Part shown: piece after piece, positions 1 through 64,000 of the stretch | How positions within the stretch are numbered: position 1 is the stretch's first letter | Layout of the letters: each line of letters begins with the position of its first letter | Program-made: the position numbers and the translations under genes | NCBI RefSeq assembly: GCF_048403405.1 | Contig: NZ_CP183129.1 | Direction: 5' to 3' (one strand) | DNA: 64,000 nucleotides | Origin: Escherichia coli | Lineage (GTDB): Bacteria > Pseudomonadota > Gammaproteobacteria > Enterobacterales > Enterobacteriaceae | Notes under the pieces: generated by a model | Database searches by the model: none | What the model was told of the DNA's origin: nothing | Seen by the model: only the letters and a program-made list of their open reading frames with translations

Positions 1-209
1 GTGAAGTGGTCCACGTTGACGGCGGTTTCAGCATCGCTGCAATGAACGAACTCGAATTGAAATAATCATTCTGTTGGTAAATATTGGGCGGCGTTCTGCC
101 GCCCGTTATCTCTGTTATACCTTTCTGATATTTGTTATCGCCGATCCGTCTTTCTCCCCTTCCCGCCTTGCGTCAGGATAACGATTTCCTTTACGACCAA
201 GGAGCGCCC

Positions 210-1337
210 ATGGAACAACGCCACATCACCGGCAAAAGCCACTGGTATCATGAAACGCAATCCAGTACTGCGGAGTATGACGTTCTGCCTCTGGTCCCGG
301 AAGCCGCAAAGGTCAGCGATCCCTTTCTGCTCGACGTGATCCTTGATGAAGAAACGCTGGCTCCCTTCCTTTCATGGCTGGTCCCTGCGCGCGTTCTTGC
401 AGTGGAATTGTTCCCTGACCAGCTTACCGTGACCCGTTCACAGACCTTCACCGCTTATGAACGCTTGTCTACGGCCCTGACGGTTGCTCAGGTTTGCGGC
501 GTCCAGCGGTTATGTAACTACTATTCGGCGCGACTTACGCCGCTCCCCGGGCCTGATTCCTCCAGGGAAAGCAATCATAGGTTGGCACAAATCACGCAAT
601 ATGCCCGCCAACTGGCTAGCTCGCCTTCTATTATCGACAACCGATCGCGCCAGCATCTGATTGACGTCGGTCTTACTGCCGGGGACTGTGTGATCATTAA
701 CCAAATCATTGGTTTTATTGGCTTTCAGGCGCGGACCATTGCGACATTTCAGGCTTATCTCGGGCACCCGGTACGCTGGTTACCCGGTCTGGAAATACAA
801 AACTACGCCGACGCGTCACTGTTTGCTGATGAATCAATACGCTGGCGAAGCAGCTATGAGGTGGAAAAACTACCTGAAGAGTACACAAAAAGTTCAACTG
901 CAGAACTTTGCCAACTGGCCGAAACACTCTCTCTCCACCCTATTTCACTTTCCCTTCTCGAAAGGTTGTTAAACAGTACACGGGTTAATACACAGCCGGA
1001 TAATAAGCTTGCGGCGTTGTTATGCGCGCGGATAAATGGCAGTCCTGCTTGTTTTGCCGCCTGTATGGATTCATCAAATGAATATAAAAAAATCAGCGCC
1101 CTTGTGCGCAAGGGCGAAAATGAAATTAACCAATGGGCTGACCGTCATTCTGTTGAGCACGCTACCGTTCAGGCGATACAATGGCTGACCCGAGCACCCG
1201 ATCGCTTTAGCGCCGCCCAGTTCAGCCCTTTACTCGAACACGAAAAATCATCAACGCAGATTATTAATCTGCTGGTATGGAGCGGGCTGTGTGGCTGGAT
1301 AAATCGCTTAAAAATCGCGTTGGGTGAGACATATTAA
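210..1337 (+). CDS. yciW: YciW, CMD/AhpD-like domain protein
   Basis: ORF 132..1337; product from [15 protein letters not shown] recognised as YciW; likely true start near 210; sits immediately upstream of rnb. Confidence 0.75.
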
Positions 1338-1404
1338 CCTTGCCGCGTCAGACAGATTCGCGTAAAACTGTCAGCCGCTCTAATGGCCACCAAAATAGAC
1401 AATT

Positions 1405-3339
1405 ATGTTTCAGGACAACCCGCTGCTAGCGCAGCTTAAACAGCAACTGCATTCCCAGACGCCACGCGCTGAAGGGGTGGTAAAAGCCACAGAAAAAGGC
1501 TTTGGCTTCCTGGAAGTCGACGCGCAAAAAAGTTATTTCATTCCGCCGCCGCAGATGAAAAAAGTCATGCATGGCGACCGAATTATCGCGGTGATCCACA
1601 GTGAAAAAGAACGTGAATCCGCAGAGCCAGAAGAACTGGTTGAACCGTTCCTGACTCGTTTCGTGGGTAAAGTTCAGGGCAAAAATGACCGTCTGGCCAT
1701 CGTTCCTGATCATCCACTCTTAAAAGACGCCATTCCTTGCCGCGCAGCCCGTGGCCTGAACCACGAGTTTAAAGAAGGCGACTGGGCGGTTGCCGAAATG
1801 CGCCGTCATCCGCTGAAAGGCGATCGTTCTTTCTATGCTGAACTGACACAATACATCACTTTTGGTGACGACCACTTTGTACCGTGGTGGGTTACACTTG
1901 CGCGCCATAATCTGGAAAAAGAAGCACCAGACGGCGTCGCTACCGAAATGCTCGATGAAGGTCTGGTTCGTGAAGATCTGACCGCGCTGGATTTTGTCAC
2001 CATCGACAGTGCCAGCACAGAAGATATGGATGACGCCCTTTTCGCTAAGGCGTTGCCGGATGACAAACTTCAGCTGATTGTGGCGATTGCCGATCCAACC
2101 GCGTGGATTGCAGAAGGCAGCAAGCTGGACAAAGCCGCGAAAATTCGCGCATTCACCAACTATCTGCCTGGCTTCAACATCCCTATGCTGCCTCGCGAGC
2201 TTTCTGACGATCTCTGCTCACTGCGCGCCAATGAAGTCCGCCCGGTACTGGCATGCCGCATGACGCTCTCCGCTGATGGCACCATTGAAGATAATATCGA
2301 ATTCTTTGCCGCCACCATCGAATCCAAAGCGAAGCTGGTGTATGACCAGGTTTCTGACTGGCTGGAAAATACCGGTGACTGGCAGCCTGAAAGTGAAGCA
2401 ATTGCCGAACAAGTCCGTTTGTTAGCGCAAATTTGCCAACGCCGCGGCGAGTGGCGTCATAACCACGCACTGGTGTTTAAAGATCGCCCGGATTACCGCT
2501 TTATTCTCGGTGAAAAAGGTGAAGTGCTGGATATCGTCGCCGAGCCCCGTCGCATTGCCAACCGTATCGTCGAAGAAGCGATGATTGCCGCTAACATTTG
2601 TGCGGCCCGCGTACTGCGCGATAAGCTCGGTTTTGGCATCTATAACGTGCATATGGGCTTTGATCCGGCAAATGCCGACGCGCTGGCAGCGTTGCTGAAA
2701 ACGCACGGTCTGCATGTCGATGCCGAAGAAGTGCTCACGCTGGACGGTTTCTGCAAACTGCGTCGTGAACTGGACGCGCAACCAACTGGTTTCCTCGACA
2801 GCCGCATTCGTCGCTTCCAGTCATTTGCTGAAATTAGCACTGAACCCGGTCCTCACTTTGGCCTCGGTCTGGAAGCATACGCCACCTGGACTTCGCCGAT
2901 CCGTAAATATGGCGACATGATCAACCACCGTCTGCTGAAAGCGGTTATCAAAGGCGAAACTGCGACGCGTCCGCAGGATGAAATCACTGTCCAAATGGCC
3001 GAGCGTCGCCGTCTCAACCGAATGGCAGAACGTGATGTTGGCGACTGGTTATACGCACGCTTCCTGAAAGACAAAGCCGGGACTGACACCCGTTTCGCGG
3101 CGGAAATTGTCGATATCAGCCGTGGCGGCATGCGTGTGCGTTTGGTTGATAACGGCGCTATTGCCTTTATTCCGGCACCTTTCTTACACGCTGTGCGCGA
3201 TGAACTGGTTTGCAGCCAGGAAAACGGCACTGTACAAATTAAAGGTGAAACGGCTTACAAAGTGACTGACGTTATTGACGTCACCATTGCCGAAGTCCGC
3301 ATGGAAACCCGCAGCATTATTGCGCGCCCGGTCGCGTAA
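1405..3339 (+). CDS. rnb: exoribonuclease II (RNase II)
   Basis: 644-aa ORF, N-terminus [15 protein letters not shown] and RNB-domain sequence; conserved neighbourhood. Confidence 0.95.
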
Positions 3340-3348
3340 TCTCCTTTC

Positions 3349-3382
3349 ACGGCCCATTCCTCATGAATGGGCCATTTATTTC
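3349..3382 (+). terminator. rho-independent terminator downstream of rnb
   Basis: GC hairpin ggcccattc/aatgggcc followed by T-rich tract directly after rnb stop. Confidence 0.55.
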
Positions 3383-3573
3383 CCCGCTCCACCTTCGTCA
3401 TATCCCGGCAGATTTTTAACTGACTTTCGTTTGAAAACTGGCGTTTTTCCAAAACTGGATTACAAATAAATATATAAAAAAAACAATGCGTTTAGCCGCC
3501 GTTAATTTCATGTAAGTCATGTTGTTCCTTTTATTTAACCGCGGACTCCGCTGTTAACCGGAGGATATGCATC

Positions 3574-5559
3574 ATGAAAACCGTTAGGGAGTCCACAACG
3601 TTGTACAACTTTCTCGGATCGCACAATCCATACTGGCGGTTAACGGAAAGCAGCGATGTTTTGCGCTTTTCTACCACCGAAACCACAGAACCTGAACGTA
3701 CGTTGCAGTTATCTGCCGAACAGGCTGCTCGCATCAGGGAAATGACAGTCATCACTTCCAGTCTGATGATGAGTCTGACCGTCGATGAAAGCGATCTTTC
3801 TGTGCATCTGGTAGGACGAAAAATCAATAAACGGGAATGGGCTGGCAACGCGTCGGCATGGCATGACACACCGGCGGTTGCTCGTGATTTATCACACGGG
3901 CTTTCCTTTGCTGAGCAGGTAGTTTCTGAAGCACATTCCGCAATAGTGATTCTCGACAGTCGGGGGAATATCCAGCGCTTCAATCGGTTATGTGAAGATT
4001 ACACAGGGTTGAAAGAACACGACGTCATTGGGCAAAGCGTGTTTAAACTGTTTATGAGCCGTCGTGAAGCTGCGGCATCCAGGCGCAATAACCGTGTATT
4101 TTTTCGAAGCGGCAATGCATATGAAGTCGAACTGTGGATACCAACACGTAAAGGCCAGCGGCTGTTTCTGTTTCGCAATAAATTTGTCCACAGCGGTAGT
4201 GGCAAAAACGAGATTTTTTTAATCTGTTCCGGCACCGACATTACCGAAGAGCGCCGCGCTCAGGAGCGACTGCGCATTCTGGCAAATACCGACAGTATCA
4301 CCGGACTGCCGAATCGTAACGCAATGCAGGAGTTAATCGATCACGCTATTAATCAGGCAGATAACAATAAAGTTGGGGTTGTGTATCTTGATTTGGATAA
4401 TTTTAAAAAGGTCAACGACGCCTATGGGCATTTGTTTGGTGACCAGCTATTACGCGACGTGTCATTGGCTATTTTAAGCTGTCTCGAACATGACCAGGTG
4501 TTGGCGCGTCCAGGTGGCGATGAGTTTCTGGTACTGGCATCCAACACCTCACAAAGCGCGCTGGAAGCAATGGCATCACGAATTTTGACCCGCTTACGGC
4601 TCCCCTTTCGCATTGGTTTAATTGAAGTTTATACCAGCTGTTCAGTAGGTATTGCACTCTCTCCCGAACATGGTTCAGACAGCACGGCTATTATTCGTCA
4701 CGCCGACACAGCAATGTACACAGCGAAGGAAGGCGGACGAGGACAATTTTGCGTTTTTACCCCAGAAATGAATCAACGGGTATTTGAATATCTCTGGCTG
4801 GATACCAACTTGCGTAAAGCACTGGAAAACGATCAGTTGGTTATTCACTATCAACCGAAAATCACCTGGCGTGGCGAAGTGCGCAGTCTGGAAGCACTAG
4901 TACGTTGGCAGTCACCTGAACGTGGGTTGATTCCACCGTTGGACTTCATTTCCTACGCCGAAGAGTCAGGGCTAATTGTGCCTTTAGGCCGTTGGGTGAT
5001 TCTCGATGTCGTACGCCAGGTGGCGAAGTGGCGGGATAAAGGTATTAACCTGCGAGTGGCGGTAAATATTTCTGCACGTCAGCTCGCCGATCAAACCATT
5101 TTCACCGCCCTGAAACAGGTTCTCCAGGAACTCAATTTTGAATACTGCCCTATAGATGTTGAACTGACAGAGAGTTGTCTGATTGAGAATGATGAACTGG
5201 CACTGTCTGTTATTCAACAATTTAGCCAACTAGGTGCGCAAGTGCATCTGGATGATTTTGGTACCGGCTACTCTTCACTTTCGCAACTGGCGCGCTTTCC
5301 GATCGATGCCATCAAACTTGACCAGGTTTTTGTTCGAGATATTCACAAACAACCTGTCTCGCAGTCACTGGTCCGGGCGATCGTCGCTGTGGCCCAGGCA
5401 TTGAATCTTCAGGTGATCGCCGAAGGTGTAGAGAGTGCAAAGGAAGATGCTTTTTTAACCAAGAACGGGATCAATGAGCGGCAAGGATTTTTGTTTGCCA
5501 AACCGATGCCCGCCGTCGCCTTCGAACGCTGGTATAAACGCTATCTGAAGCGCGCATAA
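3574..5559 (+). CDS. pdeR: c-di-GMP phosphodiesterase PdeR (YciR/Gmr), PAS-GGDEF-EAL
   Basis: 661-aa ORF with GGDEF-like and EAL regions; position between rnb and yciT. Confidence 0.9.
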   Translation: MKTVRESTTLYNFLGSHNPYWRLTESSDVLRFSTTETTEPERTLQLSAEQAARIREMTVITSSLMMSLTVDESDLSVHLVGRKINKREWAGNASAWHDTPAVARDLSHGLSFAEQVVSEAHSAIVILDSRGNIQRFNRLCEDYTGLKEHDVIGQSVFKLFMSRREAAASRRNNRVFFRSGNAYEVELWIPTRKGQRLFLFRNKFVHSGSGKNEIFLICSGTDITEERRAQERLRILANTDSITGLPNRNAMQELIDHAINQADNNKVGVVYLDLDNFKKVNDAYGHLFGDQLLRDVSLAILSCLEHDQVLARPGGDEFLVLASNTSQSALEAMASRILTRLRLPFRIGLIEVYTSCSVGIALSPEHGSDSTAIIRHADTAMYTAKEGGRGQFCVFTPEMNQRVFEYLWLDTNLRKALENDQLVIHYQPKITWRGEVRSLEALVRWQSPERGLIPPLDFISYAEESGLIVPLGRWVILDVVRQVAKWRDKGINLRVAVNISARQLADQTIFTALKQVLQELNFEYCPIDVELTESCLIENDELALSVIQQFSQLGAQVHLDDFGTGYSSLSQLARFPIDAIKLDQVFVRDIHKQPVSQSLVRAIVAVAQALNLQVIAEGVESAKEDAFLTKNGINERQGFLFAKPMPAVAFERWYKRYLKRA

Positions 5560-5705
5560 GTAGATGAATATATATACTTAGCGCTATATCCCGTCATTAT
5601 ATATCGTATTCCTGGATGATAATTAGCCGTTGCTGTTAAACACTTCTCTTTTAGCGGCAATTTTTGCATTATTCATTTTCCACTTTTACTATAAGGATGT
5701 CCTTG

Positions 5706-5879
5706 ATGTCTGAATTTGATGCCCAGCGCGTTGCCGAACGTATTGATATTGTGTTAGATATCCTTGTGGCAGGCGATTACCACTCTGCGATCCATAATCT
5801 CGAGATACTTAAAGCAGAACTCTTGCGCCAGGTTGCTGAATCTACGCCAGACATCCCGAAGGCACCGTGGGAGATTTAA
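5706..5879 (+). CDS. yciZ: small protein YciZ (UPF0509)
   Basis: 57-codon ORF from [18 protein letters not shown] inside listed ORF 5664..5879; conserved position. Confidence 0.7.
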
Positions 5880-5968
5880 CAATCGTGCCTTCAGGTTTTC
5901 CTATTTGAGGATGCCCGGCGCGTCAGTATTTTTTTATTTAGTATTATAACGTTATAAGAATTACAGCG

Positions 5969-6718
5969 ATGAATTCCCGACAACAAACTATTCTACAGAT
6001 GGTCATTGACCAGGGTCAGGTTAGCGTAACCGATCTGGCAAAAGCCACTGGAGTTTCTGAAGTTACCATTCGCCAGGATCTCAACACCCTCGAAAAACTG
6101 AGTTACCTCCGCCGTGCACATGGCTTTGCAGTTTCGCTTGATAGTGATGACGTCGAAACCCGTATGATGAGCAACTATACGCTGAAGCGTGAACTCGCCG
6201 AGTTTGCCGCGTCTCTGGTTCAACCGGGCGAAACCATCTTTATCGAAAATGGTAGCAGCAATGCCCTGCTCGCCCGGACTCTGGGCGAACAGAAGAAAAA
6301 TGTCACTATCATCACAGTCAGCAGCTACATTGCGCATTTGCTGAAAGACGCGCCTTGTGAAGTCATTTTGCTCGGTGGCGTGTACCAGAAAAAAAGCGAA
6401 AGTATGGTTGGCCCTTTGACACGCCAGTGCATCCAGCAGGTACATTTCAGCAAAGCATTTATTGGTATTGATGGCTGGCAACCTGAAACTGGATTCACCG
6501 GTCGCGATATGATGCGTACCGATGTGGTCAATGCCGTGCTGGAAAAAGAGTGCGAAGCGATAGTCCTGACTGACAGCTCGAAATTTGGTGCTGTACATTC
6601 ATACTCCATCGGTCCCGTTGAGCGATTCAATCGCGTGATTACCGATTCGAAAATACGCGCCAGCGATCTGATGCATCTTGAGCACAGTAAACTCACCGTT
6701 CACGTCGTTGACATTTAA
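5969..6718 (+). CDS. yciT: DeoR-family transcriptional regulator YciT
   Basis: 249-aa ORF with N-terminal HTH and DeoR C-terminal sugar-binding-like region. Confidence 0.9.
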
Positions 6719-6986
6719 CCATTTCCCTTCTCTACGGATGATTTGCAGTTTGGCAAATCATCCGCTCTAAGATGATTCCTGGTTGATAATTAAGACTATT
6801 TACCTGTTATTAACACTCTCAAGATATAAAATTATTATCAGCGATATAACAGGAAGTCATTATCACCTGCGTGATATAACCCTGCGCGCGAGCAGATTTC
6901 ACGGAATAATTTCACCAGGCTTATTCTTAGCTATTATAGTTATAGAGAGCTTACTTCCGTGAATCATAAATTCAGGAGAGAGTATT

Positions 6987-7205
6987 ATGTTTGTAACGAG
7001 CAAAAAAATGACCGCGGCTGTTCTGGCAATTACCCTGGCAATGTCTCTGAGTGCCTGTTCTAACTGGTCTAAACGGGACCGCAACACCGCAATCGGCGCG
7101 GGTGCAGGGGCATTAGGCGGTGCAGTACTGACCGATGGCAGTACGTTGGGTACATTAGGTGGTGCAGCTGTCGGTGGTGTTATTGGTCACCAGGTCGGTA
7201 AATAA
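6987..7205 (+). CDS. osmB: osmotically inducible lipoprotein OsmB
   Basis: 72-aa ORF, signal peptide ending LSAC lipobox, Gly-rich mature part. Confidence 0.9.
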   Translation: MFVTSKKMTAAVLAITLAMSLSACSNWSKRDRNTAIGAGAGALGGAVLTDGSTLGTLGGAAVGGVIGHQVGK

Positions 7206-7298
7206 TCGTAAATAAATGTCGATTATCGACTCGCAATTATAATACGCTTGATTCTGTTCAGTACGAAATAACTGAATAATACACACAGTAAAATATTC

Positions 7299-7329
7299 GA
7301 AAGCCACGGATATATCCGTGGCTTTTTAT
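7299..7329. terminator. bidirectional terminator between convergent osmB and yciH
   Basis: hairpin agccacgga-tata-tccgtggct followed by T run. Confidence 0.6.
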
Positions 7330-7330
7330 G

Positions 7331-7660
7331 TTAACCACCTGCGAGTTTTACCTTCATCCCTTTCGCTTCAAGTAGTGATTTTAATAAATCACGCTTATCG
7401 CCCTGGATTTCAATAACTCCATCTTTAACTGCTCCGCCGCAGCCGCATTTTTTCTTCAGTTCCGCTGCAAGTTTTGTCAGTTCGGCATCATCGAGATCGA
7501 CACCGGTAATCAGGCAAACGCCCTTACCTTTACGTCCACTGGTCTGACGCTGAATACGCACCACACCGTCGCCTTTAGGGCGTACAGGGGCCGCTTTGGG
7601 CTCATCAATACGTCCGGTTTCCGTTGAGTAGACCAGACGGCTGTTGGAATCACTCATCAT
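7331..7660 (-). CDS. yciH: SUI1/eIF1-like translation factor YciH
   Basis: 109-aa ORF; start overlaps pyrF stop (ATGA), operon with pyrF. Confidence 0.9.
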
Positions 7661-8394
7661 GCACTCCGCTGTAAAGAGGCGTTGATCGCTTTCAGCGTCT
7701 GCGCTGGATCTACCGATTGCGTTACCGGGCGACCAATCACCATATAATCAACACCAGCCGACAACGCCTGTTCTGGCGTCATAATGCGGCGCTGGTCACC
7801 AGCTTCACTCCCCTGCGGACGAATGCCCGGCGTAACCAGTTTGAACTCCTGACCGAATACCTGTTTAAAGCGCACAGCTTCCTGAGCAGAACACACCACA
7901 CCATCAAGGCCACATTTTTGCGTCAGTGCCGCCAGACGTTCTGCATAATCTGCAGGTGACAGTGTCATGCCAAGATCGACCAGGTCGCTGGCTTCCATGC
8001 TGGTCAACACTGTCACAGCAATCAAAAGCGGTGCATCTTTGCCAAACGGAACCAGTGCCTCACGCGCTGCGGTCATCATACGCGCCCCACCAGAGGCATG
8101 AACATTCACCATCCACACGCCTAAGTCAGCTGCAGCAGCGACAGCGTGCGCAGCAGTGTTAGGAATATCGTGGAATTTCAGGTCAAGAAAGATATCAAAA
8201 CCACGCTGTTGAAGTTCGCGCACAAACTGTGGCCCAAACAATGTAAACATCTCTTTGCCGACCTTCAGACGACAATCGCGTGGGTCGATCTTGTCGACAA
8301 AGGACAGCGCGTCATCACGATTATGATAATCAAGGGCAACAACCACAGGAGAATTCGTAACAGCGCGGGAAGAAGATGAAGCAGTTAACGTCAT
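7657..8394 (-). CDS. pyrF: orotidine-5'-phosphate decarboxylase
   Basis: ORF 7657..8454; PyrF sequence begins [23 protein letters not shown] so start placed at 8394. Confidence 0.9.
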
Positions 8395-8586
8395 GACCAG
8401 ACCTTCTTGATGATGGGCACCGGAAGTGGCGCGAAACAGGTAAACGGCGAGCATTCTACCCGTGGAAATAAAAAATTAACAGTTGCGATTTTTCCCCTGG
8501 CAGGCTTTTTCTGCGCCGTCGTTGCCGGAGCACAATGGAACATCAATAACTAGTATGTTGTAACTAAAGTCGGATTTTTTTAAAAA

Positions 8587-9756
8587 TTACAGGCCATCAA
8601 GACCGCGAATCGGTTTAATGGTTGACCAGGCCCGACAAGACGGACAATGCCAGTAGAGGGTGTATGCGGTAAAACCACATTTCTGGCAGCGATAACGAGG
8701 CTTACTACGCACCTTCTCGCCAACCATGTCACGCAGCACCATCAGACTCTCTTTGGCACGCCCTTCTTCCGCTTCATTTAAGTGGTAATCCATTAGCTTA
8801 TGGAACACACGCATGGTCGGATGACGCTGAAGCTGACGCGTAATATAGACCTGTGCGGCCTCACTACCGTCGCGCGCTTCGATAATATCCGCAAGCATCA
8901 ATTCAGCATCGGCACCGGTGTTCTCTTCCACCGCGCGCTGCAGGAATTCTGCCCATTCGGCAGTTTTACCCAACTGCTGATAGCAGGTTTGCAACATTTC
9001 CAGCGTTTCGCTGACCAGTTCTCTGTCCTGGGATATCACGCGTTGCAAACTTTCGACGGCTTTGGCGTATTCTCCTTTCGCCATAAACACGCGTCCCATC
9101 ATGATGGATACGCGGGCGCTGTTTTTATCTGCCGCAGCCCCTTTTTTTAGCAAGGTCATGGCACGATCGAGATCGTCGCTGGCCATATGCTGCAGGGCTA
9201 ACTCACAGTAGAAATGGGCAATTTCGACGCGCTGTTTATCTTTACCCAGCTTCACCAGGCGTTCGGCAACATCAATTGCTTTCTGCCACTCGCTGGTAGC
9301 CTGGTAGATTTGTAGCAACTGTTGCAGCGCGCCAATGCGGAAGTCAGTTTCATCGGTCAGCTGATTGAACATGTCTTCCGCGCGGTCGTATAACCCGGCG
9401 GCCATGTAATCACGCCCCAGTTGTTGAATCGCCAACAGACGCTGTTCATAGGTCAGCGAGGCGCTTTCCATTAGGGTCTGATGGATGCGAATAGCGCGAT
9501 CAACTTCGCCACGCGAACGGAACAGGTTTCCGAGCGTAAGGTGGGCTTCAACGGTACCCGTATCCTCTTTAAGCATATCGAGAAACAGGTCTACCGCTTT
9601 ATCCTGTTGATTACTAAGCAGAAAGTTAACCCCCGCTACGTAATCACGCGACAAGCGGTTGGCTTCATCTTGCTTGTTTTGTTGCGCACTTCTGCGGCCC
9701 ATATACCAGCCATAGGCAGCGGCTACAGGCAAAAGCAGAAACAACAACTCCAGCAT
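8587..9756 (-). CDS. lapB: LPS assembly protein LapB (YciM), TPR repeats plus C-terminal rubredoxin-like Cys motifs
   Basis: 389-aa ORF; N-terminal TM, TPR region, C-terminal CxxC...CxxC. Confidence 0.9.
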   Translation of the reverse strand: MLELLFLLLPVAAAYGWYMGRRSAQQNKQDEANRLSRDYVAGVNFLLSNQQDKAVDLFLDMLKEDTGTVEAHLTLGNLFRSRGEVDRAIRIHQTLMESASLTYEQRLLAIQQLGRDYMAAGLYDRAEDMFNQLTDETDFRIGALQQLLQIYQATSEWQKAIDVAERLVKLGKDKQRVEIAHFYCELALQHMASDDLDRAMTLLKKGAAADKNSARVSIMMGRVFMAKGEYAKAVESLQRVISQDRELVSETLEMLQTCYQQLGKTAEWAEFLQRAVEENTGADAELMLADIIEARDGSEAAQVYITRQLQRHPTMRVFHKLMDYHLNEAEEGRAKESLMVLRDMVGEKVRSKPRYRCQKCGFTAYTLYWHCPSCRAWSTIKPIRGLDGL

Positions 9757-9762
9757 AGAAAG

Positions 9763-10071
9763 TTATTCCTTCGCCGCTGACGAATGCGGCGCTACAGCCA
9801 CGTCAGTCGCGGGTGAAAGCTGGTTTTCCAGTCGCTTTATTTTACGTTCAGCGCGCGCCAGGGAAACACGAACTCGCAGCCAGAACAGACCGCAAATCAG
9901 CCAACCGATAGCAAACCCCGCAGCAAACAATACCGCCAGCAATGTGGAAATACGGTACTCCCCTTGCGCTAACAGATAATTAAACGTCACCTGTTGATCG
10001 TTCTGCGCACCTAACGTGACCGAAATCACGAAGATCGCTAACACCAGTAAGAAAATGAGTAAATATTTCAC
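9763..10071 (-). CDS. lapA: LPS assembly protein LapA (YciS)
   Basis: 102-aa membrane protein immediately upstream of lapB. Confidence 0.85.
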   Translation of the reverse strand: MKYLLIFLLVLAIFVISVTLGAQNDQQVTFNYLLAQGEYRISTLLAVLFAAGFAIGWLICGLFWLRVRVSLARAERKIKRLENQLSPATDVAVAPHSSAAKE

Positions 10072-10219
10072 ATTACTTCCCGTTATGTGGTTAGAGCGAA
10101 TAAATTATGGTCAACTTACCGCAATAGCCCTTTAAAGTACCATTTTCGCGCCGTCTGCGAAATGGCATCCACGCGCATTGTTGATGATTTAAGGGCTAAA
10201 TTCGGAAAATCAACCAGCG

Positions 10220-10984
10220 TTAACTTTCTTGTTCTCGTTGTGCAATTTCGCGATTTTCTTCCGCAGGTGGTGTTAATGGCCCACAAATTCGTTGCGCAAG
10301 CCACGTTGCCACCGCCACCAGCGCCCACGAAATCAACGTAGCTACCACCAGATCGCGTGGCCAATGCATCCCGAGCAGCAGGCGGCTTCCCATGACTCCC
10401 GTTGCCCAGACCAACAAGATAGCAATGGTTAACGTTCGCCGACGCGGCCATAGCAAACCAACGGCCAGCAGCGCCCAACTGGCAGCAAACATCGTGTGAC
10501 CGGAAGGAAAGGCAAACCCCGTCTCTTTCTGCCAGTGTGAACGCAAATATTGTGGGATATTTTTCTCTTCAGCCAACTGTTCTTTCACTAGATTTCCGCG
10601 TTCTGCTCGCTTTAAAGTGTAGAACTCATCAACCGGAATATGATGTGTTTTTTCCAGCCAGATAACAAAAGGTCGTGGTTCCTGGACTTTGTCTTTGATC
10701 CAGGATTTAACGCCTTGTCCCACAAGAATTGCCGCCGCCAGAATGGCAAATAACATAATGGCAGCCTTAATGCGAAAACGCAGACACCAGAGAAACCAAC
10801 CGAATAAAATCAAATGTGTAATGACGCCCCAGGGCTGGGTAACAGTTTCAGTAACCCAAAAAGCCGCTTTTAGTAGCCAACTTTGTTCTCCAGGTTGCCA
10901 ACGCCAGCCAGAAATCCATACGGCTACTGGCATAACAAGCAATAGTGCAGCTCCCACTGCGGTACGTCTGGCAATCGAACGCAT
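10220..10984 (-). CDS. pgpB: phosphatidylglycerophosphatase B (PAP2 family)
   Basis: 254-aa polytopic membrane ORF with PAP2 motifs (PSGH...). Confidence 0.9.
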   Translation of the reverse strand: MRSIARRTAVGAALLLVMPVAVWISGWRWQPGEQSWLLKAAFWVTETVTQPWGVITHLILFGWFLWCLRFRIKAAIMLFAILAAAILVGQGVKSWIKDKVQEPRPFVIWLEKTHHIPVDEFYTLKRAERGNLVKEQLAEEKNIPQYLRSHWQKETGFAFPSGHTMFAASWALLAVGLLWPRRRTLTIAILLVWATGVMGSRLLLGMHWPRDLVVATLISWALVAVATWLAQRICGPLTPPAEENREIAQREQES

Positions 10985-11153
10985 GGCCTCTCCTTTTTGA
11001 TAAGTCCCACAATCATAACTGAAAATGCCAGTTCCAGGAAAAATTGACAGATTTGTGCCATTCCGTGAACGATCGACGCGTCGTGATTAGGTGAACCCCT
11101 TCTCGTTATGGCAAAATAAGCCAATACAGAACCAGCATTATCTGGAGAATTTC

Positions 11154-11744
11154 ATGCAGCTTAAACGTGTGGCAGAAGCCAAACTGCCAACCCCATGGGG
11201 CGATTTCCTGATGGTGGGATTTGAAGAACTGGCAACCGGACACGATCATGTCGCGCTAGTCTATGGCGATATTTCCGGGCATACCCCGGTACTTGCGCGC
11301 GTCCATTCCGAATGTCTGACCGGTGACGCCCTGTTCAGCTTGCGCTGCGATTGTGGCTTCCAGCTCGAAGCGGCACTGACGCAAATTGCCGAAGAAGGCC
11401 GTGGTATTTTGCTGTATCACCGTCAGGAAGGTCGTAACATTGGTCTGCTGAATAAAATCCGCGCTTATGCACTGCAGGATCAAGGTTACGATACCGTAGA
11501 GGCTAACCACCAGTTAGGCTTCGCCGCTGATGAGCGCGACTTCACTCTTTGCGCTGATATGTTCAAACTCCTTGGCGTCAATGAAGTCCGCTTGTTAACC
11601 AATAACCCGAAAAAAGTCGAAATTCTGACCGAAGCAGGGATTAATATTGTTGAACGCGTACCGTTGATTGTAGGTCGTAACCCCAATAACGAACATTATC
11701 TTGATACCAAAGCCGAGAAAATGGGTCATTTGCTGAACAAATAA
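11154..11744 (+). CDS. ribA: GTP cyclohydrolase II
   Basis: ORF 11091..11744; RibA begins [18 protein letters not shown]; zinc motif CxCxxC present. Confidence 0.9.
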
Positions 11745-11766
11745 CCCTCTTGCATTGTGTAATTCA

Positions 11767-11802
11767 TTTGCTTGCCGGAAGCAAAATAACCGGCAAGCAA
11801 AT
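11767..11802. terminator. bidirectional terminator between convergent ribA and acnA
   Basis: hairpin ttgcttgccgg/ccggcaagcaa. Confidence 0.55.
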
Positions 11803-11807
11803 ACTCG

Positions 11808-14483
11808 TTACTTCAACATATTACGAATGACATAATGCAAAATGCCGTCGTTCTGGTAGTAGGTCAACTCCGTCGCGGTGTCGATACGACAACGGCAGGG
11901 TACGACTTCCTGGCTACCATCCGCGCGCGTAAACGTCACCGGAACCGTCGCGCCGGGTTGTAGACTTTGCAGATCGCCAATATCAATCTTCTCTTCCCCG
12001 ATTAGCCCTAACGTTTTACGCATCACGCCTTGCGGAAATTCTAGCGGCAGGATGCCCATGCCAATTAAATTCGAGCGGTGAATTCGTTCAAACGATTCGG
12101 CAATCACAACACGAATACCAAGTAGACGCGGACCTTTTGCCGCCCAGTCACGGCTGGAGCCTGATCCATACTCTTTCCCGGCAATCACCGCCAGCGGCGT
12201 TTGCGCCTGCTTATAGCGCATCGCGGCATCATAAATAGAGATGACCTCGCTGTCAGGTAAATGCCGCGTCATCCCCCCTTCAACGCCAGGCACCATTTCA
12301 TTACGGATGCGAATATTGGCGAAGGTGCCGCGCATCATCACTTCATGGTTACCACGCCGCGAACCGTAGGAGTTAAAGTCTTTTCGCTCAACACCCCGAC
12401 CTTGTAGATATCGACCCGCTGGGCTGTCGGGCTTAATACTGCCCGCCGGAGAGATATGGTCAGTGGTGACTGAATCCCCCAGCATTGCGAGGATCCGCGC
12501 ACCGTGAATATCTTCCACAGGTTCTGGTGTTGCCTGCATTTCATCAAAGAAAGGCGATAAGCGAATATAGGTTGAATCTTCCTGCCAACCGTAGGTATCG
12601 GATCGTGTGACGTTAATTTCCTTCCACTCTGCTGTGCCTTCAAAAACTTCTGCGTACTCTTTGCGGAACATTTCTGTGGAGACTTGTTCTACCGCACGGG
12701 CAATTTCTTGTGCCGATGGCCAGATATCTTTCAGATATACCGGATCGCCTTTGCGATCATGGCCGATAGGCTCAGATGCGAGGTTGATATTCATATTTCC
12801 CGCCAGCGCATAGGCAACCACCAGCGGCGGCGAGGCCAGCCAGTTGGTTTTAACCAGCGGATGGATACGGCCTTCAAAGTTACGGTTGCCGGACAGCACT
12901 GCACCGACGGTTAAATCGCCTTTTTTGATTGCCGTTTCGATAGGGTCGGGCAGCGGCCCAGAGTTACCAATACAGGTGGTACAACCGTATCCCACAAGGT
13001 TAAACCCCAGTTCGTCGAGATACGGTGTCAATTTCGCTTTTGCCAGATAGTCAGAAACAACTTTCGAGCCTGGTGCCAGCGACGCTTTGACCCACGGTTG
13101 CCGCTTGAGGCCCAGAGTTACGGCTTTTTTCGCCAGCAAGCCTGCGGCCATCAGCACACTTGGGTTAGAGGTATTGGTGCACGACGTTATCGCAGCAATG
13201 ACCACCGCGCCATCAGGTAACTGATACTGATGTCCGTTCATAACATAATCGACCGGCTGGCGATCTTTATGCGTGGCATTTACTTCCAGTTCGTTACTGG
13301 CGGCAAATGCTTTTGGTACATCGGGCAGTGCAACGCGATCCTGTGGGCGTTTTGGCCCTGCCAGGCTCGCTTCAACGTCATTCATATCCAGTTCTAACGT
13401 ACTGGTAAAAATCGGTTCATCGCCCGGATTACGCCACATGCCCTGCGCTTTGGCGTATTTTTCGACCAACTCGACCTGATCTTCACTGCGCCCGCTTAAA
13501 CGCATGTAATCGAGGGTGACAGCATCGATTGGGAAGAAGCCACAGGTGGCACCATATTCTGGCGACATATTGGCAATGGTGGCGCGATCCGCCAGCGGTA
13601 GTGAATCCAGCCCATCACCATAAAATTCGACGAATTTCCCCACCACGCCATGTTTGCGCAGCATTTGGGTAACGGTGAGAACCAGGTCTGTGGCGGTAAT
13701 ACCTTCACGTAATTTTCCGGTAAGTTTAAAGCCTACTACGTCCGGGATAAGCATGGAAACCGGCTGGCCTAACATTGCGGCTTCTGCTTCGATGCCACCA
13801 ACGCCCCACCCCAGCACGCCAAGGCCGTTGATCATGGTGGTGTGCGAGTCAGTACCAACGAGTGTATCCGGATAAGCAATCCATTCACCGTCCTGCAATT
13901 CGCTCCACACTGCTTTGCCGAGATATTCGAGGTTAACCTGATGGCAAATGCCTGTGCCTGGCGGCACGACGCTAAACCGACTGAACGCTTGCTTTCCCCA
14001 TTTCAGGAACACATAACGTTCGTGGTTGCGCTCCATTTCCAGGCGTACGTTTTCTTCAAATGCCTCATCATCACCAAAACGATCGACGGTCACCGAGTGG
14101 TCAATAACCAGGTCGACCGGTGAGAGCGGGTTAACCTTTGCAGTATCGCCGCCGAGGCGTTTAACCGCTTCGCGCATTGCCGCCAGATCAACAACGGCAG
14201 GTACGCCGGTAAAGTCCTGCATCAGCACCCTTGCCGGGCGGTAGGCAATTTCACGGTCAGCATGGGCATTTTTCAGCCATCCCGCCAGCGCGTAGATATC
14301 CTCTTCGGTAACCGAGTTACCATCCTGCCAGCGCAGCAGGTTTTCGAGCAAAACTTTGAGTGACTTAGGCAAACGGGTGATATCGCCCAGTGATTTGGCA
14401 GCAAGCGGCAGGCTGTAGTAGTGGTAAGTTTTATCTTTGGCCTGCAACGTGTCCTTACTGGCTTCTCGTAGGGTTGACGACAT
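11808..14483 (-). CDS. acnA: aconitate hydratase A
   Basis: 891-aa ORF with aconitase family sequence. Confidence 0.95.
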
Positions 14484-14646
14484 AGCTCCTCCTTAATGAC
14501 AGGGTTGCGAAGCCCTGATTCTCTTCAGGGTGAATATTAAAGATAACACAAACATCGCGTAACGATTTGATAACAACCCAAATTGATAAAAGAGGAGAAA
14601 GCTTGTGGCAAAACAAATGAAAACCCCGCCGCAGCGGGGTCAGGGA

Positions 14647-14742
14647 TCAGTGAGTAATGATCCAGAGGAGTTCGGCCCAGAAGAGCATCGACAGAGAAAA
14701 TGCGCCCATCCAGGACCAATATTTCATATTTGTGTTGATCAT
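14647..14742 (-). CDS. putative 31-aa hydrophobic small protein (MINTNMKYWSWMGAFSLSMLFWAELLWIITH)
   Basis: short ORF with upstream purine-rich stretch and downstream GC hairpin plus U tract; below the 60-aa ORF-track cutoff. Confidence 0.35.
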   Translation of the reverse strand: MINTNMKYWSWMGAFSLSMLFWAELLWIITH

Positions 14743-14855
14743 AGGCTACACCTTTAACGGTTATTACTTTGTGTTGAGATAACTCAACCTGTTATTGCTG
14801 CGGTGTATTAAAAGCCCTGTAATTCATTAAAAATGGGTAATAAGAATGATGATAA

Positions 14856-15023
14856 TTATTGTTTCGGCTGATCATCTTCAGCAAACAGTTCTATAAAGGC
14901 TTGCTGCTGCGATGTTAGTTGCCAGTCGTCTGGAATAACGACGGAACATTCCCGTTTCGTTTCTGTTTCATTGTCACTATGCTGGCATAATGGTGACGAC
15001 TCCAGTTGCTCCTGACCGACCAT
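14856..15023 (-). CDS. yciX: small protein YciX
   Basis: 55-codon ORF from MVGQEQLESSPLCQ within listed ORF 14856..15044; overlaps stop of upstream small ORF (taactATG). Confidence 0.6.
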   Translation of the reverse strand: MVGQEQLESSPLCQHSDNETETKRECSVVIPDDWQLTSQQQAFIELFAEDDQPKQ

Positions 15024-15025
15024 AG

Positions 15026-15166
15026 TTATCCCCACACTTTCCAAATCAGCAGTGCGACAACCACCCAGAAAAGTGCAGAACCAAGAAAAACCGCCAGCCA
15101 GGCTTTACGTTTTAATTCAGGATCGCGGCGGGGTTCCTGATTTCCAGAAGGCATTGCTAACCTCAT
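15026..15166 (-). CDS. ymiA: small membrane protein, YmiA-like
   Basis: 42-46 codon ORF with one TM helix (AWLAVFLGSALFWVVVALLIW), translationally coupled to yciX. Confidence 0.45.
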   Translation of the reverse strand: MRLAMPSGNQEPRRDPELKRKAWLAVFLGSALFWVVVALLIWKVWG

Positions 15167-15484
15167 ATAATCGCCATCACTTATCAGCAAGACGTTGAAC
15201 GATTGGTGTAATTAATCATACGATGAGACAAATCCTAAAGAAACTTTAGTCAAAAATCCAGCGAATTTACGAATCGTCTCCAGTGAATAATTCAATCTTT
15301 TGACCTGAAATAGATATTTGAAAACTCGAGTTTGCGAGGCGGGTAATTAGACACTACTTTACAGGTAATTTACCCTATAAATATGAGGGATAAAAATATT
15401 GTGCACGGTATACAAATAAGCAACAAAAGAGAATATATTCCGGCACCTTCGCTACATAAAAGGTGCCGAAAATAACGCAAGAAA

Positions 15485-16483
<999 letters not shown>

Positions 16484-16668
16484 TCAGAACATCGTTTTTT
16501 CGTCACACCTGGCGGGTGACTAATACGATTTAATAATAAAAAAGGTGCTAACTATAACCACTATATCATTTATAGCCTTAGTGTATAGGTGTGAAGAAAA
16601 AATAATATGCAATAAAAAAGGGCCGCTTTCGCGACCCTTTGTTTATAAAAACCTGACAGAATTAAAGG

Positions 16669-19265
16669 TTATTTTTTCCCTTCAACCCATTTGCCATCAA
16701 CATAAAATGCTGACCAGCCAGTCGCCTTTCCGTCTTTTTCCGAAGAGACATATTGCTGTTTGGTTTTACGGCTAAAGCGAACCATGGTCTTATTACCTTC
16801 CGGATCCTGCTGTGGCGCATCGGCCAGATAACGCAGTTTTTCCGGCAGACGGTCGCGGAAGCGATAAAGCTCTTCCACCAATGGCGCGCGTGTTTCACGC
16901 GATTTCGGGAAGGTATTGGCCGCCAGGAACACACCGGCAGCACCGTCACGCAGCACGAAATAGGCATCTGATTTTTCGCACGGCAGCTCCGGTAATGGCA
17001 CCGGATCTTCCTTCGGTGGTGCCACTTCGCCGTTACGTAAAATCTTACGTGTGTTTTTACACTCTTCGTTAGTGCAGGCCATGTATTTACCGAAACGTCC
17101 CATTTTCAGGTGCATTTCAGAGCCACATTTTTCACACTCAACGATCGGGCCGTCATAACCTTTAATGCGGAATTCGCCCTCTTCGATCTCGTAACCGTCG
17201 CAGGTTGGGTTATTACCACAGACATGCAACTTACGTTTCGGATCGATGAGATAGCTGTCCATCGCCGTGCCGCATTTCGGGCAACGACGTTTTGCGCGCA
17301 GCGCGTTGGTTTCAGCGTCTTCACCTTCCAGCACGTTCAGCACTTCGTTTTCCGGCACCAGGTTGATGGTGGTTTTGCAACGCTCTTTCGGTGGCAGAGC
17401 GTAGCCGGAACAGCCAAGGAATACCCCGGTGCTCGCTGTGCGAATACCCATTTTGCGACCACAGGTCGGGCAGTCGATGCTGGTCAGAACCATCTGGTTC
17501 GGGCGCATCCCCCCTCTTCCGGATCTTTTTCAGCTTTATCTAACTGCTGGGTGAAATCCGAGAAGAAGTGATCCAGTACAGCTTTCCACTCTGCTTCGTG
17601 ATTTGCCACCTGGTCGAGGCTGTTTTCCATCTGTGCGGTGAAGTCGTAGTTCATTAACTCACGGAAATTCTCTTCCAGGCGATCGGTGACGATTTCGCCC
17701 ATTTTTTCCGCATAGAAACGACGATTTTCTACTCGCACATAGCCACGATCCTGAATGGTCGAAATGATCGACGCATAGGTAGACGGACGACCGATACCGC
17801 GTTTTTCCAGCTCTTTAACCAGCGATGCTTCACTAAAACGGGCTGGCGGCTTGGTAAAGTGCTGGGCTGGTGTCAGTTCAACGAGCGTCAGAGCATCGCC
17901 TTTATCGACTGCCGGTAATATACGATCTTCATCGCCTTTACGCAGTGCAGGCATCACTTTTGTCCAGCCATCAAAGCGCAAAATACGACCGCGTGCTTTC
18001 AGGCGGAAATCGCCCGCACCAACGGTCAGCGTCGTGGAGTCATATTTCGCTGGGGTCATCTGGCAGGCAACGAACTGACGCCAGATTAACTGGTACAATT
18101 TTTGCGCATCTGCTTCCATATCCTTCAACGATTCCGCCATCACATTGACGTCAGAAGGACGAATCGCTTCGTGCGCTTCCTGTGAGTTTTCTTTGCTGGC
18201 GTACTGATTCGGACTTTCCGGCAGATATTTCTTACCAAAATTATCGCTGATATAACCGCGAACCATATTTACCGCGTCCTGACTCAGGTTGGTGGAGTCG
18301 GTACGCATGTAAGTGATATAGCCTGCTTCATACAAACGCTGCGCCATCATCATGGTTTTTTTCACGCCAAAACCAAGACGGGTGCTGGCAGCTTGTTGCA
18401 GCGTAGAGGTAATAAAAGGAGCGCCAGGTTTACTGGTTGTCGGTTTGTCTTCACGTTCCAGCACGCTGTAGCGCGCTTTTTCCAGCAGACTTACCGCAGC
18501 CTGTGTTTGTTCTTTGTTGACCGGGCGGAACGGTTTGTCGTTCTGATGAGTCACCTGCAACGCCAACGCATCACCAGATGGCGTGGTCGTGCTGGCATCG
18601 ACTTCCCAGAACTCTTCCGGTACGAACGCTTTAATTTCACGCTCACGCTCGACCACCAGGCGGACCGCCACCGACTGCACACGACCTGCAGACAGACCAC
18701 GAGCGATCTTTTTCCACAGCAGCGGCGAAACCATATATCCCACCACGCGGTCCATAAAGCGACGCGCCTGCTGGGCATTAACACGATCAATATTCAGCTC
18801 ACCTGGTTTGTTAAATGCCTGGCGGATCGCGTTTTTAGTAATTTCGTTAAACACCACTCGGCTATAGCGCGCATCATCACCACCAATCACTTCCCGCAGG
18901 TGCCATGCAATGGCTTCCCCTTCGCGGTCAAGGTCGGTTGCGAGATAGATGTGGTCGGCTTTTTCAGCCAGTTGTTTCAGTTCAGAGACGACCTTCTCTT
19001 TACCAGGCAACACTTCATAGTGCGCCTCCCAATTGTGCCACGGGTCAACCCCCATACGGTTGACGAGAGCGCCACGTTCATCCTTTTTAGGCTTTTTAGC
19101 CGTCTTGGTGGAGGTAGAGTCGGCACTCTTTTTGGCAGCTGAGCCACTGGTCGGCAAATCGCGGATGTGACCGACGCTGGATTTCACCACGTAGTCACTA
19201 CCCAGATACTTGTTGATCGTTTTGGCTTTTGCCGGGGACTCAACGATGACAAGAGCTTTACCCAT
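16669..19265 (-). pseudogene. topA: DNA topoisomerase I, reading frame broken by 1-nt deletion in a C6/G6 run at 17509-17514
   Basis: N-terminal 593 codons (from [20 protein letters not shown] at 19265) end at ..KDPEEGG then out of frame; C-terminal zinc-ribbon part continues in another frame from [20 protein letters not shown] (ORF 16669..17508). Confidence 0.85.
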
Positions 19266-19644
19266 ATTCACCTTACCTAATTTGATTCTTCCAGGAATGC
19301 GTCGCACGTTGATAAACCTTCCACTGGCAACGAGTTACCGATATGGACTCGCTCTCTGCGGATATCAACCCCTTGTCGTGACTCTGTTCACGAAAATTCA
19401 GGTGACTGAGTTAACAGGTCTTGGCCTACAGGCGCTATAGCACGACGGAATTTTGGTCGAATGTCAAGCAAATCTATTGCCAGATTGACGAAAGCGTCAC
19501 ACTGTACCTGATAAAATCCGATACGCAACTTTATTAGCATGCAAAATCCAAAGTTGCCAGTAAGGCGCTCTTGCCACCAGCGTGGTATATTTGTCTGCAA
19601 GCCATGCCTGGCGTAGACTAATGTCCTTGTTTAAGGAGTAAATA

Positions 19645-19896
19645 ATGAACAAAGAGACACAACCCATCGACCGCGAGACGCTGTTGAAAGAGGCCAACAA
19701 AATCATTCGTGAGCATGAGGATACGCTCGCAGGGATTGAAGCCACCGGCGTCACGCAGCGTAATGGCGTGCTGGTATTTACCGGCGACTACTTTTTAGAT
19801 GAACAAGGATTGCCAACAGCCAAAAGCACCGCGGTGTTTAATATGTTCAAACACCTGGCCCATGTGCTTTCAGAAAAATATCATCTGGTTGATTAA
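19645..19896 (+). CDS. yciN: small protein YciN
   Basis: 83-aa [33 protein letters not shown]; followed by hairpin terminator at 19903-19929. Confidence 0.85.
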
Positions 19897-19929
19897 ATAA
19901 ATATCCTCCGGCATAGCCGGAGGTTTTTC

Positions 19930-20600
19930 AAATGCGCCTATAAGGCTCTCTTACCAGCCGCGCCCTAACAGGCGCACACGATCTGACATTTGCATCCAAC
20001 TTCGTTACTTACGGCCCGTAAACGGGCTGCCCGGATAGGGAATCGATAACTGCTCTCCCATTTTATCCTCTTCAAGCTGGTGCTTTATGTAATCCTGTAT
20101 CTTCGCCGTGTTCTTACCCACCGTATCGACGTAGTACCCTCTGCACCAGAACTCCCTGTTCCTGTATTTGAATTTCAAATCACCAAACTGCTCGTAAAGC
20201 ATCAGACTGCTTTTCCCTTTCAGATATCCCATAAAGCCGGATACGCTCATTTTGGGCGGGATCTCCACAAGCATATGGATATGATCTGCACAGCATTCAG
20301 CTTCCAGAATCCGTACACTTTTCCACTCACACAGCTTTCTCAAAATACTGCCTATTGCTCTACGCTTCTCTCTGTAGAACACCTGTCTTCGGTATTTTGG
20401 CGCAAAAACTATGTGATATTTACAGTTCCATCGGGTGTGCGCTAAGCTCTTTTCGTTCCCCATTGGGACCCCCTTTTGATTTCTTGTTTGACACTTGCAG
20501 TTGCCAGACCGCAAGGTGTTTTAACAAATCAAAAGGGGTTTTAATAACTGGCTTAAAGCTGAAAGCTTTCCGGAACCCCCAGCCTAGCTGGGGGTTTTCT
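19930..20600 (-). mobile_element. IS200-family insertion sequence (IS200/IS605 family); boundaries approximate
   Basis: contains Y1 HUH transposase gene and, upstream of it, the palindrome aacccccagc-ctag-gctgggggtt (20572-20597) plus an RBS-sequestering stem-loop (20464-20530); inserted between yciN and sohB terminators. Confidence 0.7.
20005..20463 (-). CDS. tnpA: IS200 transposase TnpA (Y1 HUH)
   Basis: 152-aa product MGNEKSLAHTRWNCKYHIVFAPKYRR...HIHMLVEIPPK, near-identical to Salmonella IS200 TnpA as I recall it. Confidence 0.9.
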   Translation of the reverse strand: MGNEKSLAHTRWNCKYHIVFAPKYRRQVFYREKRRAIGSILRKLCEWKSVRILEAECCADHIHMLVEIPPKMSVSGFMGYLKGKSSLMLYEQFGDLKFKYRNREFWCRGYYVDTVGKNTAKIQDYIKHQLEEDKMGEQLSIPYPGSPFTGRK

Positions 20601-20605
20601 GTGCA

Positions 20606-20640
20606 CAAACAAAACGCGAGGTCTTAGCCTCGCGTTTGTC
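20606..20640 (-). terminator. rho-independent terminator of sohB
   Basis: hairpin aaacgcgagg-tctta-cctcgcgttt immediately 3' of sohB stop. Confidence 0.55.
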
Positions 20641-20642
20641 TT

Positions 20643-21692
20643 TTACATCAATGGTTTTTGCCCCCGCTGCCACCAGCGTAACAACAATCGATCGGCGCTC
20701 TCTGCCGCGCTGCCGGTGAATCGGTCAATGAGTCGTTTACGCTGCATATAGCGTACATTGACCACTTCACGGCCTTCCATCAGGCTAAGAATAACTTCAT
20801 CACTGGTGTTGATTTCATCAACCAGGCCTTTCTCTACCGCCTGTTGTCCGTACCAGTGTTCACCCGTTGCCACCTGATCAATATTCAGAGACGGACGCAT
20901 ACGCTTCACAAAATCTTTAAATAACTGATGCGTTTCGTTCAGCTCTTCGCGGAATTTCTCCCGCCCTTCTTCGGTGTTTTCACCCAGCAAAGTCAGCGTG
21001 CGCTTATACTGCCCGGCGGTGTGCAGTTCGATATCAATATCTTTGCTTTTCAGGAAGCGGTTAAAGTTGGGCATTTGTGCCACCACGCCAATGGAACCCA
21101 CAATAGCAAACGGTGCGGAAACAATTTTGTCCGCCACACAGGCCATCATGTAACCGCCACTGGCAGCAACTTTGTCTACCGTAACAGTTAAAGGAATGTT
21201 TTTATCACGCAGACGCTGCAGCTGCGAAGCCGCCAGCCCGTAACCATGCACCATGCCACCAGGGCTTTCCAGACGTAGCACAACCTGATCCTGCGGTTTG
21301 AATGCTGCGAGTACCGCCGTTATCTCTTCACGTAGCGAGTTCACTTCATGGGCGTCCATGCTGCCTTTAAAATCCAGCACCCAGACGCGAGGTTTACTGT
21401 CAGTTGCCACCTCGCCCAGTTTGGCTTTCGCTTTTGCTGCTTTCGCTTCTTGCTTGTGCTTTTTCTTCTGCGCTTTGTGCCACTGTTTTTGCTGATGTGA
21501 GTCCATCAGCGCCGCGGCCAGTTCTTCTTTCATCTCCTTATACTGTTCGCTGAGATTGTTGACCCGTAACTCGCCACGCTGGCGTTTATTACGTTGAGCA
21601 ACATTGACAATAATGGCGGCAATCGCCGCAATCGCTAGCACAACGGTAACGATTTTCGCCAAAAACAAACCATATTCAGACAACAATTCCAC
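20643..21692 (-). CDS. sohB: S49-family inner-membrane peptidase SohB
   Basis: 349-aa ORF, N-terminal TM, S49/SppA-like core. Confidence 0.9.
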   Translation of the reverse strand: MELLSEYGLFLAKIVTVVLAIAAIAAIIVNVAQRNKRQRGELRVNNLSEQYKEMKEELAAALMDSHQQKQWHKAQKKKHKQEAKAAKAKAKLGEVATDSKPRVWVLDFKGSMDAHEVNSLREEITAVLAAFKPQDQVVLRLESPGGMVHGYGLAASQLQRLRDKNIPLTVTVDKVAASGGYMMACVADKIVSAPFAIVGSIGVVAQMPNFNRFLKSKDIDIELHTAGQYKRTLTLLGENTEEGREKFREELNETHQLFKDFVKRMRPSLNIDQVATGEHWYGQQAVEKGLVDEINTSDEVILSLMEGREVVNVRYMQRKRLIDRFTGSAAESADRLLLRWWQRGQKPLM

Positions 21693-21911
21693 GAGTCCCC
21701 ACCTTGGTTAAACAACGCTTTGGCTCACAGTTTACAACAGGCATGTTAAGCCGTCTCGCAGAGATGTTATTGCAGCGAAAGTATGACAAAGTATCCATTT
21801 TGCGGTGTTATCGCCCCAGGCTGATTGAAATGCCCTTCTGTTTCAGGCATAAAGCCCCAAAGTCATAAAGTACACTGGCAGCGCGACAGACAACGTCGTT
21901 GAGGAGTAGCC

Positions 21912-22670
21912 ATGCATTACCAGCCAAAACAAGATTTACTCAATGATCGCATTATCCTGGTGACGGGAGCCAGCGATGGTATTGGCCGTGAAGCCGCGAT
22001 GACGTATGCACGCTATGGTGCGACAGTGATTCTGTTGGGCCGTAATGAAGAAAAATTACGTCAGGTAGCCAGCCACATAAACGAAGAAACTGGACGTCAG
22101 CCACAGTGGTTTATTCTCGATTTGCTGACCTGCACGTCCGAAGATTGCCAACAACTGGCACAGCGCATTGCCGTTAATTATCCGCGTCTGGATGGTGTTT
22201 TGCATAATGCCGGATTGCTCGGCGATGTTTGCCCAATGAGCGAACAAAATCCGCAGGTCTGGCAGGACGTCATGCAGGTCAACGTTAATGCCACCTTTAT
22301 GCTCACCCAGGCACTGCTTCCTTTATTACTCAAATCGGACGCCGGTTCACTGGTCTTTACTTCATCAAGCGTTGGACGTCAGGGACGAGCCAACTGGGGC
22401 GCATATGCAGCGTCGAAATTTGCCACCGAAGGGATGATGCAGGTACTGGCCGATGAATATCAGCAGCGCCTGCGCGTCAACTGCATTAACCCAGGCGGTA
22501 CGCGCACCGCAATGCGGGCCAGCGCCTTCCCGACCGAAGATCCACAGAAACTTAAAACACCCGCTGATATCATGCCGCTCTACCTCTGGCTGATGGGCGA
22601 TGACAGCCGCCGTAAAACCGGCATGACCTTTGACGCCCAACCGGGCCGTAAACCAGGAATTTCCCAATGA
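21912..22670 (+). CDS. yciK: SDR-family oxidoreductase YciK
   Basis: 252-aa ORF with TGASDGIG Rossmann motif and YxxxK. Confidence 0.9.
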   Translation: MHYQPKQDLLNDRIILVTGASDGIGREAAMTYARYGATVILLGRNEEKLRQVASHINEETGRQPQWFILDLLTCTSEDCQQLAQRIAVNYPRLDGVLHNAGLLGDVCPMSEQNPQVWQDVMQVNVNATFMLTQALLPLLLKSDAGSLVFTSSSVGRQGRANWGAYAASKFATEGMMQVLADEYQQRLRVNCINPGGTRTAMRASAFPTEDPQKLKTPADIMPLYLWLMGDDSRRKTGMTFDAQPGRKPGISQ

Positions 22671-23257
22671 GTGATGAACGCTACCAACAGCGTCAGCAGC
22701 GAGTGAAAGAAAAAGTCGATGCTCGTGTGGCCCAGGCCCAGGATGAACGCGGTATTATCATCGTTTTTACCGGCAATGGAAAAGGCAAAACCACCGCGGC
22801 ATTTGGTACGGCAACTCGTGCAGTAGGCCATGGCAAAAAAGTGGGTATCGTGCAGTTTATTAAAGGCACCTGGCCTAATGGCGAGCGCAATCTACTGGAG
22901 CCACATGGCGTTGAGTTTCAGGTGATGGCAACGGGCTTTACCTGGGATACACAAAATCGCGAATCTGATACCGCGGCCTGCCGTGAAGTCTGGCAACATG
23001 CCAAACGAATGCTGGCCGATCCTTCACTGGATATGGTTTTGCTCGATGAGCTGACTTATATGGTGGCGTATGATTATTTGCCACTGGAAGAAGTGGTGAA
23101 GGCGTTAAATGAACGTCCACATCAGCAAACCGTCATTATTACGGGTCGTGGTTGTCATCGGGATATACTTGAACTGGCGGATACGGTAAGTGAATTACGC
23201 CCCGTGAAACATGCGTTTGATGCCGGTGTAAAAGCGCAGATAGGGATTGACTACTAA
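22667..23257 (+). CDS. btuR: cob(I)yrinic acid a,c-diamide adenosyltransferase (BtuR/CobO)
   Basis: 196-aa ORF with P-loop GNGKGKTTAAFG; start overlaps yciK stop. Confidence 0.9.
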   Translation: MSDERYQQRQQRVKEKVDARVAQAQDERGIIIVFTGNGKGKTTAAFGTATRAVGHGKKVGIVQFIKGTWPNGERNLLEPHGVEFQVMATGFTWDTQNRESDTAACREVWQHAKRMLADPSLDMVLLDELTYMVAYDYLPLEEVVKALNERPHQQTVIITGRGCHRDILELADTVSELRPVKHAFDAGVKAQIGIDY

Positions 23258-23260
23258 GTG

Positions 23261-23296
23261 AAAGCACCTCAAAAGAAGCCTCTTGAGGTGCTTTAA
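23261..23296. terminator. bidirectional terminator after btuR
   Basis: hairpin aagcacctcaa/ttgaggtgctt. Confidence 0.55.
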
Positions 23297-23308
23297 TCAT
23301 GATTATAT

Positions 23309-23617
23309 TCAAGCGGCAATAGCGAAATTCAGAATACGTGTAATCTCATTCAAATGTCCCGGATATGCTTCATGATTCTCAGCGTCAACATCTTCAATAA
23401 ATAATATCAGTTCAGTAATTAACGCATTAGCATCGTCATAATTTATCCCGGCTAACTCTGGCGAAGTTTCAGTACCATAGTTAATCGTCAGGTTGTTCAT
23501 AACTGTGAGGATATGGATAAAATATTTATGACAAACATTACATGTGGTTTTATTACCCAAAGTATTATACAGCATATCAAGTAATGCCAATATTCTACGG
23601 TTTTGCACATCGTTCAT
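23309..23617 (-). CDS. hypothetical small acidic protein (102 aa), second gene of AT-rich islet
   Basis: ORF in AT-rich DNA directly downstream of lipoprotein gene; no recognisable family. Confidence 0.5.
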   Translation of the reverse strand: MNDVQNRRILALLDMLYNTLGNKTTCNVCHKYFIHILTVMNNLTINYGTETSPELAGINYDDANALITELILFIEDVDAENHEAYPGHLNEITRILNFAIAA

Positions 23618-23627
23618 AAAAAGCCTC

Positions 23628-24629
23628 CTATAACATTATTCCGCTGGCAATAAGTAATTTTGCCAGCCCCTCAGACGCCTTTAACCCACTAATGACCTGT
23701 GCGCGTAATATTTCATTTAATCTTTTTTGTTCAGCTGCCGTGCGTGTTTTATTAACGTATAAGCTTTTTAGATAATCACCCTTATCTATAAAGGCATTTA
23801 AAGCCTCAATCGCAGGCATGGCAGGTGCCGATGCCTGTAGTCTGGTTTCATTCACATTGATTACTGAACTTAGAAACTCCTTCCTGTTTTTCAGAGTGTT
23901 AAACTCTGTATTCTTAGAGTTTTTAGATGCTGTATTATAATAAAACATATTATCATGCACATTCGCAAAGGTATAATTTTCAATCTTATTGCTTTTTGTA
24001 TAAATATCATTGCGCAAAACCGCCATGTTCTTTATAAGTCTTACCCAGTTTTCATCTGCCGTTTTGCCTATTTTTCCAGAATTGACTTTAATTATATATA
24101 ACTCATTGAAATAATTTACCAAATCTTTAACCGCTGCTGCAGATTGAGCTAAATCTTTGCTATGTGAAACACCAAGTAGTGTTTGTGCGTTGTTTGCGTG
24201 ATCCAGAGCCTGTTTAAGTAATGCCACTTGCTGACTTTCCGTAGTTGCCATATCCTTTGTCAGAAGTTCCACATAAGCGCTCATGCTATTAATGACTTCC
24301 ATTGAAGCCAGTAATTTTTCTTTCTCGAAAGGGACTAATTGTACTTGTTTTGTATTTGGCCCTGAACGCTGGCATAATTTTCCGCCATTCCCATCACCGC
24401 CTATATCAATGGTATAATCAGGTCGCAATGCACAATCCGGATTAGTCGCGTAGAAATTAACAAGGAAGTTTTCACGAGAAGCATAGTATTGTTTAAAGAA
24501 ACTTGCATTCGCCGCTACTGCTTTGTTACCCGCAGTAATAACAGTTTCAGCTTGTTCGTTTTTCAATGCTTCAGTTGCACAACCTGAAAGCATTAACAGC
24601 GATAGAAATATTCCACTATATCTAATCAT
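23628..24629 (-). CDS. hypothetical lipoprotein (333 aa), AT-rich islet
   Basis: signal peptide with lipobox LSGC (MIRYSGIFLSLLMLSGC), strong SD GAGGTGGG upstream, AT-rich codon usage. Confidence 0.7.
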   Translation of the reverse strand: MIRYSGIFLSLLMLSGCATEALKNEQAETVITAGNKAVAANASFFKQYYASRENFLVNFYATNPDCALRPDYTIDIGGDGNGGKLCQRSGPNTKQVQLVPFEKEKLLASMEVINSMSAYVELLTKDMATTESQQVALLKQALDHANNAQTLLGVSHSKDLAQSAAAVKDLVNYFNELYIIKVNSGKIGKTADENWVRLIKNMAVLRNDIYTKSNKIENYTFANVHDNMFYYNTASKNSKNTEFNTLKNRKEFLSSVINVNETRLQASAPAMPAIEALNAFIDKGDYLKSLYVNKTRTAAEQKRLNEILRAQVISGLKASEGLAKLLIASGIML

Positions 24630-24751
24630 AACCCACCTCTTGACGTTGAGTTTATCTCAGATAATTAAATAGTAATGTGGCTATTTCCGGGTATTATTCA
24701 TAAGCAAGTATGAAATTAAATTAAAATACTGCGACTATTTATCATGCTTCA

Positions 24752-24779
24752 AATGAAGAAAAGGCCCCGCAGGGCCTTT
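24752..24779 (-). terminator. rho-independent terminator of rluB
   Basis: hairpin aaggccccgcaggggcctt with U tract on minus strand. Confidence 0.6.
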
Positions 24780-24798
24780 ATTTTATACTTATCTTAAA

Positions 24799-25674
24799 TT
24801 AACCGTTATTATTACGTCCGCCAGAACGACGACCGCCGCTCACCTGACTGTGACGCTTAACCGCTCGACGAATCTGATTCGCCTTCATACGACGACGGTC
24901 TTTTTCTACAGCGACTTTAGAGCTGGTTTCTGGCGGTAGCTCCACCAGTTCGCGCAGATAGTTAGTCTGGGCGAGGTCCAGCTCCGTCCAGCCACCGCGT
25001 GGCAGACCTTTCGGCAGTGGGATATCACCGTAACGAACACGGATCAGGCGGCTTACCTGCACACCAACCGCTTCCCAAAGACGACGAACTTCACGGTTAC
25101 GGCCTTCGGTCAGAGTTACGTTGTACCACTGGTTGATCCCTTCGCCGCCGCTGAACTTGATGGTTTTAAAGGCTGCCGGACCATCTTCCAGCTGCACGCC
25201 ACGACTCAAATCACGCAGTTTCGCGTCGTCAACCTGACCAAATACACGCACGGCATATTCACGTTCAACTTCACGGCTTGGATGCATTAAACGGTTTGCC
25301 AGTTCACCGTCGGTGGTGAACAGCAGCAGACCACAGGTGTTAACGTCCAGACGACCTACGGCAATCCAGCGTGCGCCACGCAGCTTTGGCAGACGGTCAA
25401 ACACCGTTGGACGCCCTTCCGGATCGTTACGGGTACACAACTCACCTTCCGGTTTGTAATAGGCCAGAACGCGACAAATTTGTTCAGCGGACTCACGTAC
25501 CGAAATCAGGTGACCATCGATACGGATTTTCAATCCAGGTGTAACTTCAACGCGATCGCCGAGTTTAGCAATTTTGCCATCAACACTCACACGACCGGCT
25601 TCAATAATAGATTCGATTTCACGGCGAGAACCGTGGCCGGCACGCGCCAGCACTTTCTGTAGCTTTTCGCTCAT
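24799..25674 (-). CDS. rluB: 23S rRNA pseudouridine synthase RluB
   Basis: 291-aa ORF with S4 domain and RsuA/RluB catalytic region, Arg/Gly-rich C-terminal tail. Confidence 0.9.
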
Positions 25675-25884
25675 AGAGCTTCCTTTTGGTGTCGCCTTCC
25701 CAGGCGTCTGATATGCTTTTGTGCAACAGTGAGTCAGAACTTACATCTGACTCACTGATAGTAAAGTCTGTTTGAACTCTTCAGGCCTTAAGTAAACGAC
25801 TCGACGTTTATCGGCCTGGCTTTGAGGCGCAACATACTACACTATCTTTATGGTTAAAGCTTGTTTCGATTAACATCAGCTTGA

Positions 25885-27789
25885 TTACCAGCCACCGCCG
25901 CCTCCGCCACCTGCACCGCCACCAGCACCACCACCGGAATAGCTACGCCCCAACAAACTGGTATAGGCCCCGCAACTCAGGTGCGTCTGTAATGAGAATA
26001 AAACGCCACTACGGGCAATTTCCGGGGCGCGAACAGCCGCTGTGAGTGATGGGGTGATACGTGCTGCCCATTCTCTGCCAAGGTTTGCCGAGACCGCCCA
26101 ACCTAACAACGCGTAATCCAGTTTCCGTGTTTCCCCTTTCCGCCGCCGCCCACTGTGTGTTGCTGCCTCTTTACGCGCAAGATAGTTAACGATAGCTTCA
26201 CCGTGGACATAACGTTGCTGCCCAGTTTGGGTAAACTTTGGCAGAAAAATATACCCCAAGCCAGTGAGATAACCGGTCAGGACAACAGCGCTAAAATAAC
26301 CCGCTGGCATATACCAGTAAAAGAATACATCTCCGACATTGATATAGAGAGAATAAAAGGCCACGCCTGAACAAATCAGCGGTAAAAACAAAGTGATGAT
26401 TACACGATTAACGCAAGGCTTGTCATCATCGCGGGCAAACACAAGCTCAAGGGAACAAAATAAAAAAGGAAGAAGCCAGCAGATCATAATAAACATATCG
26501 CCCACCAGACTCATTCCTGCCCAGCCTACGGGACTCAGGTTACCGTAGAGAATGACCGCTAATATCGCCATTCCCCCCCATTGCAAAAACGCATCAGGTC
26601 GGTAAAACGAAGACTTTTTACGCGGCAGATAAAATTTCTGCATCCGTAAAAATGCCCTGCGTAAGACTCTGTTGCGTCTCCCCGTAAGAACGACCTTATC
26701 GCCTTTACGAAATAACGCTTCCAGTAATAACTGCTCTGCGGGCAGTAATACCGCATTATTTCTGGTCGCGCCTTCATTAACACGAATCAGGATTTGCTGG
26801 TTCTTATCATACTGATCTTCCAGATGAATTTTGCCTTTCACAATCAGATTTACGATATCGGCACAAAAACCTTTATCGTCGTAAACCAGCTTCGCATCGA
26901 GACGTAACATGCCGGGCGTGTAATCTGGCGGAATGACATCGGTTTCAATCACATCTACCGGCGTAAATTGCGGCCTGCGCTTCCAGAGATATAACCATCC
27001 ACAAACCAGGAATAGACACGGAAACCAAATTAACAACGATGACGTGGAGGGTAAAAGAAGATGGCTGAAAATATTCGTCGTTTGTGGAGCCGGGGCATTG
27101 CTAAGTAAAGCGTGAGGCCAGCGGTAGAGTACCGTGAAATCTTCACGATAAAACGGATCGCGGGATTCAATTCTTCCGTCCTCAAGGATGCGGCCATTTC
27201 GATATGTGTCGCCCTCTTCTCCAGTAAAGAGATCGATTTCGCTAAATGGATTACCCGCGATATCAGGGAACTTGAGTGAAAATCGGGTCTTATAGATTTC
27301 AAACGGCCAGTGGTTACCGGTCACGTTCCAGATTAACAGATCTGAATCTCCCTCACGCAGGAAAGCATTTTTAACCTGATAATGAATTTGATAATGATAG
27401 TCGCCTTGAGGCAAGAAACGTTGTTTATCGCCCACGACGATACTCATTAAACCGATATGCCAGTCAAGATGCCAGGGTTCAGGAACACCATCACGGGTGA
27501 CGCCAACAATATGATAGTTCAGCAGTGCAGCGTCCCCATCAGGCTGCATCCAGAGTCGTGGTAAATCACGATAAAATCCGTGCTTAATCTGCTGATTTCG
27601 CGCCTGAAAATGAATATTTTCTTTGATGTCGAGCCCCCCATCCGGTTGCAGAGTGGCTTCAACATCAAAGAGCGAGATCCCTTCTTCATAAAAAGGGATC
27701 TCCGTGTTTTTCGGATAACTCAACGAAGAGAAAAAAGCCCAACTATCAACAGCAAAATGCAGCGATATATCCCTGCCATAGTCTTCCAT
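25885..27789 (-). CDS. yciQ: DUF2207-family membrane protein YciQ with C-terminal poly-Gly tail
   Basis: 634-aa ORF, several TM segments, ends GGGAGGGAGGGGGGGW. Confidence 0.8.
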   Translation of the reverse strand: MEDYGRDISLHFAVDSWAFFSSLSYPKNTEIPFYEEGISLFDVEATLQPDGGLDIKENIHFQARNQQIKHGFYRDLPRLWMQPDGDAALLNYHIVGVTRDGVPEPWHLDWHIGLMSIVVGDKQRFLPQGDYHYQIHYQVKNAFLREGDSDLLIWNVTGNHWPFEIYKTRFSLKFPDIAGNPFSEIDLFTGEEGDTYRNGRILEDGRIESRDPFYREDFTVLYRWPHALLSNAPAPQTTNIFSHLLLPSTSSLLIWFPCLFLVCGWLYLWKRRPQFTPVDVIETDVIPPDYTPGMLRLDAKLVYDDKGFCADIVNLIVKGKIHLEDQYDKNQQILIRVNEGATRNNAVLLPAEQLLLEALFRKGDKVVLTGRRNRVLRRAFLRMQKFYLPRKKSSFYRPDAFLQWGGMAILAVILYGNLSPVGWAGMSLVGDMFIMICWLLPFLFCSLELVFARDDDKPCVNRVIITLFLPLICSGVAFYSLYINVGDVFFYWYMPAGYFSAVVLTGYLTGLGYIFLPKFTQTGQQRYVHGEAIVNYLARKEAATHSGRRRKGETRKLDYALLGWAVSANLGREWAARITPSLTAAVRAPEIARSGVLFSLQTHLSCGAYTSLLGRSYSGGGAGGGAGGGGGGGW

Positions 27790-27806
27790 CCGTGGAACGC
27801 AATTTG

Positions 27807-28427
27807 TTATAAGAAAGGCTTCACATCACCTACGCCTTCACGCACCACGACCGGCGTATCATCAGTAAGATCAATAACCGTTGTTGGTTTCTGCCCGAGA
27901 TAGCCGCCGTGAATAATCAAGTCCACCTGTTTTTCCAGACGGTCTTTAATTTCTTCCGGATCGGATTCGGTAAATTCGCTGCCTGGCAGCATTAGCGAAG
28001 TGGAAAGCATCGGTTCGCCCAGTGCTTCAAGCAACGCCTGCGCAATCGGGTTAGAAGGCACACGCATACCGATGGTTTTGCGTTTTTCCTGCAACAGACG
28101 GCGTGGCACCTCCTTCGTCCCTTTCAGGATGAAGGTGTAGTTGCCCGGCGTGTTGTTTTTCATCAAACGAAACGCAACGTTATCCACGAATGAATAGGTC
28201 GAGAGCTCAGAAAGATCGCGACACATCAGGGTAAAGTTGTGACCGTCCGGCAGCTGGCGAATTCGACAAATACGCTCCATGGCGTTTTTATCTTCAATTT
28301 TACAGCCGAGCGCATAGCCGGAATCGGTTGGATAAACAATCACCCCGCCTTTACGCACGATCTCCACCGCCTGGTTGATCAGACGTTGCTGCGGATTATC
28401 AGGATGAATATAAAAAAACTGGCTCAT
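27807..28427 (-). CDS. yciO: Sua5/YciO/YrdC-family protein YciO
   Basis: ORF 27807..28463; product from MSQFFYIHPDNPQQRLINQAVEIVRKGG. Confidence 0.85.
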   Translation of the reverse strand: MSQFFYIHPDNPQQRLINQAVEIVRKGGVIVYPTDSGYALGCKIEDKNAMERICRIRQLPDGHNFTLMCRDLSELSTYSFVDNVAFRLMKNNTPGNYTFILKGTKEVPRRLLQEKRKTIGMRVPSNPIAQALLEALGEPMLSTSLMLPGSEFTESDPEEIKDRLEKQVDLIIHGGYLGQKPTTVIDLTDDTPVVVREGVGDVKPFL

Positions 28428-29305
28428 AATTCCCTCTCTGTGGTGTTCTGCGGCTGTTCCCATAGCTGCCAGACGCCTTCAACGCCTGCGGGCAGCCAGA
28501 GTTTACGACCCAGTTCGATCCACGGGCATGGCTGATGAAAATCAGATCCTTGTGATGCCCATAAATGATGCTGACGCGCAAGTGTCGCCAGCTGGGTGCG
28601 TTCATTGGGCGATTGCTGGCACTGCGCGACTTCCATCGCGTCGCCGTGGTGTTCGGCAAAATGCGCAACCAATCTTTTCAGCCATTTAGCACTAAGATTG
28701 TACCGCCCAGGATGAGCTAGCACCGCCTTACCGCCAGAATGATGAATGACATCAATAGCTTGTTCTATTGTACACCACTGTGGCGGAACGTATCCGGTTT
28801 TCCCGCGCGCCAGATATTTTTTAAAGACATCCGCCATTGAACTGGCTTTGCCGCACTCCACAAGGAAACGCGCAAAATGACCGCGCGTCACCGCACCGCC
28901 CTGCGCCAGTCGTTGCGCGCCTTCCAGTGCCCCAGGTATTTGCGCTTTTTCAAGTCTTTCGGCAATCAGCTGCGCCCGCTGATTGCGCCGTTCTGTCTGC
29001 TGCGCGAGGAACTCACACATTAGCGGATGAGTAATATCAATATTCAGCCCGACAATATGAATTTCATGATTTTCCCAGACCGTGGAGATTTCCACGCCGG
29101 GAATAAGATTCAGCGCCAGTCCCGAACGTGAAATTTCCTCTCTTGCTGGTGAGATTGCAGCTGTGGTGTCATGGTCGGTGATCGCCAGGGTGCCGACGCG
29201 CATCTCGACTGCACGGTGCACCAATGCTTCTGGCGTCAGGCAGCCATCGGAAGCTGTGGTATGGCTGTGCAGGTCGTAAATCACTGCGTAATTCGTGTCG
29301 CTCAA
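28424..29305 (-). CDS. trpH: PHP-domain protein TrpH/YciV (Rnm)
   Basis: 293-aa ORF with PHP motifs (DLHSHTTASDG); divergent from trp operon. Confidence 0.85.
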   Translation of the reverse strand: MSDTNYAVIYDLHSHTTASDGCLTPEALVHRAVEMRVGTLAITDHDTTAAISPAREEISRSGLALNLIPGVEISTVWENHEIHIVGLNIDITHPLMCEFLAQQTERRNQRAQLIAERLEKAQIPGALEGAQRLAQGGAVTRGHFARFLVECGKASSMADVFKKYLARGKTGYVPPQWCTIEQAIDVIHHSGGKAVLAHPGRYNLSAKWLKRLVAHFAEHHGDAMEVAQCQQSPNERTQLATLARQHHLWASQGSDFHQPCPWIELGRKLWLPAGVEGVWQLWEQPQNTTEREL

Positions 29306-29380
29306 GGCGCACTCCCGTTCTGGATAATGTTTTTTGCGCCGACATCATAACGGTTCTGGCAAATATTCTGAAATGAGCTG

Positions 29381-29416
29381 TTGACAATTAATCATCGAAC
29401 TAGTTAACTAGTACGC
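29381..29416 (+). promoter_or_regulatory. trp promoter with TrpR operator
   Basis: -35 TTGACA (29381-29386), -10 TTAACT (29404-29409), palindromic operator CGAACTAGTTAACTAGTACG (29396-29415); matches canonical E. coli trp promoter. Confidence 0.9.
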
Positions 29417-29442
29417 AAGTTCACGTAAAAAGGGTATCGACA

Positions 29443-29487
29443 ATGAAAGCAATTTTCGTACTGAAAGGTTGGTGGCGCACTTCCTGA
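29443..29487 (+). CDS. trpL: trp leader peptide
   Basis: 14-codon [17 protein letters not shown] with tandem Trp codons. Confidence 0.9.
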
Positions 29488-29529
29488 AACGGGCAGTGTA
29501 TTCACCATGCGTAAAGCAATCAGATACCC

Positions 29530-29557
29530 AGCCCGCCTAATGAGCGGGCTTTTTTTT
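29530..29557 (+). terminator. trp attenuator (3:4 terminator hairpin)
   Basis: agcccgcc-taatga-gcgggc followed by T8. Confidence 0.9.
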
Positions 29558-29578
29558 GAACAAAATTAGAGAATAACA

Positions 29579-31141
29579 ATGCAAACACAAAAACCGACTC
29601 TCGAACTGCTAACCTGCGAAGGCGCTTATCGCGACAACCCGACTGCGCTTTTTCACCAGTTGTGTGGGCATCGTCCAGCAACGCTGCTGCTGGAATCCGC
29701 AGATATCGACAGCAAAGATGATTTAAAAAGTCTGCTGCTGATAGACAGTGCGCTGCGCATTACAGCATTAGGTGACACTGTCACAATTCAGGCACTTTCC
29801 GGCAATGGCGAAGCCCTGCTGGCACTACTGGATAACGCCCTGCCTGCGGGTGTGGAAAGTGAACAATCACCAAACTGCCGTGTGCTGCGCTTCCCCCCTG
29901 TCAGTCCACTGCTGGATGAAGACGCCCGCTTATGCTCCCTTTCGGTTTTTGACGCTTTCCGCTTATTGCAGAATCTGTTGAATGTACCGAGGGAAGAGCG
30001 AGAAGCAATGTTCTTCGGCGGCCTGTTCTCTTATGACCTTGTGGCGGGATTTGAAGATTTACCACAACTGGCAGCGGAAAATAACTGTCCTGATTTCTGT
30101 TTTTATCTCGCTGAAACGCTGATGGTGATTGACCATCAGAAAAAAAGCACCCGCATTCAGGCCAGTCTTTTTGCTCCGAATGAAGAAGAAAAACAACGTC
30201 TCACTGCTCGCCTGAACGATCTTCGCCAGCAACTGACTGAAACCGCGCCACCGCTGCCGGTGGTTTCCGTGCCGCATATGCGTTGTGAATGTAACCAGAG
30301 CGATGAAGAGTTCGGTGGCGTAGTGCGTTTGTTGCAAAAAGCGATTCGCGCCGGAGAAATTTTCCAGGTCGTACCATCTCGCCGTTTCTCTCTGCCCTGC
30401 CCGTCACCGCTGGCGGCCTATTACGTGCTGAAAAAGAGTAATCCCAGCCCGTACATGTTTTTTATGCAGGATAATGATTTCACCCTGTTTGGCGCGTCGC
30501 CGGAAAGTTCGCTCAAGTATGACGCCACCAGCCGCCAGATTGAGATCTACCCCATTGCCGGAACACGTCCACGCGGTCGTCGTGCCGATGGTTCACTGGA
30601 CAGAGACCTCGACAGCCGCATCGAACTGGAAATGCGTACCGATCATAAAGAGCTTTCTGAACATCTGATGCTGGTGGATCTCGCCCGTAATGATCTGGCA
30701 CGCATTTGCACCCCCGGTAGTCGCTACGTCGCCGATCTCACCAAAGTTGACCGTTATTCTTATGTGATGCACCTCGTCTCCCGCGTGGTCGGTGAGCTGC
30801 GCCACGATCTCGACGCCCTGCACGCTTACCGCGCCTGTATGAATATGGGCACGTTAAGCGGCGCGCCGAAAGTGCGCGCCATGCAGTTAATTGCCGAGGC
30901 GGAAGGTCGTCGCCGCGGCAGCTACGGCGGCGCAGTAGGTTATTTCACCGCGCATGGCGATCTCGACACCTGCATTGTGATCCGCTCGGCGCTGGTGGAA
31001 AACGGTATCGCCACCGTGCAAGCCGGTGCTGGCGTGGTACTTGATTCTGTTCCGCAGTCGGAAGCCGACGAAACCCGTAATAAAGCCCGCGCTGTACTGC
31101 GCGCTATTGCCACCGCGCATCATGCACAGGAGACGTTCTGA
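29579..31141 (+). CDS. trpE: anthranilate synthase component I
   Basis: 520-aa ORF; operon position. Confidence 0.95.
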
Positions 31142-32736
31142 TGGCTGACATTCTGCTGCTCGATAATATCGACTCTTTTACTTACAACCTGGCAGATCAG
31201 TTGCGCAGCAATGGTCATAACGTGGTGATTTACCGCAACCATATTCCGGCGCAGACCTTAATTGAACGCCTGGCGACAATGAGCAATCCGGTGCTGATGC
31301 TTTCTCCTGGCCCCGGTGTGCCAAGCGAAGCCGGTTGTATGCCAGAACTCCTCACCCGCCTGCGCGGCAAGCTGCCAATTATTGGCATTTGCCTCGGTCA
31401 TCAGGCGATTGTCGAAGCTTATGGGGGGTATGTCGGTCAGGCGGGCGAAATTCTTCACGGTAAAGCGTCGAGTATTGAACATGACGGTCAGGCGATGTTT
31501 GCCGGATTAACAAACCCATTGCCAGTGGCGCGTTATCACTCGCTGGTTGGCAGTAACATTCCGGCCGGTTTAACCATCAACGCCCATTTTAATGGCATGG
31601 TGATGGCGGTGCGTCACGATGCAGATCGCGTTTGTGGATTCCAGTTCCATCCGGAATCCATTCTTACTACCCAGGGTGCTCGCCTGCTGGAACAAACGCT
31701 GGCCTGGGCGCAGCAGAAACTGGAACCGACCAACACGCTGCAACCGATTCTGGAAAAACTGTATCAGGCGCAGACCCTTAGCCAGCAGGAAAGTCACCAG
31801 CTGTTTTCAGCGGTGGTACGTGGCGAACTGAAACCGGAACAACTGGCGGCGGCGCTGGTGAGCATGAAAATTCGCGGCGAGCACCCGAACGAGATCGCCG
31901 GAGCAGCAACCGCGCTACTGGAAAACGCCGCGCCGTTCCCGCGCCCGGATTATCTGTTTGCTGATATCGTCGGTACTGGCGGTGACGGCAGTAACAGCAT
32001 CAATATTTCTACCGCCAGTGCGTTTGTCGCCGCGGCCTGTGGGCTGAAAGTGGCGAAACACGGCAACCGTAGCGTCTCCAGTAAATCCGGCTCGTCGGAT
32101 CTGCTGGCGGCGTTCGGTATTAATCTTGATATGAACGCCGATAAATCGCGCCAGGCGCTGGATGAGTTAGGCGTCTGTTTCCTCTTTGCGCCGAAATATC
32201 ACACCGGATTCCGCCACGCGATGCCGGTTCGCCAACAACTGAAAACCCGCACCCTGTTCAATGTGCTGGGGCCATTGATTAACCCGGCGCATCCGCCGCT
32301 GGCGCTAATTGGTGTTTATAGTCCGGAACTGGTGCTGCCGATTGCCGAAACCTTGCGCGTGCTGGGGTATCAACGCGCTGCGGTAGTGCACAGCGGCGGG
32401 ATGGATGAAGTTTCATTACACGCTCCGACAATCGTTGCCGAACTGCATGACGGTGAAATTAAGAGCTATCAGCTAACTGCAGAAGATTTTGGCCTGACAC
32501 CCTACCACCAGGAGCAACTGGCAGGCGGAACACCGGAAGAAAACCGTGACATTTTAACACGCTTGTTACAAGGTAAAGGCGACGCCGCCCATGAAGCAGC
32601 CGTCGCGGCGAACGTCGCCATGTTAATGCGCCTGCATGGCCATGAAGATCTGCAAGCCAATGCGCAAACCGTTCTTGAGGTACTGCGCAGTGGTTCCGCT
32701 TACGACAGAGTCACCGCACTGGCGGCACGAGGGTAA
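31141..32736 (+). CDS. trpD: anthranilate synthase component II / anthranilate phosphoribosyltransferase (bifunctional)
   Basis: 531-aa ORF, start overlaps trpE stop (TGATG). Confidence 0.95.
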
Positions 32737-34098
32737 ATGATGCAAACCGTTTTAGCGAAAATCGTCGCAGACAAGGCGATTTGGGTAGAAACCCGCAAAC
32801 AGCAGCAACCGCTGGCCAGTTTTCAGAATGAGGTTCAGCCGAGCACGCGACATTTTTATGATGCACTTCAGGGCGCACGCACGGCGTTTATTCTGGAGTG
32901 TAAAAAAGCGTCGCCGTCAAAAGGCGTGATCCGTGATGATTTCGATCCGGCACGCATTGCCGCCATTTATAAACATTACGCTTCGGCAATTTCGGTGCTG
33001 ACTGATGAGAAATATTTTCAGGGGAGCTTTGATTTCCTCCCCATCGTCAGCCAAATCGCCCCGCAGCCGATTTTATGTAAAGACTTCATTATCGATCCTT
33101 ACCAGATCTATCTGGCGCGCTATTACCAGGCCGATGCCTGCTTATTAATGCTTTCAGTACTGGATGACGAACAATATCGCCAGCTTGCTGCCGTCGCCCA
33201 CAGTCTGGAGATGGGTGTGCTGACCGAAGTCAGTAATGAAGAGGAACTGGAGCGTGCCATTGCATTGGGGGCAAAGGTCGTTGGCATCAACAACCGCGAT
33301 CTGCGTGATTTGTCGATTGATCTCAACCGTACCCGCGAGCTTGCGCCGAAACTGGGGCACAACGTGACGGTAATCAGCGAATCCGGCATCAATACTTACG
33401 CTCAGGTGCGCGAGTTAAGCCACTTCGCTAACGGTTTTCTGATTGGTTCGGCGTTGATGGCCCATGACGATTTGAACGCCGCCGTGCGCCGGGTGTTGCT
33501 TGGTGAGAATAAAGTGTGTGGCCTGACGCGTGGGCAAGATGCTAAAGCAGCTTATGACGCGGGCGCGATTTACGGTGGGTTGATTTTTGTTACAACGTCA
33601 CCGCGTTGCGTCAGCGTTGAACAGGCGCAGGAAGTGATGGCTGCGGCACCGTTGCAATACGTTGGCGTATTCCGCAATCACGATATTGCCGATGTGGTGG
33701 ACAAAGCTAACGCGTTATCGCTGGCAGCAGTGCAACTGCATGGTAATGAAGATCAGCAATATATCGACGCACTGCGTGACGTGCTGCCCGCAAACGTTGC
33801 CATCTGGAAAGCATTGAGCGTCGGTGAAACTCTTCCCGCACGCGATTTTCAGCACGTCGATAAATATGTTTTCGACAACGGCCAGGGTGGTAGCGGGCAA
33901 CGTTTCGACTGGTCACTGTTAAACGGTCAATCGCTTGGCAACGTTCTGCTGGCGGGGGGCTTAGGCGCAGATAACTGCGTGGAAGCGGCACAAACCGGCT
34001 GCGCCGGACTTGATTTTAATTCTGCTGTAGAGTCGCAACCGGGCATCAAAGACGCACGTCTTTTGGCCTCGGTTTTCCAGACGCTGCGCGCATATTAA
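32737..34098 (+). CDS. trpC: indole-3-glycerol phosphate synthase / PRA isomerase (bifunctional)
   Basis: 453-aa ORF. Confidence 0.95.
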
Positions 34099-34109
34099 GG
34101 AAAGGAACA

Positions 34110-35303
34110 ATGACAACATTACTTAACCCCTATTTTGGTGAGTTTGGCGGCATGTACGTGCCACAAATCCTGATGCCTGCTCTGCGCCAGCTGGAAGAAG
34201 CTTTTGTCAGCGCGCAAAAAGATCCTGAATTTCAGGCCCAGTTCAACGACCTGCTGAAAAACTATGCCGGGCGTCCAACCGCACTCACCAAATGCCAGAA
34301 CATTACGGCTGGCACTAACACCACGCTGTATCTCAAGCGCGAAGATTTGCTGCACGGCGGCGCGCATAAAACCAACCAGGTGCTCGGTCAGGCTTTACTG
34401 GCGAAGCGGATGGGTAAAACCGAAATCATCGCCGAAACCGGTGCCGGTCAGCATGGCGTGGCGTCGGCCCTTGCCAGCGCCCTGCTCGGCCTGAAATGCC
34501 GTATTTATATGGGTGCCAAAGACGTTGAACGCCAGTCGCCTAACGTTTTTCGTATGCGTTTAATGGGCGCGGAAGTGATCCCGGTGCATAGCGGTTCCGC
34601 GACGCTGAAAGATGCCTGTAATGAGGCGCTGCGCGACTGGTCCGGCAGTTATGAAACCGCGCACTATATGCTGGGCACCGCAGCTGGCCCACATCCTTAT
34701 CCGACCATTGTCCGTGAGTTCCAGCGGATGATTGGCGAAGAAACCAAAGCACAGATTCTGGAAAGAGAAGGTCGCCTGCCGGATGCGGTTATCGCCTGTG
34801 TTGGCGGCGGTTCGAATGCCATCGGCATGTTTGCTGATTTTATCAACGAAACCGACGTCGGCCTGATTGGTGTCGAACCAGGCGGTCACGGTATCGAAAC
34901 TGGCGAGCACGGCGCACCGTTAAAACACGGTCGCGTGGGCATCTATTTCGGTATGAAAGCGCCGATGATGCAAACCGAAGACGGACAGATTGAAGAATCT
35001 TACTCCATCTCCGCCGGACTGGATTTCCCGTCTGTCGGCCCACAACACGCGTATCTTAACAGCACTGGACGCGCTGATTACGTGTCAATTACCGATGATG
35101 AAGCACTGGAAGCCTTCAAAACGCTGTGCCTGCACGAAGGGATCATCCCGGCGCTAGAATCCTCCCACGCCCTGGCCCATGCGCTGAAAATGATGCGCGA
35201 AAACCCGGAAAAAGAGCAGCTACTGGTGGTTAACCTTTCCGGTCGCGGCGATAAAGACATCTTCACCGTTCACGATATTTTGAAAGCACGAGGGGAAATC
35301 TGA
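34110..35303 (+). CDS. trpB: tryptophan synthase beta subunit
   Basis: 397-aa ORF with PLP-binding region. Confidence 0.95.
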
Positions 35304-44056: not shown

Positions 44057-47000
44057 TCAGCTGATACTGATGCCTGCGGTGGCTTTCTTCATCACCACAA
44101 CCAGCAAATCGCTGATACTTGCTGTGGGATACCAGTTATTCACCAGCCATGCTGACACCGAAAACTCCAGCGTCATGTGGCCGCGACCAGCTGGCATATC
44201 AATAACACCACTGTAAATCAGCGTATTATCCAGCGCGGTACGGTTATAAATTTCAGCACCGTTTTTCCGTACTATCAGGCGGCATGACGAATAAATATCG
44301 TTATTCTCCCGCTCATGTTTAGCGCCGCTGAATGCCACCGCCGGAATAACAATTTGCCTGTCAAAAGGCTGATCGTCATAAATCCTGACGGTAATGGTCC
44401 CTGATGGCCACCGCTCCGGTGCCCGGGAGTCCCGCGGAAAAGCCTTACCCACTGTTTTGACTATATCGCCTTCAATCTGGTTGGCTGACAGTTTCCCCTT
44501 AATCTGACAGTTCTCATTAATTGTGACATTGTTGAGCGTCCCGGCGTTCGCATTCACACTGCCACTGATATCTGCATTTTTAGCGGTCAGTTTTCCGTCC
44601 GGTGTCAGGGAAAATGCCGGAGGATTACCGCCGCTGGTAATGGTGGGAGCCGTCAGGCGTTTCAGGAACACGTCGTTCATGAATATCTGATCGCCCTGAC
44701 CAACAAACATCGGCTTTGTGTTGCCATTCGCAGGATTAATCATCGCAATCCTGTCTGCCGCCAGCAGCACCTGACTCTGCATTCCTGCTGGCGTATTCTC
44801 AATACCGGCACCGATACCCGCAATATAAAGGCGTCCGTCCTGCATCTGCTGCAGCTTCACAGCCCACATGCTGTTCAGATTATTATTTGTATCAACCTGA
44901 ACCTTCTGTATCTGCTGGATTGCCGCACTCTGATTTTCCAGTTTTTTATTGACGGTCTGCGTGATTTCATTGCTGACATCCGTAATGGACGTCCTGATTT
45001 CAGCCAGGTCAGGCGCAAGCTGACCGTTATCAATCTGCGTCCACAACTCCTGAGCCAGATGGGTTTTCCCTATCTCTCCTTTGAAAAAATTCAGATAGCC
45101 GGATGCATCATCACTCGGCTGGCCAACAGCCTCCACAAATGCCGATTTGCCAACGGTGTTCACACTGCGGATGTAAAAATAATAATCATGGCCCGGTTTG
45201 ATATTGATACTGGCAGCTATCCAGTACAGCGCCGAGCCAAGATAGCGGGCTGCGGTTTCAACCTGCCTGATATCCGCAATCCGCTTTTCCGAGAACCAGA
45301 ACTCAAACTGTACCGTCGGGTCATACACCGCAAGACGCGGGACCGCCGTTATCTGAAAATAGCCCGGCGTCAGCTCAATCCGCGACGGTGCTGCCGGTGC
45401 GGCAATCCGGAATGTGGTGGTGGCAGGTTCACCCTGCTGGCCATAGCTGTTTATCGCCCGCACCGTCAGGGTGTATTCCCCCAGCGGCAGGCCGCTGAAA
45501 CGGTGCTCCGTGTCTGCGGTGATGGCGGTGGTCACCAGTCTGGCATCCGTTCCCTTACCACTGGTCAGGCGCAGACTGAAGCGCACACCCTTCACCACCC
45601 GCGGCGTGTCCCATTTCGCCTGCGCCAGATACTGTCCGTCAGCTGCGCTCACCTCCACCGTCAGGTGCTGCACTGCCGGTGGGATGACGCTGTTCAGGGA
45701 ACCTGACTGCGGCTCAAAGCGGGCACCGTTATCCACGATGGCTTCTTTTTCCGGTACGTGCTGCACCGCCGTGATGGCAAAGGTGCCGTCCGTGTTTTCC
45801 CGGACGGAGACACAGCGGAACAGGCGACGGCGCAGTGACGGCAGGGAGAGTCCCCACACCCCGTATGTCTCCACACCATCAGGCAGGGTACTGACCTGTA
45901 TCCGGTCCGGCGCGGGGTGTTCGGTGATGTCCACACTCACCGGCTTACCGCTGCCGTTAATCAGGTTCACCGTGGCGGCACCGGTCTCCGGAAGTGTCAC
46001 TTCACGGTCCAGCGTCAGGGTGCGGGTGGCAGCATCAATGGACAGGACACGTCCGCCGGTCAGGGTCCCGGCATAGTCGTTATCACAGATTTCAATGATG
46101 TCACCGGGTGTGTGCCGCAGCCCCTGAGACCCGAGCGTGAAATCCACCGTCTGCGTTTCCAGCAGTTCGGTCTTTATCACCCACAGTCCGGCACGGTGGG
46201 CCTGACCGCGGCTGGTACAGCCGAACGCGTCCATCTTCAGCAGGTTGCGTCCGTAGCGCAGTATGGCTTCCGGGTCTTCCACCAGTTCCGTGGAGGTCTG
46301 CCAGCCGTTCTGCGGGTCGGTGTAATTCACCTCCACCGCCGTGTGCCGGTCCTTCAGGGCACTGAAGCTGTAGCGGAATCCCACGCCGTTATCATCCACC
46401 ACCACATCGCTGTTGGTGTACGGCCACACCACATCCGACGGGCGGTCCTGAACGAACGTCAGCGTCTGACCGTTCCATACCGGCATACAGCGCATCGCAG
46501 AGCAGAAATCACTGAGAACGTCCCACGCCTTACGCTGTTGTGCCAGGTACGCATTAAAGGTCATCCGCGGCTCGGTCCCCCCGAAACCATCCGGGACCGT
46601 CTGGTCGCAGTACTGCCCGATGGCATACAGCGCCCACTTGTCCACATCCGCCGCCCCCAGACGTTTTCCCATGCCGTAGCGCGGGTGAGTCAGCATGTCC
46701 CACAGGCACCAGGCCGGGTTGTTGCTGTATGCCGGTTTCAGACTGCCGTCCCAGATACCACTGTACGTGCGTTTTTCCGGGTCATAGTTTGACGGCACCT
46801 GGATGATGCGACCGCGGATATGGTAGTTCACCGTCATCTGCTGGCCGCCGAACTGCTCCGCATCCACCTGCAGCCCCACAATGGCCGTGTTCGGGTAGCA
46901 CTGTTTCACATCGATGATTTCGGTGTATGACGACCACAGCGTCTTATTCTGCAGCTGGTCCGTGGTGCTGTCCGCCGTCTCCCTGACCATCCGGATGTTA

Positions 47001-47530
47001 AAGGGCCGGGGAGGCAGATTATCCAGAATCACCGAGGCCAGGAACTGCGAGGTGGTCTTGCCGTTAATGGTGACATCCTTTTCCGTCACCCAGCGGCCAT
47101 TACGCTGTAACTGAATCAGAATCCGGACAGAGGAAGGATTACGGTCGCCCTTTGACGTGGTCTGCACCAGTGACTGCACCCCGAAGGTAACCCGCAGGCG
47201 GTCAATGTTCGCGGACGTAATGGTGCGCGTCACCGGTTTTGCCTTCGTCACTTCCACGCCCAGTCCGGTTTCAGCACCGGAGGACTCAAAGCCTTCCGGT
47301 GGTGTCTGCTCCTGCTCCCCGGCGCGCCAGACCGCCGTCACACCGTGTATCACGGGATTACCGTCCGTGTCCGTCAGCGGGGTTTTGTTCACCAGGATAC
47401 TCTGCAGTCCCTTCACCGGACCTTCTATCGGTCCCTCACCAATCGCATCAATCACGCTCATCATCTGCGTGGATTTGAGATTATCCTTCGCCTCACGAGG
47501 CGTGTGTGCCTTACCGCCACCTTTTCCCAT
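44057..47530 (-). CDS. J: tail tip host-specificity protein J
   Basis: 1157-aa ORF; N-terminus [38 protein letters not shown] and long collinear similarity to lambda gpJ. Confidence 0.95.
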
Positions 47531-47769
47531 ACAGCCTTCCCCTGAATAAATTAACCGCCACTTGCCATTCCGTACAGAAGTCGGATATCCTTCGCCCGAA
47601 AAGCATGAAACACATTTCTGCCATGCTAAAGAGAAACCCCGGTATCAGCAGATACCGGGGTTTTCTTTCATGCCCACCGATAATCCTGTTGGTTAAAACC
47701 GGTAATGGCATAAAAATTCTGAATATCTTCACATTTTCACAAACTGACTGTGGCGCGTATAATTTCTCT

Positions 47770-47866
47770 GCGTTAATTTTTTTGTCGTGATATAAGAATA
47801 ATTCCTTACACTTAATCTTCGTAACTCTCCCGCAGTTCCTGTCCGCGATCACTGCGGGATTTTTTT
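47770..47866 (+). ncRNA. candidate small RNA in I-J intergenic insert (prediction only)
   Basis: sigma70-like promoter TTCACA-16 nt-TATAAT (47736-47763) followed about 65 nt later by hairpin cccgcagt...actgcggg plus T7 (47828-47866); no plausible ORF. Confidence 0.3.
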
Positions 47867-47873
47867 ATTCTTT

Positions 47874-48554
47874 TTACCCCTGCCGCCCGATAACCACGAC
47901 CTTTCCGCCCCCGCCTTCATCACGGGTGCTGATGTCCTGGGATATACGGCGGGAGCCAACCAGCATTTCCCCGTAAGGCACCGGCATCGGGTTCCCCTGG
48001 GCAATCATGTTATCCAGTGAGGAAAAGTACGTGTTCTGTCTGCCGTTATCCGTTGCGCGGTAATCCGGTGTTTTTGCCTTCGGGGCCAGCATCTGGGCCA
48101 CACCGCCCAGAATCATGCTGGCTCCAAGTGAAAACAGCATCGTGGTGGCAGAAAAACCACCGGCTGCCAGGGCTGAACCCCATAACGCCATTGATGCCCC
48201 GGCAGTGAAGAAAGAGCCCACGATGGCTGCCGCCCCCAGCACAATCTGCAGTCCACCCTTTCCGGCCCCGGCCAGTCGCGGCACAATGTGGATGACCGTT
48301 CCCTCACCCAGCTGTTCGTGAAGACGGGCGTACACCGCCTCCGGTGCCGTGTCATAACCGGCAATACGTATCTGGTACCAGCCTTCGTTCATCTGACGGC
48401 GAAAGCCCGGCATCTGCATCGACAGGGCGCGAATGGCTTCCGCTGCCGTGTTCACATACAGGCTGAGGCGGCGGCCAAATCGTTGTAAATCCCCGTGAAG
48501 GCAGATGCGTGCCAGTGGCGGTGACGCCAGACTGAATGCGTTCGTCGTTGCCAT
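47874..48554 (-). CDS. I: tail assembly protein I
   Basis: 226-aa ORF MATTNAFSLASPPLARICLHGDLQRFGRR, lambda gpI-like. Confidence 0.9.
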   Translation of the reverse strand: MATTNAFSLASPPLARICLHGDLQRFGRRLSLYVNTAAEAIRALSMQMPGFRRQMNEGWYQIRIAGYDTAPEAVYARLHEQLGEGTVIHIVPRLAGAGKGGLQIVLGAAAIVGSFFTAGASMALWGSALAAGGFSATTMLFSLGASMILGGVAQMLAPKAKTPDYRATDNGRQNTYFSSLDNMIAQGNPMPVPYGEMLVGSRRISQDISTRDEGGGGKVVVIGRQG

Positions 48555-49185
48555 TTTTCGGAATACCTCTCCCGTTTACTCAGTTGTTCAGGCAGATGGT
48601 GAAGCAGCTCACCGTTGCCGCAGTAAATGGCGGCATGGTTCGGTACCAGCAGCACAGCAGAATATCGCCCGCCTGTGCAGAGGACAGGGGCACCCGGTAA
48701 AAGCCGGTGACCGCCATATTGTCCAGGTAAAGGTTCTGACCGTTGCGCCACCAGTCATCCTCGCGATGAAAATCCGGCATCTCAGTCCCCGCCAGATGAT
48801 AAGCATCCCGGAACAGCGTGTAACAGTCCGTCACCCCGTGCTCAAAGCGCCGTCCTGTCAGATGTGGCACACAGCGGAATTTGTGAATGTCACCCCGGCA
48901 GACCAGCCACCAGGGCAGTGCGCTTTTTATCTGCAGCCGCCGGTCAGCCTCGCTCAGCCAGGGCAGCCCACCGGGATGACTGTGGACCAGTGCCACAATC
49001 TCCCCCTGCATCTCTGCCCGCAGCCAGTCTTCCGGTGCGATACGAAAATACGCCTCCGGCTCTGCAGAAATATTCACACAAGGGATATACCACTCCCCCT
49101 CCGGCGTGCTTATCACGAAGCCGCACGACTCCGCAGGCGCACACCGCCGGGCATGCGCCAGAATCGCTGATTCAGTCTGTGTCAT
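48452..49185 (-). pseudogene. K: tail assembly protein K (JAB/MPN plus NlpC/P60), frame broken by 1-nt deletion near 48632-48645
   Basis: N-terminal part (MTQTESAILAHARR...HSHPGG...TDCYTLFRDAY...DILLCC) in one frame ends at 48580; NlpC/P60 His motif (VPNHAAIYCGNGELLHH) continues in another frame (ORF 48452..48751). Confidence 0.75.
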
Positions 49186-49195
49186 AAACCGGGAT

Positions 49196-49894
49196 TTACT
49201 GCGAAAGTTTATTAATGGAAAGGAAACCGCCAAAATTGCCGACATTCCTGCGCAGTTCACACCCGCGCATGCACTTGCTGCATCTGTCCTTACGGATATC
49301 CGTGGTGGGGTTGTCGAACTCATCCGCCACCGCAGGACCGTTATACCCACATTCATCTCCCCGGTAATCCCACATACAGGTGTTCGCCAGCATGATGCGA
49401 CCGGGAAACAGCGCCCCGTCCGTCTCGGTCGGTGTAGCCAGCACAAACGAGGCCGTCATGGCTGTCAGCTGCGACATCTGCTCCACCACCCAGCGGTCAC
49501 TCAGCTCCTGCTCCGGGTCCGCCTCCGGATTGCCCGCAACGAAATTCACCGCATCCAGAAAACGGGCATACACCCGGCGGCGGACCACCGTGGCCCCCAC
49601 CAGACTCTGCAGGTCTTCCGCCATCCCGGTGACCAGACCGAACAGATTGGACACCGTCAGCGACGGTCTGGCACTGCTGCCCCGGCCGTTCATCTCAAAG
49701 CCGCTGCCGTCAATCGGGTATGCCTCATACTTACGCCCCTGCCAGGTGACCGGCTCCCCTTTTTCATTCAGCTCATTACAGAAAAAATACCGCTCACCAC
49801 CCTGTACCGTCAGGTCGATTTCCCAGAGTACCACCCGCGGTGACTGCTCTGACTTAACCGACTCGTTCAGACTTTCTTCGCGAATATCCTGCAT
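49196..49894 (-). CDS. L: minor tail protein L
   Basis: 232-aa ORF MQDIREESLNE...GNFGGFLSINKLSQ, lambda gpL-like. Confidence 0.9.
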   Translation of the reverse strand: MQDIREESLNESVKSEQSPRVVLWEIDLTVQGGERYFFCNELNEKGEPVTWQGRKYEAYPIDGSGFEMNGRGSSARPSLTVSNLFGLVTGMAEDLQSLVGATVVRRRVYARFLDAVNFVAGNPEADPEQELSDRWVVEQMSQLTAMTASFVLATPTETDGALFPGRIMLANTCMWDYRGDECGYNGPAVADEFDNPTTDIRKDRCSKCMRGCELRRNVGNFGGFLSINKLSQ

Positions 49895-50223
49895 CAGTTC
49901 ACCACCTGCTTAAACTCCGCGCTGAACTCAACGCGCAACATCCCGACCCGTGCAGACCACCCGGCACAGGTCACCTTTATCTGCCGGTATGCATAGGGTG
50001 GCTTCCACAAAAATGCCTTCCAGCCACCGTGCTCTGCCAGGAACGCTTCCAGATGCCGGGCCTCCTCCCGGGTCACGGAAAGCGTCACCCTGTATGTTTT
50101 CAGGTCAGCATTCAGCCCTGCCGCCATACGCTGTGAGTACCCGTCACCAAAACGCACTTCACGCACCGATGGCTGCGAGTTCACCTCCATATCCGGCTTC
50201 ACTTTCCAGCGAAAGGTTTTCAT
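49894..50223 (-). CDS. M: minor tail protein M
   Basis: 109-aa ORF in lambda M position. Confidence 0.85.
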   Translation of the reverse strand: MKTFRWKVKPDMEVNSQPSVREVRFGDGYSQRMAAGLNADLKTYRVTLSVTREEARHLEAFLAEHGGWKAFLWKPPYAYRQIKVTCAGWSARVGMLRVEFSAEFKQVVN

Positions 50224-52793
50224 CGACCGCTCCCTGATAACAGACCGCCATCACGCAACTGCAGCCGGAGTTCATCCTGTGCCCCCTTGCGGGCCATGTC
50301 ATACACCGCCTTCATCAGCTGCGACCCCGCCTGTCCGTTGATACCGTCGTTCTGAATCACCACGTGATTGTTCTGATTAAAATTAATACCTTCGGCCCGC
50401 CGCATCTGCGCCGGACTTCCGGCACCGCCGACATAACCACCTTCCGCATACCCGCGCATCAGACGATACAGGTTGCCGACACCAATCCGGCTGGTTGCCT
50501 CCTTCGTGAAGACAAATTCACCACGGTGAACAATCCCCGCTGGCTCATATTTGCCGCCGGTTCCCGTAAATCCTCCGGTCGCAAAATGGAAGTTCGCCGC
50601 CGCAGCCTGAATGGCTGTACCGCCTGACGCGGATGCGCCACCACCAACAGCCCCGCCAATGGCGCTGCCGATACTTCCGACAATCCCCACCATTGCCTGC
50701 TTCAGAAAAATCTCTGTCAGCATGGACAGCACAGAACGGGTGAAACCACGCCAGTTCTGCTCACTGCCGGTCAGCATCGCCGCCATATTCTGTGCAATAC
50801 CGTCAAAGGTCTGCGTGGCCGCGTTTTTAACCTGCGAAAAACTGTCCGTCGCACTTTCCGCCCACTCGCCCCAGCCGGACTTCATCCCGGCCATCCAGCT
50901 TCCACGAAGCTGCTCCTCCGCAGACCAGGTGTTCTTCAGTGCCGATGTGGCCTTCGCCAGCGCAGCCGGATTATCACCGTACACCTCACGAAGGCGCTGC
51001 TCTTCCGACTCCCGCTGCGCCTGACGGTCAGTGAGGCCGCGGGCTTTTGCGCTGATTGCCGCCTGCTTCGCGCTCTGCTGCTGTTCAAACCGCGCCGCCT
51101 GCTGTGCCAGCTCATTCAGCCGCTTCTGGTGTTCTATCTTGTCGCCCAGCTCAGCCAGCTGGCGTTTGTACTCCAGCGTTTCTTTCTCATGGGCCAGCAG
51201 GGATTTTTCCTGCTCAGATAACTGCCGTTTCGTGGCGGCCTCTTTCAGGATCACATACTGATTTTCCGCTTCCCATAAATCCCGGCGCTGCTGGCTGATT
51301 TTCTCATTCACACCGCTGTGTTTTTCCAGCGTCCTGAGCTCGGTTTCAAGCGCCAGCATGGCTGCATGCGCCCGGTCTTCCTGGCGCTCACCGGCAGACA
51401 CCTTCACACCTGACGGCTTTTTCAGCGTCGATTCATAATCCTTTTTTGCCGACGCCATCAGCGTGTTGTAATCCGCCTGCAGGATTTTTCCGTCTTTCAG
51501 GGCCTTATTCAGCTCTTTCTGACGGGCGGTATATTTATCCAGCGGCGTCTGCAGGCGCTCATACGCCTTCTGCGCCTCTCCGGTATACTTCAGCTGTGAC
51601 GCCTCACGCTCAGCCCGGTCCCTTGCCGCCAGTTCACCGGCTTTTTCCATATCCGACTGCAGCGTGGCCGCTGCCAGACCCAGACGGGCATTTTCCCGGT
51701 CATCCCATGCCCCCTGAAGGTTCGCACGAAAAGAGGAGGTCTTTCCCCGGCGCTGGCTCCGGCTCTGGTACCACTGCCATTTTTTATCCGCCTCATCAAA
51801 TGCCTTCTGCGCACTGGCGAGCATATCCGCTGAGGATTCAGGACGACCGATATCCAGAATGGCATCCCACATCGATTTGAATGCCTTCCCTGTTTTATCC
51901 GCCCAGGTCTCCAGTGTTCCCATGTTTTCTTTCAGGCGACGGGTCTGCTCATCAAAGCCTTTCGTGGCGATATCGTTCGCCGCCTGCAATGCCCCGGCCT
52001 CGTCTCCGGAACGCTGCAGCTGTGCAACATACGCAATCTGCTCTGCCGTCACGTTACGGAACTGGCGCGCCATCGCCATCAGTCCCGACGTCGGGTCAGT
52101 GGTCAGCTTCCCGAAGGCTTCAGCGACTTTATCCACCTCCACACCGGATGCAGACGCAAAACGCGCGACACTCTGGTTGATGGCATCAAACTGTTCACCA
52201 CCACGCACACCGGCATTCATCAGGGCTGCCAGTGACTCTCTCGCCTGGTTAAACGTCAGCCCTGCTGCCTGCCCGGCTCTTGAGAGAGTCAGCATACGAT
52301 CGGCAGTCAGTCCGGACTGATTACCGGAAAGAACCAGGGTTTTATTAAACGCTGAAAGCGTGGAATCTCCCTGGTACCAGGCGTACACCAGCGCACCTGT
52401 CGCCACCGCCAGCGAGGTGACCCCGACCATCGGCAGGGTGATCGCACCGGCGAGCCCCCTGAACATGGGGATCATCCCGCCGAAGGAGTCCTTCACCTGA
52501 CCGCCCTGTTGCAGCAGGATCAGCCAGGGATTCTGACCACCGGCAAGCTGCGTGGCGATATCCGTAAACTGTGCGGGCAGGGTTCGCATGGCCGCTTTAT
52601 ACTGCCCGACGGAAATCCCGGCTTTTTGTGCAGCCAGCGCCTGGCGGCTCAGGCCCTGTTCAACAGCACTGGCGGTTTTTCTGGCGTCGGTATCCAGACC
52701 TGAAAAATGACGCCTTACCCGGCTCATCTGCTCATCGAAACGGACAGCATCCAGACTCAGGTCAATAACAAGATCACCAACCGGCTGGGACAT
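50220..52793 (-). CDS. H: tail tape measure protein H
   Basis: 857-aa ORF MSQPVGDLVIDLSLDAVRFDEQ..., lambda gpH-like. Confidence 0.9.
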   Translation of the reverse strand: MSQPVGDLVIDLSLDAVRFDEQMSRVRRHFSGLDTDARKTASAVEQGLSRQALAAQKAGISVGQYKAAMRTLPAQFTDIATQLAGGQNPWLILLQQGGQVKDSFGGMIPMFRGLAGAITLPMVGVTSLAVATGALVYAWYQGDSTLSAFNKTLVLSGNQSGLTADRMLTLSRAGQAAGLTFNQARESLAALMNAGVRGGEQFDAINQSVARFASASGVEVDKVAEAFGKLTTDPTSGLMAMARQFRNVTAEQIAYVAQLQRSGDEAGALQAANDIATKGFDEQTRRLKENMGTLETWADKTGKAFKSMWDAILDIGRPESSADMLASAQKAFDEADKKWQWYQSRSQRRGKTSSFRANLQGAWDDRENARLGLAAATLQSDMEKAGELAARDRAEREASQLKYTGEAQKAYERLQTPLDKYTARQKELNKALKDGKILQADYNTLMASAKKDYESTLKKPSGVKVSAGERQEDRAHAAMLALETELRTLEKHSGVNEKISQQRRDLWEAENQYVILKEAATKRQLSEQEKSLLAHEKETLEYKRQLAELGDKIEHQKRLNELAQQAARFEQQQSAKQAAISAKARGLTDRQAQRESEEQRLREVYGDNPAALAKATSALKNTWSAEEQLRGSWMAGMKSGWGEWAESATDSFSQVKNAATQTFDGIAQNMAAMLTGSEQNWRGFTRSVLSMLTEIFLKQAMVGIVGSIGSAIGGAVGGGASASGGTAIQAAAANFHFATGGFTGTGGKYEPAGIVHRGEFVFTKEATSRIGVGNLYRLMRGYAEGGYVGGAGSPAQMRRAEGINFNQNNHVVIQNDGINGQAGSQLMKAVYDMARKGAQDELRLQLRDGGLLSGSGR

Positions 52794-53187
52794 ATCTCAC
52801 ACCTCCCGGAATCCCCGCTGAAGCCATCATTAATGCGGCATCATCCACCATGACATCCGCCACATCCGCAGACGATAAAATATCGCGCCCTCCGTCCCCA
52901 CCGAACCGGACGCCTCCGGCAAGTCCTGCCGCTTTCTGCATCAGCATTTTGTCCTCATCCGGCCTCTCCACCTGCTCTTCCTCATGCCGGGGGACAAGCA
53001 GACTGAAATCAGAGGGATGCATATCCGGATCGCAAAAAAACAGGCTGAGTACAGCGTACGTCAGCCCGGAAAAATGCATATCCAGCTGGGTATCCTGAAA
53101 ATAATGCGTGCGGTAAAAACGGTGCCAGTCGGCATATTCGGTGGATGTCATCCCGGCAAGCATGGCGCGCCAGTCGGGTCTCCCCAT
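52774..53187 (-). CDS. T: tail assembly chaperone T frame (expressed as G-T fusion)
   Basis: 137-aa ORF in -1 frame relative to G; joins G through slippery site at 53232-53238. Confidence 0.8.
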   Translation of the reverse strand: MGRPDWRAMLAGMTSTEYADWHRFYRTHYFQDTQLDMHFSGLTYAVLSLFFCDPDMHPSDFSLLVPRHEEEQVERPDEDKMLMQKAAGLAGGVRFGGDGGRDILSSADVADVMVDDAALMMASAGIPGGVRYVPAGW

Positions 53188-53213
53188 CTCACGCGCCAGT
53201 CTGAGGGCAAAGT

Positions 53214-53645
53214 TCAGCTCGCCGTCAAAGACTTTCCCGCAGAAAAATCATCATCAGTCAGCGTGTTATTTTTCGCCACTTCAGTAATATCAGTATCCGG
53301 ACGAACAGCTTCGATCATCCCGGACAGGCACAACACCACGTCTTCCGCCCGGGCAATGGCATCGGCAGGCCAGGTGGTGAGCACTTCCTGCTCTATCTTC
53401 ATCACGGCCTCATTCATTGACGGTGACTGCGTTTTCTGTGGATGGTTATGCCACAGGGACATCGCCACCAGAAACGCGCCGGTTCTGACGAGATCTTCCA
53501 CGCTTACCTGCAGGTTGCCGCAGGATTCTGCCTGTTCTGCACGCCGTTTCAGGAGGGCAAGATGCTCGATACGCTGCAGCGCAGACAATTCGGAAAGCGT
53601 GACAGACACACCGTTATATTCAAATTGTTCTGTTTTCAGAAACAT
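53214..53645 (-). CDS. G: tail assembly chaperone G
   Basis: 143-aa ORF MFLKTEQFEYNGVSVTLSELSALQRIEHLAL. Confidence 0.9.
   Translation of the reverse strand: MFLKTEQFEYNGVSVTLSELSALQRIEHLALLKRRAEQAESCGNLQVSVEDLVRTGAFLVAMSLWHNHPQKTQSPSMNEAVMKIEQEVLTTWPADAIARAEDVVLCLSGMIEAVRPDTDITEVAKNNTLTDDDFSAGKSLTAS
53232..53238 (-). promoter_or_regulatory. programmed -1 ribosomal frameshift site (GGGAAAG) for gpG-T
   Basis: heptamer G GGA AAG near 3' end of G in zero frame; -1 frame continues into T ORF. Confidence 0.8.
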
Positions 53646-53658
53646 GTATTACCTCCGT

Positions 53659-54411
53659 TTACCCTGCAGCGCCCGCTTCAGTAACGGTGACTTCAGCCAC
53701 TGCGGCGAACTGACCATTTCCGCTCACCACAGGGATCTGCACCTTACCTGTCGCCACGCCGTTTACCGTAATTGTCATATCTTTCACACTAATGGTGGCT
53801 TTCGACGGATCGGCGGAAACCGCTCTGAACGTCTTGTCGGTTGCACTTTCCGGCTCAAAAGAAACCGTCAGGGTGGTTGTTTTCCCTTTTGCCACCGTAC
53901 CGGATGTCGGCGTCACCTTAATCGCACTGACCGGCGTAATTTTGCTGCGTTCTTCCGCTACAGAAGGTTTACCCACGTTAGTGACTTTCACCGTGCGGGT
54001 GATCACTTCTTTCGCCGTCACGGCCTTACCGATACTGCTGACCCAGCCACGAAACACATCCACCGTGCCATTCGGAAAACGGATTTTATAGGCCCGGACA
54101 TCGCCGCTTTCAAACCAGCCTATAAGCCCTTTCTGGCCTTCCTCTCCCGGTTTCCAGGCCAGCGTAAAACTGGTATCACCTGCAGATTTCTGCCCCTGCC
54201 CGGTCGCGGTCCAGTCCGCGTCTTCATCATCCAGGTAGTTATCATCGTAGGATTCTGCCGTCATCTCGCCCGGCGTCAGATCCTTCACCTTAGCCAGTCG
54301 CTGCCAGTCATCGTCTGACAACGGGTTTGCATAAGCATCACCCTTGCCGTTGTAAACCCACAGAGTGGTACCGGCACCTTTTACCGGCTCAAGGGGATTT
54401 GGTGTTGCCAT
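53659..54411 (-). CDS. V: major tail tube protein V
   Basis: 250-aa ORF with lambda gpV-like sequence and C-terminal Ig-like region. Confidence 0.9.
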
Positions 54412-54418
54412 ATCGTCC

Positions 54419-54814
54419 TCACATCTCGTATGTAATGGAATAAGTCAGATCTGCAGAACTCCATAACGCCATATCGTCATCACGACGATACTCATAGCCC
54501 TGCGTAACCATCGTGGTAATCAGTCCTGCCAGTGCCGGGATCGCGGTCATCGCCGGGTAAATCCGGCTTTCCATCCACTGATCAAGCTCTGAATCCGGTA
54601 CCTGTGCCGGTAAAAACACCTCAATATGCAGCGTGGCCCGCCAGGTATCTGCATCCAGCTCTTCACCGGTATACTCTGCATCCGTCAGATAAACCGCGAT
54701 CGCAGGAAAATCCTCTTCGTCAAAAACAACGGGGCGACCATCAAACAGCGTCGCCCCGTGTTCATGCTGCTCGAGTGCATCCAGCACTGCGGCACGAATG
54801 TCAGTGTGTTTCAT
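54419..54814 (-). CDS. U: tail terminator protein U
   Basis: 131-aa ORF in lambda U position. Confidence 0.85.
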
Positions 54815-55386
54815 CGTTTTATCGCAATCCTCAGTTGTTGTTTCAGCGCGTATGCCAGTTCTTTAGGCAGGCGTTCACGCCGGATACGGTCAACATTCTC
54901 ATCAAATGCCTGTTTCAGTGGGGCCGCCATCGGGATTTTCACCACCTGAATGGGAAGGCGATTACGCTTTTTCCTTCCCTTGTCGTCATTGCCCTCCTCA
55001 TATCTGGCCTGAGGAAGACGTTGCATAACATGCCAGCGCCCATTATTTAATCGCTGGATAAATGCCCGCTGATAACGATGCTGACCGGCTTTGAGTATGC
55101 TGTCCGGACGACGCCCCAGCATTCTGATCCCCAGCTTAATCACAGGGAGATCACCGCGGTTAACGATAATTCTGGCATTCGGATTTCTGACCGTCGCCCG
55201 TTTCAGTCTGGACCGTTCCTTAACCAGTTTCCGGCGAACCTTTGTCTCCCGGGCAACCTGTGATGAAGACTGATTAATCGCCGTTGTGGCCACGCGGTTA
55301 ATGGCCATTGCTGAAGCCGCCGGAATGGCGTTTTTACGAACCCGGCTCAGATTGTCAATCGCCTGATCAAGCCCTTTTATCGCCAT
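54811..55386 (-). CDS. Z: tail completion protein Z
   Basis: 191-aa ORF in lambda Z position. Confidence 0.85.
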   Translation of the reverse strand: MAIKGLDQAIDNLSRVRKNAIPAASAMAINRVATTAINQSSSQVARETKVRRKLVKERSRLKRATVRNPNARIIVNRGDLPVIKLGIRMLGRRPDSILKAGQHRYQRAFIQRLNNGRWHVMQRLPQARYEEGNDDKGRKKRNRLPIQVVKIPMAAPLKQAFDENVDRIRRERLPKELAYALKQQLRIAIKR

Positions 55387-55401
55387 AATTTCACCCTGCG
55401 T

Positions 55402-55755
55402 TTATCGTCGCCGGTTAACTGCGGGTGGTTGACCACGGTTGAGCCAGAGATAACAGCTGCCCCCGTCATCCGGAGAAACACGATCCACCCAGAATATCTC
55501 ACCATTAATGGTCAGCGTGTCACCACGCCGCACGGCACGCACCGTATCCGTCCGCACAAATAATGACGGGCTGCTTCCTTCAATACGGACCCCGCCACCG
55601 GCAAACCCCAGCGACTCCGGATCGTCAAAAACCCCCTGAACTTCGCTGCCACACTGTGCCCCCGAGGTGAACTGCGCACAGAGCCCCATCACTTCAACGA
55701 TCGTACTGTCTACCCCGGCGAGGGCAGCATCAAAGGCATTCTGAAAATCACGCAT
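55402..55755 (-). CDS. FII: head-tail joining protein FII
   Basis: 117-aa ORF in lambda FII position. Confidence 0.85.
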   Translation of the reverse strand: MRDFQNAFDAALAGVDSTIVEVMGLCAQFTSGAQCGSEVQGVFDDPESLGFAGGGVRIEGSSPSLFVRTDTVRAVRRGDTLTINGEIFWVDRVSPDDGGSCYLWLNRGQPPAVNRRR

Positions 55756-56179
55756 ATTCAGCCGTTCCGTGCTGTATCATGGCCGTTGCCAGTGATGATG
55801 GCACCAGAACACGCATACCCCGTAACGCCAGCTCAACGGGACGACCTGTCTCCGGGCAATACCCCATTACTTGCAGGCACTTCCGTACCCGGACGGCTTT
55901 AACATCATCCGGAGCATCCGTGTTGTTCAACTGCTCACCATCGTCTGTGTGATTTTGATCAGCCCCGCTCTCATCAGAGTGCATAATGCCCTCCGGGGAA
56001 ACAGCAAGCTCCTCTTCCCACTCAGACACACGTTGAGCAATATCCGCAGCACTCCCCGACATATCCGCCTCGCGCCCCAGCAGGCCAGCCAGTTGACGAA
56101 GACGATTCAGATTTTCTTCTTTTGTTGCCATCTCAGCCTCCTGTGAAAAAAGACACGGGGGCATTTCGCCCCCGCTCAC
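55748..56179 (-). CDS. FI: DNA packaging protein FI
   Basis: 143-aa ORF in lambda FI position. Confidence 0.8.
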   Translation of the reverse strand: MSGGEMPPCLFSQEAEMATKEENLNRLRQLAGLLGREADMSGSAADIAQRVSEWEEELAVSPEGIMHSDESGADQNHTDDGEQLNNTDAPDDVKAVRVRKCLQVMGYCPETGRPVELALRGMRVLVPSSLATAMIQHGTAEYA

Positions 56180-56182
56180 GGA

Positions 56183-57211
56183 TTATTTCACCTGTACCAC
56201 CACAAACTCATCCGGATCCGGCAGCACCATCAGCGGAGCGGACTGCGTCATGGTGAATTCACAGGACGGATCGCCCACGGTCAGCCAGTGTTTCGGGTAA
56301 CGGGAAGAAGCCACCACTCCTTCAGACAACGCCTGTGCATCCTTAATGGCACCATAGCAACGAATCCCCTCTGCCGCCGTATTCCCCAGCACCAGCATGC
56401 CCTCCGGCAGATAACGTTTTTCGGTACCGTCCTCTGCCACATAAGACGTTTTCGCCACCACAATGGCCAGATCGCCGTAATACCCCTTGAAGGACACCAC
56501 CGCCCCCAGGTCTTTCACTGCCGTTTCGAGTTGTGAATTTGAGCCGCGACGGGTATCCAGTTTTTCGCGGAACAGCTTAAAGCCATTCAGCAGACGCCAG
56601 ACCGTACCGTCCATAATGGCGATATTCACAAGGCCGCTGGCCTGATCGCAGTAGAGGTCAATATCATGCGTCGGATCAAACGTATCACGGTCCTGCTCAG
56701 ACCATTTTTTACCGTCAGCCTGCTCAATGTTATTTCCTTCAGAGCGCCCAAAATCCACCTCGACAGTATCAAACTGATCCCCTTCCATGGTGTATTTGCC
56801 ATACAGCACGGCATTCACCGCCTGCATTTCTTCCACCTGGACAATGGCGTGCTCTTCCTGTTTGAGGTTATCGGTAATGATACGCAGACGACGGTAGGCC
56901 GGGTCGTTCAGCTGAGCCGGATCTTCACCAGGAAGGCGCTCAACCGCCTGCTGGTAATTAAATTCGTGTTTGGGCTTGACGTAGCCCGGACGTAACACGC
57001 GGGTTTCACCACCGCGATGGCGAAGCACTTTTCCTTCAACGATCGGGGAGACATAGGCCGCCACCGGCGTTTTTCCGGTAATTTTGTCCAGCATCACCTC
57101 TTCGGTGTGGAAATTCACCGTACGGCGGAAAAACAGCTCCAGAAACAGCGCACGGAATTTAACTTTTTGTTCGGTATAACCGAGTAACTGGCGGGTCGTA
57201 AACAATCCCAT
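56183..57211 (-). CDS. E: major capsid protein E
   Basis: 342-aa ORF, lambda gpE-like (..TMTQSAPLMVLPDPDEFVVVQVK). Confidence 0.95.
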   Translation of the reverse strand: MGLFTTRQLLGYTEQKVKFRALFLELFFRRTVNFHTEEVMLDKITGKTPVAAYVSPIVEGKVLRHRGGETRVLRPGYVKPKHEFNYQQAVERLPGEDPAQLNDPAYRRLRIITDNLKQEEHAIVQVEEMQAVNAVLYGKYTMEGDQFDTVEVDFGRSEGNNIEQADGKKWSEQDRDTFDPTHDIDLYCDQASGLVNIAIMDGTVWRLLNGFKLFREKLDTRRGSNSQLETAVKDLGAVVSFKGYYGDLAIVVAKTSYVAEDGTEKRYLPEGMLVLGNTAAEGIRCYGAIKDAQALSEGVVASSRYPKHWLTVGDPSCEFTMTQSAPLMVLPDPDEFVVVQVK

Positions 57212-57268
57212 AAATCAGTTCCTTTCATTAAGAAATCAGTCAGGCCAACGCGGTGGCCTGATAACGTG

Positions 57269-57616
57269 TTACGGCAGCGCCGCGTGACTCAGGGCACTGC
57301 CGGTAAAGGCGTTGGCCTTTTTGTGTTCATCCACACTTTCAGGCCAGCGGATTGCCTCCGTCGCAAAGGTCCCCGACTTGTAATAGGTCAGCACCTCCTC
57401 TGTGCCTTCAAGCGGCAGTACCAGTATGCCAACCGCACTACCGGCTTTCTGTCCGTCCCAGACCACCAGTTTCCCGGTGGCCCCATCCAGCATCAGGGGT
57501 GTCAGTGCCGGTGTTGCCGAGGAAATCCCGCTGCTGCCTGTGGCGGTGTGAGCCGGATCATTACCGGCAAAAATACGTACTTCCGCACGCTGTTCAGTGA
57601 TGGTTTTCGTCACCAT
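57269..57616 (-). CDS. D: capsid decoration protein D
   Basis: 115-aa ORF, lambda gpD-like. Confidence 0.9.
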   Translation of the reverse strand: MVTKTITEQRAEVRIFAGNDPAHTATGSSGISSATPALTPLMLDGATGKLVVWDGQKAGSAVGILVLPLEGTEEVLTYYKSGTFATEAIRWPESVDEHKKANAFTGSALSHAALP

Positions 57617-57652
57617 ATTGTTAAAACCTCGTATTGATGTTCAGCACTGACT

Positions 57653-59157
57653 TCATGGCATGGCCATGAGCATTTTCACGCCCGCATCACCGTCTTCTGA
57701 CGCCTGTGACACGCCCCCCTGGACCGCAGCCGGTGAATGGTTCGCCATGAAATGTTCAAACAGGGCGGTTGTGGATGCAGAGACCGGTTCTGCCTTACCT
57801 GATCCCGCAGCCAGCACAGCCCGGGCGCTCTCCACAGTCATTCCCGGGCAGGCAGCCAGCTGTTCAGCCTGCGCCTCAGCCCCTTTTGCCTCATCCAGTG
57901 CCATGATCTGATCACGGAGTGATGGTCCGGCATTCGCCTGCGGTGAAGCAGCCAGGATCGGGCGGGCTTTTTCCACCGTCATCTCCGGCATCGCCGCCAG
58001 CGTTGCCGCCAGTTGTTCACGACCGTTCGCTTCTTCACACGCCATAATGCGATCGGCTTCACTCTGTGCGGATGCCACCGGCTGCTGCGGTGCCGCCGCG
58101 GCCAGAATCGCCCGGGCCTGTTCAACGCTCATGCCCTGTTGCCCTGCCAGCATCGTGGCAAGCTGTTCACGTCCTTTCGCTTCCTGGCATGTCAGGATCC
58201 CCATCACTCGCTGGTTCTCCTGCACGGCGGCTTCCGTTGCAGTTAATTGCGGCATAGTGCCTCCTCTGACATTACTGTTCAGCGCCGTGGCCATCACACT
58301 GATGGCATCCGACGCATTGATTAATTCATCCGCCAGCCCGGCCTCAATGCCGGACTGACCTTCAAAAACGGCAGCCTCTGTTCCCGTGACCGCATCAACA
58401 GACAGACCGGTATACATCGCCACTTTTTCGGCAAACATCCGGCGCGCCACATCAATCCGCTGCTGCATGTCCTGGCGAACCTCTGCCGGCAACGCTTCAA
58501 ACTGATTGCCATCCACCTTGTGCGCTCCTGAGTAAATCAGCGTGATATCCACACCGGCCTGCGCCAGATGACCGGCATAGCTGACATGGCTCATCATCAC
58601 GCCAATGGAGCCGATACGGGATGTCTGGGTAACCAGCCGTCGGGAGCAGGCCGACGCCAGCAGCATGGCTGCAGAACAGGCCGTGTCATTACACAGTGCC
58701 CAGACCGGCTTCTGCTGCCGGAGGCGGTAAATCATGTCAGCGCAGTCAAACGCGCCGGCGGCCTGCCCGCCCGGACTGTCAATGTCCAGCAGTATGCCCC
58801 GCACCTGGCTATCTGCCATTGCCTGCTGAAGACAGGCGACAATGCCGTCATAGCCAGTCATTCCGGAAAATGGCCGCATCCCCCCAGCCGGTGCACCAGC
58901 GTGCCGGTCACCGGCAGTACCGCAATACCGTTCACCACCCGGTAAACACGGGCCGGTCGTTTACCTCCGGCCATGTACTCGTCCGTTTCAGCCAGCATCC
59001 CGGGAGCATCAAGCTGTACCTGCTGTTGCGGTACCGAAAGACTTGCTGCCCCCATCTCGCGCCCGAGCGCGCAAAAGAAAACCCGCGCATAGGCGGGCTC
59101 CAGAAGCAGCGGTTCATTGAATGCTGCGGCAATAATGTGTGAAAGATTACGTCTCAC
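57653..59157 (-). pseudogene. C: head protease/scaffold C-Nu3 (S49 family), frame broken by 1-nt deletion in a C6/G6 run at 58880-58885
   Basis: N-terminal ORF 58858..59157 (MRRNLSHIIAAAFNEPLLLEPAYARVFF...GIAVLPVTGTLV) ends just after the homopolymer; remainder (MRPFSGMTGYDGIV...) continues in another frame. Confidence 0.8.
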
Positions 59158-60739
59158 GTGGTGTTGTCTCCTCTTCCGGCCTGCGACTCTCCGCTATCTG
59201 CTGCTGATACGCCTGCGCTATCCACACCGGACGTGAGAGTCCGGCTTTTTCCCGCTCTGCAGATTCCCTGACCTGCTGGCGGAAAATGTCCTGATAATCC
59301 TCGCCCATCAGCGCCAGCTCTTTCTCATACGTGCTCAGTCCGGCCTCAATGCGCATCACTGATTCCTGAACCTCCTTGAGCCCGTCAATGGCCATTCTTC
59401 CGGCTCCAATCCACTCAGCCCGTGACCAGGCTGATCGCGCCTGATAAAAATCAAAACGCGCCCGTGGCGGACGAATAATCCCCCGAAGAAGTGCCTCTTC
59501 CAGCCAGCAGGAAAACATCTGCGTGGCCAGCCGGGACGCAATAAATTTTCGCCGCCCCATAAAATAGCGCCACGACTCATTGGCGGATGCGCGGGCACTT
59601 GAATAACTGACCTTCGAGTAATCACGGGACAACTGTTCGTAGGAAACGCCAAGACCGGCGGCGATATACCGCAGCAGCGCCTGTTCAAGCGCCGAAAATC
59701 CATTGTCTGAATCCTGCGCGGTCTGAAGTTTCAGATCATCACCGGGGAAAAGGTGCGGAATTTTGACACCGCCCAGCGTCACGCTATTCGTGTCATACCA
59801 GGTGGAGAACTTCTCCAGAATATTAATAAGCGGATTATCCTTCTGCCCCTGCGGCGCACCGGCGATATATTCAAAGGCCTTTTCGGTATCAAGTTCACTT
59901 TCAATCGTCGCTGCATACATCGCCTTCACTATGGCCGACTGAAGCTGTGTTGCCTGCAGGGAATCGAGCATCTTCAGCCGTTCCATTACGCTGTAAAACT
60001 GATTGGCCCCACGGGTCTGCCCGTCCTCCACCGGCTCGAAAATATGCAGCATGGCCGGACGCCCGGTGGGAAGTTCACGCGGGATCCGTTCCCATCGTCC
60101 ACTCCCGGAGCGAGGAAAATCATCCTCACAGATATGGTACGCAACGGCACGACCATATCGATCGACCTCCACACCGGCCCGCAGAAAACGGTTCCCCATA
60201 CCGTGTCCTGGCGTGTCCACCCGTTTCGGACTCACGGCTTTAAAACGCGTACGAAACAGTTGCGTGCTCTCCGTATCCCAGACCGGCTGCACAAAGATTT
60301 CGCCGTTAAACGCATGAACGCCCACACCTTCACGGATAAATTCCGTGAACGTGCGTTTCCCTTCCATGTCGATCTCGCCAAACATCCCTTCGGCGTATTC
60401 CGACCAGGCCGCCTCCACCTCATCGACAAAACTTTTTGCCGCAGTCTCCCGCATCCCCAGCCAGCGCCAGTTCGGACGGTAGCTGATCAGAAACATATGC
60501 CCGACAATATGATCCTTATGCAGGGCCACCGCATTAGCCGCTATCCCGTTATTGCGCACCAGATCATCTGCCCGGGCATTCCCCAGACGCAACGCAGGCA
60601 GCAGGGCTGCATCGGCACTCTGCGCCGGTGGCAACCACTCCGCCATTTGCCCGCCAAATCCTGCGCCGCCCCCGTTGTAGCTGAGACTCTCACGAAGCGG
60701 AACGCCGTTCACATCAATCAGGACAGGCGTTCGTTTCAT
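59147..60739 (-). CDS. B: portal protein B
   Basis: 530-aa ORF, lambda gpB-like. Confidence 0.95.
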   Translation of the reverse strand: MKRTPVLIDVNGVPLRESLSYNGGGAGFGGQMAEWLPPAQSADAALLPALRLGNARADDLVRNNGIAANAVALHKDHIVGHMFLISYRPNWRWLGMRETAAKSFVDEVEAAWSEYAEGMFGEIDMEGKRTFTEFIREGVGVHAFNGEIFVQPVWDTESTQLFRTRFKAVSPKRVDTPGHGMGNRFLRAGVEVDRYGRAVAYHICEDDFPRSGSGRWERIPRELPTGRPAMLHIFEPVEDGQTRGANQFYSVMERLKMLDSLQATQLQSAIVKAMYAATIESELDTEKAFEYIAGAPQGQKDNPLINILEKFSTWYDTNSVTLGGVKIPHLFPGDDLKLQTAQDSDNGFSALEQALLRYIAAGLGVSYEQLSRDYSKVSYSSARASANESWRYFMGRRKFIASRLATQMFSCWLEEALLRGIIRPPRARFDFYQARSAWSRAEWIGAGRMAIDGLKEVQESVMRIEAGLSTYEKELALMGEDYQDIFRQQVRESAEREKAGLSRPVWIAQAYQQQIAESRRPEEETTPRET

Positions 60740-60942
60740 AACCTCACTCCCAGCGGACGACGGCGACGTCGGGTTGTCCCCAGTACCGACTCCGCATCAT
60801 TGATCGCCCGGTTAAGCTCATCCAGAGAAGCCGCCGTATATTCAATTCTGCGACCATCTTTCTGGACAGACACCACCCGTTTACCGGTTAATAAATCAAG
60901 GCGCGCCTGACGCAGCGCCTGCAGTTCAGCGACTGTAACCAT
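60736..60942 (-). CDS. W: head-tail joining protein W
   Basis: 68-aa ORF in lambda W position. Confidence 0.85.
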   Translation of the reverse strand: MVTVAELQALRQARLDLLTGKRVVSVQKDGRRIEYTAASLDELNRAINDAESVLGTTRRRRRPLGVRL

Positions 60943-62854
60943 TCACTCCTCCGGACAGCTTCGCTGCCAGTTCTTTAAGGGTTGGCCGGGTCGTCTCTTC
61001 TTCCCGGGATTTTGCCAGTACAGCCAGATCAAGCTGCCAGCGTTGCACGGACACACGTAATGCCGCATAGGCATACACCAGGCAGTCCAGCGCTTCGTTA
61101 CGCCGCTTTTTGTTATCCCACAGCAGACGCATCTTTCCTTTTTCCCACTTCTCCACAAGCTCTTCCGCGACCAGTTGCTGCGCCTCTGTCTGCGAAAAAA
61201 TCTCCGGATCATCAGGAAAACGGATGGCATACGACGTGGCTTCATCCGCAGGAGTGGGATCGGCTTTCATACGGGCATAGAGAATTTCTTTTGCGGTGTC
61301 CGTCCCCACTTCACACAGATACACGCCCCGCTGATTGCGGGTTTTCGGCATGGTGATCACCGGCTTGCCATAGACAGATGCGCCTTTTACCGGCAGCACC
61401 CGGAAAACACCGTGTTTTTTTGACCTCTGATAGACAATTTCACCATCGATCCCCCCGGTGTCCCAGCAGACACGGGAAATGGTCATTTCGGTGCCATCTG
61501 CATGGCAGTATTTTTTGTTGATCGCCGCATCCACACGTAACAGCGTCTCTTCCTCATCGGGACGGCCCATAATGATGATTTTATCCACCAGAAAAGCTTC
61601 CTCTCCCGGTGCCCATCCCCAGACATACATCTCAAAACGGTTTCGCTGCGAGTCAATGCCCGCCGTCAGATAAACCACCCGGGCTGGCACCGCCGCCGTG
61701 TAATGCACGACCTTATCCATCAGTACCTGGTGATCGAGTTTTTCGCCCACGGCCTCTTCCCAGGTCTCGCCCAGCGTGGTGTTCACAAAGGTTTTCAGGC
61801 CGTTGGGATCTTTCAGTGCATCCAGCCAGTCATAGACTATCTGTACCCAGGTGGTGAACGGACTGTACGCCGTCCAGATATGGAACGTGATGGAGCGCGG
61901 CGGCGGAATTTCATTATCCGCGGCGCTGAAAAACGTCAGACCGTCACGGGTCCACATCCCCGTGTTTTCACAGATCCACCGCCCGTTGCTCTGGTCAAGC
62001 TCAGACTGATGGATCACGCAGCCATGATGTTCACAGAGGTAGAAAACGCTTTCGGGGCTGTCCTTCTCCCATTTAAGGCCAAAAGGCGTGGATTCATCGC
62101 CAAATTTCAGATACTGCTCCTCCCCACAGTGTGGGCAGGGCACATAAAAACGCATGAAATGCGCCGACTCGTTGGCCGCTTTTTCGATCTGGCAGGTGCC
62201 TTTGATTTTAGGCGTCGAGCCGCGAATGGATTTGGGCCATACAGAGCCCTCAATACGTTTATCCCCAAGCAGGGTTGGCGACCCCTCTTTTTCGACATCC
62301 GGTTCGAACGAGGAAAGTTCGTCATAGCAGACCACGTCCACGGATTTTTCACGGTAGTTTTTAGCGGCAGCCCCGCCCAGGCACCAGAAGCCCACGCCCG
62401 ATGAAAAACGTTTCAGCGTGAGGGTATTATCACGATGTTTACGCCCAAACCACGGTGCAAGATCGAGTAAAACCGGCACATCCCTGATCGTGGGTTCCAC
62501 ATGAGATTTCATAAAATCTTCAGCAGCAGAATCCGTGGGCTGGAAAAGAAGGCTGTTGCGTGATTTATGCTCAATAAAATAAGCCTCCACTCCCAGCAAC
62601 ATCTTTGTATAACCAACACGGGCAGATTTAATCAGATTAACAGTGCGGATCCGGTCATTCCCCATGCTGTTCATGATGGCAACCTGAAACGGCAGTGTTT
62701 CCCACCGCCCCGGGGTGTAAGATGACTCTTTCGGAAGGTAATAATGTCGATCTGCCCACTGAACTGTCGTCAGAGGGACAGGAATTTTTAGCGCAAGGAG
62801 GCCGGTTGCTATCGCTCCTGCAGAATTAGCCGCCCTCAGTTCGTCTGAAATCAT
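60926..62854 (-). CDS. A: terminase large subunit A
   Basis: ORF 60926..62896; lambda gpA-like (..[14 protein letters not shown]..); start probably the internal Met at about 62854, overlapping Nu1. Confidence 0.9.
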
Positions 62855-63374
62855 CAATCCACCTGCGCACATTCTCACCGGCTTCAGAAGCCACATCGGA
62901 TGCTTTCGCGATTTCAGTTTTCACAGCATCAAGATGTACGGGTGATATATCAGGGTATTTACGCTGCAGTGTCTGAGGGACACGGACAAGGATCCCTGAT
63001 ATATTCTGTGCCACTCGCTGAAAGATGTAGGTAAATAACTCCGTCTCGAGGACAAGGCCTTCCTCACGAGCATTTTTCAGCTCCTGTGCATCGGCCTGTG
63101 CCTTCGTCAGTCGGTAACGTTCGTAATCAATGGTGCAGGGCTGAAGGTCTGATTCGCTGGCAGCCCTCAAATCCTCGATCTCTTTACGGAGTTTTTCGTT
63201 TTCAATATCAGCTTCCCTCTGCGCATACCACTGAATGGCAGCAGTTGTATCAAAAACTGATTCAGTCCCTTTCCCTCCACCAGAAACTAGTGGTAACCCC
63301 TGACTCTGCCAGGCGGTGATGGTCCTGACATCAACGCCAAAAATATCGGCCAGTTTTTTCTTATTGACGTTCAT
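62826..63374 (-). CDS. nu1: terminase small subunit Nu1
   Basis: 182-aa [31 protein letters not shown] (HTH), lambda Nu1-like. Confidence 0.9.
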
Positions 63375-63543
63375 ACACTCCCCCGGGAACCAGAAAGGAT
63401 CTGAAAATGGCGTTTTCTAACAAAAACAGCCTTTGTCAGATCCTTTTATATTTTTAAAATTCTATTGATAATCAATCAGTTAAAAAGAAGAAGAACGGAT
63501 CTGATTTTTCCCTAAAAATTTTCATAAATAGCGAAAACCCGCG

Positions 63544-63555
63544 AGGTCGCCGCCC
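63544..63555 (-). other. cosN cohesive-end site (12-nt GGGCGGCGACCT); cosB presumed between here and Nu1
   Basis: minus-strand sequence TTACGGGGCGGCGACCTCGCGGGTTTTCGCTATTTATG matches lambda cos as I recall it. Confidence 0.8.
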
Positions 63556-63761
63556 CGTAACCGGTCGGATCGCCGGAAAGGACCCACGAAATGATAATTA
63601 TTATCATCTATATAAGGTTTATCACAACATGTGTGTACGCCATCAAACCACGAGAAATAATCAATTATGACGCAGGTATCGTATTAATTGATCTGCGTCA
63701 AATTAACGTAAAAGCAACTTCAGATAATACAAATCAGCAACACTGAATATGGGGAAACATT

Positions 63762-63947
63762 ATGTCATCAAAGAACAGAACCCGCAGAACAACAACCCGC
63801 AACATCCGATTTCCAAACCAGATGATTGAACAAATTAACATCGCTCTTGATCTGAAAGGTTCAGGAAACTTTTCAGCGTGGGTTATTGAAGCCTGCAGAA
63901 GAAGGCTGTCAACAGAGAGTTCGGGTATGAATTACATAATTAAGTAA
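63762..63947 (+). CDS. small prophage protein, YlcI-like (uncertain)
   Basis: 61-aa ORF near cos; family assignment from memory only. Confidence 0.4.
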   Translation: MSSKNRTRRTTTRNIRFPNQMIEQINIALDLKGSGNFSAWVIEACRRRLSTESSGMNYIIK

Positions 63948-64000
63948 CATGGTGTTCACAGAACACGCAGTTACCGGACACATCAGTTTTCCATTCGCTC

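Follow-up and report, generated by a model that had tools for sequence, protein, structure and literature searches.

Putative programmed -1 ribosomal frameshift joining the tail assembly chaperone genes G and T of a lambda-family prophage in the Escherichia coli chromosome

The window, which is the whole 64,000-nucleotide stretch of an E. coli chromosome that we analysed (contig NZ_CP183129.1, assembly GCF_048403405.1), carries prophage tail genes in the order V-G-T-H, all on the minus strand. According to the list of open reading frames (ORFs) combined with frame analysis, the T frame spans 52774..53247, and it overlaps the end of G in a different phase. The V-G-T-H order is likewise annotated in identical E. 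coli DNA and in the phage PhiR12_1. The features of the locus, from 5' to 3' on the coding strand, are as follows:

53659..54411, minus strand: homologue of the major tail protein gene V, 250 codons, directly 5' of G
53656..53652, minus strand: Shine-Dalgarno sequence GGAGG of gene G, 6 nt 5' of ATG 53645
53214..53645, minus strand: gene G, encoding a gpG homologue, 143 codons, from ATG 53645..53643 to the stop TGA 53216..53214
53214..53247, minus strand: 34-nt overlap in which the G frame and the -1 (T) frame are both open, from frame analysis
53232..53238, minus strand: slippery heptamer G GGA AAG (X XXY YYZ), from sequence and phase, the same as the lambda site
join(53645..53232, 53232..52774), minus strand: predicted G-T fusion, 290 aa
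52774..53232, minus strand: T segment, 152 codons read in the -1 frame, starting at GTC 53232..53230 and ending at the stop TGA 52776..52774; it would be made solely as the C-terminal part of the G-T fusion
53154..53224, minus strand: candidate 3' RNA structure, a hypothesis from folding and covariation
50220..52793, minus strand: tape-measure gene H, 857 codons, with its ATG at 52793, so that its start overlaps the end of the T frame by 20 nt

Profile matches show directly that both halves are homologous to lambda proteins. The G product matches the Pfam family of the lambda tail assembly chaperone G (PF06894) over residues 1-119 (E = 3e-50, 169.6 bits, cut-off 27) and the NCBIfam equivalog TIGR01674 (phage_lambda_G; E = 3.5e-48, 163 bits, cut-off 74.45), and in identical E. 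coli DNA the gene is annotated as 'phage tail assembly chaperone G'. The T segment matches Pfam PF06223 (minor tail protein T; 51.6 bits, cut-off 25.9) and the NCBIfam equivalog TIGR01715 (phage_lam_T; 209 bits, cut-off 77.35). The TIGR01715 profile begins at residue 143 of the predicted fusion, 11 residues ahead of the earliest T-frame methionine (Met154, encoded by ATG 53187). The predicted fusion as a whole is matched by PHROG 32165 ('minor tail protein', 290 positions) over 1-290 of 290 (E = 1e-187), an end-to-end match which indicates that the family already exists as annotated fusions. In a PDB sequence search with the fusion, a solved relative was not found.

The word GGGAAAG occurs once in gene G, at 53238..53232 on the minus strand, seven codons before the G stop. 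It lies at offset 407 of the gene (407 mod 3 = 2) and is read in the zero frame as gcG GGA AAG (Ala-Gly-Lys), which is the phase of an X XXY YYZ heptamer; from the slip site, the C-terminus of G runs ...FSAGK SLTAS to the stop. The -1 frame has many stops across the rest of G, the last of them just 5' of 53247. From 53247, three codons 5' of the heptamer, this frame is open, and a productive -1 shift is possible solely within the 34-nt overlap 53214..53247. The in-phase heptamer was found inside this region, and the codon that follows a slip, GTC, leads into a -1 frame that stays open to the end of T. Both the anatomy and the phase can be read directly from the DNA. They bear out the initial annotation, which had claimed a GGGAAAG near the end of G in the correct phase and a -1 frame that runs on into T: the interval it had assigned, 53214..53250, covers the G stop, the heptamer and the opening of the -1 frame, all on the minus strand, which it had left unstated, and the 152 codons that follow carry the PF06223 and TIGR01715 matches.

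The bare word GGGAAAG is no more frequent in the window than expected (7 vs. 8.5), and therefore the argument rests on phase and placement rather than on the presence of the word. Given about 11 in-phase positions in the overlap and a word frequency of 7 per 128,000 positions, the chance of an in-phase GGGAAAG in the overlap is about 6e-4. We also scanned the 7 GGGAAAG sites and 43 in-phase X XXW WWZ heptamers of the window for the same layout, defined by an ORF of at least 100 aa, a heptamer at most 20 codons from its stop and a -1 extension of at least 100 codons, and the site in G was the sole one with this layout. The 30 nt 5' of the heptamer contain no visible Shine-Dalgarno sequence that could act as a stimulator, as one does in dnaX.

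The G-T frameshift mechanism is already known (Levin 1993; Xu 2004, 2013, 2014), and for lambda it is documented in later articles in which these studies are cited (PMC5009743; PMC3296357; PMC7618472). In lambda, a low-level -1 shift of about 4% occurs at G GGA AAG and yields gpG and gpGT at about 30:1, a ratio that is critical for tail assembly (PMC5009743; PMC3296357). Lambda tails need both gpG and gpGT for their assembly; the two proteins bind the tape-measure protein via the G part, the T part binds the major tail protein, and both chaperone products are absent from the virion (PMC5009743). The heptamer G_GGA_AAG is among the most shift-prone in E. coli (PMC5009743), and tRNA-Lys(UUU), the under-modification of which at U34 raises the shift, reads both Lys codons (PMC3296357; PMC7618472).

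Since the site and its context are identical to those of lambda, the same mechanism is the natural reading here. On all features testable from sequence, the element belongs to the lambda G-T frameshift family, and we consider it very probable (roughly 0.93) that it is the site for programmed -1 ribosomal frameshifting from G into T, the tail assembly chaperone genes that a lambda-family prophage carries in the E. coli chromosome. The shift itself, its efficiency and its role in assembly at this locus we infer from lambda. Most ribosomes on G (53645 to 53214, minus strand) would stop seven codons past the heptamer and release the 143-aa gpG, and a small fraction would slip back one base on G GGA AAG (53238..53232), with the P-site tRNA-Gly re-pairing from GGA to GGG and the A-site tRNA-Lys(UUU) re-pairing from AAG to AAA. 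The shifted ribosomes would then read the -1 frame for 152 codons and produce the 290-aa gpG-T fusion. By analogy with lambda, the G parts would coat the tape-measure protein gpH, the T part would recruit the major tail protein gpV, and gpG and gpG-T would both be absent from the virion.

Conservation of the site across relatives is likewise a direct observation. Many complete E. coli chromosomes carry the 1-kb segment at 100% identity, 852 records match it at 99% or more, and a relative is present in 3,647 of 5,426 genomes. Among 16 named phages, in which the slip site was located from the G ORF, the -1 frame and the structure of the overlap, all 16 have an in-phase slippery heptamer at the same aligned position. 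The heptamer is G GGA AAG in lambda, PhiR42 and the Stx2a/PhiR12 group, A AAA AAG in Stx1_9793 and Stx2_95, and G GAA AAG in phi80, mEp213, LLS, N15, HK225, mEp460 and Gifsy-1, as well as in one phage each from Enterobacter, Klebsiella and Providencia. In the records of N15, phi80 and LLS, the homologous heptamer is annotated as a -1 slippery sequence. Among close relatives in IMG/VR, GGGAAAG is present in 80/80 and the complete layout in 79/80; these were retrieved via T alignment and comprise near-identical copies alone (96-100%), so they are good for population conservation and not for covariation.

Greater diversity was obtained with a degenerate DNA pattern scan, which enlarged the set to 70 distinct sequences with an in-phase heptamer at the same aligned position (GGAAAAG in 46, GGGAAAG in 18 and AAAAAAG in 6). 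The scan pattern, through which many of the 70 were collected, demanded one of these three words, and therefore the counts show the mix and the phase rather than the presence of a heptamer. In the same 70 sequences, protein conservation in the T frame starts exactly at the heptamer, 5' of any start codon, with a conserved peptide from the slip codon of the form GK/KK-x-x-x-x-E-x-x-F..LAREFGRPDWR.

This pattern bears on how T should be annotated. The first ATG of the T frame, at 53187, lies 15 codons into the conserved T region. An ORF does start there, and in identical DNA the PGAP pipeline takes that codon as the start of a 137-aa 'phage tail assembly protein T'. In the RefSeq record that we examined, G and T are accordingly two CDS, with T as a free-standing 137 aa at 52774..53187 (L001 3514..3927), whereas in the lambda record T begins at the slip point. 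If the RefSeq call were taken at face value, T would be a separate gene with its own start and the heptamer would be incidental. We regard this as very unlikely. All relatives conserve the peptide encoded by the 15 T-frame codons 5' of ATG 53187, in which most changes are synonymous, and the TIGR01715 profile reaches 11 residues 5' of the methionine. The phi80, N15 and Gifsy groups have Phe at the position of this ATG, and in phi80 and N15, as in Gifsy, there is no T-frame Met before codon 25. Independent initiation is therefore no explanation for conservation that begins at the heptamer. Further, no Shine-Dalgarno sequence stands at a usable distance before ATG 53187 (the sequence there is ...GGCGCGTGAGATG), and the lambda literature describes two products, gpG and gpGT (PMC5009743; PMC3296357).

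The RefSeq/PGAP start of T at ATG 53187 is thus an annotation convention and not evidence for independent initiation. The G-T frameshift is textbook recoding, to be expected in any lambda-like tail gene cluster, and has little weight as a finding; its practical value lies in annotation, as many RefSeq E. coli genomes have identical DNA. The stand-alone T call is a systematic annotation shortfall rather than biology: it drops 15 conserved codons and hides the fusion, for which the correct product is the 290-aa join(53645..53232, 53232..52774).

Several other reading frames are broken in the window. The gene topA, on the minus strand, falls into two ORFs (16669..17508 and 17484..19307), with G6 at ~17515 where reference E. 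coli has G7. In the prophage gene C (S49 peptidase, head protease/scaffold, minus strand), one G of G7 is missing at ~58886 relative to intact copies (strain 2D); this difference, of the same type as that in topA, truncates C to a 408-codon ORF. In the prophage gene K (C40 peptidase, lambda K homologue, tail-tip assembly, minus strand), a 10-nt deletion lies at ~48648, where the reference has TTGGTGCTTC; the comparison is based on intact K copies in several E. coli genomes. The gene topA is near-essential. The topA change from G7 to G6 is probably a homopolymer sequencing error, and the G7-to-G6 change in C looks like a homopolymer miscall; we read them in this way because both are G7 to G6 and because a real frameshift in topA would be costly. 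The 10-nt loss in K may be real.

With frame breaks of this kind in topA, C and K, the offset between G and T might be viewed as one more pseudogenising indel or assembly error, a reading to which we give almost no credence. Many independent complete E. coli genomes match the G/T region at 100%, with the 852 records at 99% or more noted above, and the offset is found also in lambda and in every relative examined, among which there is no contiguous 'repaired' G-T gene. The junction contains no homopolymer longer than three. The initial annotation had set the G/T arrangement apart from the topA, K and C breaks and had called it functional design. The first point is confirmed by the identity of the G/T offset across many genomes, set against the one G of G7 missing in topA and in C and the 10 nt missing in K relative to intact references; the second is supported by comparison, as the position of the heptamer is kept in relatives and T conservation starts from the heptamer. 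The G-T site thereby provides an internal control, in which a designed frame change can be distinguished from the homopolymer-type breaks in topA and C.

The state of K and C raises a different issue, namely whether the element still works in this host. If the K loss is real, K is frameshifted, the prophage is defective and tails are not completed, in which case the site may no longer serve virion production. The signal could then be intact but a relic in a defective prophage, with no work to do; we consider this somewhat unlikely. K without 10 nt and C without one G, relative to intact copies in other strains, speak for it. However, the C and topA differences are both G7 to G6, a pattern that suggests base-calling error, and the G-T sequence is the same as that of copies beside intact K and C, so the site has no sign of decay. 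Moreover, such a relic would bear on current use and not on the nature of the element: the state of K and C is irrelevant to the identity of the G-T site and limits only what can be claimed about its current use in this strain.

The heptamers of the relatives also bear on whether the slip is ribosomal at all. Transcriptional slippage is known in other systems (reviewed in PMC5009743), and some relatives have AAAAAAG, with six A in a row, on which RNA polymerase rather than the ribosome might slip to produce the fusion. For the window, we find this highly improbable. Polymerase slippage needs runs far longer than three A, as is well established, and the run in the window has three only. All three heptamer types are compatible with tandem tRNA re-pairing that ends in A AAG, and in lambda the level of frameshifting responds to the U34 modification state of tRNA-Lys (PMC3296357). 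Ribosomal slippage on the heptamer is thus the reading that we retain.

The region 3' of the heptamer may fold. The 102 nt 3' of the heptamer have a minimum free energy of -40.5 kcal/mol (z = -3.5 vs. dinucleotide shuffles), in a predicted fold in which a GC-rich hairpin (53198..53163) is enclosed by an outer helix (53224..53217 with 53161..53154) whose conserved pairs start 8 nt 3' of the heptamer. A consensus from 10 relatives places the outer helix at columns 15-22 with 78-85 and the GC-rich hairpin at columns 41-57 with 61-76. Each of five phages (window, phi80, N15, lambda and Stx1) folds alone into this helix-hairpin architecture. Compared with synonymous recodings, the native energies have z-scores of -2.7 for the window, -2.2 for phi80, -1.9 for N15, -1.8 for lambda and -1.7 for Stx1. 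As a family-wide feature, the inner hairpin was rejected: the Gifsy-1/mEp460/Providencia group lacks the same pairs, with z = 0.0 for Gifsy-1, and the candidate structure as a whole is not conserved in the Gifsy-1/mEp460 group.

In the set of 70 distinct sequences, standard pairs occupy 88.2% of cells, vs. 28-42% with slid partners, and the covariation score is 0.153 vs. 0.082 in shuffles, with 0 of 500 shuffles reaching the native value; these figures are to be read in light of the structure having been derived from the same, related sequences and of the region coding for a very conserved peptide. For example, pair 16-84 joins the first base of codon 5 with the silent third base of Ala27 and occurs as AU in 30, GC in 25 and CG in 3 sequences; in the phi80-type sequences with G at column 16, column 84 is C (L118, L127) or U (L205). 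Within the phi80/N15 clade, stem positions that are four-fold degenerate are mostly invariant or have near-zero entropy, with variation at wobble and apical pairs, and the entropy of most unpaired positions of this kind is 1.0-1.8 bits. Recombination among lambdoid phages is another possible cause of strong nucleotide conservation at a module junction. In Rfam, no family covers the region; the lone match, to the HOXA11-AS1 lncRNA, was set aside as chance (18.8 bits, gathering score 50).

Taken together, we tentatively raise the possibility, doubtful as it is, that the G-T mRNAs of lambda and of the Stx and N15/phi80 groups, as well as that of the window, share a conserved 3' RNA element that tunes the level of frameshifting. 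A literature search, with Levin 1993, Xu 2004 and Xu 2013 outside its coverage, returned nothing specific on a 3' stimulator described for lambda. This structure is the only part of the present analysis that might be new. If it is real and undescribed, it would explain how the gpG:gpGT ratio of about 30:1 is set more finely than by the heptamer alone.

The closest comparison is with lambda itself, and the likeness that the initial annotation had asserted extends well beyond the word. The heptamer G GGA AAG and its phase are the same, the G stop lies equally many codons downstream, the V-G-T-H order is alike, and the 15 bases that comprise the heptamer and its context, TTTCTGCGGGAAAGT, are identical. 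By contrast, the ~70 nt of G that lead up to them have diverged strongly and share few columns with lambda, and the last ~25 G residues before the site are unrelated in sequence; G has 140 aa in lambda and 143 aa in the window, and the G-T region is ~75% identical at the DNA level. Conservation resumes in T, the N-terminus of which is a close match, GKVFDGEL(N/S)FAL(R/K)LAREMGRPDWRAMLAGM. Between the slip site and the first T-frame ATG, six codons differ between the window and lambda, four of them synonymously in the T frame and the remaining two conservatively (N/S and R/K). The bases just 3' of the heptamer are TGTTCG in lambda and TCTTTG in the window, and because of this difference directly 3' of the heptamer the efficiency of frameshifting may not be the same as in lambda. 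The -1 frame opens 13 codons before the site in lambda and 3 in the window, and T and H overlap by 8 nt and 20 nt, respectively. The 20-nt overlap (52774..52793) gives the T protein of the window another C-terminal tail, ...GGVRYVPAGW, where that of lambda is presumably ...GGVRYG.

Nearer relatives have the same heptamer and overlap geometry. These include PhiR12_1, a plaque-forming phage whose record names K-12 MG1655 as host (G-T 99.2% identical to the window, with seven substitutions), and a large set of Stx2a-converting phages (92.7% identical). The sole difference between the window and PhiR12_1 in the overlap is at 53227, where TTT/TTC is silent in T and changes Leu to Ser in G; this is consistent with selection on T rather than on the last G residues. 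The window has TTT at 53229..53227, and PhiR12_1 and all 80 IMG/VR relatives have TTC. At greater distance, N15, phi80, HK225 and Gifsy-1 have homologous G and T proteins (T identity 35-67%) with the slip site at the same aligned codon, and with G GAA AAG instead of G GGA AAG.

Outside the phages, the nearest parallel is the dnaX gene of E. coli, in which the heptamer A AAA AAG lies between a Shine-Dalgarno sequence on its 5' side and a hairpin on its 3' side and the shift occurs at about 50%. As at the putative G-T site, the -1 shift in dnaX takes place on a heptamer ending in A AAG and depends on tRNA-Lys(UUU), and a 3' hairpin at similar spacing may be another shared feature, that of the window being predicted. 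The two systems differ in that dnaX has the upstream Shine-Dalgarno sequence and the window site has no internal one. They also differ in outcome: the shift in dnaX, at about 50% efficiency, makes the shorter product, whereas that in G-T, expected at about 4%, would make the longer one.

What the first reader, a model, noticed from the sequence alone, without database searches (positions are those of the whole stretch)
57653..59157. Prophage head protease/scaffold gene C-Nu3 broken at a C6/G6 homopolymer
The C N-terminus (ORF 58858..59157) stops just after a run of six C at 58880-58885, and the S49 protease/Nu3 region continues in another frame from MRPFSGMTGY. It is the same homopolymer-deletion signature as topA, which argues for systematic indel error; if genuine, the prophage cannot mature heads.
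Basis: partly seen in the sequence, partly recalled or inferred. Interest (0 to 1): 0.4.

Follow-up and report, generated by a model that had tools for sequence, protein, structure and literature searches.

The report
Probable one-base sequencing error in prophage protease gene
A well-known prophage head-protease/scaffold gene looks broken because a run of seven G's is written as six, and the same one-base loss in the essential topA gene of the same sequence makes an assembly error much the likeliest cause, so the finding is ordinary.

Summary
The phage-21/lambda-type head protease-scaffold gene (C/Nu3 homologue, minus strand 59157..57653) is split at a six-base run (C6 on +, 58880-58885). A 99-aa N-terminal piece stops 20 nt later. 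A 408-aa S49-protease/scaffold piece continues in another frame. Adding one G restores a 501-aa protein whose DNA otherwise matches the intact genes of strains 118UI and ECO_1_S. The break is most likely an assembly artefact (about 0.87).

- The 26 kb of prophage in the window has no substitutions against ECO_1_S, only this 1-nt loss and a 10-bp deletion.
- The 38 kb of chromosome differs from strain MS 69-1 by one SNP and the same C7-to-C6 loss in essential topA, in the same context (GGGGGGGATGCG).
- Two of the three G/C runs of seven in the region are shortened.
- An independent read-set assembly of the identical prophage has G8.
- With identical flanks, RefSeq complete E. coli genomes show G6:G7:G8 = 10:425:2.
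- Isolated phages encode the same Gly-Gly as GGTGGT.

A real slippage mutation cannot be excluded without reads (about 0.1). If real, the protease is lost while the nested scaffold ORF stays intact. Interest is low.

The parts
57653..59157 (-). Whole span of the head protease/scaffold gene (lambda C/Nu3 homologue; phage 21 genes 5 and 6). It is 1505 nt here and 1506 nt in intact copies.
   Evidence: It is 99.9% identical to the CDS of WP_109866648.1 (S49 family peptidase), with a single 1-nt gap, and 98.1% identical to phage 21.
58880..58885 (.). Homopolymer run: C6 on the + strand, G6 on the coding strand. It is G7 in intact copies, where the codons are CTG GGG GGG ATG (L-G-G-M).
58858..59157 (-). 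N-terminal fragment ORF (99 aa, GTG start). Its last 6 residues (CGHFPE) are out of frame.
   Evidence: matches phrog_53 positions 4-93, E=3.7e-32.
57653..58879 (-). Downstream fragment ORF (408 aa), starting at the ATG directly after the run. It contains the S49 protease domain (residues 53-200) and the scaffold-like C-terminal part with three 'Tri' repeats.
   Evidence: PF01343, E=7.3e-35; phrog_53 positions 92-583, E=3e-187. Tri boxes annotated in phage 21.
57653..58255 (-). Nested in-frame Nu3-like scaffold ORF (200 aa), preceded by GAGGAGG at 58260-58266. The frameshift does not affect it.
   Evidence: sequence and translation; phage 21 gene 6 is annotated at the equivalent position with its own ribosome-binding site.
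59147..60739 (-). Portal gene (lambda B homologue). It overlaps the start of the protease gene by 11 nt. Context only.
57269..57616 (-). Head decoration gene (D/shp homologue) immediately downstream. Context only.
17509..17514 (.). Companion site: a C6 run in topA (C7 in relatives), which splits topA into 593-aa and 279-aa ORFs. On the coding strand it has the same context, G(7 to 6)ATGCG.

Best explanation
The gene is an ordinary, intact-type head maturation protease/scaffold gene of a phage-21-like (lambdoid) prophage inserted in ompW. The apparent break is most probably a consensus or base-calling error. A run of seven G:C pairs, encoding Gly-Gly as GGG GGG before ATG, has been written as six. 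The same thing happened in topA in the same assembly. Shown here: the run is one base shorter than in otherwise identical copies, and the only two 1-nt indels in 64 kb sit in G/C runs of seven with the same flanking sequence. Inferred: the cause is technical rather than biological.
For: 1. Prophage comparison. Window 37984-64000 (26 kb) has 0 substitutions against the prophage of E. coli ECO_1_S. The only differences are C7 to C6 at 58880 and a 10-bp deletion at 48648.
2. Chromosome comparison. Window 1-37983 differs from the complete genome of MS 69-1 by 1 SNP and by C7 to C6 in topA at 17509.
3. topA is essential. The N-terminal TOP67 part alone cannot remove negative supercoils (PMC4678816), and the shift falls 3-4 codons before Q591, the first residue of domain D5. 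Only 3 of 5420 complete genomes show the C6 form. The one inspected also has trpE and pdeR 'frameshifted' within 24 kb.
4. Run counts. The reference sequences have three G/C runs of 7, and two of them are shortened in the window. Those two share the context GGGGGGGATGCG; the retained one has a different context. All 22 A/T runs of 7-8 and all nine G/C runs of 6 are unchanged.
5. Independent data. A Logan assembly of run SRR28002182 gives a 9,995-bp contig with 0 substitutions against the window but G8 at this run. The same prophage therefore appears as G6, G7 and G8 in three data sets.
6. Other carriers of the same 99-aa fragment. Six of the ten assemblies shown have further split genes next to it, in terminase, portal, protease or capsid.
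7. Contrast with real frameshifts. The lineage frameshifts in yciQ and yciF are shared with MS 69-1. The topA and protease shifts are not shared with any near relative.
8. Literature. Errors in long-read assemblies are mainly short indels at homopolymers, biased towards deletions and dependent on k-mer context (PMC12007338).
Against: - No reads or platform information are available, so the error is inferred, not observed.
- The window is otherwise clean, with only two 1-nt indels in 64 kb, so this is not a grossly error-ridden assembly.
- In RefSeq complete genomes, G6 in this gene (10 of 437 exact-flank copies, or 10 of 1798 records) is 10-40 times commoner than C6 in topA at the same local context (3 of 5420). 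Some G6 alleles of this gene may therefore be real. Alternatively, multi-copy prophage DNA may simply be polished less well.
- The unique 10-bp deletion in the neighbouring tail gene K homologue is not a typical homopolymer error. If it is real, it shows that this prophage copy is already decaying.
Confidence: 0.87

Rival explanations
1. This is a genuine G7-to-G6 slipped-strand deletion, and the prophage's protease gene is a true pseudogene. The 99-aa N-terminal piece and, at best, an N-terminally truncated protease would be made. The nested Nu3-like scaffold would still be expressed. Proheads would assemble poorly and could not be processed, so the prophage could not form infectious particles.
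For: - G:C runs of 7 are known slippage hot spots (general knowledge).
- G6 alleles occur in many different sequence backgrounds: 10 RefSeq complete genomes, and 183 blocks of the protein collection, where the ten loci read were 1.5-3.7% divergent from the window.
- Their frequency is 10-40 times that of the equivalent topA change.
- The same prophage copy carries a unique 10-bp deletion in the K-like tail gene. If real, that deletion points to ongoing decay.
Against: - The coincident identical change in essential topA, in the same 12-mer context, with only one SNP in 38 kb against the nearest relative, would need two independent rare events, one of them strongly counter-selected.
- Zero substitutions in 26 kb of prophage means there has been almost no time for decay.
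- The same prophage sequence appears with G8 in another data set, which shows that the run length is unreliable in sequence data.
Confidence: 0.1
2. The six-base run is functional. Full-length protease would be made by programmed ribosomal frameshifting or transcriptional slippage on the G run. Alternatively, a working N-terminally truncated protease would be made by reinitiation at the ATG that abuts the run.
For: Only circumstantial. An ATG directly follows the run, and the upstream ORF stops 20 nt later, so termination-reinitiation is geometrically possible.
Against: - The out-of-frame arrangement is not conserved. Among exact-flank copies, 425 are in-frame G7 against 10 with G6.
- All isolated phages examined encode the site in frame as GGT GGT, with no run at all.
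- PGAP annotates G6 copies as frameshifted pseudogenes.
- G GGG GGA is not a canonical X XXY YYZ slippery heptamer (general knowledge).
- No downstream stimulatory structure was sought, because the lack of conservation already argues against this reading.
Confidence: 0.02

Closest known systems
Phage 21 genes 5 and 6 (head-tail preconnector gp5/gp6; GenBank M81255, OL657228), the phage 21 counterparts of lambda C and Nu3
   Same: 98.1% DNA identity over the whole gene. The length is the same once one base is restored (1506 nt). Both start with GTG and overlap the portal gene. The internal scaffold start and its ribosome-binding site are at the same position, and the three Tri repeats are the same. 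The downstream decoration and major capsid genes match too.
   Different: Phage 21 and the other isolated phages examined write the Gly-Gly codons as GGT GGT, so they have no homopolymer. The window has GGGGGG, one base short of the GGG GGG found in prophage copies.
Lambda gpC head maturation protease with nested scaffold gpNu3 (peptidase family S49)
   Same: The domain make-up is the same: an N-terminal part, an S49 protease domain, and a C-terminal scaffold region translated separately from an in-frame internal start. The gene order portal, protease/scaffold, decoration, major capsid is also the same. PMC3224144 describes C, Nu3 and B as forming the initiator of head assembly.
   Different: The sequence belongs to the phage 21 lineage rather than to lambda proper; the phage 21 record notes BLASTp similarity to lambda C at 4.9e-139. 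As written, the gene in the window is split.
Homopolymer deletion errors in long-read or flow-based genome assemblies
   Same: A single-base deletion confined to a homopolymer. It recurs at the same k-mer context in an essential gene. The run length differs between data sets for the same DNA (G6, G7, G8). Other assemblies carrying the same change show clusters of split genes (PMC12007338).
   Different: Only G/C runs of 7 are affected here. A/T runs of 7-8 are all intact, and the platform of this assembly is unknown.
Frameshifted S49 peptidase pseudogenes annotated by PGAP in E. coli prophages (for example AB9K51_RS10020 in strain CRE287)
   Same: The same G6 run in the same 86-mer, the same truncated product, and a 'frameshifted' annotation.
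   Different: These are in different prophage variants (99.0% identity to the window over the gene) and different host backgrounds. Whether those cases are errors or real mutations is equally unresolved.

Membership tests
Peptidase S49 / lambda gpC-type head maturation protease (phrog_53) | Significant match to the S49 peptidase domain model | tested here: met
   PF01343, E=7.3e-35, 120.6 bits against a cut-off of 24.9, residues 53-200 of the 408-aa ORF. phrog_53, E=3e-187.
Peptidase S49 / lambda gpC-type head maturation protease (phrog_53) | One continuous ORF of about 500 aa covering the N-terminal part, the protease and the scaffold-like C-terminus | tested here: not met
   As written, the gene is split into 99-aa and 408-aa ORFs. 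It is continuous (501 aa) only after one G is inserted. The two pieces abut on the profile, at positions 4-93 and 92-583.
Peptidase S49 / lambda gpC-type head maturation protease (phrog_53) | Head-gene synteny: terminase, W, portal, protease/scaffold, decoration, major capsid | tested here: met
   ORFs. Annotated counterparts in the identical prophage of ECO_1_S and 118UI.
Peptidase S49 / lambda gpC-type head maturation protease (phrog_53) | Catalytic serine (and partner residue) conserved | not tested
   There is no residue-level alignment to a characterised gpC or SppA. The restored gene has the same length and frame as the CDS of WP_109866648.1, and the window differs from that gene's DNA by one gap only. 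No residue is therefore changed relative to intact copies.
Nested scaffold gene (lambda Nu3 / phage 21 gene 6) | In-frame internal start with its own ribosome-binding site in the 3' third of the protease gene | tested here: met
   ATG at 58255 preceded by GAGGAGG, giving a 200-aa product. It is at the same position as the annotated phage 21 gene 6 and its ribosome-binding site. Expression was not tested.
Programmed frameshift / recoding site | The out-of-frame arrangement is conserved among functional homologues | tested here: not met
   G7 in frame in 425 exact-flank records against G6 in 10. The isolated phages examined have GGGTGGT in frame.
Phase-variable (contingency) homopolymer locus | On and off tract lengths are both common among strains, and the tract itself is conserved | tested here: not met
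   G6:G7:G8 = 10:425:2. The tract is absent from the isolated phages, which use GGT GGT.
Assembly / base-calling homopolymer error | The indel is confined to a homopolymer and absent from near-identical relatives | tested here: met
Assembly / base-calling homopolymer error | The same class of indel occurs elsewhere in the same assembly, including in genes that cannot be lost | tested here: met
   topA C7 to C6 at 17509 in an identical 12-mer context. Two of the three G/C runs of 7 are affected.
Assembly / base-calling homopolymer error | Raw reads or an orthogonal technology show the longer run | not testable with these tools
   No reads are available. The nearest proxy is an independent Logan contig of the identical prophage with G8. 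It could not be shown to come from the same strain.

The most novel reading that the evidence does not exclude
The GGG GGG codon pair in this prophage clade's protease gene is a genuine slippage hot spot that recurrently and heritably inactivates head maturation in nature. This would explain why G6 alleles are 10-40 times commoner here than at the identical sequence context in topA. The window would then be one natural instance, possibly in a strain that also carries a real split of topA at the TOP67/TOP30C boundary.
Probability: 0.06. Interest if true: 0.3.

Novelty: not a real feature. Interest (0 to 1): 0.07.

Why it matters
The main value is quality control. The window's assembly appears to lose one base in G/C runs of seven, so any pseudogene call from this genome that rests on such a run, including essential topA, should not be trusted without reads. 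If the frameshift were real, it would only mean one more defective lambdoid prophage, with the protease lost and the scaffold retained. That is common and well understood. A side observation could be followed up across many genomes. The prophage clade writes Gly-Gly as a fragile G7 run where isolated phages use GGT GGT. Length variants at this run are more frequent than at the same motif in topA.

Tried and rejected
- Looking for the window's own genome. No RefSeq complete E. coli genome combines this chromosomal backbone (MS 69-1, TUM14771, 4621) with this prophage (ECO_1_S, 118UI and others). MS 69-1 has an intact ompW and no prophage there.\n- Exact-protein look-ups to find the source or a sister data set. 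The 402-aa downstream product was found only in Logan SRR28002182, which has G8. The truncated K-like product is not on record, so the 10-bp deletion could not serve as a strain marker. The 102-aa protein carrying the only chromosomal SNP is present in 18,057 blocks and is not discriminating. The ten loci read for the 99-aa fragment are all 1.5-3.7% divergent from the window.\n- Mutator-strain explanation. I considered it and set it aside. One SNP in 38 kb and none in 26 kb leave too little divergence for two of three G7 runs to have mutated, and topA loss is counter-selected. This is reasoning from general knowledge, not a computation.\n- Programmed frameshift or reinitiation. Rejected because the arrangement is not conserved.\n- Structure prediction, distant-homologue searches and RNA searches were not used. 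The gene's identity was already unambiguous at 98-99.9% DNA identity to annotated genes.

Full report
**What is in the sequence.** On the minus strand, 59157..57653 is a homologue of the lambdoid head protease/scaffold gene. It follows the portal gene (59147..60739, overlapping by 11 nt). The head decoration gene (57269..57616) and the major capsid gene (56183..57211) follow it. The coding strand reads CAC CGG CTG GGG GGA TGC GGC CAT TTT CCG GAA TGA. The six G's lie at 58885..58880, which is C6 on the + strand, exactly as reported and as listed. The first ORF (58858..59157, 99 aa, GTG start) stops 20 nt after the run. The second (57653..58879, 408 aa) starts MRPFSGMTGY at the ATG touching the run.

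The 408-aa piece contains Peptidase_S49 (PF01343, E=7.3e-35, 120.6 bits against a 24.9 cut-off). The two pieces match adjacent stretches of one PHROG profile, phrog_53 'head maturation protease', at positions 4-93 and 92-583. That pattern is the signature of a single gene cut by a frameshift. Inserting one G gives a 1506-nt, 501-aa ORF. A nested in-frame ORF (58255..57653, 200 aa) with GAGGAGG just upstream corresponds to the separately annotated scaffold gene 6 of phage 21, the counterpart of lambda Nu3. The frameshift does not touch it.

**Identity of the gene.** The stretch is 98.1% identical to phage 21 genes 5 and 6. It is 99.9% identical, with a single 1-nt gap, to the intact 'S49 family peptidase' CDS (WP_109866648.1) of E. 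coli 118UI, ECO_1_S and others. In those genomes the run is G7, read as CTG GGG GGG ATG (L-G-G-M). Phage 21, ev017, PhiR57_1, 4C10 and 1W encode the same residues as CTG GGT GGT ATG, with no homopolymer. In lambda, C (the protease), Nu3 (the scaffold) and B (the portal) form the initiator of head assembly (PMC3224144, which cites Medina et al. 2010 for gpC as the viral protease).

**Comparison with the nearest relatives.** Window 37984-64000 is the part of a prophage inserted in ompW that lies within the window. Over these 26,017 bases it has no substitutions against E. coli ECO_1_S (NZ_CP065821). The only differences are the C7-to-C6 change at 58880 and a 10-bp deletion at 48648. The chromosomal part, 1-37983, differs from the complete genome of E. 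coli MS 69-1 (NZ_CP146675) by one SNP (23590) and by a C7-to-C6 change at 17509 inside topA.

The only two single-base indels in 64 kb are therefore both contractions of a G:C run of seven. On their coding strands both read GGGGGG(G)ATGCG, and both happen to encode Gly-Gly-Met-Arg-Pro. The reference sequences contain three G/C runs of seven. Two are shortened in the window, and the third (26573, context ATGGGGGGGAATGG) is kept. All 22 A/T runs of 7-8 and all nine G/C runs of six are unchanged. By contrast, the frameshifts in yciQ and yciF that distinguish this lineage from ECO_1_S are also present in MS 69-1. PGAP labels them 'frameshifted' there, which is how real lineage pseudogenes behave.

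**Why the topA site matters.** topA has an essential role in preventing hypernegative supercoiling. The N-terminal domains (TOP67) alone cannot remove negative supercoils, and the first residue of the C-terminal domain D5 is Q591 (PMC4678816). The shift in the window falls at ...EEGGMRPNQ..., at that domain boundary. It yields a 593-aa piece and a 279-aa piece.

Among RefSeq complete E. coli genomes, 5415 of 5420 have the longer run and three have the exact C6 86-mer. One of those three, UID2309220031, also has trpE and pdeR annotated 'frameshifted' within 24 kb. That strain name belongs to a series that also supplies two of the G6 protease genes. Logan assemblies carrying the split topA differ from each other at a T run as well, T7 against T5. 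The split topA in public data therefore goes with error-prone assemblies. A real topA split in this strain is unlikely.

**Population and independent data for the protease run.** With identical 40-nt flanks on both sides, RefSeq complete genomes show G6 in 10 records, G7 in 425 and G8 in 2. A G6 copy that was inspected is annotated as a frameshifted pseudogene.

The exact 99-aa fragment is on record in 183 blocks of the protein collection. Of the ten loci shown, six have other split genes right beside it, in terminase, portal, protease or capsid. All ten are 1.5-3.7% divergent from the window, so the change recurs in unrelated backgrounds. The exact 402-aa downstream product was found once, on a 9,995-bp Logan contig from run SRR28002182. 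That contig has no substitutions against the window, but its run is G8. One and the same prophage sequence thus appears as G6, G7 and G8 in three data sets. Long-read assembly errors are mostly short homopolymer indels, biased towards deletions and dependent on k-mer context (PMC12007338).

**Weighing the explanations.** The artefact reading explains the following:
- the shared sequence context of the two sites;
- the hit in an essential gene;
- the absence of any other divergence;
- the G6/G7/G8 scatter across data sets.

I put it at about 0.87. What keeps it below certainty:
- No reads could be examined.
- The window is otherwise clean.
- G6 in this gene is 10-40 times commoner than C6 in topA at the same motif (10/437 or 10/1798 against 3/5420). 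This could mean real recurrent decay of prophage copies. It could equally reflect poorer polishing of prophage DNA, since seven of the ten G6 records hold 2-4 copies of the 86-mer.
- The same prophage copy has a unique 10-bp deletion without microhomology in the K-like C40 peptidase tail gene. None of 1543 genomes shares it, and it does not look like a homopolymer error.

A real slippage mutation gets about 0.1. In that case the protease would be lost and the scaffold kept, and heads would not be processed. A recoding or reinitiation mechanism gets about 0.02, because the out-of-frame state is not conserved.

**Verdict.** The gene is a textbook member of the lambda C/Nu3 (phage 21 gp5/gp6) family. 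The break is most likely not a biological feature. Its practical meaning is a warning about G/C runs of seven in this assembly. Interest is low (0.07).

Noticed in passing
window 17509-17514 (topA, minus strand 16669..19265): topA is split into 593-aa and 279-aa ORFs by a C7-to-C6 change at the TOP67/TOP30C domain boundary. 5415 of 5420 RefSeq complete E. coli genomes have the longer run. The 12-mer context is the same as at the protease gene.
   Followed up: yes
window 48648 (K-like C40 peptidase tail gene, minus strand about 49185..48452): A 10-bp deletion (GAAGCACCAA on the + strand of ECO_1_S) with no flanking microhomology frameshifts the tail gene after about 179 codons. None of 1543 E. 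coli genomes holding this region shares it, and the truncated product is not on record. It could be a real lesion or an assembly fault.
   Followed up: partly
window 27731 (yciQ) and 36782 (yciF): One-base differences from ECO_1_S that frameshift yciQ (A6 against A7) and yciF. They are shared exactly with the MS 69-1 complete genome, where both genes are annotated 'frameshifted'. They look like genuine lineage pseudogenes.
   Followed up: partly
window 37984-64000: A prophage is inserted in ompW, and only the 3' end of ompW remains at about 37866-37983. It has 0 substitutions against the ECO_1_S prophage, although the flanking chromosome differs by about 0.6-1.4%. This suggests very recent horizontal spread of an active phage.
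   Followed up: partly
window 58877-58888; loci L002, L032, L033, L035, L036: Isolated phages (21, ev017, PhiR57_1, 4C10, 1W) encode the Gly-Gly as GGT GGT. The prophage clade in E. coli genomes uses GGG GGG, which creates the fragile G7 run.
   Followed up: yes
E. coli RefSeq complete genomes: Run-length variants at the protease gene (G6:G7:G8 = 10:425:2 with identical flanks) are 10-40 times more frequent than the C6 variant at the same motif in topA (3 of 5420). The cause is unresolved: real decay, or poorer polishing of multi-copy prophage DNA.
   Followed up: partly
L018 (Logan SRR28002182 contig 158), positions about 4560-4568: An independent 9,995-bp contig identical to the window's head-gene region (0 substitutions) carries G8 at the run, which also breaks the frame (103-aa N-terminal fragment).
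   Followed up: partly
window 57700-58200 (Nu3-like part of the gene): Three tandem ~40-aa repeats of the type ...IM(G/A)(I/C/L)..EA.GRE.LA..LA...GM(S/T)VE.AR.(I/V)LAA.... They are annotated in phage 21 (M81255) as Tri1, Tri and Tri3 boxes of unknown function.
   Followed up: no
window 20005-20514: An IS200C-type transposase lies between yciN and sohB. It is shared with MS 69-1 and absent from ECO_1_S.
   Followed up: no
L034 (CP025907.1, 'Escherichia phage 204576'): This unannotated 'phage' record has G7 at the run but lacks a C eight bases upstream (CACGGCTG instead of CACCGGCTG). Its gene span is 1500 nt against 1506 nt, so it looks like another indel-prone record.
   Followed up: no

What the first reader, a model, noticed from the sequence alone, without database searches (positions are those of the whole stretch)
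63375..63600. Lambda-identical cosN at the end of the window
The 12-nt cohesive end GGGCGGCGACCT with flanking lambda-like sequence (minus strand) lies about 170 bp upstream of Nu1, leaving room for cosB. It indicates lambda-type packaging specificity and fixes the head end of the late operon.
Basis: partly seen in the sequence, partly recalled or inferred. Interest (0 to 1): 0.25.

Follow-up and report, generated by a model that had tools for sequence, protein, structure and literature searches.

The report
Prophage cos site, non-lambda recognition
This is the complete DNA-packaging (cos) site of a lambda-like prophage in E. coli: its cutting site matches phage lambda exactly, but the adjacent recognition sites and the protein that reads them are of the Salmonella Gifsy-1 type, so it is an ordinary, well-understood kind of element with a different predicted specificity from lambda.

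Summary
GGGCGGCGACCT occurs once in the window (63544-63555, minus strand). The match to lambda is not limited to the 12-mer. Bases +1 to +41 are identical, the 22-bp cosN is 22/22, cosQ (GGGTCCT, 63579-63585) is 7/7, and the terS start lies 169 bp beyond the 12-mer.

This is a complete lambda-like cos (cosQ-cosN-I2-R3-I1-R2-R1-terS-terL) at the head end of the late operon. However, cosB, the part that sets packaging specificity, is not lambda's.
- The three R sites keep lambda's register and orientation, but their core is CAGATCC, against CGTTTCC in lambda and C(G/A)TGTCGG in phage 21.
- The TerS recognition helix reads RTITAWQS, against RTIQNWQE in lambda and RTIERWQS in 21.
- Both features match Salmonella phage Gifsy-1. 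The rest of TerS and TerL are 21-like (TerL 94% identical to the available first 309 residues of gp2, 68% to lambda gpA).

Across 139 related loci, helix class and R core co-vary without a real exception.

The locus is a mosaic member of a known family, with a predicted Gifsy-1-class specificity that has not been tested. The full cosB occurs in 225 of 5,426 complete E. coli genomes. Interest is low.

The parts
63579..63585 (-). cosQ (GGGTCCT), the packaging-termination element, at cos bp -30 to -24
   Evidence: 7/7 identical to lambda at the same distance from cosN. It is present in the related loci I inspected directly. Its role is taken from PMC4669245.
63539..63560 (.). cosN, the 22-bp nicking region (cos bp -5 to +17). 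The 12-nt cohesive-end sequence GGGCGGCGACCT is 63544-63555 on the minus strand.
   Evidence: 22/22 identical to lambda.
63506..63538 (-). I2, an AT-rich spacer/bend segment between cosN and cosB (cos bp 18-50)
   Evidence: 28/33 identical to lambda; bp 18-41 are identical. I2 extent and its requirement are from PMC4856287.
63491..63506 (-). R3-like TerS binding site (cos bp 50-65), AATCAGATCCGTTCTT, core CAGATCC at bp 53-59
   Evidence: Same register as lambda, 21 and Gifsy-1 R3. The core differs from lambda at bp 54-56. Three CAGATCC copies fall within 107 bp, against 8 in the whole 64 kb.
63470..63482 (+). I1-like IHF site, AATCAATCAGTTA, a perfect WATCAANNNNTTR match (cos bp 74-86, bottom strand)
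   Evidence: One of only 3 perfect matches in the window. It lies between R3 and R2, at the position annotated as an IHF sequence in phage 21 (bp 75-85).
63434..63449 (+). R2-like site, inverted relative to R3 and R1 (cos bp 107-122), TGTCAGATCCTTTTAT
   Evidence: The core at bp 113-119 is the same position as in phage 21.
63391..63406 (-). R1-like site (cos bp 150-165), TTTCAGATCCTTTCTG
   Evidence: The core is at bp 153-159, as in phage 21.
62826..63374 (-). [quoted passage not shown]
   Evidence: Pfam Phage_Nu1, 285 bits. Whole protein: 81% to 21 gp1, 51% to lambda Nu1. DNA-binding domain (residues 1-55): 84% to Gifsy-1 (PDB 7LXS), 73% to 21, 60% to lambda.
60926..62854 (-). terL (gpA family, 642 aa), overlapping the end of terS by 29 nt
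   Evidence: Pfam GpA_ATPase plus GpA_nuclease. 94% identical to the available first 309 residues of phage 21 gp2 and 68% to lambda gpA.

Best explanation
This is the functional-type cos site of a lambdoid prophage integrated in the E. coli chromosome.

Inferred mechanism, by homology with lambda and 21:
1. Dimers of the adjacent TerS bind the R3 and R2 repeats across an IHF-induced bend at I1, with R1 as an accessory site.
2. This anchors the 21-like TerL about 47 bp away on cosN, where it makes two nicks 12 bp apart. The result is 5' cohesive ends GGGCGGCGACCT, identical to lambda's.
3. Terminase stays on the cosB end and translocates DNA leftward in window coordinates (terS, terL, head and tail genes first).
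4. Packaging ends at the next cos, using cosQ plus cosN.

The site is a three-way mosaic:
- The right arm up to cosQ resembles lambda.
- cosQ-cosN-I2 is the module shared by lambda-like cos phages.
- cosB and the TerS DNA-binding domain are of the Gifsy-1 class (R core CAGATCC, helix T20 A21 S24).
- The TerS C-terminal half and TerL are phage-21-like.

The predicted consequence is that packaging initiation is specific for Gifsy-1-class cosB and is insulated from lambda and 21 terminases. Cohesive ends and termination signals remain interchangeable with theirs.

Shown here: sequence anatomy, register, homologies and co-variation. Inferred: binding, nicking, specificity, and whether this prophage is active at all.
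For: - Anatomy in lambda's order and register: cosQ 7/7, cosN 22/22, I2 28/33. R cores sit at bp 53-59 (direct), 113-119 (inverted) and 153-159 (direct). The corresponding positions are 53-59/114-120/155-161 in lambda and 53-59/113-119/153-159 in 21.
- Repeats are not chance. There are 3 CAGATCC copies within 107 bp against 8 in 64 kb, with 6.7 expected. My estimate from those numbers for three or more in a 131-bp interval is about 4e-7.
- A perfect IHF consensus lies between R3 and R2.
- TerS is Nu1 family and TerL is gpA family. The wing residue Lys35 is conserved.
- Gifsy-1 has the same R core three times in the same layout and the same helix, RTVTAWQS. Its DNA-binding domain is the closest solved structure, 7LXS.
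- In 139 Nu1-family loci (96 distinct upstream sequences), helix residues 20/21/24 and R core co-vary. The few apparent exceptions were artefacts of the one-mismatch motif counting, plus one locus with a single fused R site. cosN right-half variants assort independently.
- Segment-wise identities show the mosaic.
- Literature: bp 56, 58 and 59 of R3 and helix residue 24 determine lambda versus 21 specificity, and R3-cosN spacing is critical (PMC4669245, PMC9026076).
Against: - No experiment bears on this prophage. Nicking, IHF dependence and specificity are all inferred.
- The library I could search holds no cross-packaging test of the Gifsy-1 class. N15 terminase packages lambda DNA despite a different R3 (PMC4669245), so distinct R cores do not guarantee full insulation.
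- R3 keeps lambda's right half (TCCGTTCTTCTTC, with bp 58-59 as in lambda). Some cross-recognition by lambda TerS is therefore conceivable.
- The co-variation sample is phylogenetically non-independent.
- No phage record in the collection searched (50,697 records) carries this cosB. Activity of this prophage class is undocumented there.
Confidence: 0.8

Rival explanations
1. One reading: the site has lambda packaging specificity, so lambda terminase would recognise and initiate at this cos.
For: cosQ, cosN and most of I2 are identical to lambda. The right half of R3 (bp 57-65) is lambda-identical and bp 58-59 are as in lambda. The flanking right-arm DNA is 89% lambda-like.
Against: - All three R cores differ from lambda at three consecutive positions, including bp 56, the Glu24 contact (PMC4669245, PMC9026076).
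- The cognate TerS lacks Q20, N21 and E24 and is only 51% identical to Nu1.
- Lambda and 21 share the same cosQ and cosN, yet each packages its own DNA more than 1000-fold better (PMC4669245). Identity of cosN therefore says nothing about specificity.
- No QNE-helix locus among 40 pairs with a CAGATCC core.
Confidence: 0.08
2. Phage-21 specificity: because TerS is 81% and TerL 94% identical to 21 gp1 and gp2, the site is simply a 21-type cos.
For: Overall terminase similarity. R-site positions are identical to 21. S24 is shared with 21.
Against: - R cores differ from 21 at bp 54-56 and 59 (CAGATCC vs CGTGTCG).
- Helix E20 R21 is replaced by T20 A21.
- cosB gives no blastn alignment to a 21-type cos, whereas Gifsy-1 aligns over 127 of 131 nt.
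- None of the 47 ERS-helix loci has CAGATCC as its dominant core.
Confidence: 0.07
3. A decayed cos in a cryptic prophage: the sequence is retained by descent but no longer used.
For: No phage record in the collection searched carries it. A relative (L156) has lost I1 and R2 by an R3 x R1 deletion. In strain 118UI the same prophage has IS3 insertions.
Against: - All sub-sites are intact and in register.
- terS and terL are full-length with intact Pfam domains.
- The window lacks the IS3 insertion in the tail genes.
- The cosB is conserved at 99-100% in many genomes, and helix and R core remain matched.
Confidence: 0.2

Closest known systems
Bacteriophage lambda cos (cosQ-cosN-I2-cosB with R3-I1-R2-R1) and terminase gpNu1/gpA
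   Same: The 12-nt cohesive end, the 22-bp cosN and cosQ are identical. I2 is 28/33 identical. The order, orientation and register of the R sites and the IHF site are the same. terS/terL follow immediately, with an overlap between them.
   Different: R core is CAGATCC rather than CGTTTCC (bp 54-56). The recognition helix has T20 A21 S24 rather than Q20 N21 E24. TerS is 51% and TerL 68% identical. terS starts at bp 182 rather than 191.
Phage 21 cos and terminase gp1/gp2 (X02501)
   Same: R cores sit at exactly the same coordinates (53-59, 113-119, 153-159). TerL is 94% identical over the available first 309 residues of gp2. TerS residues 56-182 are about 85% identical, including the C-terminal TerL-binding end. 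cosQ and cosN are the same.
   Different: R core is C(G/A)TGTCGG in 21. The helix has E20 R21 in 21. cosB DNA is not alignable by blastn. The DNA upstream of cosQ is unrelated.
Salmonella phage Gifsy-1 cos and TerS (NC_010392; TerS DNA-binding domain structure PDB 7LXS)
   Same: The same R core, CAGATCC, occurs three times in the same layout. The helix specificity residues T20 A21 S24 are the same. The DNA-binding domain is 84% identical. cosB is alignable over 127 of 131 nt.
   Different: Gifsy-1 cosN differs at cohesive-end positions 8, 9 and 11 (GGGCGGCAGCGT). The host is Salmonella. DNA identity in cosB is only 69%. No perfect IHF consensus was found in the Gifsy-1 spacer by my scan.
Phage N15 'simple' cosB (single R3 plus remote rR2)
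   Same: A lambda-like cosQ/cosN with a TerS of a different specificity class, showing that cosN and cosB are separable modules.
   Different: N15 has a single R site, no IHF site and an unrelated R sequence. The window has the complex three-R cosB. A relative (L156) does show a single fused R site.

Membership tests
lambda-like complex cos site | 12-base cohesive-end sequence with strong identity to lambda's, flanked by the conserved CG dinucleotides at the nick positions | tested here: met
   12/12 identical, within a 22/22 cosN. Actual nicking is not testable with these tools.
lambda-like complex cos site | 7-bp cosQ about 30 bp upstream of cosN | tested here: met
   GGGTCCT at bp -30 to -24, window 63579-63585.
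lambda-like complex cos site | Three R repeats, with R2 inverted relative to R3 and R1 | tested here: met
   CAGATCC cores at bp 53-59 (direct), 113-119 (inverted) and 153-159 (direct).
lambda-like complex cos site | IHF site (I1) between R3 and R2 | tested here: met
   A perfect WATCAANNNNTTR match at bp 74-86. IHF binding itself was not tested.
lambda-like complex cos site | Fixed cosN-to-R3 spacing (terminase nicks 47 +/- 2 bp from the R site) | tested here: met
   The alignment to lambda is ungapped from -60 to +70, and the R3 core is in the identical register. The spacing rule is cited from PMC9026076.
lambda-like complex cos site | Adjacent Nu1-family terS and gpA-family terL | tested here: met
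   PF07471 at 285 bits; PF05876 and PF20454.
lambda packaging specificity (cosB-lambda / TerS-lambda) | R core CGTTTCC with T:A at bp 56 | tested here: not met
   The window has A at bp 56, and AGA at bp 54-56 in all three R sites.
lambda packaging specificity (cosB-lambda / TerS-lambda) | Recognition helix with Q20, N21 and E24 | tested here: not met
   The window has T20, A21 and S24.
phage 21 packaging specificity | R core C(G/A)TGTCGG (G:C at bp 56 and 59) with helix E20 R21 S24 | tested here: not met
   bp 56 is A and bp 59 is C. The helix is T20 A21, and only S24 is shared.
Gifsy-1-class cosB/TerS | R core CAGATCC three times in the R3-I1-R2-R1 layout, paired with helix T20 A21 S24 | tested here: met
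   The core and the helix specificity residues are identical to Gifsy-1. The DNA-binding domain is 84% identical to 7LXS.
Gifsy-1-class cosB/TerS | Functional cross-packaging with Gifsy-1 terminase, and exclusion of lambda and 21 DNA | not testable with these tools
   Requires helper-packaging experiments. No such test was found in the searchable literature.

The most novel reading that the evidence does not exclude
The window's prophage carries a naturally chimeric terminase: a Gifsy-1-class DNA-binding domain on a phage-21-class body, acting on lambda-identical cosQ and cosN. On this reading it defines a further functional packaging specificity in E. coli, insulated from both lambda and 21. 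The same specificity would also be what reads the orphan CAGATCC-type cosB on a widespread island between roxA and phoQ. That island's own terS is flanked by two inverted cos sites of different cosB classes. Prophages like this one would then be its helpers, or its competitors.
Probability: 0.3. Interest if true: 0.45.

Novelty: new member of a known kind. Interest (0 to 1): 0.2.

Why it matters
For annotation, it fixes the genome ends and packaging direction of this prophage. It also shows that a lambda-identical cosN must not be read as lambda specificity, because the specificity module (cosB plus the TerS DNA-binding domain) is exchanged independently of cosN and of the rest of terminase.

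It supplies an E. coli representative of the Gifsy-1 cosB class with lambda ends. That would be a convenient substrate for the lambda/21-style specificity genetics already established.

The tight helix/R-core co-variation gives a simple rule for predicting which prophages and satellites can package each other's DNA.

Tried and rejected
- Chance match of the 12-mer. Rejected: the 12-mer alone is weak, but 41 identical bases follow and cosQ precedes it.
- Lambda and 21 specificity. Considered and rejected on R core and helix.
- Apparent off-diagonal cases in the co-variation table. All were artefacts of one-mismatch motif counting or ties. Each such locus has exact CAGATCC three times at the R positions, apart from the L156 deletion variant.
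- Sippy et al. 2015 (PMC5006951), the primary paper on lambda/21 contacts, is not held. I relied on its summary in PMC4669245 and PMC9026076.
- No paper describing PDB 7LXS, 7LWR or 7LW0 was found.
- Fur-box consensus search returned nothing at up to 3 mismatches.
- No tRNA genes in the window.
- I asked whether the dual-cos island was the capsid-forming island EcCIEDL933. That family is described as using HNH-dependent packaging, so this was left unresolved.

Full report
**1. Observation**

The 12-mer GGGCGGCGACCT occurs once in the window, at 63544-63555 on the minus strand. On its own it is weak evidence. With one mismatch allowed, 31 of 100 shuffles gave at least one hit.

I fetched lambda (J02459), joined its right and left ends, and compared the junction with the window's minus strand without gaps.
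- Bases +1 to +41 are identical, 41/41.
- The 22-bp cosN (-5 to +17) is 22/22.
- -33 to -1 is 28/33, and contains cosQ GGGTCCT at 7/7 (window 63579-63585).
- -60 to -34 is 23/27.
- The DNA further upstream, to -445, is 89% identical to lambda over 277 nt.

The match is therefore far more than the 12-mer. The Nu1-family ORF (62826-63374, minus strand) starts at cos bp 182, which is 169 bp after the 12-mer.

**2. Context**

The 1.2-kb end of the window is 100% identical to many E. coli chromosomes.

In strain 118UI the cos region is flanked on one side by holin, lysozyme, Rz-like and a YlcI/YnfO-family gene. On the other side lie terS, terL, head-tail joining, portal, S49 protease, decoration, major capsid, FI and the tail genes.

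Window 1 to about 37.9 kb is chromosome (rnb, the trp operon, yciEFG, an ompW remnant). About 37.9 to 64 kb is the late half of a lambdoid prophage. The site therefore does mark the head end of the late operon.

**3. Anatomy of cosB**

After bp 41 the similarity to lambda breaks down, but the architecture does not.
- CAGATCC occurs three times within 107 bp, against 8 copies in the whole window.
- The copies sit at cos bp 53-59 (direct), 113-119 (inverted) and 153-159 (direct).
- Lambda's CGTTTCC cores are at 53-59, 114-120 and 155-161. Phage 21's C(G/A)TGTCG cores are at 53-59, 113-119 and 153-159.
- A perfect IHF consensus (AATCAATCAGTTA) lies at bp 74-86 between R3 and R2. It is one of three perfect matches in 64 kb. 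Phage 21's record annotates an IHF sequence at bp 75-85.

The layout is therefore cosQ-cosN-I2-R3-I1-R2-R1-terS, as described for complex lambda-like cos sites (PMC4669245, PMC9026076, PMC4856287).

**4. The proteins**

TerS (182 aa) is Nu1 family (Pfam, 285 bits). TerL (642 aa) has the gpA ATPase and nuclease domains.

| Comparison | Lambda | Phage 21 | Gifsy-1 |
|---|---|---|---|
| TerS, whole protein | 51% | 81% | not stated |
| TerS DNA-binding domain (residues 1-55) | 60% | 73% | 84% |
| TerL | 68% | 94% (first 309 residues of gp2) | not stated |

TerS residues 56-182 are 79-91% identical to 21, against 24-78% to lambda. The closest solved structures by sequence are the Gifsy-1 DNA-binding domain (7LXS), then 21 (7LWR) and lambda (7LW0, 1J9I).

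The recognition helix (residues 17-24) reads:
- window: RTITAWQS
- Gifsy-1: RTVTAWQS
- phage 21: RTIERWQS
- lambda: RTIQNWQE

**5. What sets specificity**

According to PMC4669245 and PMC9026076:
- R3 bp 56, 58 and 59 and helix residue 24 are key.
- Lambda Glu24 contacts T:A at bp 56 and clashes with 21's G:C.

The window has A at bp 56, unlike either phage, and C at bp 59, as in lambda. Its helix residues are T20, A21 and S24.

Gifsy-1 has the same core, CAGATCC, in all three R sites at bp 53-59, 114-120 and 154-160, and the same helix residues. Its cosN differs at positions 8, 9 and 11, as the literature states.

**6. Co-variation survey**

I collected 120 loci carrying the cosN motif and 80 loci encoding TerS relatives. 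I then paired each Nu1-family TerS helix with its upstream R sites. The set comprised 139 loci with 96 distinct upstream sequences.

| Helix residues 20/21/24 | R core | Examples |
|---|---|---|
| QN(E/D) | CGTTTCC type | lambda, phi80 |
| ERS | C(G/A)TGTCGG | phage 21 |
| T(A/G/S)S and STN | (C/G)AGATCC | window, Gifsy-1, SerU-LTIIb |
| DRT | CATGTC(A/G) | PhiR5_1 |

The few apparent exceptions were counting artefacts, plus one deletion variant. cosN right-half variants occur with more than one class. The cosB/DNA-binding-domain pair therefore behaves as one module, separable from cosN. The sample is not phylogenetically independent, so this is supporting evidence, not proof.

**7. Mosaic structure**

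Segment-wise blastn gave:
- Right arm and -60 to -34: a hit to lambda (88-89%), none to the 21-type or Gifsy-1 references, and only an 18-nt match within -60 to -34 for PhiR5_1.
- cosQ-cosN-I2: shared by all the references compared.
- cosB: aligns along its length only to Gifsy-1 (127 of 131 nt, 69%).
- terS codons 1-55: full-length alignments to Gifsy-1 (76%) and PhiR5_1 (68%).
- terS 3' part and terL: best matches are 21-type and PhiR5_1-type (77-95%).

**8. Prevalence**

The full cosN-cosB stretch is found in 225 of 5,426 complete E. coli genomes. The cosN+I2 part is found in 4,129. No record among 50,697 phage records covers this cosB. The closest TerS in an isolated E. coli phage is 21-type, at about 82%.

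**9. Verdict**

The specificity-determining cosB and TerS domain are Gifsy-1-class, on a 21-like terminase, and not lambda-type.

The mechanism is inferred by homology. In that model, TerS binds R3 and R2 across an IHF bend, TerL nicks cosN, and cosQ serves termination. Nothing was tested functionally.

This is a new member of a well-known kind, and interest is low.

**10. Side observations**
- A widespread island between roxA and phoQ carries its own N15-type terS flanked by two inverted cos sites. The second has an orphan window-type cosB.
- A relative of this prophage has a single fused R3/R1 site. This mirrors the route proposed for the origin of N15's simple cosB (PMC4669245).

Noticed in passing
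L025 11480-12500; L034 1-1100; L212 3851-14287 (E. coli O157:H7 PV15-279): A roughly 10.5-kb island lies between roxA and phoQ. It encodes an integrase, Icd-like proteins, a RepA helicase, SSB, PerC, a lambda gpE-like capsid protein, a gpD-like decoration protein and an N15/Monarch-type terS.

Its terS is flanked by two cos sites in inverted orientation with identical cosQ-cosN halves. The first has an N15-type cosB. The second has a complete window/Gifsy-1-type cosB (R3-I1-R2-R1, core CAGATCC in the same register) with no cognate terS next to it.

The 1-kb structure is present in 487 of 5,426 complete E. coli genomes, so it is not an assembly artefact. It may allow packaging initiation by two terminase specificities. 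I found no description of it in the papers I read.
   Followed up: partly
L156 about 1020-1200 (IMGVR_UViG_2529293040_000025): This cos is otherwise nearly identical to the window's, but it has a 100-bp deletion that fuses R3 to R1 (AATCAGATCC|TTTCTGG, then the terS ATG), removing I1 and R2. It is a natural single-R 'simple' cosB. That is the unequal R3 x R1 crossover route that Feiss and colleagues proposed for the origin of N15's cosB.
   Followed up: partly
window 63591-63607: A perfect palindrome ATGATAAT-T-ATTATCAT lies just upstream of cosQ, at cos bp -36 to -52. It is conserved in lambda as GATGATAATCATTATCA and, in degraded form, in several of the related cos regions I inspected. It resembles the 3' two-thirds of the Fur-box consensus, but the full 19-mer has more than 3 mismatches. 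Function unknown.
   Followed up: partly
window 63762-63947 (+): A 61-aa DUF3950 (YlcI/YnfO-family) gene is transcribed away from cos, antisense to the late operon. It is conserved next to cos in lambda's unannotated right end.
   Followed up: no
window 49179-49182 versus L211 4677-5890: Strain 118UI carries an IS3-family insertion among the tail genes of the same prophage. The window lacks it, so the window's copy looks less decayed.
   Followed up: no
L179-L190, L129 (SerU-LTIIb): A sub-class has helix T20 G21 (or S21) and the same (C/G)AGATCC R cores, but a very different cohesive-end sequence (for example GGGGACGGCAGA). In SerU-LTIIb it sits next to heat-labile enterotoxin IIb genes. This is further evidence that cosN and cosB are exchanged independently.
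   Followed up: no
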